Positions 1 through 64,000 of a stretch of 64,000 nt of DNA are shown one piece after another; the stretch's first letter is position 1; each line of letters opens with the position of its first letter. The translations under genes and the position numbers were made by a program. The DNA lies in NCBI GenBank assembly GCA_965243135.1, contig OZ251539.1, positions 4,768,001 to 4,832,000 on the forward strand, written 5' to 3'. The notes under the pieces were generated by a model. The model had not been told where the DNA came from and ran no database searches. It worked only from the letters and a program-made list of their open reading frames with translations. Source of the stretch: Alphaproteobacteria bacterium (GTDB lineage Bacteria > Pseudomonadota > Alphaproteobacteria > MPNO01 > UBA830).

Positions 1-58
1 TGCCGAGACCGCACAGCACCCCCGCGATCAGCGCGGTCGCGAAAACACTCCGGAACAT
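1..58 (-). CDS. cbtA: Cobalt transporter CbtA, 5' end only (runs off the window)
   Basis: Minus-strand ATG at 58 reads MFRSVFATALIAGVLCGLG, a CbtA-like N-terminus, 9 nt after the cbtB stop. Confidence 0.75.
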   Translation of the reverse strand, partial: MFRSVFATALIAGVLCGLG

Positions 59-67
59 CGGCTCTGC

Positions 68-250
68 CTAATGGCAAGGAAATGCGAAAGCGTGGCGGCT
101 GTCATGCGCCGCGTTGTGGATCGCGTCCGAATGCGCGAAGCCCGTACCGAGCACAAGGAAAGCGCCGAGAAGGAAGGCGAGCAACGCCGGCGCGACCGCG
201 ATGGACCTTGTCGCATCCCGTTCGATTGTCCGTGGGGTTTGTGGTGTCAT
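68..250 (-). CDS. cbtB: Cobalt transporter subunit CbtB
   Basis: One TM helix and the C-terminal signature HNAAHDSRHAFAFPCH; AGGAG RBS before the ATG at 250. Confidence 0.92.
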   Translation of the reverse strand: MTPQTPRTIERDATRSIAVAPALLAFLLGAFLVLGTGFAHSDAIHNAAHDSRHAFAFPCH

Positions 251-272
251 GGCGAATCTCCTGCGTCCGCCG

Positions 273-301
273 ATTATGCCCCGGGCGAGACGGGCATACA
301 A
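273..301 (-). promoter_or_regulatory. Putative sigma70 promoter of cbtBA, overlapped by an inverted repeat
   Basis: Minus strand TTGTAT-N17-CATAAT; TATGCCC-N10-GGGCATA palindrome spans both boxes. Confidence 0.5.
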
Positions 302-452
302 GTCCGGCCTCGGAGAATGGCGGGCAACGAAGAACGCAATTCGTTCCGGGTAAGCCTTTCCGCGCCGACGGAGCGCGTTTGCCGGGAGCGCCCGCCTGCC
401 GTTCACGGTCGTCCGCCGCCGGGGACCGTCCGCGAGACGGGCCTCCGTCCGT

Positions 453-1202
453 CTATTCGCAAACGGTCTTTCTCAGAACGACTTCGTAGCGTTCGATCAG
501 CGCCGCGTACTTGCCGCCGGAGCACAGACCGGCAAGGCCGAGGTTGAACGCATCGCGCGTCGCCGCGTCCCTGAAACCGACCTTGGCCGCGGTCGAGGGC
601 GGAAAGATCGAGTGGGGCACGACATCGTCAGTCGACCGGTTCAGCTTGCCGCTGAAATGCTCGAAGATGTTGCGGTCGATCACCGCAACCGCTCTCTTGC
701 GCGCCCAGAAGGCGTCGACTTGGTCTTTCTGATCGACGAATTCCTCAAGGTCCGCGCGCCGCGGCCCGCCAGGCCGAAACAACGCCTCGAACTCGGGGCC
801 GAGTTCGCGCCACGCGCCCTGCCAGGTCAGGACCGGTTTTCCGGCGAGATCGCCGACCGAGCGAATGGAGAGTCCGTCGGATTTCTTGCTGAACGTGGAA
901 TCCATGAACGTAATGAAGTCATTCGAATAGAAGATGTCTTTCAAGCCGGGTTGCACGAACGCCGCCGCGTCGGCCTTGCCGTTCCCGATCGTCGTCTCGA
1001 CCTCCCCGTAGGGCACTTGCACGAACCGCAGCATGCGGTTCGGCAGTGCGGCGCGGAGGATCGCCACGGCCAGCCCTTCATTCGCCCGCTGCATAACGTA
1101 GGGCGGCATGTCCGTCGAAATCCCGACTGTGAGCGGTCGCTTGCCGGTCGCGGACGCCGGTCCGGCGAGCGCGCATATCAGGAGGACGATCAACGGTCGC
1201 AT
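453..1202 (-). CDS. Periplasmic substrate-binding protein (amino-acid ABC/SBP family 3-like)
   Basis: Signal peptide MRPLIVLLICALAGPASA, then VG...PPYV...GLAVAIL and the C-terminal FNxGL pattern. Confidence 0.75.
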   Translation of the reverse strand: MRPLIVLLICALAGPASATGKRPLTVGISTDMPPYVMQRANEGLAVAILRAALPNRMLRFVQVPYGEVETTIGNGKADAAAFVQPGLKDIFYSNDFITFMDSTFSKKSDGLSIRSVGDLAGKPVLTWQGAWRELGPEFEALFRPGGPRRADLEEFVDQKDQVDAFWARKRAVAVIDRNIFEHFSGKLNRSTDDVVPHSIFPPSTAAKVGFRDAATRDAFNLGLAGLCSGGKYAALIERYEVVLRKTVCE

Positions 1203-1459
1203 TTGAAGATCTCCCGGCTGTCGTTGGGGCGGGCGGATTGTACCGCATCGAGAGGTCCCTGAACGAATTGACGAAGATCGCTTCGGCTGACTGTTGAAGC
1301 GCGGCCGGGCGGCCGCTCGACTCAACGTCCCGCTGGGTGCCGTCTGGAGTTTCGGTCGACGATCCGGTTCGCTTCGCCCGGAATTCAGAAACGCCGCCCG
1401 TCGCTTGCGTTCGGCAGCGCGACCCGGCGCGAGCGGACGTATCGCGCCGGGTTGTCCGG

Positions 1460-1876
1460 TCATGCGGGCAACGTTGCGACTCCGCTGCGTCGCGCCGCTC
1501 GAATCAGCTCCTTGTCCAGAGTCGCCAATTCCGTTCCTCGACGCATTGCGAGATCCAGGTAGGCTGCGTCGTAAGTCGTCAGCTCCTCCGCTCGAGCGAG
1601 GGCCAGCGTTCGTTCCAGCATCCGGTGGTCCATTTCCTCATCGACAATGATCGGCAATCGTTCCACAAGACGCAGGAACGTCGCGACCTGCGCCGGGACG
1701 ATACGTTTCCTTCGTTCCGCTTGTACAAGTACGTTACCGATCTCCAGACGCCAGATTCCCGGAACCAGCCCCTTGTCCACTTCCAGCCGACGCAGCAGCG
1801 CATCGGTTTCCGGCGTCGCCTCGTCTTCGAACAGCCAACTGGCGGTGATCGAGCAATCGAGAACGAACGCATTCAT
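1460..1876 (-). CDS. vapC: Type II TA toxin, VapC/PIN domain
   Basis: FVLDCS...WLFEDE, EIGNVL and LTTYDAAYLDLA...LATLD PIN motifs; overlaps the antitoxin stop by 4 nt. Confidence 0.92.
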   Translation of the reverse strand: MNAFVLDCSITASWLFEDEATPETDALLRRLEVDKGLVPGIWRLEIGNVLVQAERRKRIVPAQVATFLRLVERLPIIVDEEMDHRMLERTLALARAEELTTYDAAYLDLAMRRGTELATLDKELIRAARRSGVATLPA

Positions 1877-2112
1877 CGCCGTCCCGCATCCCTCAGATCC
1901 TTCCAGTTCAGGCCCGACAGCGTCACTTTCTTGCGAAAGGCGAGCAACTTCCCGATCGCTTTTCCGGTTTCAATCCGTTCCGCCTCCACGGCTGGCACAA
2001 GCCGCGCCACAGGCGTATTTCGCCGGGTGATAAGCACTTCCTCTCCTTGGGCAACTTTGTCCAGAAGCGCCGACAGGTGCGTCTTCGCCTCGAATGTTCC
2101 GACCACGATCAT
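1873..2112 (-). CDS. Type II TA antitoxin, Phd/YefM family
   Basis: VGTFEAKTHLSALLDKVAQGEEVLITRRNTPVARLVP is a typical Phd/YefM sequence. Confidence 0.92.
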   Translation of the reverse strand: MIVVGTFEAKTHLSALLDKVAQGEEVLITRRNTPVARLVPAVEAERIETGKAIGKLLAFRKKVTLSGLNWKDLRDAGRR

Positions 2113-2131
2113 GGTTTCAGCGATCCTTTCA

Positions 2132-2157
2132 AACTAGTTTATATAGCTAGTTTATAT
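2132..2157. promoter_or_regulatory. Probable autoregulatory operator/promoter of the phd-vapC pair
   Basis: AT-rich direct repeat CTAGTTTATAT x2 (2134-2144, 2147-2157) just upstream of the antitoxin start. Confidence 0.45.
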
Positions 2158-2294
2158 GGGTGAAACGCCTTCGGCAAGAACGGCGGTGCGGTCGTTGCGG
2201 CGTGCGCCGGTCTCGGCTACCGTTCCCACCCGCCGGAACGAAAGGCTCCGGCGGCGGATGTTTCCTGTCGGCAGACCGGGCGAATGGAGAAAAC

Positions 2295-3299
2295 ATGGGC
2301 CGCAAAATTTCGGCAACCATCGTCACGGGCTTTCTCGGCGCCGGGAAGACGACACTCATCCGCGGGCTGATCGAACGCGCCCGGGGACGAAAACTCGCGC
2401 TCGTCATCAACGAATTCGGCGATCTGGCGGTGGACGGCGACTTGCTCAGGGGCTGCGGGAATCCCCGCTGCACGGACGAGGACATCTTCGAACTCGCCAA
2501 CGGTTGCATCTGCTGCACGGTGGCGGACGATTTCCTGCCGACCGTCCGGGCCATTCTCGACCGCCCGGAGCCGCCCGACCACATCGTCATCGAAACGTCC
2601 GGCCTGGCGCTGCCGGGGCCTTTGGTTCAGGCCTTCGACTGGCCCGAGGTCCGGACGCGGGTCGCGGTCGACGGCGTGGTTGCCGTGATCGACGGCCCGG
2701 CCGTTGCGGAAGGCCGGTTCGCCGACAATCCCGAGCGGGCGCTGCGTGCGGCGGATCCAGCCATGGAGCACGAGAATCCCCTGCAGGAGCTCTACGAGGA
2801 TCAACTCGCCTGCGCCGACCTCGCGCTGCTCAACAAGGCGGATCTGATGACGGCGGATGCGCTGAAAAGCGTATCCGAACAGGTGCGGGGCAACCTCAGG
2901 GAAGGCGCGCGCATGATCCCCGCCACGAACGGGGCGATCGACGCCGAGATCCTGCTCGGCCTCGCGGCGGCGGACGGTCGCGCGGAGCCCGCGCCGCACG
3001 ACGAACACGATCACGACGAATTCGAGAGCTTCCATCTCCTCCTGCCTGAAATAGCCGCGCCCGAGGAACTCGGACGCCGCCTGCGTTCCGTCCTGGCGGA
3101 GCATGACGTTCTTCGGGTCAAGGGGTTCGCCAGCGTGGTCGGCAAGGAAATGCGGCTGGTCGTTCAGGGCGTCGGCGCCCGCGTACGGCACTACTACGAT
3201 CGTCCATGGAACGCCGGGGAGCCTCGCGAAACGCGGCTCGTGATAATCGGCATGGCGGAATTGGACAGGAACGCTATCGCCGCGACGCTCGGGAGCTGA
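2295..3299 (+). CDS. cobW: Cobalamin biosynthesis GTPase CobW
   Basis: GFLGAGKTT, NEFG, GCICCTVADDF, ETSGLALP, NKAD motifs; GGAGA RBS; directly upstream of cobN. Confidence 0.95.
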   Translation: MGRKISATIVTGFLGAGKTTLIRGLIERARGRKLALVINEFGDLAVDGDLLRGCGNPRCTDEDIFELANGCICCTVADDFLPTVRAILDRPEPPDHIVIETSGLALPGPLVQAFDWPEVRTRVAVDGVVAVIDGPAVAEGRFADNPERALRAADPAMEHENPLQELYEDQLACADLALLNKADLMTADALKSVSEQVRGNLREGARMIPATNGAIDAEILLGLAAADGRAEPAPHDEHDHDEFESFHLLLPEIAAPEELGRRLRSVLAEHDVLRVKGFASVVGKEMRLVVQGVGARVRHYYDRPWNAGEPRETRLVIIGMAELDRNAIAATLGS

Positions 3300-3300
3300 C

Positions 3301-6300
3301 ATGCATCTTCTGGCGGCGAAGCCGGGCATCGTCGCCGACGAACCCGTCGACCTCGGCCAGACGCGGGGCGATATCGCGGTGCTGTCCGCCGCCGATACGG
3401 AGCTCGCGGCGCTTGCGGCGGCGCAGGCGCGCCGGGGAGCCGGCGCTCCGTCGCTGCGCTTGGCCAACCTCCTGCAACTCCGCCACCCGATGTCGGTCGA
3501 CCTCTACATCGACGCGGTCGTGGAGCATGCGCGGCTGGTGGCAGTCCGCCTGCTGGGCGGCGTCGCATACTGGCCCTACGGGATCGAACGGGTCGCAACC
3601 GCGTGCCGCGACCGCGGCATACCTTTCGCGGCGCTGCCCGGAGACGATCAGCCGGATCCCGAACTTGCCCGTCATTCGACCGTCGGCGCCGACCGCGCCC
3701 ACCGCCTCTGGCAATATCTCGTTCACGGGGGGCCGGCGAACGCCGACAATTTTCTCGCCTATGCGGCTTATTTGCTCGGCGGCGAGGCGGACTGGGCCGA
3801 ACCGGTGCCGCTTCTGACGGCGGGGCTTTACTGGCCGGGCGTCGGAACCTCGGACCTGCCGGGCGTTCAGGCTTCGTGGACCATGGGCGCGCCCGTCGCC
3901 GCATTCGTGTTTTACTGGGCGTTGCTGCAGGCTGGCAATCTCGAGCCGGTCGACGCCATGGTCTCGGCCTTGCGGCAACGCCGGATCAATCCCCTGCCGC
4001 TCTACGTCAGGAGTCTGAAGGATTCCGTTTCCGCGGCCATCGTCGCCGAAGCGTTCGACGCCGCGCCGCCCGACGTGATTCTGAACGCGACCGGCTTCGC
4101 CGTCTCGCTTCCGGGCGGCGACAAGTCGGCAACGCCGTTCTCGGCGGCCGATTGCCCGGTGCTTCAGACCGTATTCGCCGCGACCACCGAAGCGGCCTGG
4201 CGAGACGGCGACAACGGCCTGATCGCCCGCGATATCGCCATGAACGTGGCGTTGCCGGAGGTCGACGGGCGGGTGCTCGTTCGCGCCGTCGCCTTCAAGT
4301 CGGAGGCGCGCTTCGACGACGCCACCCAGACGCCCGTGGTCGAGCATCGGGCGGCGGCGGACCGAATGGCCTTCGCCGCCGATCTTGCCGCCGCCTGGAC
4401 GCGCCTTCGGCGCTGCCCGCCGGCGAGCCGGCGCATCGCGGTGGTGCTCGCCAACTATCCCAACCGCGACGGACGAATCGGCAATGGCGTCGGCCTCGAC
4501 ACTCCGGCGGGAACGGCGGCGTTTCTGGCAGCGTTGAGTAAGGCCGGCTATGTCGTCCGGAATCCTCCGGTCGACGGCCGCGCGCTCATCGACCGTCTTC
4601 TGGCCGGCCCGACGAATGCGGGCGTTGAAGGCCGGGCGGTCGAAGAGACATTGCCGGTCGCGGACTACGAGCGGTTTTTCGTGAGGCTTCCGGAGGCCGT
4701 CCGTTCGGCGGTGACGGCGCGCTGGGGCGCTCCCGAGGACGATCCCTTTTTTATGGCGGACGAAGGCGCCTTCGCGATTCCGGCGTTTCGCTGCGGCAAC
4801 GTAGCTGTCGCCCTGCAGCCGGCCCGAGGCTACAACATCGATCCGCAGAAGAGTTATCACGATCCGGCGCTGCCGCCGCCGCACGGCTATCTTGCGTTTC
4901 ATGCCTGGGCGCGTTTCGGGTTCCGCGCCGACGCCATCGTCCAGATGGGAAAGCACGGCAATGTCGAATGGCTTCCGGGAAAGTCGCTCGCGCTGTCGGC
5001 GGAGTGCTTGCCGGAGGCGGCATTGGGTCCGACGCCTCACGTCTACCCGTTCATCGTCAACGACCCCGGCGAGGGAACGCAGGCCAAGCGCCGGACGTCC
5101 GCCGTCGTCGTCGACCATCTGACGCCGCCGCTCGCCCGCGCCGGGACGTATGGCCCGCTCGCCGAACTGGAACGTCTCGTGGACGAATACTACGAGGCCT
5201 CGGGGGTGGATCCGCGGCGCCTCGCGTTGCTGCGCGACGAGATCCTGATGGCTGCCCAGGAAAACGGCCTGGACGCCGATTGCGGAATCAGGGACGAGGA
5301 CGCGCCCGACGATGCGCTCGCAAGGATCGACAACTACCTTTGCGAGTTGAAGGAAATGCAGATCCGGGACGGATTGCACGTCTTCGGCGCGAGCCCCTCC
5401 GGCCCGCTTCGGGATTCGTTGCTAGTGGCACTGGCGCGATCGCCGCGCGGCGAAGGAGAGAGCGCGGACGCGTCGCTGATCCGTGCGTTGGCGGCGGATT
5501 TGGGTCTCGAATTCGATCCCCTCGACTGCGCGATGGGAGACCCTTGGACCGGAGCCAGACCGGAAGCTCTCGCCGGCGAAGACGTCTGGCGCACCGCCGG
5601 CGATACCGTGGAGCGTCTGGAAGCGCTGGCTCTCGATCTCGTCGCAGGCCGGAAGGAGGCGCCGCCGGGCTGGACCGCGACCCGCGCCGTGCTCGACGAG
5701 GTTACGGGCGAGCTCGCCCGTCGGGTCGACGCCTGCGGCGCGGCGGAGATCGCCGGCGCGCTGGCGGCTCTCGATGGCGGCTTCGTCGCCCCGGGTCCCT
5801 CGGGCGCGCCGACCCGCGGCAGGCCCGAAGTCCTGCCGACCGGACGCAACTTCTACTCCGTCGACACCCGAAGCGTACCGACGCCCGCCGCCTGGACTTT
5901 GGGCTGGAAGTCGGCGTCGCTGCTGATCGAGCGGCATGCGCAGGAACATGGGGAATGGCCGCTTCGCATGGCGCTTTCGGCATGGGGCACGTCGAACATG
6001 CGAACCGGCGGCGACGACATCGCGCAGGCTCTCGCGCTGATGGGCGCGAGACCGCGATGGGACCGCGGGTCAGGGCGCGTCGCCGGTTTCGAGATCATGC
6101 CGCTCGACGTGTTGGACAGGCCTCGCGTGGACGTGACGCTGCGGTTGTCGGGATTTTTTCGCGACGCGTTTCCCGATCAGATCGAGCTGTTCGATTCCGC
6201 CGCACGAGCCGTAGCGGCTCTGGACGAGCCGCCTTCGCGCAATCCTTTGGCGGCGCGCGTCGCCGAGGACGCCGCGGCGCTCATCGCCGAAGGCGTCGAT

Positions 6301-7023
6301 CCCGAGACGGCGCGCCGCCGGGCCGGGCATCGGACGTTCGGCTCGCGGCCCGGCGCCTACGGGGCCGGACTGCAGGCGCTGATCGACGAGCGCGGTTGGG
6401 AAACGGAAGCGGATCTCGCTCGCGCCTACGTCGCTTGGGGCGGCTACGCCTACGGCGGCGGCGCGGCGGGAGCCGCCGAGCACCGGCTGTTCGAGCGGCG
6501 GCTGCAACAGGTCCAGGCCGTGGTTCACAACCAGGACAACCGCGAGCACGACCTCCTCGATTCGGACGACTACTACCAATTCGAGGGCGGGCTGACGGCG
6601 GCGGTGCGGCACCTTTCGGGACGGCAGCCGGCGGTGTGGCACAACGACCATTCGCGCCCCGAATCGCCGAGAATCCGGACGCTGGAAGACGAGATCGGCC
6701 GTGTTGTCCGATCCCGCGTCGTCAACCCCAAATGGATCGCGGGAGTCATGCGCCACGGCTACAAGGGGGCGTTCGAGATGGCGGCGACGGTCGATTACCT
6801 GTTCGCCTTCGCCGCCGCCGCGCGCTGCGTGCGGGATCGCCACTTCGATCTCGTGTTTGACGCCTATCTCGGGGACGAAAATGTGCGGGGATTTCTCGAA
6901 GACTCGAATCCCGCTGCATTGCGCGAAATGGCCGAACGCCTGCTGGAAGCCTGCGAACGCGGGCTGTGGAAACCCCGCTCGAACGTCGCCTACAACCTCC
7001 TCGCCGCGCTGAGAAGCGCCTGA
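3301..7023 (+). CDS. cobN: Cobaltochelatase subunit CobN
   Basis: 1240 aa; MHLLAA start, GKHGNVEWLPGK, LPTGRNFYSVD, RSRVVNPKWI motifs. Confidence 0.97.
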   Translation: MHLLAAKPGIVADEPVDLGQTRGDIAVLSAADTELAALAAAQARRGAGAPSLRLANLLQLRHPMSVDLYIDAVVEHARLVAVRLLGGVAYWPYGIERVATACRDRGIPFAALPGDDQPDPELARHSTVGADRAHRLWQYLVHGGPANADNFLAYAAYLLGGEADWAEPVPLLTAGLYWPGVGTSDLPGVQASWTMGAPVAAFVFYWALLQAGNLEPVDAMVSALRQRRINPLPLYVRSLKDSVSAAIVAEAFDAAPPDVILNATGFAVSLPGGDKSATPFSAADCPVLQTVFAATTEAAWRDGDNGLIARDIAMNVALPEVDGRVLVRAVAFKSEARFDDATQTPVVEHRAAADRMAFAADLAAAWTRLRRCPPASRRIAVVLANYPNRDGRIGNGVGLDTPAGTAAFLAALSKAGYVVRNPPVDGRALIDRLLAGPTNAGVEGRAVEETLPVADYERFFVRLPEAVRSAVTARWGAPEDDPFFMADEGAFAIPAFRCGNVAVALQPARGYNIDPQKSYHDPALPPPHGYLAFHAWARFGFRADAIVQMGKHGNVEWLPGKSLALSAECLPEAALGPTPHVYPFIVNDPGEGTQAKRRTSAVVVDHLTPPLARAGTYGPLAELERLVDEYYEASGVDPRRLALLRDEILMAAQENGLDADCGIRDEDAPDDALARIDNYLCELKEMQIRDGLHVFGASPSGPLRDSLLVALARSPRGEGESADASLIRALAADLGLEFDPLDCAMGDPWTGARPEALAGEDVWRTAGDTVERLEALALDLVAGRKEAPPGWTATRAVLDEVTGELARRVDACGAAEIAGALAALDGGFVAPGPSGAPTRGRPEVLPTGRNFYSVDTRSVPTPAAWTLGWKSASLLIERHAQEHGEWPLRMALSAWGTSNMRTGGDDIAQALALMGARPRWDRGSGRVAGFEIMPLDVLDRPRVDVTLRLSGFFRDAFPDQIELFDSAARAVAALDEPPSRNPLAARVAEDAAALIAEGVDPETARRRAGHRTFGSRPGAYGAGLQALIDERGWETEADLARAYVAWGGYAYGGGAAGAAEHRLFERRLQQVQAVVHNQDNREHDLLDSDDYYQFEGGLTAAVRHLSGRQPAVWHNDHSRPESPRIRTLEDEIGRVVRSRVVNPKWIAGVMRHGYKGAFEMAATVDYLFAFAAAARCVRDRHFDLVFDAYLGDENVRGFLEDSNPAALREMAERLLEACERGLWKPRSNVAYNLLAALRSA

Positions 7024-7473
7024 ATATTCGAGCGGCGCGGCCCTGCGACCGGCGGGTTTCAGGCAAGGGCTGCTATGGTCTCGTCGATCGAGCGGCAGCC
7101 GAGAAGTCCGTGCGTCGCGCGCGCCAGGTTTCGGCGCCGCACAGGCGGCTGCGAAAGATCTTCTCGCGCCAGCCCTTCTTCTCGTTGCGGCGGAAGATCG
7201 CGAGACGACGGGTTCACGCCGCGCAACGGGCCGCCGCGATCCGCTCCATGTTTTCGGCGTTCCCGGATCTTGCATTCGACCGCAAACCGCCGTTCGCGGC
7301 GGTTCCGCAGCCAGAGGATCGGCAGGCCGGCTCGCCCACGGAGTCGACGGGGGACCCGTTCCGGCGTTTCGTCGCGGCGGAGCCGCACGGCTCCTCCGGC
7401 CCCGTCGCCTCGATGGCCGGAAGTCCGGGCGGCTCCGCTCCAAGGAGATCGGGCGGGCGCACCTCTCCGGGCT

Positions 7474-8505
7474 TCAACAAAAATCCTGAATGGCGAGCGC
7501 CGCGCGCCCGGTTACCGCCCCGTTTTCGATGCGGGCGTGCAGGGCTTCCGCGCCTTCCATGGCGACGACTTCGGTGACGAGCGGCCGAATCTCCCCGCGG
7601 GCGCATAGTTCCAGCGAGTCGATCACTTCCTGTCGCGTCGCGTAGCGACTGCCCATCAGCACGAGCTCCTTTTCAAGCATGGCGGCGGCGCTCGCTTCGA
7701 ACGCATGGCCTGCTCCGCCGAGCGTCACGAGTCGCCCGCCGCGTCCGAGCGCAGACATGCCAGCCTCCAGCGTTTCCCTCGACGAGACGAAATCGATCAC
7801 GACGTCGACTCCGCCCGTGTCCAGCAACGCCTCGACAACGCCGGTCTTGCGGGGATTGACGCAGCGTTCGGCGCCCGCCGCCATGCATGCGTCGAACTTC
7901 TCGCCCGCGACATCGACGGCGACGACGCGGGCATGCGCCCAATGCGCGACCATGACCATGTGAACGCCGAGCCCGCCGCCGGCGCCAAAGACCGCCACTC
8001 TCTCGCCGGGCACCACCTTCGCGCGGCGGATCACCTTGACAGGCGTCGCTACGGCGTCGGCGATTACGCCGACCTCCGCCGGACGGTCCTTCCAGTCGAG
8101 GCCCTCCGGCAGCCGAAGGAAATTCCTGGCCGGCAACCGAATCAACTCCGCGTATCCGCCGTCGCAGGCCCGGCCGACATACCCGCCGAAATTGGAGCAA
8201 AGGGTTTCCCGGCCGATGAAGCACCATTTGCAGCGGCCGCAGGTCAGGTAGAAATACGCGGTGACCGGATCGCCGACGGCAAGCTCGTCGACGCTGCTCC
8301 CGACGGCGTCGATCACCGCCGTGATTTCGTGACCGATTATGCGCGGATAGTCGACCTGCGCGCGCCTCGCCTTGACGTGCTGGATCGTGAGCCCGGCACC
8401 GCAGGAGAGGACTCTCGCAACCGCCTCGCCGGGGCCGGGAACCGGATCCGGAACTTCTTCGAGAGAGAAGGCCGCTTCCCGGTCGTGAAGGACGAGCGCC
8501 CTCAT
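7474..8505 (-). CDS. Zinc-dependent alcohol dehydrogenase (MDR family)
   Basis: GHE motif, CGRCKWC..C structural Zn site, GAGGGLG Rossmann motif; start at MRALVL. Confidence 0.9.
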   Translation of the reverse strand: MRALVLHDREAAFSLEEVPDPVPGPGEAVARVLSCGAGLTIQHVKARRAQVDYPRIIGHEITAVIDAVGSSVDELAVGDPVTAYFYLTCGRCKWCFIGRETLCSNFGGYVGRACDGGYAELIRLPARNFLRLPEGLDWKDRPAEVGVIADAVATPVKVIRRAKVVPGERVAVFGAGGGLGVHMVMVAHWAHARVVAVDVAGEKFDACMAAGAERCVNPRKTGVVEALLDTGGVDVVIDFVSSRETLEAGMSALGRGGRLVTLGGAGHAFEASAAAMLEKELVLMGSRYATRQEVIDSLELCARGEIRPLVTEVVAMEGAEALHARIENGAVTGRAALAIQDFC

Positions 8506-9012
8506 CGGAAAAGCTCTTGCGCGCGTTCCGAATCGTCCGGCGAACGCGTTCTGGCTTTCTTCGACATATTCCGCTCCCGCCTTCCGTTGCGCGGCCCACA
8601 GAACAGAGCGCCTACCCAAGCATGACGCCCCTTGAAACCGGGGTCGACAACATCTTCTGCGTCCCGTTCCGCACGGCAACCGCCATGAAGATACCATCTC
8701 CTTGTCGGCACCGTGCCCGGAATTTTGCGCCAACCCGCGAGGAGACCGCGGTTTCGCCTCGGCCGGCTACCCCGCGGGGTCGATGGGGCGTAAAGATTGC
8801 GGACGCAAGCGCGAGGCGGAATTGGTCCGCCGTTGCATGCGTCGCGGAAAACCGGCGTTCGGGAACCATCGGCGATGCCCGGACAAAAACGAATCAAACG
8901 CGATCTTGGGCAAGACGACGCGGTCGCCGCACAATGCGTTTGAGTCGCGTTCGTCATTGGCATCTGTAAGACAAGGCTTGACAAATCTGCGGTGCCCCGC
9001 AATCCTGCATGC

Positions 9013-9284
9013 GTGATCGGGAGCATTCGGTACAAGGCGCTCTGGAACTGTTGGACCGAAGGCCAAGCGAGGGACCTAAATGCAAAATGGATATGGAAGC
9101 TGCGGCGCATCCTCGCCGCCCTCGAAGCTGCCGATGAACCGGAAGGGATGAGTTGCCCCGGTTCCATCCCTTGGAGGGTGATCGAACAGGCCGCTATTCC
9201 GTACGCCTCAAAGCCAACGTCCGCGTCACCTTTGGATGGGACGAGGACAGCGCTGCCGAGGTAGACATAGAGGACTACCATTGA
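9013..9284 (+). pseudogene. higB: HigB (RelE/ParE) toxin, frameshifted
   Basis: MIGSIRYKAL...KLRRILAALEAA...PG, then after a frameshift near 9160 HPLEGDRTGRYSVRLKANVRVTFGW...DIEDYH*, the canonical HigB C-terminus. Confidence 0.85.
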
Positions 9285-9556
9285 TGATCGACAGGCATCC
9301 CTCCATAGATCCTGTGCATCCGGGGGAAATCCTCCGGGAGGAAATTCTGCCAGCCATCGCCGTTAGCAAGACGGCTATTGCCGCCGCTCTGCAAATATCT
9401 TGGCAGACGTTGTACGGCATCTTAAACGAAAAACAGCCAGTCACCGCGGAAATGGCGGTTCGCTTCGGAAAGCTGTTCGGTAACGGAGCCAACTTCTGGG
9501 TAAATTTGCAACGTGGGTACGATATGGTGGTCGCGAAACGTGTCGTGGACGTTTAA
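9284..9556 (+). CDS. higA: HigA antitoxin (HTH)
   Basis: PVHPGEILREE...VTAEMAVRFGKLFGNGANFWVNLQ; start overlaps the higB stop. Confidence 0.92.
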   Translation: MIDRHPSIDPVHPGEILREEILPAIAVSKTAIAAALQISWQTLYGILNEKQPVTAEMAVRFGKLFGNGANFWVNLQRGYDMVVAKRVVDV

Positions 9557-9825
9557 TCGGCGCCTGCTCGCCCGTAGCACGTGAAAGCCAGAAAAAAATG
9601 CAGCGCAATGAAAAAAATGGAATCGCACTGCAACCCCGGTGCGGGATCGCCCAAGGCATCCCTTGTTCCATGGATATCCTCTCTCCATATGTTGTGGTTC
9701 GACAGCGCTTCGGCACAACGCGATGCGTCGGGGAGGAGCGTTTATCCCATCGGAATCGATCAGGGGAACGTTTGTCAGGCTAGACGGATTCTGATACCGT
9801 AGCGGCGTGCTGGCGATCAGCCATC

Positions 9826-11238
9826 GTGAAACCGCACATTGAGAAGGCTGTTAGCGGGATGTCCATGCTACAAAGCATACTCGGCTCCGGGCGAAACGGA
9901 AGAAATCTTGGACCAAGCGGGTCATCTGTTTTCCCAAATATTAATGTTAACGGTATCGCCACCCAATTACGTGTCGATCAGAGGGGAGCACAGCGGGGCG
10001 TGAAGAACCAGCCCTCATCCCAAGATACCAGCTTTGATAAGGTCGAACATGAGATAGTCAATCAGGTCAAATCCATCAGAGATCAGGGGCTTAAAAATTG
10101 TGATGACCATGCCCGAGTGTATGATAAACGTATCACAGATGGCGTGGGAATGGAAATACAAATACGAAAGGTATGCGACACTACGCTAACTGATTTTCAA
10201 GCAGTGGTTGCAAAACATCAAGACGATCTCGATAAGGCGCACGAAGCGGAGCGACAAGCGGATGTCGCGCTTCAACAATTCCGTGATTATAATCGGATAA
10301 ATGATCCACCTTACGATGAAAATGGATTCCCTAAATGGTTTGCTATCTCTCTCGTTATCATAGCGGCAGAATCCGTATTGAATGGCGTTTTCTTCGCTAA
10401 AGCTCATGAGATGGGTCTGGCTGGGGGTATCGGAAACGCTTTAGCGATCTCGGTTGTCAACGTCGGGTTGGCAAGCCTTGCAGGCTTGGTGACCCGGAAC
10501 TTCAATCATGTTGAACCGTGGCGGAAAGTGATCGGTACGCTTTCGTTTTTGGGGGCAGCGGGTCTGGCGCTGCTGTTCAACTTCGTCGTTGCGCATTTCC
10601 GCGACGCCATGACGGCTGCGGCTTGGGACCAAGCCGCAGGGCGTGCGGTGGAGCGTGCAATCGCCGTTCATTTTCCCGAAAGTATTGACGCTTGGCTTCT
10701 TGCGTTACTGGGTTTGCTGGCGGCGGCTCTTGCCGGCTGGAAGACCTATGGTGCTGACCATCCTTATCCGGGTTATGGACGGATATCCAGAAAGAGGAAG
10801 GAAGCCTACGAAACCTACTACGATAAGCGGGAGACTGCGATCACCATCGTAACAGAAAAGAGAGATGAATTCAACAACAAGCTCTCCGCCGCAAACGCAA
10901 CAATTAACTCTGCCGCGCGGGCAAGAAGCGAGTACAAGTTGCTGCATAAGGAGCGAAGTTCATTTCTACAACAGTGCGATCAGGCAGTGAACGGATTGCT
11001 GACCCGTTATCGGAGCGCAAACCAATCGCAGCGCAGCCAGCGTCCACCGGAACATTTCAAAGAAGAGTATTACTTTCCGAAAATTCCGCCTCTGGACGAC
11101 TTGTCGTCGGCAATGCATTTGCCGGGTACCGGGCTTGAGGCAGTAGTCGGCGATTCGCTCCAAAAAATCCACTCAGCATGTGAGGATGCCATCAATGCCT
11201 TTCAAAAAGTTGACAAACGGGACAACCCGATGCCATGA
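9826..11238 (+). CDS. Hypothetical polytopic membrane protein with coiled-coil flanks (gene 1 of Zorya-like operon)
   Basis: 470 aa lower-GC ORF with about 4 central hydrophobic helices, a DHPYPGYG motif and helical N/C regions; start uncertain (GTG 9826 or ATG 9859/9865). Confidence 0.8.
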   Translation: MKPHIEKAVSGMSMLQSILGSGRNGRNLGPSGSSVFPNINVNGIATQLRVDQRGAQRGVKNQPSSQDTSFDKVEHEIVNQVKSIRDQGLKNCDDHARVYDKRITDGVGMEIQIRKVCDTTLTDFQAVVAKHQDDLDKAHEAERQADVALQQFRDYNRINDPPYDENGFPKWFAISLVIIAAESVLNGVFFAKAHEMGLAGGIGNALAISVVNVGLASLAGLVTRNFNHVEPWRKVIGTLSFLGAAGLALLFNFVVAHFRDAMTAAAWDQAAGRAVERAIAVHFPESIDAWLLALLGLLAAALAGWKTYGADHPYPGYGRISRKRKEAYETYYDKRETAITIVTEKRDEFNNKLSAANATINSAARARSEYKLLHKERSSFLQQCDQAVNGLLTRYRSANQSQRSQRPPEHFKEEYYFPKIPPLDDLSSAMHLPGTGLEAVVGDSLQKIHSACEDAINAFQKVDKRDNPMP

Positions 11239-12032
11239 GACGGGTTGGAAGGCGGCGTGAAAAGCGGCAGGCCGGTTGGTGGGCGCTTATCGTCGCCACG
11301 CTCGTCGGACTTGCCATAGTTGTCGTGCTCATTCGGGAGTTCCAGCCTCCCTCTATTGACAAGACGACCCTGTGCCCGAAAGAAACAGGACCTGTAGCGG
11401 GCGTCGTGATCCTGCTTGATCTCACTGACCCGCTCAGCCCGACCCAGCATGCCCGACTGCGCGGGATTCTCGAAGCGGCCCTTGCCGAGGCGGAGGCAAA
11501 TACGCTCTTCGCGGTGGGTGCGGTCAGGACCGATCCCACACGGCGTGGCGCGGAATTCAAGCTCTGCAAGCCGTTAGAAGGGAAAGAGGCGAACGAACTT
11601 TACCAGAATTCGCGTCTTGTCCAAGATCGTTACCGGAAAGAATTCAAACGTCCGCTGGACTCCGTGCTTGAGGAAATGCTGGCCGCCGAGGCCGCGAACC
11701 GCTCGCCGATCATGGAATCGTTGCAGGCTTTACTCGCGTCCACGCCCGGATTCCTCGATGCTGAATATCCTCGACGCGTCCTGATCGTTTCGGATCTGCT
11801 GCAACACAGCGCCGCGTTCAGTTTCTATCGTGGCGGAAGCTGGAGAACCTTCATACGGTCCTCGGAATCCCGGAGACAGGCAAGAAACATGACCGGAATT
11901 GACGTAGAGATTTATCGGATGCCGCGTTCGAATACGAAGATTGATATCGCTGATGTAGAAGACTTCTGGGTTAACTATTTTGATCGGGCGAATGTACAGA
12001 GCTTGTCCACTCGACCGCTTGGCGACCTGTGA
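11235..12032 (+). CDS. Membrane-anchored vWA-like protein (gene 2 of Zorya-like operon)
   Basis: N-terminal TM; VILLDLTDP (MIDAS-like strand), SPIMESL and RVLIVSDLLQHS resemble vWA elements; 4-nt overlaps at both ends. Confidence 0.65.
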   Translation: MRRVGRRREKRQAGWWALIVATLVGLAIVVVLIREFQPPSIDKTTLCPKETGPVAGVVILLDLTDPLSPTQHARLRGILEAALAEAEANTLFAVGAVRTDPTRRGAEFKLCKPLEGKEANELYQNSRLVQDRYRKEFKRPLDSVLEEMLAAEAANRSPIMESLQALLASTPGFLDAEYPRRVLIVSDLLQHSAAFSFYRGGSWRTFIRSSESRRQARNMTGIDVEIYRMPRSNTKIDIADVEDFWVNYFDRANVQSLSTRPLGDL

Positions 12033-13531
12033 GCACTTTCTTCCATAAATCGATTCTTGCCGTGTCCTTCTTCATCGGCACCGCCGGGATCGGCGTGTTC
12101 AGGATGGGTGGAGGATCAGGGACCGAATTGCAATGGTACGGTGCAATCTGTTCGGTTACTGTTATCCTTGTCTATTGTTTGGTAGCATGGATCCCTTCTT
12201 TGAGTAGAAATCTTTCCGACAAATTCGAGATAAGCACTGATCCGGAGATCGTCGGAGATAATTGTTACTATCTCGGCTTCGTCTTCACGCTTGTAAGTCT
12301 CGCAATCACACTTTACCGACTGCTTCCATCCGGTTCAGAAACCGTGACAAGCGACATGCTTGGAGACGTGATCTCTGGCTTCGGCATCGCGCTGGTTTCA
12401 ACCATCTTCGGCATCGTACTACGCGTCCTGCACATTCGTGTCCGTCCCGATATTGATGTCCTATCGGAGGATTCTCGCCGGGAGATAGAGGTTGCAGTCC
12501 ACGATTTCCGACGAAACCTATCCGCGAGCGTTCTCGCCCTGAATGACTTCGCTATCGAAACACAGCAGGTTTTGTCTGAAAAGCGCGAGGACATGAGGGA
12601 GAAGGCCGCGGAGGATGCGAAGGCGCAGCGTCAGGCGTTAGCAAAAAGCTTTGAAACTCAAGTCCTTGCGCTGGGCGACGCGCTCCGTCCGGCGACAAGA
12701 AAGGCAGTTGCAACTCTCACGGACTCCGTAGCTGAAGCAGCGGCTGCAGGGCATGAGGAACTCGTCGCACGCGTTGCGGGGATGCGTGCGTCTGTTTCTG
12801 ATCTTGCACGCCGGGAAACCGAAGCTATCGAAGCTCTCATTAAGGATGCAGAACGTACCAGGAACGAGCTTTCCCAATTTGGAACCACCATTTCGTTACT
12901 CGCTCGGAATTTTGATTCTGCTGCTACAGATGTTTTCAGCCATATCGATCCGGCCATTGGCGCGTTTCGCGACAAAATTTCTGGAGCGACGGAAGCGTTG
13001 GCCGTGTCGGATTCGGCGCTTTTGGAACTAGCAGGAAAACTTAAAGTTATCAGCGCAAATATTTCGGGCCAGTTCGATCCAGCTGTTGAAACGCTTCAAG
13101 ACAGAGTTTCAACGATAACGGAAACACTTGCAAAATCGAACACCGCGCTCTCGCAGTTGGCCGATCACCTTGATACTGCGGGTACTGATATTCCCGAGAA
13201 TCTTCAACCCGCCGCAGAGACGTTCCACGGGAAGCTCGCTCGGGCGGCTGAAGCACTGGCCGACATCGATCACGCGGTGTCCCGACTTGCCGAACGTTTC
13301 GAGGCTGTCAGCGCGGATATGTCCCAGCGTCTCGATCCGGCCGCCAGCGCGTTTCGATCAGGGATCGTGGATGCGACGGAGGCGCTCGCCAAGACCGGCG
13401 AGGCGCTTGATGGGATAGCAACAAGACTCGCTCAGTTAGTGGGTGACGCTGAAACAAGAGTTGCGAGCACAGTTCAGCCTCGTCGTCGGTGGCGGCGATG
13501 GTGGCGATTTGGCCGAAGACGCAGCAATTGA
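12029..13531 (+). CDS. MotA/TolQ/ExbB-type membrane protein with a long helical tail (ZorA-like)
   Basis: TM motifs YYLGFVFTL and SGFGIALVSTIFGI; about 350-aa alanine-rich helical tail; upstream of an OmpA/MotB gene. Confidence 0.72.
   Translation: MSTFFHKSILAVSFFIGTAGIGVFRMGGGSGTELQWYGAICSVTVILVYCLVAWIPSLSRNLSDKFEISTDPEIVGDNCYYLGFVFTLVSLAITLYRLLPSGSETVTSDMLGDVISGFGIALVSTIFGIVLRVLHIRVRPDIDVLSEDSRREIEVAVHDFRRNLSASVLALNDFAIETQQVLSEKREDMREKAAEDAKAQRQALAKSFETQVLALGDALRPATRKAVATLTDSVAEAAAAGHEELVARVAGMRASVSDLARRETEAIEALIKDAERTRNELSQFGTTISLLARNFDSAATDVFSHIDPAIGAFRDKISGATEALAVSDSALLELAGKLKVISANISGQFDPAVETLQDRVSTITETLAKSNTALSQLADHLDTAGTDIPENLQPAAETFHGKLARAAEALADIDHAVSRLAERFEAVSADMSQRLDPAASAFRSGIVDATEALAKTGEALDGIATRLAQLVGDAETRVASTVQPRRRWRRWWRFGRRRSN
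12947..13440 (+). repeat. Four degenerate 43-aa (129-bp) repeats in the ZorA-like tail
   Basis: DPA/QPA...EALA units start at 12947, 13076, 13205 and 13334. Confidence 0.75.
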
Positions 13532-13546
13532 CGGCTGAGTTACGCA

Positions 13547-14986
13547 ATGGCGCTGCCCTCTGGTACAGATTTTCCTAAGGAAACCCATTATCGACGCGGT
13601 GTGGTCATGGGATTGACTGTCGCGGAAGCGTTCATGCTCGTAGCCTTTATATTGATGATGACGCTTCTCTTCTGGCGCTTGGCGATCGAGGAAGAAACCA
13701 AAGGTCATGTTCGAGCAAAACAAATTTCTCTAGAGACTATCAATATACTGATCGAAAATCCAAAAATTGAACAACTTGTTCCGGCCATCGAGCATTTGCG
13801 GGAGGACACTCGACGCAAACTCGGCGATCTTGTTCGGCGTCCATATGCGAACGAGGCGGTAGCGGTTGCGCAAGGTTTATCGGAAGCCGACCTTGGTGCG
13901 TTGCGGCGTGGGGCGAAGCTTGTCGATCCGCAACGTTTTAAGGAGCTCAAGGACGCCGAGGAACTGGCGAAACGCTTCAAGGCGACGAGCCTCATGATCG
14001 AAAAGATCGAGGATCTTAAGGATGCACTGCGGCAGCGAAGCGTCGGGGAAATTGAGGACGCACTTGCAGTTATGAAGGGATTGTCTGAGGCTGACCGTCG
14101 TGAGTTGCGGCGCGGGGCAAAGCTTGTCGATCCACAACGTTTTAAGGAGCTCAAGGACGCCGAGGAACTGGCGAAACGCTTCAAGGCGACGAACCTTATG
14201 ATCGAAAAGATCGAGGGTCTTAAGGATGCGCTGCGGCAACGAAGCGTCGGGGAAATTGAGGATGCACTTGCAATTACTAGGGGATTGTCTGAGGCCGACC
14301 TTCGTGAGTTACGGCGTGGGGCGAAGCTTGTCAATCCGCAACGTCTTAAGGAGCTAGAGGACGCCGAGGAACTAGCGCAACGTTTGCACAGCCGACTTAC
14401 GGAGCTTCTTAACGAAGAAGATCGGGCGCGCAAGGATTTGGTCGACGAGCTCAAGCGGGATCTTGGGACCGAGATCCGGGTTGTCGGCGGGCGCATCGAC
14501 GAGTTCGACGGCACGATCACGTTTCCGGAAAACGCGCTTTTTTCATTGGGACGAGACGATATTCTGCCTCGTTTTTCCGATATATTGGACAAGATGTGCC
14601 CGATCTGGTTGAAAAAATTGAGGAAGTTTACGGATCGACGGGAAATCGAGGAAATTCTGATAGAAGGACATTCGTCTTCGGAATGGAATAACGCCCCGAC
14701 GAAACGGGACGCTTGGGTTCTGAATCTCGACCTCTCGCAACGCCGTGCACAGGCGGTTCTAGTGCATTGCCTGAAGCTGGTCGAAGGAACGCTGTCCGGG
14801 GAATGGTCTCGTGCAAAGTTGGCTGCAATCGGTTATTCTTCTTCGCGGCCGGTGTTGGAAAACGGCCGGGAAAGCCTGCGAAAGTCGCGGCGCGCTGTGT
14901 TCGGGATGCGGTTGAGCCGTGAGCAACTTCGGCAAGAAATCCTGAAAGAACTCCAGAAGGAAAACCGCGGTGACGTTGCCCGATAG
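13547..14986 (+). CDS. MotB/OmpA-family protein (ZorB-like) with internal repeats
   Basis: N-terminal [19 protein letters not shown]; C-terminal OmpA-like domain [11 protein letters not shown]...[12 protein letters not shown]...AIGYSSSRP...SRRAVF. Confidence 0.82.
13874..14385 (+). repeat. About 2.5 tandem copies of a 204-bp (68-aa) repeat in the ZorB-like gene
   Basis: GLSEAD...[22 protein letters not shown] units start at 13874, 14078 and 14282, near-identical at DNA level. Confidence 0.93.
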
Positions 14987-15123
14987 CCATGAAGGCTGGA
15001 GCACGAGCGTCTCGCCCGCGTCAAGGACGCGAATATGATCAAAGTACAGAGGTCCAGAAGTCGCTAGGACCGACGGTTTCAATGGACGAACTTCGCGCAT
15101 CCACGGGACATCAGACCTTCGCC

Positions 15124-16641
15124 ATGTCCATTCGCTCTGCTGCTCGTGCGCTCATGTTACAGGGAACCGGTTCCGACGTTGGTAAATCGGTACTAGCGGC
15201 GGGATTGTGCCGTGCCTATTCGCGACGCGGTCTCGCAGTGCGCCCGTTCAAGCCCCAGAACATGTCGAACAACGCCGCGGTCACGGTCGACGGCGGCGAG
15301 ATCGGCCGCGCCCAGGCTCTGCAGGCGCGGGCCTGCGGCGTGGCCGCGCATACCGACATGAATCCGGTGCTTCTCAAGCCCCAGGCCGAAACAGGCGCAC
15401 AGGTCGTGGTGCAGGGCAGGATCGCGGGAAACGCCGGCGCCCGGGCCTACCAGAAGATGAAACCCGATCTGCTGCCGACGGTATTGCGAAGCTTCGTCAG
15501 GCTTTCCGGGCAGGCGGACCTCGTTCTGGTCGAGGGCGCCGGGAGCGCGGCCGAAGTGAATCTGCGGCGATCCGACATCGCCAACATGGGTTTCGCCTGC
15601 GCCGCCGGCGTTCCGGTCGCGCTGATCGGCGACATTGATCGGGGCGGCGTCATCGCCCAGCTCGTCGGCACGTGGAGCTTGTTGGACGAGGCCGAGCGCG
15701 CCTTGGTCAGGGGCTTCGTCGTCAACAAGTTTCGGGGCGACCTCTCGCTGTTCGACGACGGGGTCGCTCTCGTCCGCGAACGCACGGGCATGGCCCCGTT
15801 CGGAGTCGTGCCCTGGTTCGCGGACGCCGCGGCCCTGCCTGCGGAGGATGCTTTCGGGCTAGCCGCCGTCCCCGAAGACGAAACCGGCGGCGTCAGGATT
15901 GCCGTGCCGGTCTGTCCGCGCATCTCCAATTTCGACGATCTCGACCCTTTGCGCGCGGAACCGCGCGTCGAGGTCGTCATGGTGACGGCGGGACAGGCGC
16001 TTCCCGGAAACGCCGACCTCGTTTTGCTGCCCGGCTCCAAGGCGACCCTCGCCGATCTCGCGTTTCTGCGCGGCCAGGGATGGGACATCGACATCGCCGC
16101 CCATGCACGGCGAGGCGGCGTCGTGCTCGGGATCTGCGGCGGCTATCAGATGCTCGGGCGGCGCGTTTCCGATCCCCATGGCGTGGAGGGGGAACCGGCG
16201 GAAGCGCCGGGGCTGGGACTGCTGGACGTGACGACGGTGCTGACTCGCGACAAGGCGCTTCGGCAGGTCTCGGGCGCGGCCGTGCCGACCGGGCAGGCGG
16301 TGAAGGGATACGAGATGCATGTCGGCGAGACGGCCGGCCCGGACGCCGCGCGGCCGATGCTTGCGCTCGCCAGCGGTCCCGACGGCGCGATTTCCGTCGA
16401 TCGCAGGACGATGGGGTGCCATGTGCACGGGCTCTTCGCGTCCGACGGCTTTCGCTCCGCCTTTCTCGAAGAGTTGAGGCCGGGCGCTCGCTCGCTTCTG
16501 AACTACGAGGCGGGCGTCGAGGACGCTCTCGACGCGCTGGCCCGTCATCTCGAGGCCCATCTCGACCTCGATGCGATGCTTCAGGCCAGCGCCATGATCG
16601 CCAGCAACGCCGCCGCAAGCGCCCCGGCGGCCCGCCGATAA
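15124..16641 (+). CDS. cobQ: Cobyric acid synthase CobQ
   Basis: [52 protein letters not shown] motifs. Confidence 0.96.
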
Positions 16642-17552
16642 AGACGCAGGGCGCGGCGAATGTCTTCCGATCCCGCTTCCGCGCGCCCCTCCCCGTGCAT
16701 CCATGCGTCGTCGACCGTTTCGCCGCGATACCGGCGCGGTCCGGCCAACGCCAGGCCCAGCGCTCCGGCCATCGCCGCTTCGGGCCAGCCCGCGTTCGCC
16801 GACCTGTGCCGTCGCGCGTCGCGCGTCGTCGCGATCCACGCGCCGCGCGTTCCCTTTCCTGCGACCGCCGCGATCAGGAGGGCGGCGAACCGCGCAGGGA
16901 TCGCGTTGACGGCGTCGTCCAGCCGGGCGGCGAACTTGCCGAATCGCTCGTGCCGGGCGTCGCGGTGACCGATCATGCTGTCCAGGGTGTTGATCGCCTT
17001 GCAGGCGCAGAGGCCCGGCAGGCCGAAGACCGCGAACCACAGGACCGGCGCGACCACGCCGTCGGAAAAGTTCTCCGCCGTGGACTCGATCGCGGCGCGC
17101 GCGACTCCGTTCTCGTCGAGCGATTCGGGATCGCGCCCGACGATGTGGGCGATCGCCGACCGCCCGGCTCCGAGCGACCGGTCGAGACCTTCGGCGACCT
17201 CGCGCACGTGATCGAACAGGCCGCGGTAGGAGATCAGCGTGCTGGCCAGAACCGCGCCGACCACCCAGCCGAGGCGGTGCTCCGCAAGCGCCGCCTGGAG
17301 GGCGTATCCGAACGCGGCCGCGAGAGCGGTCAACGACAGGCTCGTCGCCGCGCCGCGAAGCAGGCGCGCCCGGCCGCGATTGAACCGGGCCTCGCAGAAT
17401 CCGGCCAGACGGCCGAACAGAACGACCGGATGCGGCACGCGTTGGTAGAATTTCGGCGGATCGCCGACCGCCGCGTCGACGGCGAGCGCCAGCATCGCGA
17501 CAAGCAACGGGTGGACGGAAGCATCGCCGCCGGAGTACCAATGGAAAAGCAT
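16581..17552 (-). CDS. cobD: Adenosylcobinamide-phosphate synthase CobD/CbiB
   Basis: GDP...[44 protein letters not shown] motifs. Confidence 0.95.
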
Positions 17553-17632
17553 GCGGCCACAATCGCGCCGCCGCGGCGGCAAATCAATCGGTCGCCGCCG
17601 AACGGAGGAGAAAGGCGCTGACCAAGGGCATC

Positions 17633-18577
17633 ATGATCTGCGGCCACGGCAGCCGCGACGGAGCCGCCGTTGCCGAGTTCGAACGTCTTGCGGCGCTGCT
17701 TCGCGCGCGGTTGGAAGGCGCGCCGGTCGAACACGGGTTTCTCGAGTTCGCGACGCCGGTGATTGCGGACGGGCTGAACGCGCTGGCCCGCCGGGGCGTT
17801 TCCGAAATCCTTGCGGTTCCCGGAATGCTGTTCGCCGCCGGGCACGCGAAGAACGACATTCCGTCCGTGCTGAACGCCTGGGCCGCGGGAGCGAACGGGA
17901 TCGAAGTCCGCTACGGGCGCGACCTCGCCGTAGACGCCCGGATGCTGCACGCGGCTTCCGAACGCATCGGCGAGGCGCTCGACGCCGCCGGCCGGGACGT
18001 GCCGCTCGCCGAAACCATGCTCGTCGTGGTCGGGCGCGGCGCCTCGGACCCCGACGCGAACGCGAACGTCGCCAAGGTCATGCGCATGCTTTGGGAGGGA
18101 TCGGGATTCGGCTGGGGCGAGACGGCCTATTCCGGCGTGACGTTTCCGCTGGTGGAGCCGGCGCTGGAGCGCGCGGCCCGGCTCGGCTTCCGGCGCATCG
18201 TCGTATTTCCCTACTTCCTGTTCACCGGCGTGCTGGTGCGGCGCATCTACGACCATACGGACAGGGTCGCCGCGCGCCGTCCGGAGACGGAATTCGTCAA
18301 GGCGCCCTATCTGGGCGACCATCCGCAGGTCGTCGAGACCTTTCTCGAACGGATCGCGGAGATCGGGCGGGGCGAGAACAACATGAACTGCCAGCTCTGC
18401 AAGTACCGGGAACGGGTGCCGGGCTTCGAGGAGGAGGTCGGACTTCCCCAGCGCGGCCACCACCACCACGTGGAAGGCGGCGGCCACGCGCACCGCCACG
18501 CGCATGATCACGGCGACCGCCCGCCCTATCCCCACGCGGACCACCCGCTGGGACCGGCGACGCTCGCCGGCGACTGA
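17633..18577 (+). CDS. cbiX: Sirohydrochlorin cobaltochelatase CbiX-like protein
   Basis: CGHGSRD, GFLEFATP, AAGHAKNDIP, FPYFLFTGVL, CxxC and a His-rich C-terminus. Confidence 0.9.
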   Translation: MICGHGSRDGAAVAEFERLAALLRARLEGAPVEHGFLEFATPVIADGLNALARRGVSEILAVPGMLFAAGHAKNDIPSVLNAWAAGANGIEVRYGRDLAVDARMLHAASERIGEALDAAGRDVPLAETMLVVVGRGASDPDANANVAKVMRMLWEGSGFGWGETAYSGVTFPLVEPALERAARLGFRRIVVFPYFLFTGVLVRRIYDHTDRVAARRPETEFVKAPYLGDHPQVVETFLERIAEIGRGENNMNCQLCKYRERVPGFEEEVGLPQRGHHHHVEGGGHAHRHAHDHGDRPPYPHADHPLGPATLAGD

Positions 18578-18579
18578 AC

Positions 18580-19179
18580 ATGGACTATCTCCGCGACCCG
18601 GCGGAAATCATGGAGCGTTCGTTCCGGATCGCGCGCGCGGAAACCGACCTTTCGTCCCTGCCGCCCGACATGGCCGAAGTGGCGGTGCGGTTGGTCCACG
18701 CCTGCGGCATGCCGGACATCGTCGCCGATTTGCGCTGGTCGGACGGGGCCGCGGCCAAGGCGCGGTCGGCGCTGGCGGCCGGCGTGTCCGTCATCTGCGA
18801 CTCCCGGATGGTCGCGGCGGGAATCGCCCGGGCGCGCGGCGACGTTCTCTGCATGCTGGGGCTGCCGAACGTCGGCGCGATGGCTGCCGACATGGGCACG
18901 ACCCGATCGGCCGCCCAGGTCGAACTATGGAAGCCTTTCCTGCCCGGCAGCGTCGTCGCCATTGGCAATGCGCCGACCGCGCTGTTCAGGCTGCTCGAGG
19001 TGATCGACGAGGATCCGGGCCGCGAGCCGGCGGCGGTCCTGGCGTTCCCTGTCGGCTTCGTCGGGGCTGCGGAATCCAAGCAGGCGCTGGTGGAGCGAGG
19101 CGTTTCCTGCGTCACGGTTCTCGGCAGGCGCGGCGGCAGCGCGATGGCCGCCGCCGCCGTCAATGCGCTGGCCGGATGA
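18580..19179 (+). CDS. cobH: Precorrin-8X methylmutase
   Basis: RLVHACGM, TTRSAA, IGNAPTALF, PVGFVGAAESK, GRRGGSAMAAAAVNAL. Confidence 0.96.
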   Translation: MDYLRDPAEIMERSFRIARAETDLSSLPPDMAEVAVRLVHACGMPDIVADLRWSDGAAAKARSALAAGVSVICDSRMVAAGIARARGDVLCMLGLPNVGAMAADMGTTRSAAQVELWKPFLPGSVVAIGNAPTALFRLLEVIDEDPGREPAAVLAFPVGFVGAAESKQALVERGVSCVTVLGRRGGSAMAAAAVNALAG

Positions 19180-20378
19180 AAGCCCGCTGGCTCGCCGTAG
19201 TCGGAATCGGCGAAGACGGAGAGCTGACGGCCCGCGCCCGCGCGCTGATCGACGGAGCGGAGGCGTTGGTGGGCGGCGAGCGGCATCTGGACATGATCCC
19301 GGACGACGGGCGACCGCGCCTGACATGGCCGCGCCCGCTCTCCGGCCTCGTCCCGCGCATCGCCGAACGCCGCGGCCGGCCGGTCTGCGTCCTTGCGACC
19401 GGAGATCCGATGTTCTTCGGCGTCGGCGTGACGCTCGCGCGGCATTTTCCGATCGAAGAAATGGAAATCGTCCCGTCGCCGTCGGCGTTCTCCCTGGCGG
19501 CGGCCCGCATGGGCTGGCCGCTCGCAGAGGTCGAGACGTTGACGCTGCACGGGAGGCCTTCGGCCCTGATCGTGCCCTTTATTTTTCCGGGCGCCCGGCT
19601 GCTGGTGCTGGCCGACGGCTCCGGCACTCCGGCCGAAGTCGCGCGGCTGCTGGTCGAACGGGGATACGGCGGCAGCGCGCTGATCGTTCTTGAGCACATG
19701 GGCGGCGATCGGGAGCGCGGGTTGACCGGCCGGGCGGACTCCTGGAGCCGCGACGACGTGGCGCCTTTCCACACGCTCGCGGTCGAATGCGTCGCCGGCC
19801 CCGGCGCCGTCGTCCTGCCGCGCATGGCCGGGCTGCCCGACGAGACGTTCGCCAGCGACGGCAACGTCACGAGGCGGGAGGTGCGCGCGGCGACCCTGGC
19901 CGCGCTGGCGCCGTTGCCGGGCCAGCGCCTTTGGGACGTCGGCGCGGGTTGCGGTTCGGTCGCCGTCGAGTGGATGCGCGCGCATGCCGGCAACCGGGCG
20001 ATCGCCGTCGAAAGGAAACCGGCCCGCGCCGCGCTGATCGGGCGCAACGCGACCGCGCTCGGCGCGCCCCGCCTCGAAATCGTCCAGGGCGAGGCGCCGG
20101 CGGCGCTGGCGGCGCTGGATCCGCCCGACGCGGTGTTCGTCGGCGGAGGCGCCGCCGTTCCCGGCCTGCTCGATCGATGCTGGGCCGCGCTGCCGATCGA
20201 CGGCCGCCTGGTCGCCAATGCGGTGACGCTGGAAGGCGAGACGGCGCTCGCGCGGTTTCGCGCGGAGCGCGGCGGCGCGTTGTGCAGGATCTCCGTGTCC
20301 CGCGCCGAGCCGGTCGGGTCCTTCACCGGCTGGCGGCCGGCCATGACCGTCACGCAATACGCCGCGGTCAAGACCTGA
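19176..20378 (+). CDS. cobL: Precorrin-6Y C5,15-methyltransferase (CbiE-CbiT fusion)
   Basis: VVGIGEDG, LATGDPMFFGVG, LWDVGAGCGSV, GRLVANAVTLE. Confidence 0.95.
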   Translation: MKARWLAVVGIGEDGELTARARALIDGAEALVGGERHLDMIPDDGRPRLTWPRPLSGLVPRIAERRGRPVCVLATGDPMFFGVGVTLARHFPIEEMEIVPSPSAFSLAAARMGWPLAEVETLTLHGRPSALIVPFIFPGARLLVLADGSGTPAEVARLLVERGYGGSALIVLEHMGGDRERGLTGRADSWSRDDVAPFHTLAVECVAGPGAVVLPRMAGLPDETFASDGNVTRREVRAATLAALAPLPGQRLWDVGAGCGSVAVEWMRAHAGNRAIAVERKPARAALIGRNATALGAPRLEIVQGEAPAALAALDPPDAVFVGGGAAVPGLLDRCWAALPIDGRLVANAVTLEGETALARFRAERGGALCRISVSRAEPVGSFTGWRPAMTVTQYAAVKT

Positions 20379-21091
20379 TGGCCCGCGCCCCCGGCACGTT
20401 GTTCGGCGTCGGGGTCGGACCCGGAGACCCTGAACTGGTGACCTTGAAGGCGCTCCGCATCCTTCGCGCCGTTCCCGTCGTCGCATGGCCGGCGCCCGAA
20501 AGCGGCCCGAGCCTGGCGCGCCGGATCGCCGCGCCGCATCTCCCCGGCGCGCAGCGCGAAATTCCGATCCGCATGCCGCTGACGCCGGAACGCTTTCCGT
20601 CCGGGGGCGTCTACGACAGGGCGGCCGGCGAAATCGCGGCGGCGCTCGACGCCGGAGAGGACGTCGCCGCGATCTGCGAAGGCGACCCGTTTCTCTACGG
20701 CTCCTTCATTTATCTGTTCGGTCGCCTGTCGGAAACCTACCGAACCGAGATCGTCCCCGGGGTTTCGTCGCTGACGGCGTGCGCGGCGGCGTTGGGGGCG
20801 CCGCTGGCGGCGCGCAACGACTCGTTGGCGGTGATCCCCGGACCGTTGCCGGAAACGGCGATGGCGGAGCGGCTCGCCGCGGCGGACGCGGCTGCGTTCG
20901 TGAAGGTGGGACGGCACGCCGGGAAGATCCGCGCCTTGCTGGAGAAGTCGGGGCTTGCCGGCTCGGCGCGCTACGTCGAACATGCGACGATGCCCGACCA
21001 GCGAATTCTTCCTCTTTCCGAAGCGAGCGCGAAAGGCGCGCCCTATTTTTCGATGATCCTGGTGCACCGCCGCGGCTCGGCATGGCTGTGA
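20378..21091 (+). CDS. cobI: Precorrin-2 C20-methyltransferase
   Basis: GVGVGPGDPELVTLKA, CEGDPFLYGSF, PYFSMILV. Confidence 0.95.
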   Translation: MARAPGTLFGVGVGPGDPELVTLKALRILRAVPVVAWPAPESGPSLARRIAAPHLPGAQREIPIRMPLTPERFPSGGVYDRAAGEIAAALDAGEDVAAICEGDPFLYGSFIYLFGRLSETYRTEIVPGVSSLTACAAALGAPLAARNDSLAVIPGPLPETAMAERLAAADAAAFVKVGRHAGKIRALLEKSGLAGSARYVEHATMPDQRILPLSEASAKGAPYFSMILVHRRGSAWL

Positions 21092-22887
21092 ACGAGGGAA
21101 CGGCCGGCCGGCCGGCCGTCGTCGCGCTCGGACGGGAAGGCGCGCGGACCGCCCGCAGGATCGCCCGGCTTCTGCCGGGAGCCGAGGTCCACGGGCTGGC
21201 GCGGCGGATTCCCGACGCGGACGTCGCGTTCGAGGACGCCGGCGCCCACCTGCGCGCGCTCTTCGCGGCGGGCCGGCCGGTCGTCGGCGTTTGCGCCGCG
21301 GGCATCCTGATCCGGGCGATCGCGCCTGCGCTTTCGGACAAGCGCGGCGAACCTCCCGTCGTCGCGGTGGCCGGCGACGGGTCCGCCGTCGCGCCGTTGC
21401 TCGGCGGCCATCGCGGCGCGAACGACCTCGCGCGGCGCATCGCCGGACTGTTCGGAGTCGCGCCCGCGGTCACGACCGCCGGCGACGCGCGTTTCGGGGC
21501 GGCGTTCGACGATCCGCCTCCCGGATGGACCCTGGCCAATCGCGGCGACGCGAAGGAGTTCGCGGCGGCGCTGCTGAACGGAGCGGCGGTGCGGTTTCCC
21601 GCCGGCGCGCCGTCCTTTCTCGAATGCGCGGCCGTTCCGCGGGACGACCGCGGATCGCTGCGGATCACGGCCACGGAACGCGCGGTTTCCGGCGGCCCCC
21701 GCCATCTGGTCTACCATCCCGCCTGCCTCGCCGTCGGCGTCGGCTGCGAAAGGGGCGCGGCGCCCGGCGAACTGACGGCGCTCGTCGGACGTGCGCTCGC
21801 GGAAGCTGGCCTCGCGGAAGCCGCGGTCGCCGGCGTGTTTTCCCTGGATCTGAAATCCGACGAGCCCGCGGTGCACGCGTCGGCGGCGGCGCTGGGCGTG
21901 GAGGCCCGGTTCTTCGACGCCGCGGCACTGGAAGCCGAGGCGCCGCGCCTCGCGTCCCCGTCCGAAGCGGTGTTCCGGGCGGTCGGTTGCCACGGCGTCG
22001 CGGAGGGCGCCGCTCTGGCCGCCTCCGGCGCCTCCGGCGAGTTGATCGTTCCCAAGCGCAAGTCCGGCCGGACGACGTGCGCCGTCGCGATGTCGCCGGA
22101 GCCGATCGATCCGTTCCGCGCCGGTCGGCCGCGCGGCCGGCTGCTGATCGCCGGCATCGGTCCGGGAGGCGACGGCTGGATGACCGCGGAATGCCGGGAG
22201 GCGGTGGCGGCCGCGACCGATCTCGTGGGATACGGCCGCTATCTCGATCTGCTCGGCGACCGGACGCGGGGGAAGGCGCTGCACGAATTCCGGCTGGGCG
22301 AGGAGGCGGCGCGCGCGCGGCTGGCCCTCGACCTCGCGGCGCGCGGCAGGACCGTCGCGCTGGTTTCGTCCGGCGATCCCGGGATCTACGCCATGGCGTC
22401 GCTCGTCTTCGAACTGATCGATACGGAGGAACGCGCCGAATGGCGGCAGCCGGAAATCGCGGTCTGTCCGGGCGTGTCCGCGCTCCAGGCCGCGGCCGCC
22501 CGCGCCGGAGCGCCGCTCGGAAACGATTTCTGCGCCGTGTCGCTATCCGACCTCCTGACGCCGTGGGCGGCGATCGAGCGCCGCGTGCGCGCCGCCGCCG
22601 CGGGAGACTTCGTGGTCGCCTTCTACAATCCCGTTTCCCGGCGCCGGGACTGGCAACTTGCGGAGGCCTGCAGAATCCTGCTCGAAGTTCGCCCGCCCGC
22701 GACGCCGGCCGTGGTCGCCCGCAATCTCGGCCGCCCGGAAGAAACCGTGCGGATCTCCACTCTGGGCGAACTCCGGGCGTCGGAAGTCGACATGCTGACG
22801 GTGATCATCGTCGGCTCCTCGGAAACCCGGGCGGCGGGGGACCGCTGGGTCTACACGCCGCGCGGCTACGCCGCGGCCGGCGGATGA
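21082..22887 (+). CDS. cobJ: CbiG-CobJ fusion (precorrin-3B C17-methyltransferase)
   Basis: N-terminal CbiG (GILIRAIAP...DK..EPPVV, GGHRGAN, GVGCERG, GVAEGAAL) plus C-terminal CobJ (GIGPG, SSGDPGIYAM, SLSDLLTPW, YTPRGY). Confidence 0.93.
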   Translation: MAVNEGTAGRPAVVALGREGARTARRIARLLPGAEVHGLARRIPDADVAFEDAGAHLRALFAAGRPVVGVCAAGILIRAIAPALSDKRGEPPVVAVAGDGSAVAPLLGGHRGANDLARRIAGLFGVAPAVTTAGDARFGAAFDDPPPGWTLANRGDAKEFAAALLNGAAVRFPAGAPSFLECAAVPRDDRGSLRITATERAVSGGPRHLVYHPACLAVGVGCERGAAPGELTALVGRALAEAGLAEAAVAGVFSLDLKSDEPAVHASAAALGVEARFFDAAALEAEAPRLASPSEAVFRAVGCHGVAEGAALAASGASGELIVPKRKSGRTTCAVAMSPEPIDPFRAGRPRGRLLIAGIGPGGDGWMTAECREAVAAATDLVGYGRYLDLLGDRTRGKALHEFRLGEEAARARLALDLAARGRTVALVSSGDPGIYAMASLVFELIDTEERAEWRQPEIAVCPGVSALQAAAARAGAPLGNDFCAVSLSDLLTPWAAIERRVRAAAAGDFVVAFYNPVSRRRDWQLAEACRILLEVRPPATPAVVARNLGRPEETVRISTLGELRASEVDMLTVIIVGSSETRAAGDRWVYTPRGYAAAGG

Positions 22888-23654
22888 CGGTCTGGTTCGT
22901 CGGCGCCGGGCCGGGCGCTCCCGACTTGCTGACCATTCGCGGACGCGAGGTCATCGCGCGATGTCCGGTTTGCCTCTACGCCGGATCGCTGGTGCCACCG
23001 GCGGTGATCGCGCACGCGCCGGCGGGTGCGAGGGTCGTGGACACCGCGCCGATGACGCTCGACGAGATCGTCGCGGAGATCGAGGCGGCCCACGCCGAAG
23101 GCCGGGACGTCGCGCGCGTGCATTCGGGCGACCCGTCGCTCTACGGCGCGATCGGCGAACAGATGCGCCGCCTCGACGCCCTGGGCATCGGATACGAGAT
23201 CGTTCCCGGCGTTCCCGCCTACGCGGCGGCGGCGGCCGTTCTGAAGCGGGAGCTGACGCTGCCGGGCGTCGCGCAGACGGTGATCCTGACGCGGACCGCG
23301 ATGAAGTCTTCGCCGATGCCGAACGACGAGGATCTCGAGACGCTCGGCATGTCGGGCGGAACCCTTGCGATCCATCTGTCGGTCCGCAATCTGAAGCGGA
23401 TCTGCGAGGATCTGACCCCGCGCTACGGGCCGGACTGTCCGGTCGCGGTCGTGCATCGCGCGAGCTGGCCCGACGAGCGCGTGGTCCGCGGCACGCTCGC
23501 CGACATTCGCGGCAAGGTGCGCGCCGCGAAAATCACCCGCACGGCCCTTGTGATCGTCGGCCGCGCGCTCGACGCTCCCGGCTTCCGGGATTCGGCGCTC
23601 TACGATCCCGGGCACGCGCATGTGTTGCGTCCCCGGCGAAAAGGAGCGCCGTAA
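22884..23654 (+). CDS. cobM: Precorrin-4 C11-methyltransferase
   Basis: FVGAGPGAPDLLTIRG, CLYAGSLV, RVHSGDPSLYGA, ASWPDE, SALYD. Confidence 0.96.
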   Translation: MTVWFVGAGPGAPDLLTIRGREVIARCPVCLYAGSLVPPAVIAHAPAGARVVDTAPMTLDEIVAEIEAAHAEGRDVARVHSGDPSLYGAIGEQMRRLDALGIGYEIVPGVPAYAAAAAVLKRELTLPGVAQTVILTRTAMKSSPMPNDEDLETLGMSGGTLAIHLSVRNLKRICEDLTPRYGPDCPVAVVHRASWPDERVVRGTLADIRGKVRAAKITRTALVIVGRALDAPGFRDSALYDPGHAHVLRPRRKGAP

Positions 23655-23897
23655 GGCACCGGAACGGCGAGGCCGGTCCGGTTCGACCGGCCACGGCCTA
23701 CTTCGCAAGCTCCGAACGTCGGAAGCGAATTCTCCGCACGCCGAAGGGCGAGCGGACCGGCGAGGTTACGCGGCTCCGTCGCCGGAGCGATTTTCGGTCA
23801 AGGCGGGAACGACTTGCTTGGCCGCAGGACCCGATATCGCATCTTCGCCTGCGCCTTGGTAGGAAAAGGCAACTTTTTTCGTTGCGCGAGGTTCGCC

Positions 23898-24185
23898 ATG
23901 CCCTTGGTCACCGTGAAACCGAAGTTCCAGGTCACCATCCCGGCCAGGCTGCATAGAGGGCTGCGCGAGGGCGATCTCCTGGAGGCCACCGTTGTCGGAG
24001 ACGGCATCCTCCTGCGTCCCAGGGAGGCGGTGGACCGAAACGCGGCCGCCGACCGAATTGCGTCCATTCTCGCGCGGGTCGATCCCTTGCTCGAAGATGC
24101 CGACCGTTCCGAGGACGAAATCATGGAAGACGTCATCGCCGACATCGCCCGAGCTCGCAGCGAGCGCCGCGCCCGCGAAACGTGA
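23898..24185 (+). CDS. AbrB/MazE/SpoVT-family antitoxin
   Basis: VTVKPKFQVTIPA...GLREGDLLE...DGILLRP swapped-hairpin motif; GAGG RBS. Confidence 0.88.
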   Translation: MPLVTVKPKFQVTIPARLHRGLREGDLLEATVVGDGILLRPREAVDRNAAADRIASILARVDPLLEDADRSEDEIMEDVIADIARARSERRARET

Positions 24186-24292
24186 GGATTGACTGCAACG
24201 TTCCCGTTTCGGCGGCGAGAGGAACCTGCGCCAAGGTCGTCCGCGACGTCGTGCTCTCCGAGCCCATTGTCGATGAGCACGAGGGGAACGAC
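24182..24292 (+). pseudogene. Truncated PIN-family toxin remnant
   Basis: GTG overlaps the antitoxin stop; MRIDCNVPVSAA..G.C..VV..VVLSEPIVDE resembles an eroded PIN N-terminus (DTNVLVSA) and stops at the cobM duplicate. Confidence 0.6.
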
Positions 24293-24529
24293 GCGCGCCG
24301 CGAAAATCACCCGCACGGCCCTTGCGATCGCCGGCCGCGCGCTCGACGCTTCCGGGATTCGGCGCTCTGCGATCCCGGGCGCGCGCTGCGTCCTCGGCGA
24401 ACGCAGGAAGGCTTTCGAACGGGAGCGGAGACCAGCCCCGCTCGACCTGTGAAGACCTCGCCGGAGAAGCGGCAAAAGGACGGAACGCCCTGCCGTCCCG
24501 GCGGCCGGCGACGAGCGGCCTGCGCCGCG

Positions 24530-25297
24530 CTACCAGGCCGTCCAGCCGCCGTCGATCACGATCGAAGCGCCGGTTATCAGCGCCGAGGCGGGGGACGCGA
24601 GGAAGACCACGGCTCCCATGATGTCGGCGAGCTCGCCGAGCCGTCCCATCGGTATGCGCGCGAGCGTGTCGGCCTTGAAGGCTTCGTTCTCGAAAAAGGG
24701 GCGGGTCATCGGCGTCAGAATGAAAGTCGGACCGATGGAGTTGACGCGGACGCCGGAGGGCGCGAGTTCGACCCCCATCGCCTTGGTCAGCCCCTCCACG
24801 GCATGCTTCGAGGCGCAGTAAACGGTGCGCGTCGGACCGCCTACATGCCCCATCTGGGACGACATGTGGATGATCGAGCCGCCCTCGCCCACCGCGATCA
24901 TCCTGCGCGCCGCGGTCTGGGAAACGAAGAACAACGCCTTGACGTTGAGATCCATAATGCGGTCGTAATTGTTCTCCGACACGTCGACCAGCGGCTGCGG
25001 AACGTTGGTGCCGGCGTTGTTGACGAGAATGTCGATCCTGTCGAGGCCGCCGATCCGTTCCTCGATCTGCGCGCGGTCGGTAACGTCGCAGACGAGCGGG
25101 CGCGCGGCGCCGCCTTCCGCCGCGATCTCGCCGGCCAGTTCCTGCAAATCGCTTTCGGTGCGGCTTACGAGCACCACCTCCGCGCCAGCCTGCGCGAGCG
25201 CCCGCGAGGCGGCGCGCCCGAGGCCGCGCCCGGCGCCCGTCACGACGGCCGTCTTTCCGTCCACCCTCATTTCCGGCGTGCGCAAGGCTTCCTGCAT
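24530..25297 (-). CDS. SDR family oxidoreductase
   Basis: TGAGRGLG, NNAG, YCASK catalytic motif, DGGWTA. Confidence 0.93.
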   Translation of the reverse strand: MQEALRTPEMRVDGKTAVVTGAGRGLGRAASRALAQAGAEVVLVSRTESDLQELAGEIAAEGGAARPLVCDVTDRAQIEERIGGLDRIDILVNNAGTNVPQPLVDVSENNYDRIMDLNVKALFFVSQTAARRMIAVGEGGSIIHMSSQMGHVGGPTRTVYCASKHAVEGLTKAMGVELAPSGVRVNSIGPTFILTPMTRPFFENEAFKADTLARIPMGRLGELADIMGAVVFLASPASALITGASIVIDGGWTAW

Positions 25298-25379
25298 TCC
25301 GTCCTCCCGCTTGACATCGCGACGCTCGTCCAACCTAATGTCCGTCGTACGGGACGACAAACAAGCAGGATGCGCCGCG

Positions 25380-26345
25380 ATGGTCCATAAGCATTCGGAC
25401 GGCAAGCTAGACATGAACATCCTTCGCGAAACGGCGGAGCGATGCAAGAACTGGGGCAAATGGGGACCCGACGACGAAGCGGGCACGCTCAACTACGTCC
25501 GTCCGGAAGACGTGATCGCCGCCGCCGGGCTGATCAGGAAGGGCAAGGTTTTCTCGCTCGGCCTCAACTTCGACAGAAACGGCCCGCAGGTCGGCCTGTG
25601 GGGCAGCCGGTTCAACCCGATTCACACGATGCTCGCGACCGGCACCGACGCGGTCGCCGGCAATCAGGACGAGGGCGGAATCCGCTACGCCGACGACATG
25701 GTTTCGTTGCCGCTGCAATGCGGCACCCAGTGGGACGCGCTCGGCCACATCTTCTACGACGACAAGATGTGGAACGGTTACGACGCCGCCCTGGTCGATT
25801 CGGACGGCGCCAAGAGGAACGGCATCGAGAAGGTGAAGGACCGCATGGTCGGCCGCGGAGTGCTGCTCGACATGGCCCGCCATCTCGGCGTCGAGGCGCT
25901 GCAGGAGGGCGACGCCGTATCGAGGACCGATCTCGACGCCTGCGCCGCCGCGCAGGGCGTCGAGGTCCGCAGGGGCGATTTCCTGCTGGTCCGCACCGGC
26001 ATGATGGAGGAGCGGCTGCGCGACGGATGGGGAGGCTACGCCGGCGGCGACGCGCCGGGGCTGTCCTTCGACACCGCCGAGTGGCTGCACGAGAAGGAGG
26101 TCGCCGCCATCTGCTGCGACACCTGGGGATGCGAGGTGCGGCCCAACGAAACGACCGAGGCGCAGCAGCCTTGGCATTGGGTGGTCATTCCGATGATCGG
26201 CATCACGATGGGCGAAATCTTCGTCATGGGAGAACTGGCCGAAGACTGCGTCGGCGACGGGGTCTGGGATTTCTTCTTCTGCGCGCCGCCGCTGCCGATC
26301 ACCGGCGGCGTGGGATCGCCCATCAATCCCATCGCGATCAAGTAG
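25380..26345 (+). CDS. Cyclase family (kynurenine formamidase-like) metallohydrolase
   Basis: [46 protein letters not shown]; start 25380 or 25413. Confidence 0.9.
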
Positions 26346-26371
26346 AAGCCGGCGGAATTTCTGGAGGCGTC

Positions 26372-27679
26372 GTGGCCGAATATCTGAAGAAGCGGGTCGG
26401 GGAGGCCGAGACGAAGGAGGCCGATGCGCGAGTGCGGCGCACGGTCGAGGAAATCCTCGCCGACATCGAGAGCCGCGGCGACGCCGCGATCCGCGATCTG
26501 TCCCGCAAGTTCGACGACTGGTCGCCCGAGAGCTTCCGCCTCGACGAGGAGGAGATCGCCGGCCTCGTGGCGTCCGTTCCCGCGGAAACGATCGCCGACA
26601 TCGAATTCGCCCAGGCGCAGGTGCGCAATTTCGCGCGGATCCAGCGCGAGGCGATCAGGGACGTCGAGGTCGAGACCTTGCCCGGCGTCCGGCTCGGCCA
26701 TCGCAACATTCCGGTCAACTCCGTCGGCTGCTACGTGCCGGGCGGACGCTATCCGATGGTGGCGTCCGCGCACATGAGCGTGGTGACCGCGAAGGTCGCG
26801 GGCGTGAAGCGCATCGTCGCCTGCACGCCGCCGACCCAGGGCAAGCCGCATCCGGAGACCATCGCCGCCATGCATCTCGGCGGCGCCGACGAAATCCATC
26901 TTCTTGGCGGCGTCCAGGCGATCGGCGCGATGGCGCTGGGCGCGGGATCCATCGACGCCGTCGACATGCTGGTGGGGCCGGGCAACGCCTACGTCGCCGA
27001 GGCCAAGCGCCAGCTTTACGGCCGCGTGGGCATCGACCTGTTCGCGGGGCCTACGGAAATTCTCGTCGTCGCCGACGAGACGGCGGACGCGGAAATGGTC
27101 GCGACCGACCTCCTCGGGCAGGCCGAGCACGGTCCGACCTCGCCCGCGACCCTCGTCACGACGTCGCCGCGGCTGGCCGGCGAACTGACGGCCGAGATCG
27201 AGCGCCAGCTCGCGCGCCTGCCGACCGCCGATGTCGCCGGCGCGGCATGGCGGGATTTCGGCGAGATCATCCTCGTCGCCGACTTCGACGAGGCCGTCGC
27301 CGAAGCCGATCGCATCGCCGCCGAGCACGTGGAGGTGCTTACCGCCGAACCGCGCCGTTTTCTCGAAAGCATGACGAATTACGGCTCTCTTTTCCTGGGT
27401 CCCGAAACCAACGTTTCCTACGGCGACAAGGTGATCGGCACCAACCACACGCTGCCCACGAAGGGCGCGGCCCGTTACACGGGCGGTCTCTGGGTGGGCA
27501 AGTTCCTCAAGACGTGCACCTGGCAGGAGTGCACCGAGGAGGCGAGCGTCGTGATCGGCGACTACTGCTCGCGGTTGTGCGCGATCGAGAAGTTCTGGGG
27601 CCACAAGGAACAGGCCGATCTGCGGCTGCGCCGTTACGGCGGCCGCAATACCGGACTTGAAGCGGCCGGACAGGAGTGA
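26372..27679 (+). CDS. Histidinol dehydrogenase homolog (HpsN-related, probably catabolic)
   Basis: [51 protein letters not shown]; no his operon context. Confidence 0.88.
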
Positions 27680-27683
27680 AGCG

Positions 27684-28193
27684 ATGACAGGCGAAATGAA
27701 CGAGCGAGTCGCGCGGTTCGAGGAGCTGCGGCCTTCGAAGCAGGCGTTCGTCGACACCCGCATCCCGGAGCATGCGCGCGACATCTACAACGTGATCGGC
27801 CGGGGGGTGACGGAAGATCCGGAACTCCGGCCCGCCATCGCCGCGGCGGAGGGATTCAACGTCACCTACGTGGGGGCCGAACCCGGCAAGGGCGCTGCGC
27901 TGCACGCGCATCCCACCGTGGAGGTGTTCATCCCGATGAGCGGCAGGTGGGCCGTCTTCTGGGGCGACGAAGGGGAAAACGAGGTCGAGCTCGACGCGTT
28001 CGACTGCATTTCCGTGCCCGTGGGAATCATGCGCGGTTTCCGCAACGTCGGCGACGGGCACGCCTATCTGATGGCCATTCTCGGCGGAACCGACGCGGGC
28101 CGGGTCGACTGGGCCGAGTCCGTATTGAAGAGGGCCAAGGAAACCGGTCTCGGTCTCGACGCCGAAGGAAACGTCGTCGCGGCGGCGGAATAA
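27684..28193 (+). CDS. Cupin domain protein
   Basis: GAALHAHPTVEVF and DCISVPVGIMRGFRN cupin motifs. Confidence 0.88.
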   Translation: MTGEMNERVARFEELRPSKQAFVDTRIPEHARDIYNVIGRGVTEDPELRPAIAAAEGFNVTYVGAEPGKGAALHAHPTVEVFIPMSGRWAVFWGDEGENEVELDAFDCISVPVGIMRGFRNVGDGHAYLMAILGGTDAGRVDWAESVLKRAKETGLGLDAEGNVVAAAE

Positions 28194-28346
28194 CGCGCGA
28201 CATCCGCCGACAATCTTGAGCGAACGCCCGCTGCCGCCGTCGCGGCGGAGCGGAACGTTCGCGCGTCGAGGGGAGCGGACGGGAAGCTTGCGGCCGGTCC
28301 GACAGGCCGGTCGCGTCGCTGCCGCTCTCTCCGCTTCCGCCGCAGG

Positions 28347-28943
28347 TCAGGCCGCAGCCCTGATCCCTTCGCTCTCGACGGCGTGCTCGAGCAGATCCCG
28401 CACGAACTCCGGCGCGCTCGTGTCCGCCTTTCCTTCCCACTCCCGGACAAGCAGGCGAAGAAGCCGGGACGCCGGAGCGGGGATCTCCGCCTTTTCGGCT
28501 TCCCAGCGGCGAACCTGCTGATCCGAATAACCGAGCAGATCCGCAAGGCCTTTCTGGGACAGTTCCATGCGTTTTCGCAAGAACCTTATCTCGGGCCCGC
28601 TCCAATAGCTTTTCCGGGCAACGATCCAGTTCGCGATCGCGGCGTCGAGCCCATCCAAGTCTCTGATCGAGATTCCGGGACCATAAGACGTTTCATGATG
28701 TTCCACGCCGTTTTCGAGCCACACGTTGTCGAGGCCGGATTCGGTATAGTGGTGCCAATTCTTGCGCTCTGCCTCTTCGGGGTTGGTCAACGGCTGTACG
28801 ATCCATTCGTTCATTGCGTGTCTCCCTGGGGATCGCCTCTGGAGGGGGTGGAATACTTCGAGAACCTGCGATGTTTCAGGTCGCACGAGGAACTTGCGAG
28901 GCTCTCTGCCGTATCCTCCTAGAGGTCGTTCGAACGAATTCAT
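28347..28943 (-). CDS. XRE/MqsA-like HTH antitoxin
   Basis: HYTESGLDNVWLENG and EIRFLRKRMELSQKGLADLLG...VRRWE; start at 28943 (coupled to the upstream gene) or 28814. Confidence 0.82.
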   Translation of the reverse strand: MNSFERPLGGYGREPRKFLVRPETSQVLEVFHPLQRRSPGRHAMNEWIVQPLTNPEEAERKNWHHYTESGLDNVWLENGVEHHETSYGPGISIRDLDGLDAAIANWIVARKSYWSGPEIRFLRKRMELSQKGLADLLGYSDQQVRRWEAEKAEIPAPASRLLRLLVREWEGKADTSAPEFVRDLLEHAVESEGIRAAA

Positions 28944-29266
28944 TTTTCTCCTTTCAGTTCCCACGCAGTGATGACTACAAGCTTTTTTTCCGCGGGCGCG
29001 GCAACCGCAACGCAGAGTCCGCGTCCTCCGAGCGTCGACGAGATATTCCCTCGCCATTCGCCCGGGTCGTGACCGCGGTCGGGTTCGTCCGCGCATCGTC
29101 CATGACGCAGCACTCGGATCGCCTCATCCAGCGTGATTGAGCGTTGGTTCAGCCTTTCGCGAGCGTGGTCCGTGAAAATCACGTTCTCGGTATCCACGGC
29201 CCGCCCGTGGACCGTTGGCTCGAACCATGCGGCCGAGTGCAAAACGCTGACATTGGAGTTGTTCAT
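28940..29266 (-). CDS. DUF4258-like putative toxin
   Basis: FTDHARERLNQRSIT...VLRHG...LVVITAW pattern; directly upstream of the HTH gene. Confidence 0.78.
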   Translation of the reverse strand: MNNSNVSVLHSAAWFEPTVHGRAVDTENVIFTDHARERLNQRSITLDEAIRVLRHGRCADEPDRGHDPGEWRGNISSTLGGRGLCVAVAAPAEKKLVVITAWELKGEK

Positions 29267-29360
29267 GCTCGACAACATATCAATTTGATAGCTTCCGCGC
29301 AAGAGCAATCTCCATAAATTTTTCGGCGGCGCTCGCTCGGGCGCACGCCGAAGAAGACGG

Positions 29361-29766
29361 CCCTCCCGGAGACTCTTGCGTTGCTCATAACGCCTTGAAA
29401 TACATGGATATTTCTGGGGAGAGGATTTTTCTTTGCCCCGATTCGAGCACGGAAAACTGCGGATTTTCCACACTCGGAACGCCGTTTTCGCAGATTCCGC
29501 CCCAAGCCGCTCCGCGACCGCGCGTCCGTGCGCAGCCCGAGATTGCCGCACGACGCCAGCCGAACGCGGACGGCGCGGGCGTCACCTCGCATTTCTTGCA
29601 CGCCCGCTGCCCGGAGCGTCGCCGTCGTAGCTCGGCAATCAGCCCCGCGCCGGCGCGACGCCTCGCCCCTCTCCCGAAAATCTCCGCGCGAACGGCCCCC
29701 CGTCATCCGGCAGTCGACGCGCGAGGAACGAGCGGCTCCGTTCACGAGCCATCGCCCTCCCGCAGG
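29361..29766. repeat. Second copy of the moaB 3' end plus downstream region (copy of 33387-33667, with a ~125-bp insertion)
   Basis: CCCTCCCGGAGACTCTTGCGTTGCTC...CTCGGAACGCCGTTTTCGCAGATTCC...GAGCGGCTCCGTTCACGA is shared; both copies encode LREGDGS* on the minus strand. Confidence 0.9.
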
Positions 29767-29836
29767 AGCGGCAGGCCGAACCCGCGTCGCGTTCTTTCGC
29801 GGAGGCGGCCGTCGAAACGTCCGGACGGGAAGCCGT

Positions 29837-31359
29837 TCAGGCGGTCTCGCAATCGAACCCGACGACGTTGCGCTCCTCGCGGCTGAACTCCACCCCGATC
29901 AGGTGGACCGAACGTCCGAGACGGCGGTACTTGTCCGCATAGCCCTTCTCCCGCAACTGCGCGAGCGCGGTCCCCTCCCGTCCGCGCTCCACCACCTTGA
30001 ACTCGAACAGGTAGACGCGCCCGTCGGCGCGGACCGCCATGTCGGCGCGCCCCCGGCTGCCGCTGTCCTCCGCGACCGGCTCGACCCCCTCCATCAGGAA
30101 GCAGTTGTGGATGACGCTCGCGTAGCGGGCCTCGTACACCGGGCTGTTCATGTACCACTGGTGCGGGATGGCAGCGAAAATGCCGCGGAACAGGGTTTCG
30201 AGACGCTTGAAGTCGTTCGCCGCCAGCAGCTCGCCCAGCCGCAGGTTCTCCGTCTCCTCGCGGGCCTCGCGGGAGCAGTTCTTCCAGCAGGGCCTCGCCC
30301 AGGCTTTGGCGCACCTCGAGGTTCGGGTAGTCCAGCCTGTAGCGCCCCTCCTCCTCGCCGGCGATGGTGAGGTAGCCGGTCTGGAACAGAAGCGCCTCGA
30401 CCGAGACCCTGTCCACGTCGAAGGTCGAGAGCAGGCTCTCGCTGCCGATCATGCCGTCCAGGCGGGGAGTGGGCAGGTTGCGGCGCGCCAGCGTCTCGAC
30501 CAGGAAGGTCGGCGTGCCGCTCTCGAACCAGTACGGGCGGAACTCGCGCCGCCGAAACAGCAGCAGGAGGCCGAACGGATTGTAGAGTTTCTCCGGCCCG
30601 CGCCAGTTGTAGCCGTTGTACCAGCGCCGGATCTCGTCCCGGTCCAGGCCCTCCAGTTCCGGGGCGAAGACCGCGTCCAGCTCCGCGTCCGTGCAGCCGC
30701 AGATGTCCGAGAACTCCGGCTCCAGCGTGACGCAGGTTGTTCAGGCCCGAGAACAGGCCCGATAACTTGCTCACCCCCGTCAGGAAAACGAAACGGAGAT
30801 GCCTGTCGCGCTCCTTGATCGCCCCGTACAGGCTGCGCAGAAAGTTGCGGTTGGCCAGCGCCAGCTCCCGGTCGCCGAGCGCGTCCAGGATCGGCTTGTC
30901 GTACTCGTCCACCAGAACGACCGTCCGCTGCCCGGTGCGCTCGTGCAGCGTCCTTATCAGGCGCCGGAAACGGACCGCCGCCCCGGCGGGACCCGGTTCG
31001 AGACCGGCCTGCATCTCCGTCTCTTCCAGCTGCGCTTCCACGGTTTCCCGAACCCCGTCCGGACCGTCGAAGCGGCCCACGCCGCTGAAATCCAGCCGCA
31101 CGACCGGGTGGCGCGCCGACCAGTCCCACCTGCCGTGCACGGCGAGGCCCCGGAACAACTCCTCGCTTCCTTCGAACAGCTCCTGCAGCGTGTCCACCAG
31201 CAGGGTCTTGCCGAACCGGCGCGGACGCGACAGAAAATAATATTGACCACCCTCGACAAGGCGGCGGACATGGTCCGTCTTGTCGACGTAGTAGCAGTCC
31301 ATCTCTCCCCGGATTTTCCGGAGGGAGGTCAAGCCGATCGGAAGCATGCGTTTCGCCAT
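29837..31359 (-). pseudogene. AAA-ATPase/PD-(D/E)XK nuclease, frameshifted tandem copy
   Basis: Near-identical to 31511-33049 but split over three frames by small deletions near 30730 and 30270. Confidence 0.9.
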
Positions 31360-31510
31360 TCGAAGAGGGTAGGCCGCCGCGCCGGAGCCGTCAAGAAGTC
31401 GGCGGCGGCGGGCCCGTCAAGCCGCGCGACGAACCGGCGGAACCGGCTGCCGCCGCAGGCCGAACCGCGGGCGGCGTTCTTTCGCGGCGGCGGCCGTGTC
31501 AGGAAGCCGT

Positions 31511-33049
31511 TCAGGCGGCCTCGCAATCGAACCCGACGACGTTGCGCTCCTCGCGGCTGAACTCCACCCCGATCAGGTGGACCGAACGTCCGAGACGGCG
31601 GTACTTGTCCGCGTAGCCCTTCTCCCGCAACTGCGCGAGCGCGGTCCCCTCCCGCCCGCGCTCCACCACCTTGAACTCGAACAGGTAGACGCGCCCGTCG
31701 GCGCGTATCGCCATGTCGGCGCGCCCCCGGCTGCCGCTGTCCTCGGCCACCGGCTCGAGGCCCTCCATCAAGAAGCAGCTGTGGATGACGCTCGCGTAGT
31801 GGGCCTCGTACTTCGCGACCGGGCTGTTCATGTACCACTGGTGCGGGATGGCGGCGAAAATGCCGCGGAACAGGGTTTCGAGACGCTTGAAGTCGTTCGC
31901 CGCCAGCAATTCGCCCAGCCGCAGGTTCTCCGTCTCCTCGCGGGCCTCGGCCGGGAGCAGTTCTTCCAGCAGGGCCTCGCCCAGGCTCTGGCGCACCTCG
32001 AGGTTCGGGTAGTCCAGCCGGTAGCGCCCGTCCTCCTCGCCGGCGATGGTGAGGTAGCCGGTCTGGAACAGAAGCGCCTCGACCGAGATCCTGTCCACGT
32101 CGAAGGCCGAGAGCAGGCTCTCGCTGCCGATCATGCCGTCCAGGCGGGGAGTGGGCAGGTCGCGGCGCGCCAGCGTCTCGACCAAGAAGGTCGGCGTGCC
32201 GCTCTCGAACCAATACGGGCGGAACTCGCGCCGTCGAAACAGCAGCAGGAGGCCGAACGGATTGTAGACCCTCTCCGGCCCGCGCCAGTTGTAGCCGTTG
32301 TACCAGCGGCGGACCTCGTCCCGGTCCAGGCCCTCGAGTTCCGGGGCGAAGACCGCGTCCAGCTCCGCGTCCGTGCAGCCGCAGATGTCCGAGAACTCCG
32401 GTTCCAGCGTGACGTCGATCAGGTTGTTCAGGCCCGAGAACAGGCCCGCCTTCGAGAACTTGCTCACCCCCGTCAGGAAAACGAAACGGAGATGCCTGTC
32501 GCACTTCTTGAGCGCCCCGTACAGGCTGCGCAGGAAGTCGCGGTTGGCCAGCGCCAGCTCCCGGTCGCCGAGCGCGTCCAGGATCGGCTTGTCGTATTCG
32601 TCCACCAGAACCACCGCCCGCTGCCCGGTGCGTTCGTGCAGGGCAGCGATCAGTTCCCGGAAGCGGACCGAAACTCTGGCGCTGCCCGGTTCGATGCCGG
32701 CCAGCCTCTCCGCCGCCTTCAGTTGCGATTCCGTTTCTTCCCGAACTCCGTCCGGGTCGCCGAAATCGCCCCCGCCGAAATCCAGCCGCACGACAGGATG
32801 ACGTATCGACCAGTCCCACTTGCCGTGCACGGCGAGGCCCCGGAACAGCTCCTCGCTTCCCTCGAACAACTCCTGCAGCGTGTCCACCAGCAGGGTCTTG
32901 CCGAACCGGCGCGGACGCGACAGAAAATAATATTGACCACCCTCGACGAGGCGGCGCACATGGTCCGTCTTGTCGACGTAGTAGCAGCCCAACTCTCCCC
33001 GGATTTTCCGGAGGGAGGTCAAGCCGATCGGAAGCATGCGTTTCGCCAT
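31511..33049 (-). CDS. AAA-ATPase-like domain plus PD-(D/E)XK nuclease protein
   Basis: LPIG, YYVDKT, SRPRRFGKT Walker A, VDEYDKP Walker B, FLTGVSKF; C-terminal GRADM...FEFK...AL.Q. Confidence 0.93.
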   Translation of the reverse strand: MAKRMLPIGLTSLRKIRGELGCYYVDKTDHVRRLVEGGQYYFLSRPRRFGKTLLVDTLQELFEGSEELFRGLAVHGKWDWSIRHPVVRLDFGGGDFGDPDGVREETESQLKAAERLAGIEPGSARVSVRFRELIAALHERTGQRAVVLVDEYDKPILDALGDRELALANRDFLRSLYGALKKCDRHLRFVFLTGVSKFSKAGLFSGLNNLIDVTLEPEFSDICGCTDAELDAVFAPELEGLDRDEVRRWYNGYNWRGPERVYNPFGLLLLFRRREFRPYWFESGTPTFLVETLARRDLPTPRLDGMIGSESLLSAFDVDRISVEALLFQTGYLTIAGEEDGRYRLDYPNLEVRQSLGEALLEELLPAEAREETENLRLGELLAANDFKRLETLFRGIFAAIPHQWYMNSPVAKYEAHYASVIHSCFLMEGLEPVAEDSGSRGRADMAIRADGRVYLFEFKVVERGREGTALAQLREKGYADKYRRLGRSVHLIGVEFSREERNVVGFDCEAA

Positions 33050-33386
33050 TCGAAGAGGGTAGGCCGCCGCGCCGGAGCCGTCAAGAAGTCGGCGGCTGCA
33101 GGCCTGTCTGCGTTGCGCGGCGAGCAGCCGGCAGTTTCCGCGGCGGCACGGGCGGCCGGCGGGAAAAGCGCGGAGGCGAGCGCGTTCGACGCACGGCCTG
33201 GAGGCCGCGGGCGGAAGCGAACGCCGACGGAATGCGCCGCCGCCGAACCTCCAGGGTTCGCTCGAAACCGCGGCTTGGGAGGCTCGCGGACAGCCTGAGG
33301 AAACAGGAAACCCGGAAATGCAACGCAAAGTCAGCGGGGGCCTGCGGAGGCGAAACAGGCAAGTCACCTCGCGGCCGAACGCTTAC

Positions 33387-33667
33387 CCCTCCCGGAGACT
33401 CTTGCGTTGCTCGTGACGGCTTGAAAATACGTGAATATTTCAGGGGCGAGGATTTTTTCCATGCCCCGATTCGGGCACGGAAAACCGTGGATTTTCCGCG
33501 CTCGGAACGCCGTTTTCGCAGATTCCACCCCAAGCCGCTCCGCGACCGCGCGTCCGTGCGGCCCGGCTCACCCCTCTCCCGAAAATCTCCGTGCGAACGG
33601 CCCACCGTCGTCCGGCGGTCGACGCGCAACGAGCGGCTCCGTTCACGAACCGTCGCCCTCCCGCAGG
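33387..33667. repeat. Native copy of the moaB 3' end/downstream repeat
   Basis: Direct repeat with 29361-29766. Confidence 0.9.
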
Positions 33668-34182
33668 CGCGGCATCAGTTCGACGAAATTGCAAGGCTTG
33701 TGGCGAATGTCCAGTTGATGGACCAGAATGCCGTCCCAGGCGTCCCGGCACGCCCCGGTGGAACCGGGCAACGCGAACAGGTAAGTGCCGTCCGCCACGC
33801 CCGCGGTCGCCCGCGACTGAATCGTCGACGATCCGATCGTTTCGTAGGACAGCATGCGAAACAGCTCTCCGAAACCCGGGATCTCCTTCTCCCAGACGTC
33901 GCGAAACGCTTCGGGCGTGACGTCGCGCCCCGTGACGCCCGTGCCTCCGGTGGAGATCACCGCATCGATATCGGGGCGCGCGATCCATTGCCGCAACCGG
34001 TCGGCGATGTCCCGCCGGTCGTCCTTGACGATGGCGCGGTCCGCGACCGAATGCCCCGCGGCCCTTATCCGTTCGGCAAGCGTATCGCCGGACCGGTCGT
34101 CTTGGACGGTCCGGGTATCGGACACCGTCAGCACCGCGACGTTGATCGGGGCGAAGGGGATGCGCTCGTCAATGCCGGACAT
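33643..34182 (-). CDS. moaB: Molybdenum cofactor biosynthesis protein B
   Basis: [41 protein letters not shown]. Confidence 0.95.
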
Positions 34183-35869
34183 TTGCGGCGGCGCCCTCGA
34201 CGGCGCGATACAGGGGATGCAGGTTCGCGGCGAGCGCGTCCAGAGACGGCGCGGGCTCGCCGAAACGCTCGCGATACATCCACAGATTGGACAGAACGCG
34301 CTCGACGAAGATGCGCGTCTCGCGCGCCGGCATGCTTTCGATGAACATGAGCGGATCCTCGTACCGCGCCTTTTTCTTCCACTTTCTGAGATTTCCCGGG
34401 CCGCCGTTGTAGGCGGCGGCCATCAGCAGCAGATCGCCGCCGATGTGCTCGTCTTCCAGGAGGTATCTGACGTATTTCTGCCCCACGGAAAGATTGAGCA
34501 CGGGATCGTACAGCAGATCTTGCGCCGGTCCGCGGAAGCGCCGCTTTTCGACGTAGCTGGCGGTGCCCGGCATCAACTGCATCAGCCCGCGGGCTCCGGC
34601 CCTGCTGCGCGCCCGCGCGTGGAAGGCCGATTCCTGGCGCATAAGGGCGTAGATGAGGGCGCGGTCCACGCTGAAGCCGTCCCGCGGACGCCAGGACGGC
34701 ACCGGATAGAGAGCGCGGGCGCGCATCCGGTCCGGGAGCAACGCCATGGCGGCCCTGAGAGACGCCATCGGAAGCCGCGCGATTTCCGCGACCGACGCGA
34801 CCGCTTCGGTGATTTCGGAATCGTTTCCGTCGATCATGAAGCGGAGCTCGCGATCCGCCCTCGCGAACCGTCCGACCTGAAGCAGCGCGAGGGCGCGCAG
34901 GCCGCCCTTCCGTCCGGTCACGAGCTCCAGCTCTTCCCGGCGCAACGCCTCGTCCCTCCAGTCGAACGGCGTGTCCCCGCCGAGCCAGCGGCGCGCGAGG
35001 GCGCCGTAGAACGTTCGCGGCTCCCGGGCGGCGCTTTCGAGAAGGGAAGAGACGCTCTCGGGCTTGCCGCCCAGAAGGCCGGCGCGCGCCGCCCAGAAAG
35101 CTCCGGCCGCGCGATCCTCGCCGCCGACTTCCGCCGAATCCGCGACCGCCGCGAAATGGCGCGACGCGGCGTCGTAACGTTCGAGACGAAACGCGGAAAG
35201 GCCGGCGATCCAGTGCGCGTAGGGCAGCTTTGCGCCGGACCTTTTCGCAGCCGCTCGCGCCATGTCGAACGCCTTCCCGGCGTCGCCGTAGAAGAACCAG
35301 CCTGCGGCGATGCGGGTGCGGGCGCGATCGTATCCGAGCGCGCCGAGGGTTTTCCCGTTCCTCGCGACGTAGCGCGTCGCGAGCGTCAGCCGGTCGAGGC
35401 GCACCAGACTGCGCACCTCCCTGAGTATCCGATTCGCCGCCCCGCCCGCCGGCCGATGCCCGGCGCGGTCGATGGTCTCGGCCGGCGCCGCGGAGTGGTG
35501 AAGGCGCGCCGCCGGCTTCCGCGGGGCCTTCGCGCCCTTGGGCTGCCGTCTTTTCGCCAGACGGTATATTCGCCTGGCGTCCGGGAGATCGGCATAGGCC
35601 TCCATCCAGCGGGCGAGTTCCTCGAACTTCGACCGGTATTCGGACGAATCCGGATACAGATAGCGCTGGGCGAGGACGTGTCCCAGCAGGATCTCGTCTT
35701 CGAGCGCGCCGATGAGCCGATCGGCGGCGCGCCAGTCGGCTTCGTCCTGAAGCGCGAAGATTTCCGCGTAACGCCGCTCGTCCGCCGACGAGAGAACGTC
35801 GGGCAAAGTCGAAGCGCCGGCCGGCATAACGAGAAACGCCGCCAGCGCCGCAGCCGCAAGAGTCCGCAA
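34169..35869 (-). CDS. Soluble lytic murein transglycosylase
   Basis: Signal peptide; [36 protein letters not shown] motifs. Confidence 0.93.
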
Positions 35870-35936
35870 TCCACACCTCCCGTCGCTCGGACGGAATTAA
35901 ACAAATCCGGGAAGCCCCGCAAGAACCGTCCGGCGT

Positions 35937-36773
35937 TCAGTTCGCGTCCAGCCGGTCCCTGATTTCGAGCAGGTCGCTCCACGTCAACCGCTTCTGCGCC
36001 GGTTGACGGAGGAGGTAGGCGGGATGCAGAAGCGCCCGCGCGGTCATCGGCTCTCCCTCGGGAGGGCGGTATTTGAGCCATCGCCCGCGGAGGCGCAGGA
36101 TCCCTTCTTTGGAGCGCAGCAACGATTTCGCCGAGACGCCTCCGACCAGGACGAGGATTTGCGGAGCGGCCAATTCGATGTGCCGTTCGACGAAGGGCAG
36201 GCAGGCCGCGATTTCGGAATCGGTGGGGTTTCGATTCCCCGGCGGCCTCCATGGAACGATGTTGGAAATGTAGGCCTCCTCGCGCGCGATTCCGATCGCC
36301 TCGAGCATCCTGTCGAGCAGACGGCCGGCAGGGCCGACGAACGGCAGGCCCTGGCGGTCCTCGTCCGCTCCCGGCGCCTCTCCGACCAGCATCAGCGGCG
36401 CCCCGGGCCTGCCGTCGGCGAAGACGAAATTCGTGGCGGTCGCCTTCAGCGGACATTCGTCGAAGGCTTCGAAGGCGGCGCGCAGTTCCGCCAGCGTGGC
36501 GGCGGCGGCCGCGGTCTCCCTCGCGGTTTGCACGTTCGCCTCCCGCGAGCGGAGCGCGGGCGCCGGGGAGGGCGGCTGCGGCGCCGCCGCCGGGGGCTGT
36601 CGCGGCGAAGGGGCCGGCTGCCGCGGCGCGCGGGACGTGGAAGCCGGAGGTTTCCGGGGCGCGGGACGCAGCGCGAACCTGTCGACGGGCGCGTCGCCGA
36701 TGGCCTCGTCCGCGCCGGCCGCGACGTACAATTCCAGCAGCGCCGCCTCGGCGCCTGAAAACTCCTCGTTCAT
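35937..36773 (-). CDS. Uracil-DNA glycosylase family 4
   Basis: [36 protein letters not shown]. Confidence 0.93.
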
Positions 36774-37060
36774 GGACGAACGATAGCACAGTCGCAGTTC
36801 TTTGACCGCGCCGCGTCGTCGCCCGGCGAATCGAAAGGCCTGCGGCGGCGGGGCCGTTCCTGCGGTCCGACGGGCCGCTTCGCCCGTGTCGGTCCGAACG
36901 CCGCCTTTCGCTTCGGCAGGAATGGCCGCGCCCTGCGCGTCCAGCCGCGGACGCAAGGCGCGAAGCCCCGGCTCGGCGACGCCTCGGCGCGCTGCGGCCG
37001 GACTCGCGCCAAAAACCTTCCGGCGACGGTTCCACCGACGCGGCGCAAGGCATATATTAG

Positions 37061-38823
37061 CCCGCATATCTCACCAGAGCGAATCAGGGGGCTGGATTCG
37101 GGTTGCGGGCGCGGTTTTCGGGACGACCGGCGAGCCGGGGAAACAGGGCGCAGTCAGCAAGCAGGGCTTTCTCACGAACGAAACACGAACTTGCGCGGCT
37201 GCGGGCGACTCCGACGCCATGGAATCCAATGCCCGAACATACCCGTCCCGTGGCCGGCGTTCCGGCTTTCGAAAAAGGGTTGTCGGGGCCGCGAGCGGCG
37301 TCAGGTCGGGGCCGGCGGCGCAGCCGCCTGCAAGTTCGCCAGGACCCGGGCGAACAGATCCTTCCACGGCCAGACCGACGAAAACGAGAGCAGAACCCTC
37401 CGAACGGAGATGCGGATGCAGACGGCGACCTTGAGGAGCTTCGTCCGAATCGTTCCGGCCTGCGCCCTGTCCTCCCCGGTGCCGGCCAGGCCGACCCTCC
37501 GAATCGCCGCCACCAGGTGGCTGGCGAACGTCGCAAAGTCGAGGCGCAACTGGTTCGCCCGCATGGTCGCGGTCGAGGTCCGGTCGGCGAACAGGTCGAG
37601 CTGCTGTTCCTTGATGCGGTTCTCCATTTCGCCGCGCGCGCAGTACAGATCCTCGTAGAGAGCCTGCGCTCCCGCCCGCTTGCAGCCCAGCGAAGTCACG
37701 ACGAAGCGGGCGTTGAGGCCGCGAGGACCCGGCAGCCACTCCGCCTTCGCGACCACCCGCCGCGTCCGGCTCCACGACCTCCGGGTTCGGTACCGGAAGT
37801 CGCAGAACCGCCGCGACGCCTTGCCGGTCGAGAGGCAGCGGCGGCGCGACTTGCGCAACTGCCTGGCGATGCGCCCCGCCAGGCGGGGGTTGCGGGACAG
37901 GCCGAACAGGTAGTCGACCCCGTTGTCTTCGCACCACGTCATGAGTTCGTCGCGGCAAAAGCCGCCGTCGCCGCGAACGACGATCCCGGTCTCCGGCCAG
38001 CGCTTGCGAATGCGCTCCACAATCCGTGCCAACTCCTCCGCCGTGCCCGCCGCCGGGTCGACGTTCGCAGGCCGCAACCGCGAACACAAAATCAGATCGT
38101 CCCACACGATGTAGAGCGGAAGGTAGCAGTATGAGTCGTAGTAGCCGTGGAAGTGACGCCCCTCCTGGTTGCCGTGCACCAGGTCGTCGGTGGAGTCGAC
38201 GTCCAGCCAGATCTCTTTCGGCGGCGACGGACAGGCGTCGAGGGACAAGTCGATCTTGAGATCGTCCAGCGCTCCCGGAATGGCCGTGATCTTCTTGTAC
38301 CGGTGCGTCTCGGCCTCGCCGGGAACGCCCAGCTCGAACCGGTTCACGGTGCTCGAACCGGCCAGTGGAATGCCGCGGTCGCGCTCCCGAACCCGCTCCT
38401 CCCCGGTCAGGTCGGTGCACCCGACAGCCAGCGCCAGCACGCTGTCGGCCCGAATCTGGTCGTGATCGTTCACGTCCTCGTAACCCAGCAAAAGGCCGAA
38501 CAGCCGCTGTGAAACCAACCGCCGCACCGGGTGCTCGAGGCGTTCCTGACATCGGTGATCCTCGAAGCAAGCCGCCATTCGCGGCGTCAGGTCGAGCAGC
38601 GTGTCGGCCTGGCGCAACAGCGTCGCGCCGCCGTCGGTGCTGAGCCGGCCGCCTTCGAAATCGCCGACCACCTTGCGGCTTCCGAGGCCTTGAAACTCAA
38701 GCTGCAACGGTTTACAGTCTGTTGGCATGGGGTTTTCCTTCGCAGGTCGTGTAGTGGCTTGATTCTTCTATATGTACTGCGAATCGAAGACCCCATGCAA
38801 CCAGTTGTGGTGAGATATCCGGG
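37061..38823 (-). mobile_element. Complete IS1380-family insertion sequence, 1763 bp
   Basis: 16-bp IRs CCCGCATATCTCACCA (37061) and TGGTGAGATATCCGGG (ending 38823); TTAG target duplication at 37057-37060 and 38824-38827. Confidence 0.95.
37301..38728 (-). CDS. IS1380 family transposase
   Basis: FEGGRLSTDGG, GYEDVNDHD, DVDSTDD..HGNQE, VRGDGGF, YCARGEMENRIKEQQ. Confidence 0.95.
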   Translation of the reverse strand: MPTDCKPLQLEFQGLGSRKVVGDFEGGRLSTDGGATLLRQADTLLDLTPRMAACFEDHRCQERLEHPVRRLVSQRLFGLLLGYEDVNDHDQIRADSVLALAVGCTDLTGEERVRERDRGIPLAGSSTVNRFELGVPGEAETHRYKKITAIPGALDDLKIDLSLDACPSPPKEIWLDVDSTDDLVHGNQEGRHFHGYYDSYCYLPLYIVWDDLILCSRLRPANVDPAAGTAEELARIVERIRKRWPETGIVVRGDGGFCRDELMTWCEDNGVDYLFGLSRNPRLAGRIARQLRKSRRRCLSTGKASRRFCDFRYRTRRSWSRTRRVVAKAEWLPGPRGLNARFVVTSLGCKRAGAQALYEDLYCARGEMENRIKEQQLDLFADRTSTATMRANQLRLDFATFASHLVAAIRRVGLAGTGEDRAQAGTIRTKLLKVAVCIRISVRRVLLSFSSVWPWKDLFARVLANLQAAAPPAPT

Positions 38824-38892
38824 TTAGGATGCGATAGCCTTCCTCCGGCTCGCGTCGACGGTCGGAGGAACGTGCCGAAAGGATGACGAAAC

Positions 38893-40614
38893 ATGCGCGG
38901 AATGCGCGTCGCGATACCGGTTGCGATCATCGCCGCCTTCGGCTGCGCGCCCGACCGGCAAACGGTGGCTTCGCGGGTGGCGGACGCTTCCGGCGGTTCG
39001 AGGGTTCAGTCGACGGGACAGGTCGGGTCTTCGAAGGCCGGAAGCTTTCTGGCCGGCAACCACGCCCGGAAACTGAACGACTTTTCTTCGGAAGCCGACT
39101 TTCTGGCGCGCGCGCTGGCGGCCGACCCGGAAAACCGGCGCCTGAGGCGTCGGGCGTTCCTTGCCGCGCTCGCTGCGGGCCGCGTCGACGAAGCCGTCGA
39201 ACTGGCGCCGGCGGCCGGCCGGACAATGCTGGCCAGGCTCGCCCTGGCCGTCGAGGCGGTGAGAAAGAAGGATTTTCCCCAAGCGGAAAAAATACTGGTC
39301 GAACTGCCCGAGCGCGGCGCCGGCGCAGTCGTCAAGCCGCTTCTTCTCGCATGGGTCAAGGCGGAAACCTCCCCCGACGAAGCGCTGGAGGCCCTGGAGC
39401 CGATCAAGGAAGTGCGGGGACTCGCGTTGTTCGACCTCCATGCGGCGCGCATATTGGAAGTGACGGGCAAAGCGGAGGCGGCGTCGGAGCGCTACGAGAA
39501 AGCGAGAGAGAACTTCGAAGCCTTGCCGCTGCGGCTGGCCCGGAACCTGGGACGCCATTACGAGCGAACCGGGCGCACCGACGACGCGAGAACGCTCTAC
39601 GAGGACTACCTGGAGGAAGAACCGGACGCGGATATCGTGCGGTCCGAGCTGCAGCGGCTCGAAAGCGGCGAACGACCGGAACCGCTGATCGCGGATGCGT
39701 CGGCCGGCGTATCCGAAGCGTTGTTCGACCTCGCCGGCAGGATGGCGCGGCAGGCGCAGTTCGCCCTCGCGTGCGGACGCCTGTCCCTCCGGCTGCGCCC
39801 CGGCTTCGATTCGGCGCGCCTGCTGGTGGCGGGAATTCTCGAATCCATGGACCGGTACGAGGAAGCGATCGCCGCCTTCCGGCAAATCGTCGAGGATTCT
39901 CCTATGGCATGGTCCGCGCGGCTGAGCGTCGCGCGCAACCTGGAGCAACTGGAGCGCGACGCCGACGCCGTCGCGCTGCTCGTCGAGCTTTCCCGCGAAG
40001 GTCCCGCACGTTACGCCGCCTTCGTCGGTCTCGGCGATCTGTATCGCGCCAACGAACAGTACGAGAAGGCCATCGAAGCCTACGACAGCGCGGTCGACGC
40101 GGCGGGCGCGATCGGCAAAGGTCACTGGACGCTGCTGTATTCGCGGGGAATCGCGCTGGAGCGAGCGAAGGAATGGGACCGCGCCGAAAAGGACTTCGAG
40201 CGCGCGCTCAGGCTCAACCCGGACCAGCCTTACGTCCTCAATTACCTCGCCTATTCGTGGGTGGATCAGGGCGTCAATCTCCAGCGCGCCCGCAAGATGA
40301 TCGAGCGCGCGGTCGAGCAGCGTCCCGACGACGGCTACATCGTCGACAGTCTGGGATGGGCCCTTTACCGCCTGGAGAACTTCAAGGAGGCGGTGGTTCA
40401 TCTTGAGCGCGCCGTCGAGCTGCGGCCTCGGGACCCGACGATAAACGACCATCTGGGAGACGCGTACTGGCGGGCCGACCGGCGCCGCGAAGCGCGTTTC
40501 CAGTGGAAACGCGCGCTGACGCTGGATCCGGAACCCGAGATGGTCTCCGCGATAGAGGACAAGGTCCGCAACGGCCTCGAGGACGATCCCCCGAAGAACG
40601 AACAGGACGGCTGA
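38893..40614 (+). CDS. Tetratricopeptide repeat (lipo)protein
   Basis: Lipobox-like AFGC; VLNYLAYSW, DSLGWALY, NDHLGDAYW..R..EARFQW; usual neighbour of ispE. Confidence 0.92.
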   Translation: MRGMRVAIPVAIIAAFGCAPDRQTVASRVADASGGSRVQSTGQVGSSKAGSFLAGNHARKLNDFSSEADFLARALAADPENRRLRRRAFLAALAAGRVDEAVELAPAAGRTMLARLALAVEAVRKKDFPQAEKILVELPERGAGAVVKPLLLAWVKAETSPDEALEALEPIKEVRGLALFDLHAARILEVTGKAEAASERYEKARENFEALPLRLARNLGRHYERTGRTDDARTLYEDYLEEEPDADIVRSELQRLESGERPEPLIADASAGVSEALFDLAGRMARQAQFALACGRLSLRLRPGFDSARLLVAGILESMDRYEEAIAAFRQIVEDSPMAWSARLSVARNLEQLERDADAVALLVELSREGPARYAAFVGLGDLYRANEQYEKAIEAYDSAVDAAGAIGKGHWTLLYSRGIALERAKEWDRAEKDFERALRLNPDQPYVLNYLAYSWVDQGVNLQRARKMIERAVEQRPDDGYIVDSLGWALYRLENFKEAVVHLERAVELRPRDPTINDHLGDAYWRADRRREARFQWKRALTLDPEPEMVSAIEDKVRNGLEDDPPKNEQDG

Positions 40615-40637
40615 TTTTGGGCTCCTCCGGCGAGGGG

Positions 40638-41507
40638 ATGCGGGTCGCGGCGCCGGCCAAGATCAATCTCTTTCTGAACGTGACCGGCCGTCGAGAGGAC
40701 GGATTCCATCTGTTGCAGAGCCTCGTCGCCTTCGCGGACACAGGCGACGGACTGGCCGTCCGGCGCGACGCGGAGTTGAGGCTTTCCATCGACGGACCGT
40801 TCGCGGCGGATCTGGACGCGAACGACAACATCGTCCTTCGCGCCGCAAGGGCGCTGCGGCCCGCCGCCGGCGCGCGCCTGCGGCTCACCAAAAACCTGCC
40901 CGTCGCCTCCGGACTCGGCGGCGGTTCGTCCGACGCCGCCGCCGCGTTGCGCCTGCTCTCGCGGCTCTGGGAAATCCATTCCCCGGATCTGCCCGCGCTC
41001 GGGCTGGAACTGGGCGCCGACGTGCCGGCCTGCCTGGCCGCGCGAACGTCCCTGGTATCGGGAATCGGCGAGATCGTCGAACCCGTGGCTCCGCTGCCGG
41101 ATTGCGGCGTGGTCTTGGCGAACGCCGGCGCGCCGGTATCGACCGCCGCGGTCTTCGCGGCGAGGAGAGGCGAATTCTCGGAGCCGACGGCCTGGCGTCC
41201 GCCTCGCGACCTCGACGAGCTCGTCGCCCGGCTCGCGATCTCGGAAAACGACCTCTTCGACGCGGCGGTATCGATAGCGCCGGCAATCGCCGACGTACTG
41301 GATTCGCTCGAGCGAGCTCCATCGTGCCTGCTTGCGCGCATGTCCGGGAGCGGCGGCGCCTGTTTCGCGCTGTTTCCCGACCTGACGGCGGCGACCGAGG
41401 CGGCGCGCGCCCTGAAAGCCGATCATCCGCCATGGTGGGTGGCCGCCTCGCGGTTTCGCAGCCATCCGCCGGGGATCCAGGCTCTCCGAAGGCCGTTCCC
41501 GTCTTGA
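40638..41507 (+). CDS. ispE: 4-diphosphocytidyl-2C-methyl-D-erythritol kinase
   Basis: APAKINLFL, KNLPVASGLGGGSSDAA, LGADVP, RMSGSG. Confidence 0.96.
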   Translation: MRVAAPAKINLFLNVTGRREDGFHLLQSLVAFADTGDGLAVRRDAELRLSIDGPFAADLDANDNIVLRAARALRPAAGARLRLTKNLPVASGLGGGSSDAAAALRLLSRLWEIHSPDLPALGLELGADVPACLAARTSLVSGIGEIVEPVAPLPDCGVVLANAGAPVSTAAVFAARRGEFSEPTAWRPPRDLDELVARLAISENDLFDAAVSIAPAIADVLDSLERAPSCLLARMSGSGGACFALFPDLTAATEAARALKADHPPWWVAASRFRSHPPGIQALRRPFPS

Positions 41508-41649
41508 TTCCAACGGATTCCGGCGCGACAGCGCGTTGGCGCGAAATCGCGGCAGGCCTGTCCCACGCGGCGTCGCTCTCCCGACCAACCGGCCGCAAAC
41601 GGCGGTCCGACACGCGAGGAATTTTTTGCGGCGAGGCCTCTCCAGACGT

Positions 41650-42018
41650 TCAGGAGCCAGCGGCCGAGGGCCGTCCGGCCCTGTCTTCGCGCCTCGACGC
41701 CTGCATCGCGGTGCGGGCCCTGGGGAAGCATGCGCGCTTCGTGGATCCGTCTGCTGGCAGCCGGGGCGAGCCGCGGGGCGTCGGCTGGGCGACCGGCCAA
41801 AAAATGGTGAGTTCCCGGAGTTTTTTCGGCCCGAGGAATCTGGTGCCTATGAACAGGTAGCCGGCCGTCGGCGTATGACCCTCTCTTTTCAGAACGCAGG
41901 CACCTTGCATGGACTCGCCTTTGTACACGTCGTAGTGAACGTAATCGCCCTCGGTGTCCTCGCGGATACGGACGAGGATGTCCGTAATCATCGTCCCGTC
42001 TTCCATCATCATCGTCAT
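41650..42018 (-). CDS. Hypothetical protein
   Basis: ATG overlaps the stop of the upstream pseudogene (ATGA); protein-like N-terminal half; no family recognised. Confidence 0.4.
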   Translation of the reverse strand: MTMMMEDGTMITDILVRIREDTEGDYVHYDVYKGESMQGACVLKREGHTPTAGYLFIGTRFLGPKKLRELTIFWPVAQPTPRGSPRLPADGSTKRACFPRARTAMQASRREDRAGRPSAAGS

Positions 42019-42501
42019 TCTCCCTTGCATCCTTTGTCGTAAGCGGCTTTCGTTCCTCTCAGGTCGTAGTCGAAGTACACATAGCCTTTCCGGAAGTAGT
42101 ACACGGCAAGAAATAGCCGATCATGGTCTCCGCTAACGATCTGGCGGTAAACTGGATCGTCGAAAGTAAACATCGTCAGCATCTGCAGGCCGGGACCCAG
42201 AAGAACATCGCCTTGATCGCCTGTTCTCGGTCGATTCTCAGCTGCTACATGGATTCTTTACGGCCGTAGAGATCGAAGCAAGCATTGCCGACATTCAGAT
42301 AGTCGAAATAGAAGAGAGGACTCATCTATCCGCACTTAAGCACCAGGCGCGACGAGATGGACTTGCTGGTCGTCTCTGGCGACATGACCAACACCGTCTC
42401 TTTGTCGGTCATCCGGTGTCGGTAACGATCAATGTCCCACTCATCCGCCTTCGTCGATGTCGTCAACAGGACGCCAACGGCCAGCAAAATCTTCAGTTTC
42501 T

Positions 42502-44418
42502 GTGCGCCGTGGAAAGGCGCTTTCTTCTGGTGGGTGCGAATCCCACCCAACAACTGTCGTTCCGGTTGGTAGCAGCCAGGGCGGTTTACGGAGGTAACGA
42601 TGTAGGCTGAAGCACTCTGGAAATGGGCGGCGAAGGCCGCTCAGCGAACATGCGGGCCGAAACGCGAGTGAACCAGGCCTCGAAACATGTAATGCGGAAG
42701 CTGACCCTCCGGAAACTAGGGGAAAGCCGCCGACGGTCGGGAAGAGAACGACAAGAGCACCGACCGTTTCCGCCGGGGTAATGATGTCGGCACGCATGAA
42801 AGATGAAGGAAGCAGCAACACGGGAAGCCCTGTCGGTGACGCGCATGAGTCAACCGGAACCCCGCGAGGGGCAGGCCGGGCCGGCAGGGTGGCGGAGAGG
42901 CCCGTAGTACCGGAGAAGCCGGGTAATGCCGGTGGAGGAAAGGGGCCTTGGGTCGAGAGAAGCGTTGGAAGGAAGAAAGGACCTGGCAAAAGCCTAGCAG
43001 CCTCGGAGAAAGTTCGGAGACTCCAGACAACGTTACAAGCGAAGGAATCCCCGAGCCTTCGGTTCTACTCGCTATGCGACAAGGTATGGAGCTACGAAGT
43101 GCTGTTCACTGCCTGGCAGGACGTCCGTCGAAACAGAGGGACCGCCGGGACGGACGGAACGACGATAGCGAATATCGAAGCGCAAGGAGTGGACCAATGG
43201 CTTGAGGAACTGGCACGGGACTTGAAAGAAGGAACCTACCGACCGACCGCGGTACGGCAAGTTCTGATCCCAAAGAAACAGCGCGGAAAATTCCGGCCCC
43301 TGGGCATCCCCTGCATACGGGACAGGGTGGCGCAAACGGCGGCGATGCTCGTCGCCGATCTTCGAAGCCGACCTGCAACCGGAGCAGTATGCCTACAGAC
43401 CGGAAAGAGGCGCACTCGACGCGGTCAATCGGGTGCACCAGTTGCTGAGACAAGGCCACCACGAGGTGGTGGACGCGGACCTGTCCGACTACTTCGGCCC
43501 CTCATGCGGAACTGATGAAGTCCGTCGCCCGTCGCGTAAGCGATGGACGAATGCTGGGCATGGCTGGAAATGGCGGTGGAAGAGGACGACGGCAAAGGCG
43601 GCAAACGCCGCACGAACCGGGCGCGTAGGGAAAGGAAAGGCACTCCGCAAGGAGCACCGATCTCCCCTTTACTCAGCAACATCTACATGCGTCGTTTCAT
43701 TCTGGGCTGGAAGGTATTGGGCTACGCTCGAAACTTCTGCGCGAAGATCGTCAACTGGACAGCGTAGTGCTCGGCAAAGCGCCGGCCAGCAAGATGCTGG
43801 CGGCAGTCGAAGCACTCATGAAAAGGTTGAAACTGCCGATAAACGCGGAGAAGGCTTACAGGTACCCGAGAAACCACTGGAATACCTTGGGTACCGAATT
43901 GGACGCAACTACCGACGGAACACGGGACGATCCTATATTGGAACGCGCCCAAACCCGGCAAGCGTCCAGAGCATAAGCCAACGGATCAGTGAAATGACGG
44001 CACGAAAGAACGGACAGCTCGAACCGGACGAGATAGTAAAACGCCTCAACAGGGTAATAACTGGATGGGGAAACTATTTCGTACTGGGACAAGTTAGCCC
44101 CGCCTATGCCGCCGTCGATCGACACGCAACCCGTCGGCTGCGCCAATGGCTCTGTCGCAAGCACAAGGTGCGTAAAGGAAAGTATGCGCGCTTTCCAGAC
44201 AAATACCTATACGAAATAGGTCTTACGCGCCTTACACCGCGAACGAAGAGCTTTCCGTGGGCGAAGGCATGATCTCGACCGAAGCGCGGGAAATCCGCAC
44301 GTCCGGTTTGACGAGCGGGGACTGGAAACGTGGCCATGGGAGCCGGACTGAGGCCCGAAGCGAAAGCGACGGAACATCCACCGGACCCTAAAGCTAACGC
44401 GCCAGTCCTCGACTCTAC
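42502..44418 (+). mobile_element. Group II intron (decayed)
   Basis: 5' GTGCG at 42502; domain V-like GCGGGAAATCCGCACGTCCGGTTTGACGAGCGGGG near 44285; 3' end ...GACTCTAC; boundaries supported by rejoining of the host ORF. Confidence 0.9.
42990..44272 (+). pseudogene. ltrA: Group II intron reverse transcriptase/maturase, multiply frameshifted
   Basis: RFYSLCDKV, AGTDG, IPK..GKFRPLGIPCIRDRVAQTA, VVDADLSDYF, GTPQGAPISPLLSNIY, GWGNYF in different frames; YADD missing after KIVN. Confidence 0.9.
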
Positions 44419-44492
44419 TCATCGTCTTTCTTCCTTGGTTGGTTACGGGGCCGGGAGTTGGACCCGATTTTCTGGCTTATGAGACCAGCGAC

Positions 44493-44969
44493 TTACCGTC
44501 TGTCTCCCCTGCGTCGCGACAATTTGCTATGTATCCATTTCGTCAAATCCGGAAACGTATCTCTTCTATCAAGCATGTTAAACACGGACCTAGGTTCCGG
44601 TTCATACTGATAGAGACAACCGGATTTGTCAGATGCTTTCACAAGCCCGATCTCATAACCTATCCACGCTGTATTGAGATCAGCGTGTCCCTTCACGACC
44701 TGCACATCGCATCGAGAGATCACATCGGCAATGTACTTCGCTAATGTCCGTTCGTCCTGCTCTGCGGTCATAATATGCTGAGACGGCAGGCTGTATTTCG
44801 ATTTCATCCATTCTCGATATGCCTGCGCCGAGGAGCCGACGATCTTGTTTGTCTTCGGATCCCAAATAGCGCTGTAGACCTTGAAACCCTCATCTCTCAT
44901 TTTCGAGACAAGGATTGGCGCATCTCCATCTTGGGTACGGTGCGTCAGAAAAACATTGTAGCGTTCCAT
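44493..44969 (-). CDS. TIR-like domain protein
   Basis: YNVFLTHRTQD first strand and AWIGYEIG (catalytic-Glu-like motif); strong GGGAGGAG RBS; lower GC. Confidence 0.65.
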   Translation of the reverse strand: MERYNVFLTHRTQDGDAPILVSKMRDEGFKVYSAIWDPKTNKIVGSSAQAYREWMKSKYSLPSQHIMTAEQDERTLAKYIADVISRCDVQVVKGHADLNTAWIGYEIGLVKASDKSGCLYQYEPEPRSVFNMLDRRDTFPDLTKWIHSKLSRRRGDRR

Positions 44970-44990
44970 CTCGGTCTCCTCCCTTTCTCT

Positions 44991-45195
44991 GGTACATCCC
45001 CGCGGGTGCGGGGAACGCTCGCGGAAACGCGCCCTGTTGCATCATTTCGGAGCTACATCCCCGCGGGTGCGGGGAACGCTGGTATCCCGACAGCGCGACG
45101 GCGGCTTTCGACGCTACGTCCCCGCGGGTGCGGGGAATGCGCCCGATCGTCGCCGCGCACGAACGGCCCGTCGGGTACATCCCCGCGGGGAAAGC
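44991..45195 (-). CRISPR. Orphan type I-E-like CRISPR mini-array: 4 repeats, 3 spacers
   Basis: Repeats G(G/C)TAC(A/G)TCCCCGCGGGTGCGGGGAA(C/T)GC at 44991, 45052, 45113 and a shortened copy at 45174; 61-bp period; three unique 33-bp intervals; reverse complement resembles the I-E repeat. Confidence 0.88.
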
Positions 45196-45379
45196 TGACG
45201 AATCACGCGTCAGCGGTCGTCGTCGCCGAACTTCACGTCCGACGCTTCGGCGTAGAACACCGAACGTTCCGCGCCGGGCGCGTGGTGTACGGCGCAAATG
45301 CCCCGAAAATGCGTTATACTGCATCGCGCTTATCTAAAAGGCCTCTCCTTCGCCGAGGGGAAGGGGGGCAAAGGGGGGC

Positions 45380-48300
45380 ATGGCGATGGCTTTGAAACAT
45401 TTGCGCGCCGCGGTTGTCTGCGCGGCGTTTCCGCTCTTCCTTCCCGCGCCGGACGAGGCGCGGGCACAGGCGGCTTACGAATGCCAGGCTTCGGGGCAGC
45501 CCAACAACGCAGGGGCGATCTCCTGCGCGGACCAGGCGTGGACGAGCGGCATCGCGCACGCTATCAGCTCCTCCGCCGCGTCTCTCTCGCTCACCGTCGG
45601 AGGCGGCGCAGCGACCACGGTCACGGCAGCTAACGCTAACGCAGGCATCGGGCTGGGGACTGGATCCTCGACCTCCGCCGTCGGCGACCTGACCCTCACG
45701 GTCGGCAGCGCGGGCGAGGTCGCGGTTGTGGAGGACAGCCTCGCGAGCCACGGCATCCATATGCTTCAGCGAGGCGGCGGCGCGACCACGGCGGACGTCA
45801 GGAGCGGCGTCACGATCGGAACCGCGACCACTCCGCTGAGGAATCGCGGCATCTCTCTCGAGCTGAACAGGGACGCCGCCAACAGAGGCGGCGGCGCAGC
45901 GAGCCTGACGAGCGGGGCCGCGATCCATGCCGCCCACCAAGGGCTTTACGTCTGGAGGTCGTCCACTGCCCAGACCGGCGCGGCGACGACCATCGTCAAC
46001 ACGGGCGCCATCAGCTCGGGCGTCGGCAACGCTGCCAGCACCCAAACGGGCAACCTTCGGCCGCACGGCATCGTTCTCAGCGTCGAGACGCCCGACGACG
46101 GCAGCAGCGACGGCGACGCCAAGATCACCAATTCGGGCGGCATTACGGTCTCGGGCGGCTATGACGGCATCCGCATGAACTACGACGCCTTCGGCGACGC
46201 CGAGGTGGACAACCGGGTCGGCGGAGACATCACGGCGACGGCGGCGGGCGGAAGGGGCATCGCGCTCCTGTACAGCCAGAGTTCCGGCACCGCAAGGATC
46301 AAGAACGCCGCCACCATCAACGCGGCCGGCGACGCCGCCGAGGACGACGACGATAGCGGCGCCATCTACCTGAAAAATAGCGGCGCCAGCGCCAGCGCCG
46401 TATTCATCGAGAACAGCGGCGACGTCACGGCGACGGCCGCCAGCGCCATCTATACGTATGCGCAAAACGGGGCCGTCAGCGTGACCAACAGCGGGGATCT
46501 TTCGGCGTCGGGGGAGGGGGGTCGCGGGATCCACGTGTGGAACGAGGGCGACGGTGCCGTGACGGTCACGAGCAGCGGCGGCGAGATCGAGTCGGCGGCT
46601 GCGGAAGGCCTCTATGTTCTAAGCGAAGACACGGGCAACGGTCAGGTGAAGATCACCCAAGCCGGGGCGATTCGGGGCCGCACGGGCGTTTACGCCCAAG
46701 TGGCGCACAGCACCACCGCCGCGACGGTCGCGCAGCGGGCGGCGACGGACCAACCGCTGATCGACATCGCCTGGACGGGCGCGTCCGGGAAGACCGCCGC
46801 GACCGCTTCCGACGACACTGGTCGTTTCGCTGCGACCGCCCTTGACCGGGCGGCCGTCGACGTCCATCGAGGAGCCGTGGTCGAGAAGGTTACGCGCTAC
46901 GGTCAGGCGGCGGGAATCGAGGCGCGGATCATGAGCATCGGCGATGTGGCGACCTTCGTGGCGAATGGCGACGACCCGTTGGAACTAATGAGCCAGGACG
47001 CCCAGACCGCCCTTCTGACCGGCATGAGTCCGGGCGACGTGACAGCCAGTCCGGGAACCGAGGCGCGCAAGGCAGCGATCGTGAAGCAGTTCCGGAAACT
47101 GGTCGAAGCTGAGGATTTCGTATCGATTACCGACCGGGACGACATCGACAACAATCCGAAGGACGGAACTTACGAGGACGAAGAGATCCTGAACTGGTTG
47201 GGATTTAACAGCCCCGAACGCCGGACTTTCTTGCGCGATCTCCTTCGGCAAGGACTTTCCGAGGGCGTAGACGAGAACGTAGACGAGGGCGAAAAAAAGA
47301 TTCTCGAGGAGCTGACGACGGGAGGCAACCTGGGCCCGTTGTTTGACCTCCTGCCCACCTTCCAAGGTGTCTCCTGGTACAGCGATGCTTGGAAAGAGGG
47401 TGTGCGGGCGTTTCTGCGCCGGTACAATGTCGGGAATATCCGCATCTCGGTGAACGCTGGCGACATCTCCTCTCGGGGCGACGGAATCCGCGCCTACTAC
47501 GCGACGCCCCACCCGAACAACGGGGCCATCTCCATCACCGTCGCCGCTGGCGCGAGCGTGACCGGCGGCAAAGCGGGCATCTGGGTCGCCAACGCCGGCA
47601 GCTACGACGAGAACGACGGCCTCAACGCCGGATTGCACAAGCAGCACGTCACGGTGCATGGCACGGTGAGGGGCGGAACTGACGCGGCCGTGCATCTGGT
47701 GGGCGGCGGCTTCCTCACCGTCGGAGAAACAGGCGAGATCCGTGCCGGCCAGTCCGGGAAGGCGATCCTAGTCAACGATCCGGGACCGGCGCGGATCGTC
47801 ATCAACGGCTTGGTGCGCGGCGGTGTCGGCGCTGGTGCCAACGCGGTACCCGCGGTGAATCTGACCGGTGCCGGTCACAGTCTGACGATCGGCCTGACGG
47901 GAAGAGTGGTGCTCAATGAAGGGGCCGAACTTGCGATCCGCGGCGACGGCACGGACGTGATTATCTACGTCCTTCGCGATCCCAGAGAAGTGCAAGATTG
48001 GATCTCGCGGCAGAGCGCCGAAAAAGCCGTGAGGCGGGGGCTGGGGGTGACGGGCCTCATCATCGGTGATGGAACCACGAGCACCACCTTCACCGAGTGG
48101 GAAGAGGGGGTGAATGGACCGATGAGAACAGGCTTCAGAGAGCCCGTTCCTTTGGTGAAGGGCAGACCGGATACGTTGGAGTTGGATCCCTGGAGGCTCC
48201 GCGATAACGGCGGCGGAGACGGAGGCGACGGAAACCAAGGCGGCGGAGACGGAGGCGACGGAAACCAAGGCGGCGGAGACGGAGGCCGCGACCGGCCGCG

Positions 48301-49213
48301 TCCGTTCAGCTGCTACCAGGTTGAACGATGCAGGCTATACGAGGCGCTGCCTTCGATCCTCTTGGCGATGAACGCGCCGGCGACCCGGGACGAACGTCTG
48401 GCGGCGGCGCGCAGCGGCAACGGCGTATGGACTCGGATCCACCTCTCCGACGGCAGGTCGAAGGTCGAATCCTCGACGCGGCCGGACGTCGCCTACGACA
48501 AGCAGCGGAACGGCGTGCGCGCAGGGATCGAAACCGCGATCGCGGACAGCTTGCGAGTCGGCGGGTCGATTCACGGCTTTCGCGGCGTGGCGACGCTGTC
48601 CGGGGGAAACGAGGCGAAACTGTCGAGCGCCGGAGCGGGAGCTTATCTCACGGCGCTGGCGGGCGGTTTCCACTGGGACATGCAGGCGACGGCGACGCGG
48701 TACGAGGCGGACCTGAAGTCGCCGCTCCTCCGTCGCCAACCGCTGGCAAGCGACGTGTCGGGAACGGGTTACGCCATGACCGTGGAAGTGGGGCGGCGCA
48801 TGACGACGGCGCCGGACGTTTCCGTCACGCCGCGCGTCGGGCTCGTCTGGTCGCGGGTTTCCCTTGACGACTTCACGGACTCGGTCCGCAGTACCGCTGT
48901 ATCGGTGGAGTCGGCGGAGAGCATGTCGGGCCGCGCCGGCGCGGCGATGGAGGCGTCGCTCGGCGAAACCGTAAACGGCCGGATGTTCGCCACGTTCGAC
49001 GTGCAGCATGCGTTCTCGACCGAAATGGAGACCGTGGTGGAGGAAGAGGTGCTGAAGACGACGACGACCGAGCGGACGTCGGTGCGCTTCGGGCTTGGCG
49101 GCTCGTTCGACCTCGACGACGCCACGTCGCTTCGGGTCTCGGCCGATTACATGCGAGCGGGCGGCGGCAACCGCGAACTCGGCGGCAGCGTGAACCTGAC
49201 CTTCCAATTCTGA
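45380..49213 (+). CDS. Autotransporter (type Va) adhesin-like outer-membrane protein
   Basis: Signal peptide, G/A/T/N-rich beta-helix-like passenger, C-terminal beta-barrel ending in NLTFQF. Confidence 0.88.
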   Translation: MAMALKHLRAAVVCAAFPLFLPAPDEARAQAAYECQASGQPNNAGAISCADQAWTSGIAHAISSSAASLSLTVGGGAATTVTAANANAGIGLGTGSSTSAVGDLTLTVGSAGEVAVVEDSLASHGIHMLQRGGGATTADVRSGVTIGTATTPLRNRGISLELNRDAANRGGGAASLTSGAAIHAAHQGLYVWRSSTAQTGAATTIVNTGAISSGVGNAASTQTGNLRPHGIVLSVETPDDGSSDGDAKITNSGGITVSGGYDGIRMNYDAFGDAEVDNRVGGDITATAAGGRGIALLYSQSSGTARIKNAATINAAGDAAEDDDDSGAIYLKNSGASASAVFIENSGDVTATAASAIYTYAQNGAVSVTNSGDLSASGEGGRGIHVWNEGDGAVTVTSSGGEIESAAAEGLYVLSEDTGNGQVKITQAGAIRGRTGVYAQVAHSTTAATVAQRAATDQPLIDIAWTGASGKTAATASDDTGRFAATALDRAAVDVHRGAVVEKVTRYGQAAGIEARIMSIGDVATFVANGDDPLELMSQDAQTALLTGMSPGDVTASPGTEARKAAIVKQFRKLVEAEDFVSITDRDDIDNNPKDGTYEDEEILNWLGFNSPERRTFLRDLLRQGLSEGVDENVDEGEKKILEELTTGGNLGPLFDLLPTFQGVSWYSDAWKEGVRAFLRRYNVGNIRISVNAGDISSRGDGIRAYYATPHPNNGAISITVAAGASVTGGKAGIWVANAGSYDENDGLNAGLHKQHVTVHGTVRGGTDAAVHLVGGGFLTVGETGEIRAGQSGKAILVNDPGPARIVINGLVRGGVGAGANAVPAVNLTGAGHSLTIGLTGRVVLNEGAELAIRGDGTDVIIYVLRDPREVQDWISRQSAEKAVRRGLGVTGLIIGDGTTSTTFTEWEEGVNGPMRTGFREPVPLVKGRPDTLELDPWRLRDNGGGDGGDGNQGGGDGGDGNQGGGDGGRDRPRPFSCYQVERCRLYEALPSILLAMNAPATRDERLAAARSGNGVWTRIHLSDGRSKVESSTRPDVAYDKQRNGVRAGIETAIADSLRVGGSIHGFRGVATLSGGNEAKLSSAGAGAYLTALAGGFHWDMQATATRYEADLKSPLLRRQPLASDVSGTGYAMTVEVGRRMTTAPDVSVTPRVGLVWSRVSLDDFTDSVRSTAVSVESAESMSGRAGAAMEASLGETVNGRMFATFDVQHAFSTEMETVVEEEVLKTTTTERTSVRFGLGGSFDLDDATSLRVSADYMRAGGGNRELGGSVNLTFQF
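48209..48286 (+). repeat. 30-bp tandem repeat (GGGDGGDGNQ, about 2.6 copies) in the autotransporter linker
   Basis: GGCGGCGGAGACGGAGGCGACGGAAACCAA repeated perfectly. Confidence 0.92.
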
Positions 49214-49540
49214 CGGGGCTGCTAGCGGCGAATGCGCGGCGCTTTTCCGCTGTCCGGCCCGCGCCCGGAACGCGTCCCGCGGCGCATCCGGCGCTGCAGG
49301 TTCCGCCGCGAAAAGCTTGGTTTGAGGCGTTGCGGGGTCGGCCTCCCGGACGGGACCGGCAGGAAAATGCGGCCCTCGTTTGGCGGACTTTCGCGGACAA
49401 GCGCGTTCGAACTCGACGAAGCGCCTGATTCGGAAAACGGAACTCACGCGCGAACATGCTCGATCTTGACGAGAAACGTTCGCCTGCGGAGTTCGCCGAA
49501 AGGAAGATGACATGCGCGGAGCGACAAAAGGGATAGCAAG

Positions 49541-49928
49541 ATGAAGACGTGCAACTTGTTTATCAGCCACTCGTGGACATACGGGAACGCATATCGGAGA
49601 CTTGTGCTCGATTCCAGAAGTTATTTTCGTTACAGGAATTATTCCGTGCCGAAGGACGATCCCGTACATAATGCGGGAACGGACAGGATGTTTGCGATCC
49701 GGAAGAAAATTTCGCCGTGCAGCGCAGTATTGATGCTTGCAGGCGTCTACTCCACTTAATGGATAAACAAGGAAATCGCGCAAGAAAGAGTTCCTTAATC
49801 CGAAACCAATAATCGCGATAGAGCCTTGGGGAAGCAAAAAGACGTCTCGGGTTGTCAAGGACAACGCGGACAGGATAGTGAAGTGGAATAAAGACAGTGT
49901 CGTGCGCGCCATAAGGGAATTGCGCTGA
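49541..49928 (+). pseudogene. MTH538/ThsB-like TIR domain gene, degraded
   Basis: NLFISHSWTY, YSVPKDDPVHNA, LAGVYST*, then in other frames WINKEI and KPIIAIEPWGSKKTS.VVKDNADRIVKWN.DSVVRAIRELR*. Confidence 0.85.
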
Positions 49929-49942
49929 CGGAGGGCGGAAGA

Positions 49943-50413
49943 ATGGACGACGACAAGGATGCGGGAGGCGGCGAGCGCGAATTGCTCGAGATATACAAGC
50001 TTCACGTCGAGATGACGGATCGGGTAAGCCAGAGGAGAGAAGGGGCCAACAGGCTGTTCGTGACGTTGTTGAGCGCCATAGTGATTTTGGTGGCCGCCGT
50101 CATGAGATTCGGGCAAGGAACCATGCCGACGAATCTTGCGGTGGTTGTCGTCGCGGCGACGGGTTTTCTTCTGGCGGCGGCATGGTACGTCACGATCAGA
50201 TCCTACCGGCAGCTGAATACCGGAAAATTCGCGGTGATCCACGAGATGGAGGATCGGCTCCCGTTTTCGTTCTACAAGCGGGAATGGGAATTATTGGAGG
50301 AAGGAAAGAACAAGGGAAAATACTGGAAACTTACCGTTGTGGAAACGTTCGGCCCGATAATTTTTGCGATATTGTTTGCCGCAATCGGCATATTGTCGCT
50401 CTGCGGGCATTGA
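49943..50413 (+). CDS. Small 3-TM membrane protein, RipA/octameric-membrane-protein-like putative effector
   Basis: LEIYKLHVEMTDRVSQRR..AN..F, W...IRSYRQLNTGKF.VIHEME..LP...Y..EW; GGAGG RBS; directly after the TIR gene. Confidence 0.72.
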   Translation: MDDDKDAGGGERELLEIYKLHVEMTDRVSQRREGANRLFVTLLSAIVILVAAVMRFGQGTMPTNLAVVVVAATGFLLAAAWYVTIRSYRQLNTGKFAVIHEMEDRLPFSFYKREWELLEEGKNKGKYWKLTVVETFGPIIFAILFAAIGILSLCGH

Positions 50414-51528
50414 GAGGCTGGCTGCCGCGACATGCGCCGTGAAATTTTTCGCTTTGCGCTTGCGCGGAAGGTTCGCCGGAAATGCCGGCCAACGGCCGCC
50501 TTCGCCGGGGATGCCCGTCCCTGCAGCGAACGCGGCGAAAGAGGAGTGCGACGGTCCTGACCGGCTGCCGTCCAGGGCGCTTCCGACGGCAACGGAACCG
50601 CCTCGCGCTTCCCGCGTCGAAGATTGCCAAGCCGGACGCTGTCGCCGGCCTCCCTGTCCAGCGACGTTATGCGTCCGCCGGGAAAGGAGGCGCTCCCTGT
50701 GGTCGGGCAAGCGCCGCGAAAGGAGCGCGCCTGCGACGGAACCTGCGAGACGCCTTCCGCGAAGGCAACCGACGGGCTGGACTGAGGCTACCGCGCTCCG
50801 CGCCGCCGAGCGTTGGCGAAAATCGCCGAAGTGGCAGTGGTTCGGCAACGCCGCTGTCGCCGCAACGGCGCCAGCGCCGAGCGAGCTCGGCGACATCGTG
50901 AAGGTCCCGCGTCCCGCCGGCGCCGCCCGGCCTCGGAGAACTGCGCATGCCGCGCTCCGGAGCGTGCGGCCGGTTTCGCGTCGGGGCGCGAGGTCGGCGA
51001 TCCCCGCTCTGTCCGTACGGCCGGTTTCGCCGGCTGCCGCGCCGACTCGCCGGGACTCCGGACGAAGCGGTCGAGGCCTGCCGGTCAACGACGAGAAGCC
51101 TCGACGGCGCGCCGTTCAGCCGCAAGACCGGCGCGGACGGCGTTTGCGCTTTCTCCGAGCGGCGGTTTCCGGCAACGCCGAGACGCCGCGCGGCCGCTCC
51201 GCGATTCGTCGCCCGTGCATCCATTGTTCCGCTCCGTCCCGCGAGACGGTCGAGTTCATCCCCCTCCGTCGCGGTCGGGGAGAAGGACCGCGGCGTTCTG
51301 GAGTTCTTTGGGCGGCTTCCGGCGTTCGCGGACGAAACCGCCGACCTGAAGCCGGAGTTTCGTCCCTGGTTCCGCGGAACGGTTTCGCGGCGATTCCCGC
51401 TGAAGTTCTCGAAAGACTTCGAGAAAAATTTTCTCCGCGAAAGCCTGCCGCCTTGGCGGGAATCGCTGCGCCATATCCGGCGATGTTGCCGAACGCGGCC
51501 TGCGGCCTTATCTTTCCCGCTCGCCTGC

Positions 51529-51602
51529 TGGGGCGTAGCCAAGCGGTAAGGCAACGGGTTTTGATCCCGTGATCCCAGGTTCGAATCCTGGCGCCCCAGC
51601 CA
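51529..51602 (+). tRNA. tRNA-Gln (TTG)
   Basis: TGGGGCGTAGCCAAGCGGTAAGGC...ACGGG-TT-TTG-AT-CCCGT...GGTTCGAATCC...GCCCCAGCCA cloverleaf with encoded CCA. Confidence 0.97.
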
Positions 51603-51621
51603 CCTGCTCGCGAAGCGGAAG

Positions 51622-51897
51622 ATGCCCGAAACCGTCCTCGACGCGACCGGCCTCAGATGCCCGCTCCCGGTCCTGCGCGCGCGCAAGACGCTGCGCGGCG
51701 TGGCCCCCGGCGGCGCGCTCGAGATCCGCGCCACCGACCCGTCCGCGCCGGCGGATTTCGAGGCGTTCTGCCGCGAAGCCGGGCATACGCTGCTCGGAAT
51801 CGAGAAGACCGGCGAAGTCTACGCCATCCGGTTGAGAAAACGCGCTACATCCGGCGGTCGCGCGAGAACAGCGCCAACCCCGCCGCCAGCAGGGTGA
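51622..51897 (+). CDS. tusA: TusA/SirA family sulfurtransferase
   Basis: LDATGLRCPLPVLRARK...ATDP...DF..FC. Confidence 0.88.
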   Translation: MPETVLDATGLRCPLPVLRARKTLRGVAPGGALEIRATDPSAPADFEAFCREAGHTLLGIEKTGEVYAIRLRKRATSGGRARTAPTPPPAG

Positions 51898-53020
51898 AGG
51901 CGCCCGACAGGTAGAGGACGGAGGAGAACCGGCCGCCGTCCAGCAAAATCCCGTAGAGCAGCGGCGACAGCCCTTGGCCGATGCTGAAGCCGGTGCTGAC
52001 GACCGCGAACGCCGTTCCCAGCGCTCCGGGCGGTGCCGCTTCCCGAACCATTATGTCGCGGGCCGGGTTCACCACCCCGCGGACCAGTCCGCTCGCCGCG
52101 AAAACGACGGCGATCAGCATCGCCGGAAGCGCCGCGGTTCCGACGGCGAACATGAGAACCGAGTAGGCCAGGAACGCGACCAGAAGCACGAGGTCGTGCC
52201 TCTTCGTGCGGTCGGCCAGCGGCCCGCCGAGCAGCGTGCCGGCCGCGGTGCCGATCAGCAGGATGGACAGCGCGAAGTTCGAAGCCTCCACGGAAACGCC
52301 GTAAAGCGCCGGCAGGAAGACCGCCGCGAACGCCGTTACGCCGATGCTGGAAGCCGCGGTGAACGCGAAAAACAGGAAAAGGAGGAACACTTCGCGGTTG
52401 GCGACGCCGCGCCAAGGCGTTCGTTCCCGCGATTTCGTCTTCGCGTCCTCCTTCAGCGTTTCGCCGGAGAACACGAAGGCGAACGACAGGAGGACTCCCG
52501 CGATCCCGGCGATCGTCAGCGCGGCGCGCCAGTCGGACCAGGCCGCGAGCGCAGCCATCGTGGCCGGAGCGGCCGCGAAGCCGATCGTGCCCCCGAAAGC
52601 GTGAATCGAATAGGCCTTGCCCTGACGGCCGCTGTCCACCGAAGCCGTGAGAATCACGTAGTCCGCCGGATGGAAGACGCTGTTGCCCGCTCCCGCCACG
52701 AGAAACAATGCCAGCAACTGCCAGTACGACGTCGTGAAGCCGGCGAGCGCTATCGCGGCGGCGTTCAAAAACAGGCCGCCGATCAGGACGCGCCGGGCGC
52801 CGACGCGATCGACCAGAACCCCCATCGGCGTCTGCAAAACGGCGGTGGCCACGTTGTAGGCCGTCAGGACGACGCCGAGTTCGACGAACGTGACCCCAAG
52901 GTCGTCCCGCACGCGGAGAAACAACGGCGGCAGGCACAACATGTAGAAATGACTGAGGAAATGCGCGAAGCCGATCAGGCCGATGGCGCGGGTTTCGCGA
53001 GAAATGACCGCCGCTGTCAT
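51845..53020 (-). CDS. MFS transporter (Fsr-like)
   Basis: HFLSHFY, GVLVDRVGAR motif A, GNSVFHP, about 12 TM helices; start at MTAAVIS. Confidence 0.9.
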   Translation of the reverse strand: MTAAVISRETRAIGLIGFAHFLSHFYMLCLPPLFLRVRDDLGVTFVELGVVLTAYNVATAVLQTPMGVLVDRVGARRVLIGGLFLNAAAIALAGFTTSYWQLLALFLVAGAGNSVFHPADYVILTASVDSGRQGKAYSIHAFGGTIGFAAAPATMAALAAWSDWRAALTIAGIAGVLLSFAFVFSGETLKEDAKTKSRERTPWRGVANREVFLLFLFFAFTAASSIGVTAFAAVFLPALYGVSVEASNFALSILLIGTAAGTLLGGPLADRTKRHDLVLLVAFLAYSVLMFAVGTAALPAMLIAVVFAASGLVRGVVNPARDIMVREAAPPGALGTAFAVVSTGFSIGQGLSPLLYGILLDGGRFSSVLYLSGAFTLLAAGLALFSRDRRM

Positions 53021-53874
53021 TCGGACGCCGCCGCCGGAGCTTCGCGGGCGAAAGCGCGACGGGCTGTCCTTCGGGACGATCCGCCAGGCAACGGCGTCAG
53101 GGCCGCGAAAACCGGACGGTCGCCGCGCCGCGCAACGCCCTGAGTTGCGGCCGTTCGAACGCGCCCGGAACGCGGGCGTCGAACGCGTTCTCGGCGGATG
53201 CCGTTCGGCGACCGCGCTTCCCGGCCCTCCCGTCTTGCCGGAAGCTCGTTCGACCTCACGGACTCCCCGGCGGTTCGGCAGGAGGCCGCGCGGTCTCGCT
53301 CCCGGTGGCGCTCCATGCTTTTCATCGATCCGTCCTGGTTCTGCCCGGCGGCCTTCGCCGACCAATGACCATCTTCGCCCTGCCGCGGCCCCTGACAACG
53401 CGCCCGCCGACGCTTCCGGTCCGGCGCCGGGCGCGCGTGAGGCCGCTGCGGCTTCGCTGCCGGATTCCGCCCGCCGCGGGTTCGACGGATATTTCGTCGA
53501 CGCTTCGCCGCCGGCGCGAAACTGCTGTATGTTGCGGCTTCTGGCAAATCGCTCGCCGCCGTCGCCTCGTGGCCGCAAGGCGGCCGGCGAAACGGACGGG
53601 ACGGTTCCCGCTCCAGGCGCGGATCGCCGTGTCGGCGACGGCGAACTCCAGGGGACCCGGCCGGCTCGCCTCGGCGCGTGTTCCGGTCGCCGCGCGAAAG
53701 GCGCAGGGTAGCCCGCGCGGACCGTCCGGCCTGCCCGCCGGAGTTCGCCGGGCGCGAACCTGCCGGCGGCGGAACGCGACGGCCGCGCCGACGGAATCTC
53801 CGGGCGTCGCGCCGGAACGAAAACGAAGGGAGCGCCGCGATGGAAGCCGATGCCAAGATGACGCCCCGGTCGCC

Positions 53875-55476
53875 ATGACCGCGAGCTTTCGCGGCTTGAT
53901 CGACGAGTTGCGCCGGGCCGGCGAACTTGTCGAGATCCGGAAGCCCGTGGACATCCGCCACATCGCCGCGCTGGTCGACCAGTCGGACAAGGCCCTGATG
54001 TTCGCCAGCGTGAACGGCTACGACACTCCGGTCGTCTCGGGCGTGACCAACAGCCGCAAGCGGCTGGCGATCGCCGCCGGATGCGATTTCTCGGAGATCG
54101 AGGCGCGGCTGCGCGACGGGCTCGACCGGCCGATCGAGCCCGAATACGTCAACGCCGGACCGGCGAGGGAAATCTGTCTCGAAGACGGCGAGGTCGACCT
54201 TCACGCCCTCCCGATTCCGTTGTTCTCGGTTCTGGACGGCGGTCCCATGATCACGGCCGGCGTGACGCTGTCGCGCGACCCCGACGACCCCGACGCGCCG
54301 CTGAACGCCGGCGTGTACAGATTCCTGGTCAAGGAAAGGAATCTGACCGGAATCGACATCGTCACGCCCAACAACCTGCACCGATACGCCGCCAAGGCGT
54401 ACGCCAAGGGGGAACCGCTGCCGATCTCGATCAACGTCGGCACGCATCCGTTCGAACTCATTTGCGCGACCTACAAGGCGCGGGACGGCGTCAGCGAACT
54501 CGGCATCGCGGGCGGCATGCGCGGCGAGGGAGTCAGGCTGACCCGCTGCCGGACGATCGACCTGCCCTGCATCGCCGACGCCGAAATCGTCCTCGAGGCG
54601 GAAATCCTTCCGACCGGATGGACGCGGCCGGAGGGCCGGTTCGGCGAGTTCACCCGCCTGATGGGCGGTCTCCACTGGAATCCCCTGGTCCGCGTCAAGG
54701 CGATATCCATGCGCCGGAATCCGATCTACTACGCGCTCCACATGCCGTGGGAGAACATCTGGCCCTCGGGACCGATCTACGAGGCGGCGGTGCGGCGCGT
54801 CTTGGCGGAAGCCGGAGTCACGGTCGCCGCGGTCAACATCACTCCGGGCGGCTGCTGCCACTGGCACGCCGTGATCGCGATCAGGCCGCTGCCCGGCGAC
54901 GGCAAGAACGCGATCGCCGCCGCGCTTTCGGTCGCGGACATGAAGCACGTCACCGTGGTGGACGACGACATCGACGTCTTCGATCCGGTGGACGTCGAGT
55001 GGGCGGTGGCGACCCGGGTGCAGGCCGACCGCGACGTCCTGATCGTGTCGGGCGCCCGCTCCAAGCCTCTCGATCCCAGCCTGCCTCCGCCCGGTCCCTA
55101 TTCGCGCGTCCCGACGACCGCGAAGATGGGGATCGACGCGACGATCCCCGACAACGTTCCGCGCGAACGATTTCACCGCATCGCCTACGCCTATGCGGGA
55201 GAGGTCAGGCTCGAGGACTTCACCGGAACGGACGATGGCGCCGCCCCGGAAATCCGCGAGAACGACCCGATCGCCCTCGCCGCCGACATCGAGAAGTCGA
55301 TCGCCGCGGAACCGCGTTATTTCGCGGAATTGTGCGAGCGCTTTTCCGCCTTCGGCTACCAGGCCGTCGCCCGCGCTCTCGGACATCTGCACGAAACGGG
55401 CGCGCTCTGGCAGGATCGTGAAGGCCGCCTCTGCCTCAAGGATTCCGAGTTCGCGGCCGTTCCTCCGGACCGTTGA
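53875..55476 (+). CDS. UbiD-family (prFMN-dependent) decarboxylase with C-terminal extension
   Basis: DGGPMIT, NAGVYR, AEIVLE, EGRFGEF, VVDDDIDVFDP..VEWAVATR, KMGIDAT. Confidence 0.92.
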   Translation: MTASFRGLIDELRRAGELVEIRKPVDIRHIAALVDQSDKALMFASVNGYDTPVVSGVTNSRKRLAIAAGCDFSEIEARLRDGLDRPIEPEYVNAGPAREICLEDGEVDLHALPIPLFSVLDGGPMITAGVTLSRDPDDPDAPLNAGVYRFLVKERNLTGIDIVTPNNLHRYAAKAYAKGEPLPISINVGTHPFELICATYKARDGVSELGIAGGMRGEGVRLTRCRTIDLPCIADAEIVLEAEILPTGWTRPEGRFGEFTRLMGGLHWNPLVRVKAISMRRNPIYYALHMPWENIWPSGPIYEAAVRRVLAEAGVTVAAVNITPGGCCHWHAVIAIRPLPGDGKNAIAAALSVADMKHVTVVDDDIDVFDPVDVEWAVATRVQADRDVLIVSGARSKPLDPSLPPPGPYSRVPTTAKMGIDATIPDNVPRERFHRIAYAYAGEVRLEDFTGTDDGAAPEIRENDPIALAADIEKSIAAEPRYFAELCERFSAFGYQAVARALGHLHETGALWQDREGRLCLKDSEFAAVPPDR

Positions 55477-55639
55477 CGGACTCCGGATCGCGGCGGACGC
55501 GCCGGCGTTGACGCGGCCGGCCGCGGCGTGCATGATTGGGCGAGTCGCGTTTCCGGCGGGTTCGGCGACGCGGCCGATGCGGCGCAAGGCACCGTAGAGT
55601 TTGCGCTCGCCGCGAAGACAGCAAGGGAGATAATTCGTC

Positions 55640-56617
55640 ATGAAGAAGTTCGTCTACACCCTTTCCGTCGGCCTTCTGGCGATCGGCGGAAGCGTTGCCG
55701 TCGACAGCGCGGCGACGGCTCAGCAGCAGTTCATCTCGATCGGCACCGGCGGCGTCACGGGCGTCTACTATCCGACCGGCGGCGCGATCTGCCGCCTGGT
55801 GAATCGCGGACGCAAGGAGCACGGCATTCGGTGCTCCGTCGAATCGACCGGCGGCTCGGTTTACAACATCAACACGATCCGCGACGGCGAACTCGACTTC
55901 GGCGTCGCCCAGTCGGACTGGCAGTATCACGCCTATAACGGCACCTCGAAGTTCAAGGACAAGGGGCCGTTCAAGGCGCTGCGCGCCGTGTTTTCCGTCC
56001 ATCCCGAACCGTTCACGGTGGTCGCCAGGGCCGATTCCGGCATCAAGAACTTCGACGACCTCAAGGGCAAGCGCGTCAATATCGGCAATCCTGGCTCGGG
56101 CCAGCGGGGCACCATGGAAGTCGTGATGGAAGCGATGGGCTGGAAAATGGGCGCGTTCAAGCTCGCGTCCGAGCTCAAGTCGGCGGAGCAGAGCCAGGCG
56201 CTTTGCGACAACAAGATCGACGCCATGGTCTTCACGGTCGGCCATCCTTCGGGATCGATCAAGGAGGCCACGACCTCCTGCAAATCGGTTCTGGTCAACG
56301 TCATGGGTCCGGCGATCGACAAGCTGGTCAAGGAAAACGACTATTACCGGTCGGCCACGATCCCCGGCGGCATGTACTCGGGCTCGCCCAAAGACGTGAC
56401 GACGTTCGGCGTCGGCGCCACCTTCGTCTCTTCGACCAGAGTGCCGGACAAGGTCGCCTACGTGGTCGTCAAGGCGGTCTTCGAAAACTTCGACCGCTTC
56501 AAGAAGCTGCACCCGGCCTTCAGGAATCTGAAGGAAAAGGAAATGATCAGCGACGGCCTCTCGGCTCCGCTGCATCCGGGCGCCGCGAAGTACTACAAGG
56601 AGAAGGGCTGGATGTAA
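55640..56617 (+). CDS. TAXI family TRAP transporter solute-binding protein
   Basis: [36 protein letters not shown]. Confidence 0.95.
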
Positions 56618-56625
56618 TCAGCCTG

Positions 56626-56647
56626 GGGGAGGCGTCCGCGCCTCCCC
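56626..56647 (+). terminator. Intergenic stem-loop after the TAXI SBP gene (mRNA stabiliser or weak terminator)
   Basis: GGGGAGGCG-TCCG-CGCCTCCCC perfect 9-bp stem; no U tract. Confidence 0.4.
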
Positions 56648-56693
56648 TCGCCCGGCCGGCGTCCCGGGCCGGCGTTCAAGGCAGGGATGACGC

Positions 56694-59252
56694 ATGAACC
56701 AGACCGAACGGGCAGCCGCGGACGATATCGTCGCTTCGGTCGACACCGGCGCCCGCAAGCCGCGCGGGAGTGTCGGTCGCCTTCTCGCGGGCACCGCGAT
56801 CGCATGGTCGGTGTTCCAGTTGTGGATCTCGTCTCCGTTGCCGTTCATGGTCGCGAACGTGATTCCGGTGCTGAACAGCTCGGAAACCCGCTCGATCCAT
56901 CTGGCCTTCTCCGTCTTCCTCGCCTTCATGGCGTTTCCGGCGCTGAAGCGCTCGCCGCGCGACCGCGTGCCGTTGCTCGACTGGATATTCGCGGTCGCCG
57001 GCTCGTTTTCGGCCGCGTATCTCTTCCTGTTCTACGAATCCCTCTCCGACAGGCCCGGCGCTCCGATCGAAGCGGATCTGTGGATCGCCGGCATCGGACT
57101 CGTCACTCTGCTCGAAGCCACGCGCCGCGCCCTGGGTCCGCCCCTGACGGTCGTGGCCGCGGTCTTCCTCGCCTACGTCTTCTTCGGCGACAGTTCGATA
57201 TTCCCCGACGCGCTGCGCTGGAAAGGCGCCAGCTTCGCCAAGGCCATGAGCCACCAGTGGCTCAGCACGGAGGGCGTCTTCGGCGTGGCGCTGGGCGTCT
57301 CGACGAGCTTCGTCTTCCTGTTCGTCCTCTTCGGGGCGCTCCTCGAAAGGGCCGGCGCGGGCGGCTACTTCATCCGCGTCGCGTTTTCGCTGCTGGGGCA
57401 CCTGCGCGGCGGGCCCGCCAAGGCCGCCGTCGTGTCTTCGGGCATGACCGGCCTCATCTCCGGTTCGTCGATCGCGAACGTCGTAACGACGGGCACGTTC
57501 ACGATCCCGCTCATGAAGCGGGTGGGCTTCCCGCCCGAGAAGGCCGGCGCGGTGGAAGTGGCGTCGTCCACCAACGGTCAGCTCACTCCGCCGATCATGG
57601 GCGCCGCCGCGTTCCTGATGATCGAATATGTCGGCGTTTCCTACATCGAGGTCATCAAGCACGCGTTCCTTCCGGCGTTGATCTCTTACATCGCGCTCGT
57701 TTACATCGTGCATCTCGAAGCGATGAAGGCCGACATGAAGGGCCTGCCGCGTCGCCGGCCCTCGAGCCTCGTTCGCTCGCTCATCACCTTCCTCAGCATA
57801 GTCATCGGCCTGGCCGTCCTCGGAACCGCGGTCTATTACGGGCTGGGCTGGATCAAGACCGCGACCGGCGAGGCGTCGCCCTACGTCGCGTCCGCCCTTC
57901 TCGTCGCCGCCTACGTCCTCCTCGTCCGCTACGCGGCGAAATTTCCCGAACCCGAAAACCCGTTCGGCGACATGACCGAACTTCCCGAACCGGGTCCCAC
58001 GGTCAAGTCCGGCCTGCATTACATCCTTCCCGTGGTGGTGCTCGTCTGGTGCCTCGGCGTCGAGAAGTTTTCTCCCGGGCTGTCGGCGTTCTGGGCGACC
58101 GTCTTTCTCGTCGTCATCGTCGTGACCCAACGCCCGCTGCTCGCCCTGTTCCGGAACGAAGGCGCCGCCGGCCGCGCCTGGCGCGCCGGCTGGCGCGACC
58201 TTGTCGACAGCCTCGAAACCGGCGCGCGCAACATGATCGGCATCGGGGTGGCGACCGCGACGGCGGGCGTCGTCGTCGGGACGGTGTCGCTGACCGGCGT
58301 GCAATGGGTGCTGGCCGATTTCGTCGAGTACATTTCCGGGGGAAGCCTGATCCTCGTGCTCCTGTTCACGGCGGTGATCTGCCTCATTCTCGGCATGGGA
58401 CTGCCGACGACCGCCAACTACATCGTCGTCGCCAGCATGATGGTCCCGGTGATCCAGACCCTCGCCCCGCAGTCGGGCCTCGTGATACCGCTGATCGCGA
58501 TGCACATGTTCGTGTTCTACTTCGGCATTCTCGCCGACGACACGCCGCCGGTGGGTCTCGCCGCCTACGCGGCTTCCGCGATCTCGGCCGGCGATCCGAT
58601 CAAAACCGGCCTGCAGGGCTTCGCCTACGACATACGCACCGCGATCCTGCCGTTCATGTTCGTCTTCAACACGGATCTGCTTCTGATCGACATCGGATGG
58701 GGCCAGGCGGTCTTCGTCTTCGCCGTCTCGACCCTCGCGATGCTCACCTTCGCGGCCGCGACGCAGGGGTACTTTCTGGCGAGAAACAGGATCTGGGAAA
58801 CGGCCGTCCTGCTGTTGGTCACCTTCACCCTGTTCCGCCCCGGTTTCTGGCTCGACCTCGCGGATCCGCCCTTCGCGGAGGGCGATCCCGTCCGGGTCGT
58901 GGAAATCGCCGGAAAGGCGGCGCCGGGCGCGGACATCCGGCTGCGAGTGAGCGGCGAGACCGTCGACGGCAAGACCGTGTCGACGACCGCCGTTCTGCCG
59001 CTCGGGAAAGCCGGCGACGGGGCCGAACGGCTGGCGAGCGCCGGATTGGAAGTGCGCGTGGAAGGCGGCAAGGCGCTGATCGAAAACGTCGAGGCCGGCA
59101 GTCCCGCGGAAGGGGCCAGACTGGACTTCGACTGGGAAATCTCGTCGGTGGAGATGCCGAAGGAAAGGATCGCCAAGGAGGCGTTCATGGTTCCGGCGCT
59201 GCTTGCGCTGGCCGGCGTCTGGTGGCTGCAGCGGCGGCGCAGGGGGGCGTAG
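56694..59252 (+). CDS. TRAP transporter 4TM/12TM fusion permease
   Basis: GGPAKAAVVSS, ANVVTTGTFTIP, PPIMGAAAF, GMGLPTTANY, DDTPPVGLA. Confidence 0.95.
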   Translation: MNQTERAAADDIVASVDTGARKPRGSVGRLLAGTAIAWSVFQLWISSPLPFMVANVIPVLNSSETRSIHLAFSVFLAFMAFPALKRSPRDRVPLLDWIFAVAGSFSAAYLFLFYESLSDRPGAPIEADLWIAGIGLVTLLEATRRALGPPLTVVAAVFLAYVFFGDSSIFPDALRWKGASFAKAMSHQWLSTEGVFGVALGVSTSFVFLFVLFGALLERAGAGGYFIRVAFSLLGHLRGGPAKAAVVSSGMTGLISGSSIANVVTTGTFTIPLMKRVGFPPEKAGAVEVASSTNGQLTPPIMGAAAFLMIEYVGVSYIEVIKHAFLPALISYIALVYIVHLEAMKADMKGLPRRRPSSLVRSLITFLSIVIGLAVLGTAVYYGLGWIKTATGEASPYVASALLVAAYVLLVRYAAKFPEPENPFGDMTELPEPGPTVKSGLHYILPVVVLVWCLGVEKFSPGLSAFWATVFLVVIVVTQRPLLALFRNEGAAGRAWRAGWRDLVDSLETGARNMIGIGVATATAGVVVGTVSLTGVQWVLADFVEYISGGSLILVLLFTAVICLILGMGLPTTANYIVVASMMVPVIQTLAPQSGLVIPLIAMHMFVFYFGILADDTPPVGLAAYAASAISAGDPIKTGLQGFAYDIRTAILPFMFVFNTDLLLIDIGWGQAVFVFAVSTLAMLTFAAATQGYFLARNRIWETAVLLLVTFTLFRPGFWLDLADPPFAEGDPVRVVEIAGKAAPGADIRLRVSGETVDGKTVSTTAVLPLGKAGDGAERLASAGLEVRVEGGKALIENVEAGSPAEGARLDFDWEISSVEMPKERIAKEAFMVPALLALAGVWWLQRRRRGA

Positions 59253-59678
59253 ATGTACAAGAACATCCTGTTGCCGATCGATCTCGGCAACGAGAGTTCG
59301 TGGATCAAGGCGCTGCCGACCGCCGTCGAATACTGCGCGGCGTTCGAAGCCGACCTCCACGTGCTGACGGTGGTGCCCGAATTCGGGCTTCCGATGGTCT
59401 CGCAGTATTTCCCCGAGGACCATGAGGAAAGGATGCGGGAAAACGCGCGGAACCTCTTGCGGAGGATCGTCGCCGACCGGGTGCCGGAGTCGGTGAACGT
59501 GCGCCACGTCGTCGGAGAAGGCACGATCTACAAGACGATCATCGAGACCGCCGAGCGGATCGGCGCGGATCTCATCGTCATGGGCGCCAATCGGCCGGAA
59601 CTGCAGGACTATCTGCTCGGCCCCAACGCCGCCCGCGTCGTGCGTCACTCGCTCCGTTCGGTTCTTGTCGTGCGGTAA
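59253..59678 (+). CDS. Universal stress protein
   Basis: YKNILLPIDL, ADLIVMG, LLGPNAARVVRH..SVLVVR. Confidence 0.94.
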   Translation: MYKNILLPIDLGNESSWIKALPTAVEYCAAFEADLHVLTVVPEFGLPMVSQYFPEDHEERMRENARNLLRRIVADRVPESVNVRHVVGEGTIYKTIIETAERIGADLIVMGANRPELQDYLLGPNAARVVRHSLRSVLVVR

Positions 59679-60044
59679 CGCCGGCTGTCCTCCGGCCGGA
59701 CGCCGCGTCCGTTACGGTCCCGCCGCCGAAAGCCGGCGGCGATCTCCGGCATGTCCGGCGAAGGGCGCCCTCCCTGCGTCGATCTGCGCGAACTCGGTCT
59801 TTCGCGGTCCCCTCCGGCCGCCGACATCGATTCCGCGCGCGACAATTCGTCGCCAACCTGCCGCGCCGCTCGGCGGCTTTCTTCGCTTGCGGTCGCGGGC
59901 CGGACGCGCAGCTGCGAAGAGGCGGGACCGACGCGAATCGCCGGAAGAGGCCCGCTTCGGCCGAACCGGTCCGCGAGAACCTGGCGCGCCGGGCGCGGGG
60001 TTTTTCTGCGTTCCCCGGAAGATCGCGCGTCCCGGCGCGCGTCC

Positions 60045-60866
60045 CTACTGGCTGGCGAGGTTGCGGACAAGATTGTAGGTGAACCAGCCGTCTCCCGTCA
60101 CGAAGGACTGCGGACGGGCGGTCTGCGCGTCGCGCTGGACTCCGATCCCGTCGCTGTAGGGTTCGAAGGCAACGATCTTGTCGTACCGGATTCTGAATCG
60201 CTTCGAAGGCCCGGCGAAATACAGGTGCTTGTCGGTCAGTCCCAGGAGCCCGGTGTCGGCATGAACCGTCTCCGCGGTCTGCACGCGCTCGCCCTTGAAA
60301 CCGCCGACGCGGTAGTAGACTCCCCGGGCGACCCTGACGCTGACCCCTCGCGAGCCGCCTTCGTAGCTGGTGCGGACCCTCTCCTCGAAATAATCCACGT
60401 CATCGAACACGTAGACGAGCCTCTCGGTCTTCTGAAGGTTGAAGGGATGGTGTCCCCTCAGCTCGGGAAACTCTCCTTCCAGAACCGTCCGCAGGATCGC
60501 GCCCCTTTCCACGCGGTCCTGCGCGCCGTTGCGGTTGAGTTCGCCCGGCGACAGGGAAAATTTCCGGGCCAGCCCGGTCAGCGCCGTCTCCTCGCTTCGC
60601 GACAGCACGCCGTCTTCGAAGGCGCGCTCCACGGCGAGTTCCCAACCCGATACCAACGCTTCTCGAAGCGCGCCCCCGTCCATGCCGCCCTTGCGGGCGA
60701 TCTCCCGTATCTCGGATTCCGCCGCGGCGGATTCGTCCGCGCCCGAAGCGGCGTCCCTGACGAGGGCGCGGATCCGCCGATCGGCCTCGTCATGGCGATC
60801 GCGGCATTCGCGGTGAGACGACCTCATAAAGCCGGCCTGTTCGCCGCAATATTTGCATTTGCCCAT
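60045..60866 (-). CDS. Hypothetical protein with N-terminal zinc-finger-like motif and C-terminal PH-like beta domain
   Basis: MGKCKYCG...H.EC; C-terminal GVSVRVARGVYYRVG...DTG.L.LTDKHLYF.G; GGAG RBS. Confidence 0.72.
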   Translation of the reverse strand: MGKCKYCGEQAGFMRSSHRECRDRHDEADRRIRALVRDAASGADESAAAESEIREIARKGGMDGGALREALVSGWELAVERAFEDGVLSRSEETALTGLARKFSLSPGELNRNGAQDRVERGAILRTVLEGEFPELRGHHPFNLQKTERLVYVFDDVDYFEERVRTSYEGGSRGVSVRVARGVYYRVGGFKGERVQTAETVHADTGLLGLTDKHLYFAGPSKRFRIRYDKIVAFEPYSDGIGVQRDAQTARPQSFVTGDGWFTYNLVRNLASQ

Positions 60867-61651
60867 ATTGTCTCCACTCGAAGAATTGGCGACGGGCAGC
60901 CATCTGGACCGCCGCTCGTCCGTTTCCACGCTCGCCGGAAGATATAGCTCCGGCGGCGGCGGTACAACGAAGACGGCGGCGTTCGGCGGAGCGATCCTTC
61001 GAAGGCATGATGCCGTTCGCGCGTTGCCTGAAAATGTCGACCTGCCGGACCCGCTGCCCTTCACGCGACCAGAGTCGAATCATCGTTGAAACGCGCCGAC
61101 TATCTCCTGTCGGGGCAACTCGCTTGAGACAACGCGAGTCGGAATCTCCGAGGATGCCGGTTTCGTCCATGGACGCCGGCTGCGTGTCCCCCCGAGCCGA
61201 CTATCCTCATGTCAGACGGATGCTCCGGGTTGCCCGCGGACGGGAGAGAACGACGCGAAACCTGCCGAGTACGCCATCGCCCGCTTGGCCGAGGCGGACG
61301 CCAAGCTCGCTCTCAACCGTGGACGTCGGAGCGTCGAGAGCAGGAGCCATCGCGCCCGCAACGTAAACTTCCGGGAAGACGATTCGCAGTTCGGCTTCTG
61401 CCCCGCAAACAACCGACGTCGCCTTGCATTTTAACGGTGTCGCGCAAACTGCGCGCTCGCTCGAACGTCGCGAAGGACTGGAGGTCCTGCCTCGACGCTT
61501 CGCCGACGCGGGACGAGAATCGAAATCTCTTCCTCTGCGCCATGCTCTCCCGAGTCGGCGCCAAAACCGCTCCGAACCCGGCCAGGCTCGCAGCCGGCAC
61601 GCTCCGGACGTGGCCCGCCGTCGGGCTCCAACAAGCGTTGCACGACAAATT

Positions 61652-61883
61652 CAGAACTCCTGACATGCTACCCGATAATCGGTTGTTTTTGTTTATTCTT
61701 TGTGCAATCGCCATTAAATATTTTATTGAACACGCGTCAGGGCGGCATGGTCGCGCCTTGTCTTCTTGCCCGACAACGCAGTCTCGTTCGCGGCTACCTT
61801 CGGCTTTTCGAGCGGTCCATCACCGCGCCTTTCCCAAGAAGTGTCGAACGTCCAGTAAAAATCTAACAATGTCAGGAGTTCTG
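61652..61883. mobile_element. 232-bp MITE-like element
   Basis: Perfect 15-bp terminal IRs CAGAACTCCTGACAT / ATGTCAGGAGTTCTG, flanked by AAATT direct repeats (61647-61651, 61884-61888); non-coding, partly AT-rich interior. Confidence 0.82.
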
Positions 61884-61970
61884 AAATTGCAGGACCTGTT
61901 CCGTGGCACCGTGCGCGTTCCTGCTTTTCGGGTTATCCTTGCCCGGCAGCGTAGCGAAAGCCGCCCGACC

Positions 61971-63478
61971 ATGCGCTTCTTCAATACCGAGGGGCCGATC
62001 AAGCCCGAATGGCACTATTGCATCCCGTCGCTGGAACGCCTGGATATGGACGAGGTGCTGCGGCTCGTTCGGAACGGGAGGTATTTCGTGCTGCACGCTC
62101 CGAGGCAGACGGGCAAGACTTCCGTACTGATCGCCCTGCAGGGTCTGCTGAACGAACAAGGCTACCATTGCCTGTACGCCACCGTCGAAGAGGCGGCCAG
62201 CGGCCTCGAAGACGTGGAACGGACGGTGCGGACGGTGCTCGACAATCTGGCTTACGAGGCGCAGGAGGCGCTCGACGATTCCTTTCTGGCGGAAGTCTGG
62301 TCCACGATACTCGCCGAATCCGGCCCCGACCGGGCTTTGGGAATAGCGCTGCAGAGATGGGCGGAGGCATCGCCGAAGCCGCTGGTGCTGCTGATCGACG
62401 AGATCGACGCCTTGCAGGGCGGATCGCTGCTTTCGGTGCTCCGGCAGTTGCGCGCGGGTTACCGCAGGCGTCCGGGAGGCTTTCCGCAAAGCGTGGTGCT
62501 GTGCGGGATGCGGGACATGCGCGACTACCGCATCGACTCGACGGGCAACCCCTTCAACGTCGCCGCGAAGTCGCTGCGTCTGGGCGACTTCAGCCGGGAG
62601 GAGGCGCTGGCGCTGCTCGGCCAGCATACCGCCGAGACGGGGCAGGCGTTCACGGCGGAGGCGCAGGAGACGGTGTGGGAGCAGACCCTTGGCCAGCCGT
62701 GGTTGGTGAACGCGCTGGCGCAGGAAGCCTGCTTCGAGAACGCGGCCGGGCGCGACCGCTCGCGCGCCGTGACGGGCTGCGACATCGCCGACGCGCGGGA
62801 GCGGCTCATCCTGAGCCGGGTGACGCATCTGGACTATTTGGCGTACAGGCTGGAAGAAGACCGCCTTCGGCAGGTGATCGAGCCGATCCTCGCCGGCGAA
62901 GACGAGAGCGCCATCGCCGACCGGGACGTTAAATACCTGCGGGATCTGGGCCTGCTCGCGAAGGACGGGCCGCTCCGCATCGCCAATCCGGTCTATGCCG
63001 AGGTGATCCGCGCGAACTGACTTGGAAGGCGCAAGCGGCGCTCAGGCAGGGCCTGGTGCGTCGGCGGCGGCCTCGACACGGCGAAGGGCGGCGTTCCAGA
63101 CGTTCTTCCGCGAGAATCACTGGAAGGACCGCTTCGCGTACCCGGAGGCCTGGCTGCAGCTTCTGTTGCAGGCGTTTCTGCAACGGGTGCTCAACGGCGG
63201 CGGGCGGGCGGGAATTCGGGCTGGGCCGGAGGCGCGTCGACCTGCTGATCGTCTGGCCGAAGGGCGCCGGCGAGCAGAAGTTCGTGGTCGAGTGCAAGAT
63301 GCTGCGCGGGAGCCTGGAGGCGACGGTCGCCGCGGGGCTGGAGCAGGTTGCGGGCTACATGGACCGCTGCGCGGCGGAGACGGGCCACCTGGTGATCTTC
63401 GACCGCGACGAGAAGAAGCCTTGGAGCGAGAAGGTCTTCCGCCGCACGGAGTCGAACGTGGAGATCTGGGGCATGTAG
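61971..63478 (+). pseudogene. AAA-ATPase/PD-(D/E)XK nuclease, C-terminal part frameshifted
   Basis: MRFFNTEGP, HAPRQTGKTS, LIDEIDAL, GQPWLVNAL, IANPVYAEVI with early stop at 63020; fragments EAWLQLLLQAFLQRVLNGGG and RRVDLLI...VVECK...IWGM* in other frames. Confidence 0.88.
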
Positions 63479-63539
63479 CCGATGGCGCTGCCAAGGGGCA
63501 GCCGGGAGTCGCAAGCTGCTTGCTTGCGATTCGTAGGTT

Positions 63540-63772
63540 GTGTCCGGCTGAGTATCCGTGGCATAAGGCTCTGTGTGACAATGAAAGACAAGTACGCGAA
63601 GCGTTCGAGGATTCTCGGGCCAAGATCCTGCCGCTACTTTGCCGCCGACCTCACAGCCCTTCAAGCGGCGGCCGTGAGCGGCCTGAACCGCAACACCGCC
63701 ACGGAAAGCGGCGGCATGGCGCTGGAAGCGCGGACTCTGGACGGTTCAAGAAAGAGCTCCTCAGCCGCACCG
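63540..63772 (+). mobile_element. Internally deleted IS1595/IS1016-type remnant
   Basis: MKDKYAKRSRI...RYFAADLTALQAAAVSGLNRNT resembles an IS1595-family transposase N-terminus; imperfect IR TGTCCGGCTGAG / CTCAGCCGCACC. Confidence 0.6.
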
Positions 63773-63908
63773 GAGACGGCAACTCATCCCTGATCCGTAT
63801 AGTGTCACTTTGCGCTTGACATCCGGTCAAAGAAATACCATCATTTACAACAACGGTATCTGCAAGCGATTACGGACGCCGGCATAACTACAGCAAGGAA
63901 ATCGATGA

Positions 63909-64000
63909 ATGAGAATTCTGGACGTGAGACACAAAGGCCTCGAACGCTTGATGGAGGATGATGACCGTTCCGGTCTTCCCGCGCAGTATATAGACAAGAT
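63909..64000 (+). CDS. HigB/RelE-type toxin, 5' part (runs off the window)
   Basis: MRILDVRHKGLERLMEDDDRSGLPAQYIDK resembles the HigB N-terminus (RHKGL). Confidence 0.75.
   Translation, partial: MRILDVRHKGLERLMEDDDRSGLPAQYIDK

Follow-up and report, generated by a model that had tools for sequence, protein, structure and literature searches.

A probable decayed satellite type I-E CRISPR array adjoining a weakly TIR-like gene in an alphaproteobacterium

Introduction

Orphan CRISPR arrays are a common subject in the literature. The locus described here raises a more particular question, namely whether a small array that ends immediately before the start codon of a gene controls that gene or is the remnant of an array that decayed beside it. 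It lies in a stretch of 64,000 nucleotides of an alphaproteobacterial genome (the window), in which an earlier note, made from the DNA letters alone, had recognised four repeats upstream of a TIR-like open reading frame (ORF). The note proposed that Cas6 processing, or Cascade guided by the array RNAs, might control a toxic TIR gene in the manner of CreTA modules, and named a decaying array remnant as the simpler alternative. In this work, the array, its spacers, the adjoining gene and the CRISPR-Cas system of the host are examined together.

Results

The mini-array occupies the minus strand (coordinates are given on the plus strand) and comprises three full 28-nt type I-E repeats and a fourth with a 6-nt internal deletion, with start-to-start periods of 61, 61 and 61 nt and three distinct spacers of 33 nt each, as measured by our own repeat boundaries. 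R1, the last repeat (44991..45018), reads GCGTT-CCCCGC-ACCC-GCGGGG-ATGTACC in sense and agrees with the mini-array consensus at 28/28 positions and with the main-array repeat of the host at 25/28; its hairpin is intact, and its 3' part, the future 5' handle, shows no differences from the main-array repeat. Upstream of R1 lie, all on the minus strand, spacer S1 (45019..45051), R2 (45052..45079; 27/28), which is one base off R1 in the handle part (ATGTAGC), spacer S2 (45080..45112), R3 (45113..45140; 25/28), which carries three changes relative to R1 (5' GCATT, handle ACGTAGC), spacer S3 (45141..45173) and, on the leader side, R4 (45174..45195). The hairpins of R2 and R3 are also intact. R4 is 22 nt long and retains its ends, with an ACC handle still present, but six hairpin nucleotides are missing and the Cas6e hairpin is lost; the deletion is what slippage between the two CCCGC words of a mini-type repeat would give. 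A 7-bp inverted repeat, GCTGACG/CGTCAGC (45194..45214, minus strand), overlaps the first two bases of R4.

The 26-nt repeat core occurs three times in the window at ≤3 mismatches, and 0 of 100 shuffles gave any match. In a scan of the whole genome for repeats (≥20/28 matches) the mini-array copies score 28, 27, 25 and 20, which bears out the description of four slightly different repeats, and no further site above 21/28 was found outside the main array. The three spacers and the position of the most damaged repeat, R4 with its deleted hairpin, at the leader-side end are likewise as the earlier note had them. The repeat scan and the leader alignment gave no sign of a further, fifth repeat or of leader remains beyond R4, and a degenerate repeat inside the 5' end of the ORF was dismissed on inspection, the N-terminus being that of a conserved protein.

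Because the main array has the same plus-strand repeat form and carries its leader and cas2 at the high-coordinate side, the sense strand of the mini-array is the minus strand; the proposed orientation, co-directional with the TIR-like gene and with the damaged R4 at the leader side, agrees with this. The leader-distal repeat usually decays first, and the mini-array reverses this gradient, R1 being its best-kept repeat. The gap between R1 and the ATG (44970..44990, minus strand) is 21 nt long and, as had been claimed, holds the RBS, GGGAGGAG, at -14 to -7 from the ATG at 44969. No sigma-70-like promoter or terminator-like site was predicted between the array and the ATG.

The absence of cas genes from the window, as noted earlier, agrees with genome-wide searches with the Cas1e and Cas6e families, which gave matches only at 5.307-5.309 Mb, together with a weak Cas1-like match at 5.264 Mb, and none of these falls in the window. 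The genome has a single I-E cas locus. It consists of one intact operon with a 78-repeat array, approximately 490 kb from the mini-array, so that the host does possess matching repeats and the I-E cas genes, whose absence would have spoken against regulation. The frames of cas3, cse1, cse2, cas7, cas5, cas6e, cas1 and cas2 are all open. Cse1 and Cas6e score below the NCBIfam cut-offs, with Cas6e reaching 80.1 bits on PF08798; a broken cas6e, suspected from a possible frameshift, was ruled out, as the gene is a single 296-aa frame.

The main-array repeat and those of the mini-array are identical at 23-25 of 28 positions, with the same stem and the same orientation, and the ATGTACC handle is common to R1 and the main array. 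The sole exact outside match to the mini-repeat 24-mer is in an ordinary array of an unrelated symbiont (L028) with the consensus handle ATGAACC; the repeat variant is absent from 25 other genomes of the family, and the repeat 21-mer was not found in viral contigs. Further ectopic or secondary period-61 arrays are present in the host genome. In its period, its repeat and spacer lengths, its hairpin and handle likeness (R4 excepted) and the presence of cognate cas genes in the genome, the mini-array conforms to type I-E. A leader was not recognised: the upstream flank is unlike the main-array leader (local alignment score 18, against 17.7 ± 2.3 for shuffles), and 0 promoter-like sites were predicted. 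The cas3-cse1 spacer region of the host contains an apparent CreR/CreA-type degenerate mini-CRISPR, whose spacer has no target in its own intergenic region.

When the spacers were mapped, as the earlier note had suggested, only S1 yielded a real target. Of its 33 positions, 30 agree with the antisense strand of uvrC in the host itself (G000 3258359-3258391), 1.55 Mb from the mini-array, and the spacer pairs with the uvrC coding strand over 24 contiguous PAM-proximal bases. The protospacer is flanked by GGC and not by an AAG-type PAM, which is known for type I-E generally and may not be that of this host. In 77 other genomes of the order, S1 has no match at ≤3 mismatches. Neither S2 nor S3 has a match beyond 18-20 nt in the host genome, the exact 18-nt match of S3 at G000 3633881 being without extension (21/33), and the 24-mers of both were not found in viral contigs. 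Phage records gave no protospacer for the main array or the mini-array. Seed-proximal partial matches to the local intergenic region, the ORF, and the cas promoters and intergenic regions did not exceed chance, and no target in the local promoter was found. Main-array spacers also match the host chromosome (33/33 and 30/33), the target of the 33/33 match having CAG as its 5' flank, and self-derived spacers appear to be tolerated in this genome with its intact-looking cas operon. The first 8 nt after R1, R2 and R3 share the pattern xxxGAAAx (P ~0.001-0.006, post hoc, from resampled main-array spacers), and GAAA at spacer positions 4-7 occurs in 0 of 77 main-array spacers. Plain decay gives no explanation for this pattern, which counts against reading the array as a remnant.

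The ORF (44493..44969, minus strand, GC ~49% compared with 65-70% in its flanks) encodes 158 aa and is weakly ThsB/TIR-like. It shares with the Thoeris ThsB/TIR_2 proteins its size, a beta-alpha pattern, an N-terminal (D/N)-V-F-L-(S/T)-H strand (here VFLTHRTQD) and a W-x-x-x-E-I word at residues 102-107. E106 in this word (W-I-G-Y-E-I), a putative catalytic Glu, is the same in the ORF and its homologue and aligns with W-x-x-x-E-I-like words of the ThsB_TIR genes of the host. The ORF differs from the Thoeris proteins in falling under every curated threshold, in having no adjacent ThsA-type partner and in having one known homologue. PADLOC ThsB models match it at E 5.2e-4 and 8.1e-3. Pfam gave 0 families at E≤1, PF13676 and PF08937 do not match at the ORF in a six-frame search, and the single homologue reaches 25.9 bits on TIR_2, below the 28-bit cut-off. 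The label "TIR-like" is weakly supported, by the ThsB match, and fails at the level of Pfam families. Alignment of the ORF with four ThsB_TIR genes of the host genome by hhalign gave a probability of 17.8% (E 0.0014). In a PDB profile search an eIF2-alpha entry ranks first (E 9.6e-4), and TIR proteins rank no better than E 0.2-1.2, with alignments confined to roughly the first 40 residues. The AlphaFold2 model was unusable (mean pLDDT 36.8).

The ORF is nearly an orphan. Its one homologue (P0002, 53%) is a singleton from one 3,032-nt ENA contig, and relatives are absent from 400 other genomes of the class, JGI metagenomes, one-per-species genomes, viral contigs, plasmids and phages; no conserved linkage of ORF and repeats therefore emerges. 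A whole-library HMMER search gave 22 matches at E≤1e-3, one of which is the ORF protein itself. The other 21, proteins of 420-1603 aa that each align in 3-10 short stretches by query residues ~13-124, were taken for repeat-protein noise. By ESM features, the two nearest neighbours of the ORF are virus-only clusters (0.87), a lead only.

The ORF belongs to an islet with a GC content of 0.49-0.53, compared with 0.64-0.71 in the flanks. The islet begins at most a few bases from the end of R1, a tight junction, and because GC falls only past R1 the array itself is host-like in composition. An initiator tRNA-fMet-like element with a CAU anticodon (44443..44513, minus strand; 34.1 bits, cut-off 29) overlaps the last seven codons of the ORF and has an encoded CCA reaching 44440; it was not called by ARAGORN. 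A group II intron (42502..44419, plus strand), a member of a family that is multi-copy in the host genome, has its RT/maturase frame split in two and sits antisense in a small minus-strand gene downstream of the ORF. This gene, a 63-aa signal-peptide ORF, is cut by the intron after its ATG, and its body opens the rest of the islet (41650..42501, minus strand), followed by ORFans of 55 aa and ~74-126 aa. With their low GC, ORFans and antisense intron, the islet genes look foreign and unrelated to CRISPR. No integrase, phage or other mobile-element genes were found among the neighbours tested, and an integrase next to tRNA-Gln was looked for and rejected. Same-genus genomes, with IspE 50-56% identical, are too distant for a synteny comparison, and none of the four searched yielded the autotransporter. 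A DNA search of 40 relatives gave the intron tail as the sole match, and four DNA-type runs returned short contigs only, none of which spanned the junction of array and ORF; strain variation was not seen at the locus.

Discussion

Judged from the sequence, it is probable (approximately 60%) that the mini-array is a decayed satellite type I-E array of the host lineage that adjoins foreign genes. The simpler alternative of the earlier note is favoured by the signs of decay: a leader region unlike that of the main array, the lost hairpin of R4, mutated handles in R2 and R3, and no cas genes nearby. The array would be a leaderless satellite of the host's own type I-E lineage with three spacers remaining, which directly adjoins a small, presumably horizontally acquired, low-GC islet whose first gene appears to encode a rare ThsB/TIR-like protein. 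Spacer uptake would no longer be possible because the leader is absent and the leader-side repeat has no hairpin. The innermost spacer, S1, was probably taken from uvrC of the host lineage, and uptake of this self-derived spacer may have been followed by inactivation; self-matching spacers were reportedly associated with degraded arrays by Stern et al. in 2010. As the 21-nt gap holds the RBS only, with no predicted promoter or terminator, transcription of the TIR-like gene, if it is expressed, would most likely start in the 185-nt divergent intergenic region and read across the array. The array would then be at most a captured 5' leader, and its juxtaposition with the gene may well be unselected.

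The locus resembles orphan or satellite I-E arrays in being distant from cas, in its host-subtype repeat, lost leader and mutated repeats, and in its self-derived spacer. Two features set it apart from them: the leader-distal repeat is best kept, and the array leads directly into the RBS of a gene that points the same way. The tight islet-R1 junction and the retention of the main-array handle in R1 argue against a remnant. Nothing yet establishes the array as a switch for the TIR-like gene. Cas6e cleavage of a leader containing R1 is chemically plausible, since the host I-E operon is complete and its repeat stem and AUGUACC handle are those of R1; with intact cognate Cas6e in the cell, cleavage 28 nt before the ATG is to be expected for any transcript crossing R1. 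Transcription of the locus would make a degree of functional coupling difficult to escape, and this also counts against a plain remnant.

It is possible, though unlikely, that the array is a selected 5' leader in which a Cas6e cut at R1 provides Cas-coupled post-transcriptional control of the TIR-like gene. The mRNA would start with the AUGUACC handle 21 nt before the ATG, and either Cas5e/Cas7e on the handle would cover the RBS and block translation or the cut would set mRNA stability, with TIR-like protein made only when Cas is lost or inhibited, or only when Cas is present. Csy4 insulators place cleavage sites in 5' UTRs, and the PERSIST platform reportedly uses synthetic Cas6/Csy4 sites there to set or switch expression. 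As at these engineered sites, a hairpin of the Cas6 type stands shortly before an RBS in the locus, and cleavage there would define the mRNA 5' end; they are synthetic, whereas such a role of the mini-array is hypothetical, and a literature search found no natural counterpart described. Such control fits the intact cognate cas operon, the exact main-repeat stem and handle of R1, which R2 and R3 do not have, and a gap that fits the RBS only, without a predicted promoter or terminator. It is opposed by the single instance without conserved linkage and the weak TIR-likeness of the ORF. Moreover, we know of no toxicity of stand-alone ThsB-type proteins, and conservation of the R1 handle may be chance because the dead R4 keeps its ACC handle too. 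In its favour, Cas5-Cas7 units of a type I-Fv system assemble on the released 5' tag, and it is Cas6, bound at the 3' hairpin, that acts as a roadblock to the Cas7 filament (PMC4937334); no such hairpin follows R1 here. CrePA elements are CRISPR-repressed protein toxins (10.1101/2024.01.05.574328), but known Cre systems work on promoters and not on mRNA. The array could be a natural Cas-sensing leader, which we consider distinctly improbable. After a Cas6e cut at R1, the mRNA would start with a genuine crRNA 5' handle with no 3' hairpin downstream, and Cas5e/Cas7e would polymerise from it over the RBS and start codon, silencing the gene while Cascade proteins are plentiful; anti-CRISPR activity or cas loss would release the TIR-like protein and cause arrest or death. 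Such a module could also include the initiator-tRNA-like element over the stop codon.

CreTA-type regulation, the main proposal of the earlier note, in which a crRNA-like RNA from the array would pair partially with the promoter of the TIR-like gene and guide Cascade to repress it, is highly improbable. In common with CreTA/CrePA/CreR elements, the locus would place repeat-derived RNAs next to a putative toxin gene, and its host encodes a type I effector. Cascade genes are present, and the apparent CreR/CreA-type mini-CRISPR in the cas3-cse1 region makes regulatory use of Cascade conceivable in this organism. Cre elements hold one spacer-like sequence between degenerate repeats within cas loci and repress promoters via ~10-15 nt of PAM-flanked partial complementarity (PMC10120712, 10.1101/2023.03.10.532045, 10.1101/2024.01.05.574328). 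The mini-array instead has three normal, full-length 33-nt spacers and near-canonical R1-R3 that are not of the degenerate psi-R type, lies within the predicted mRNA leader and not beside the promoter, and is 490 kb from cas. It has no seed-proximal match above chance in window positions 40000-48000, the best being 13/14 in ispE, 4.3 kb away; the only target is uvrC. The proposal is therefore disfavoured. A satellite array that still works also seems improbable. R3-S2-R2 and R2-S1-R1 would yield two crRNAs for the distant Cascade, used in interference or silencing and possibly damping uvrC, with the TIR-like gene an unrelated neighbour. The intact hairpins of R1-R3, the intact host cas genes and the 24-base pairing of S1 with the uvrC coding strand are consistent with this; both would-be crRNAs would carry mutated 5' handles, the uvrC flank is GGC where type I-E favours AAG (perhaps not in this host), S2 has no target, and neither leader nor promoter was found.

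We likewise give little credence to the islet being the stump of a phage or other mobile element that carried the repeats to use or jam the host I-E system, as a viral mini-array, an RNA anti-CRISPR or a Cracr-type array, with the TIR-like gene a co-transcribed accessory or anti-defence gene. Low GC, the ORFans, the tRNA-like element and the intron would suit such cargo, as would the virus-only ESM neighbours, which are a lead only. Small, cas-less arrays with damaged, host-mimicking repeats in foreign-looking DNA recall Cracrs and other RNA anti-CRISPRs, and phage Cracr arrays for I-E are described as small arrays with damaged repeats whose short spacers (21-24 nt) match cas or creT promoters (10.1101/2024.10.29.618823). 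The spacers here are 33 nt and match neither the host cas promoters nor the leader, and there is no mobile-element backbone: integrase and phage genes are missing, and no phage, prophage or plasmid carrier is recognisable, among the neighbours tested. The host-like composition of the array up to the GC drop past R1, the absence of the repeat 21-mer from viral contigs and the derivation of S1 from a housekeeping gene of the host lineage further oppose this origin.

Conclusions

If the mini-array is a remnant only, it would add another documented case of type I-E decay, in which leader loss, hairpin slippage and handle mutations surround a self-derived spacer, and it would also indicate that self-matching spacers are tolerated alongside an intact-looking cas operon. 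If the repeat-RBS junction is functional, it would be, to our knowledge, the first natural Cas6 site in an mRNA leader to make a defence-type gene dependent on the state of CRISPR-Cas. A Cas-sensing leader, if true, would represent a protein-toxin, translation-level counterpart of CreTA outside the cas locus.

Results

The CRISPR mini-array reported in the earlier note is real. Three complete 28-nt direct repeats, R1 (44991-45018), R2 (45052-45079) and R3 (45113-45140; plus-strand coordinates), and a shortened fourth copy, R4 (45174-45195), lie at a spacing of 61 nt throughout, and a gap of 21 nt, with GGGAGGAG at -14 to -7, separates R1 from the ATG (44969) of a 158-aa ORF on the minus strand (44493-44969). 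With up to 3 mismatches allowed, the window contains the 26-nt repeat core three times; 100 shuffles produced no match. R4 keeps both repeat ends and lacks 6 nt of the hairpin. Since CCCGC is present twice in the mini-type repeat, one base apart, replication slippage would yield exactly this deletion, and we infer that it probably arose in this way. In metagenome runs X4 and X7 (labelled sponge), contigs carry a repeat at least 85% like that of the mini-array (44990-45024) followed by other spacers, so related I-E arrays occur in those samples; the window's own locus is present there in short, low-depth pieces only.

The window is part of a single 6.10-Mb contig (positions 4768001-4832000; G000 denotes coordinates on it). 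At up to 2 mismatches, the repeat core has 84 genome matches: 3 in the mini-array, 78 in one main array (G000 5302437-5307163) and 3 elsewhere. The main-array repeat (28 nt) is invariant over all 78 copies, and all but two of its 77 spacers measure 33 nt. The I-E cas genes, for which the earlier note had suggested a genome search, form an operon beside this array: cas2, cas1, cas6e, cas5, cas7, cse2, cse1 and cas3 adjoin its high-coordinate end on the minus strand. Eight of ten ORFs tested there match I-E families; Cse1 and Cas6e fall below the NCBIfam cut-offs. Cas6e is one open 296-aa frame that scores 80.1 bits on PF08798. Genome-wide, the Cas1e and Cas6e models found no locus besides this operon, except for a weak second Cas1-like match (G000 5264358-5264555, 24.7 bits) some 43 kb away. 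In a whole-genome scan for at least 20/28 identities, the mini-array copies score 28, 27, 25 and 20, and no further site outside the main array exceeds 21. A periodicity check revealed a further period-61 array, the third in the genome and outside the window, at about G000 2742676-2742890 (~2.7427 Mb).

The degenerate last repeat of the main array sits at its low-coordinate end, so the sense strand is minus for both arrays; the mini-array is therefore co-directional with the ORF and the damaged R4 is leader-side, as had been proposed. R1, R2 and R3 match the main-array repeat at 25/28, 24/28 and 23/28, with which all three share an identical stem (CCCCGC/GCGGGG). The handle part reads ATGTACC in R1 and R4, as in the main array, ATGTAGC in R2 and ACGTAGC in R3. 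The 8 nt after R1, R2 and R3 in the sense direction (44983-44990, AGAGAAAG; 45044-45051, TCCGAAAT; 45105-45112, GTCGAAAG) each carry GAAA at positions 4-7, a shared xxxGAAAx pattern with a post hoc P of about 0.001-0.006. None of the 77 main-array spacers has GAAA there. The 250-nt flank upstream of R4 does not resemble the main leader (local alignment score 18; shuffles 17.7 +/- 2.3, maximum 24), and only 185 nt separate R4 from a divergent autotransporter gene (45380). A consensus scan of 44300-45500 gave no promoter-like sites and two terminator-like sites, both outside the array-ATG interval.

Mapping of the three 33-nt spacers, which the earlier note had suggested, gave a source for S1 and no convincing target for the other two. 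Read in the sense direction, S1 agrees with G000 3258359-3258391 (minus strand) at 30/33 positions, including an unbroken run over its first 24 bases. This stretch codes for the helix-hairpin-helix end of UvrC (full-length, 630 aa), and in that reading frame one of the three mismatched bases alters a third codon position synonymously. GGC flanks the protospacer on its 5' side. The GAAA copy of S1 is genuine uvrC sequence. S1 has no match at up to 3 mismatches in 77 other genomes of the order, so its source is this lineage or a very close one. The best own-genome results for S2 and S3 were 20/22 and 18/18, the latter becoming 21/33 once extended; their 24-mers were not found in viral contigs, and the mini-array region had no match in phage records. 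Two main-array spacers (G000 5304541-5304573 and 5304663-5304695) also match the host: one at 33/33 in a dihydroorotate/dihydropyrimidine-dehydrogenase-like gene, named from its translation only (G000 4133743-4133775, 5' flank CAG), and another at 30/33 (G000 5244041-5244073, 5' flank GGC). Self-matches are therefore common to both arrays and not peculiar to the mini-array, and their presence beside an intact-looking cas operon indicates that self-matching spacers are tolerated.

GC content falls from 0.64-0.71 to 0.49-0.53 across 41750-45000, and the fall begins directly after R1. Past the ORF in the minus-strand direction, the islet contains in turn a tRNA-like element, a 63-aa ORF cut by an intron and two further ORFans. 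The tRNA-like element (44443-44513, minus, or 44440-44516 in its wider extent; 34.1 bits, cut-off 29; not called by ARAGORN) most resembles an initiator tRNA-Met among the host's 52 tRNAs (score 27; next best 17). Its first pair is of the C1:A72 type, its anticodon is CAU and CCA is encoded; the acceptor has one extra mismatch and the T-loop is odd. Its overlap with the ORF takes in the final 7 codons, including the stop codon. P0002, the one homologue of the ORF, shares the terminal G-(D/E)-R-R-stop in spite of differences over the 20 residues before it, a hint that the overlap may be conserved. The 63-aa ORF (42326-42501 and 44420-44424, minus), which has a signal-peptide-like start, is interrupted one base after its ATG by a group II intron (42502-44419, plus) that is antisense to it and so cannot be spliced out of its mRNA. 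The RT/maturase frame of the intron is broken into two parts (42781-43515, 43433-44272). The intron has many genome copies, both full and ORF-less, and a single repeated gene hosts several of these at a CCATCG site. Tests of 20 neighbouring ORFs revealed neither an integrase nor a phage gene. An IS-type DDE transposase (37301-38728, minus; PF13701, 444.8 bits) lies 3 kb beyond ispE, a further indication that this neighbourhood is variable. For synteny, the genomes of the same genus are too divergent (IspE 50-56% identical; autotransporter found in 0 of 4).

The ORF has no Pfam family at E<=1. Two PADLOC ThsB models match it (E 5.2e-4 and 8.1e-3), and PF08937 and PF13676, run over six genome frames, match four other places each and not the ORF. 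Among 5.8 billion clustered proteins its only homologue is P0002, which is 53% identical, aligns co-linearly over the whole length, is encoded on a single 3,032-nt contig and scores 25.9 bits on TIR_2 against a cut-off of 28. Relatives were not found in JGI metagenomes, one-per-species genomes, viral contigs, plasmids, phages or 400 other genomes of the class. A profile of the two sequences reaches TIR structures only at E 0.2-1.2, and hhalign against the genome's four ThsB_TIR genes gave a probability of 17.8%, with a W-x-x-x-E-I word aligned. ESM feature neighbours (0.85-0.87), which are leads only, include ThsB_TIR, TIR_2, deoxyribosyltransferase and two virus-only clusters; the structure model (pLDDT 36.8) was unusable. 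Given these low-scoring matches, the protein is best labelled weakly ThsB/TIR-like.

Discussion

The earlier note had proposed CreTA-type CRISPR control of the TIR-like gene. Guides of the CreA/CreR type act through a seed-proximal, PAM-flanked partial match to a promoter and are located in cas loci (10.1101/2023.03.10.532045, PMC10120712), and CrePA shows that the regulated gene can be a protein toxin (10.1101/2024.01.05.574328). We compared S1-S3 with window positions 40000-48000, and S1-S3 plus the 33 nt after R1 with three intergenic regions of the cas locus. The best results, 13/14 in ispE (4.3 kb off) and 8 consecutive bases upstream of cas3, are at chance level given the number of positions tried, and no CreA-type guide match above chance was found in either set, which argues against such control. 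Phage Cracr arrays for I-E have spacers of 21-24 nt that match casA promoters (10.1101/2024.10.29.618823); the mini-array differs in having no such spacers. Outside the window, between cas3 and cse1 (G000 5313643-5313762, plus), lie two degenerate repeats exactly 61 nt apart (21/28 and 20/28 against the sense repeat), the first of which keeps the handle part and the second the hairpin part. Ahead of them is a promoter-like site (TTGACC...GATATT), and they point away from an AT-rich stretch containing TATAAT words. The pair resembles a CreR/CreA-type regulatory mini-CRISPR belonging to the host I-E locus; a target of its 33-nt spacer was not found in its intergenic region.

We consider it probable (roughly 60%) that the mini-array is a secondary I-E array of this lineage that lost its leader and one hairpin, with a foreign islet adjoining it. 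The decaying remnant that had been named as the simpler alternative is thus favoured. Its handle mutations fall in just those repeats from which S1 and S2 would take their 5' handles, and it still holds a self-derived spacer; such losses, mutations and a kept self-spacer are the marks expected after self-spacer uptake. The islet has no detectable CRISPR link. Decay does not explain why the islet boundary is so close to R1, why the repeat farthest from the leader side is the best preserved, or why the 8 nt that come after R1, R2 and R3 share xxxGAAAx.

An mRNA leader coupled to Cas proteins is an unlikely alternative reading of the same junction, and retains some probability because the host encodes an intact Cas6e and R1 keeps the main-repeat stem, so that a cut is predicted 28 nt before the ATG in any transcript through R1. 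More doubtful still is the specific form in which Cas5e and Cas7e would polymerise from the freed 5' handle over the RBS and silence the ORF. This form draws by analogy on type I-Fv, in which the released 5' tag is the assembly site of Cas5-Cas7 units and Cas6 on the 3' hairpin acts as a stop (PMC4937334). A natural Cas6 site in an mRNA leader was not found in the literature covered, where the nearest matter was a synthetic platform and a review on mycobacterial RNAs; supplementary tables of the cited surveys, outside that coverage, could list similar loci. Interpretation of the locus as a CRISPR-controlled toxic TIR gene is not supported, and the Cas-coupled leader is the one testable twist to the favoured reading.
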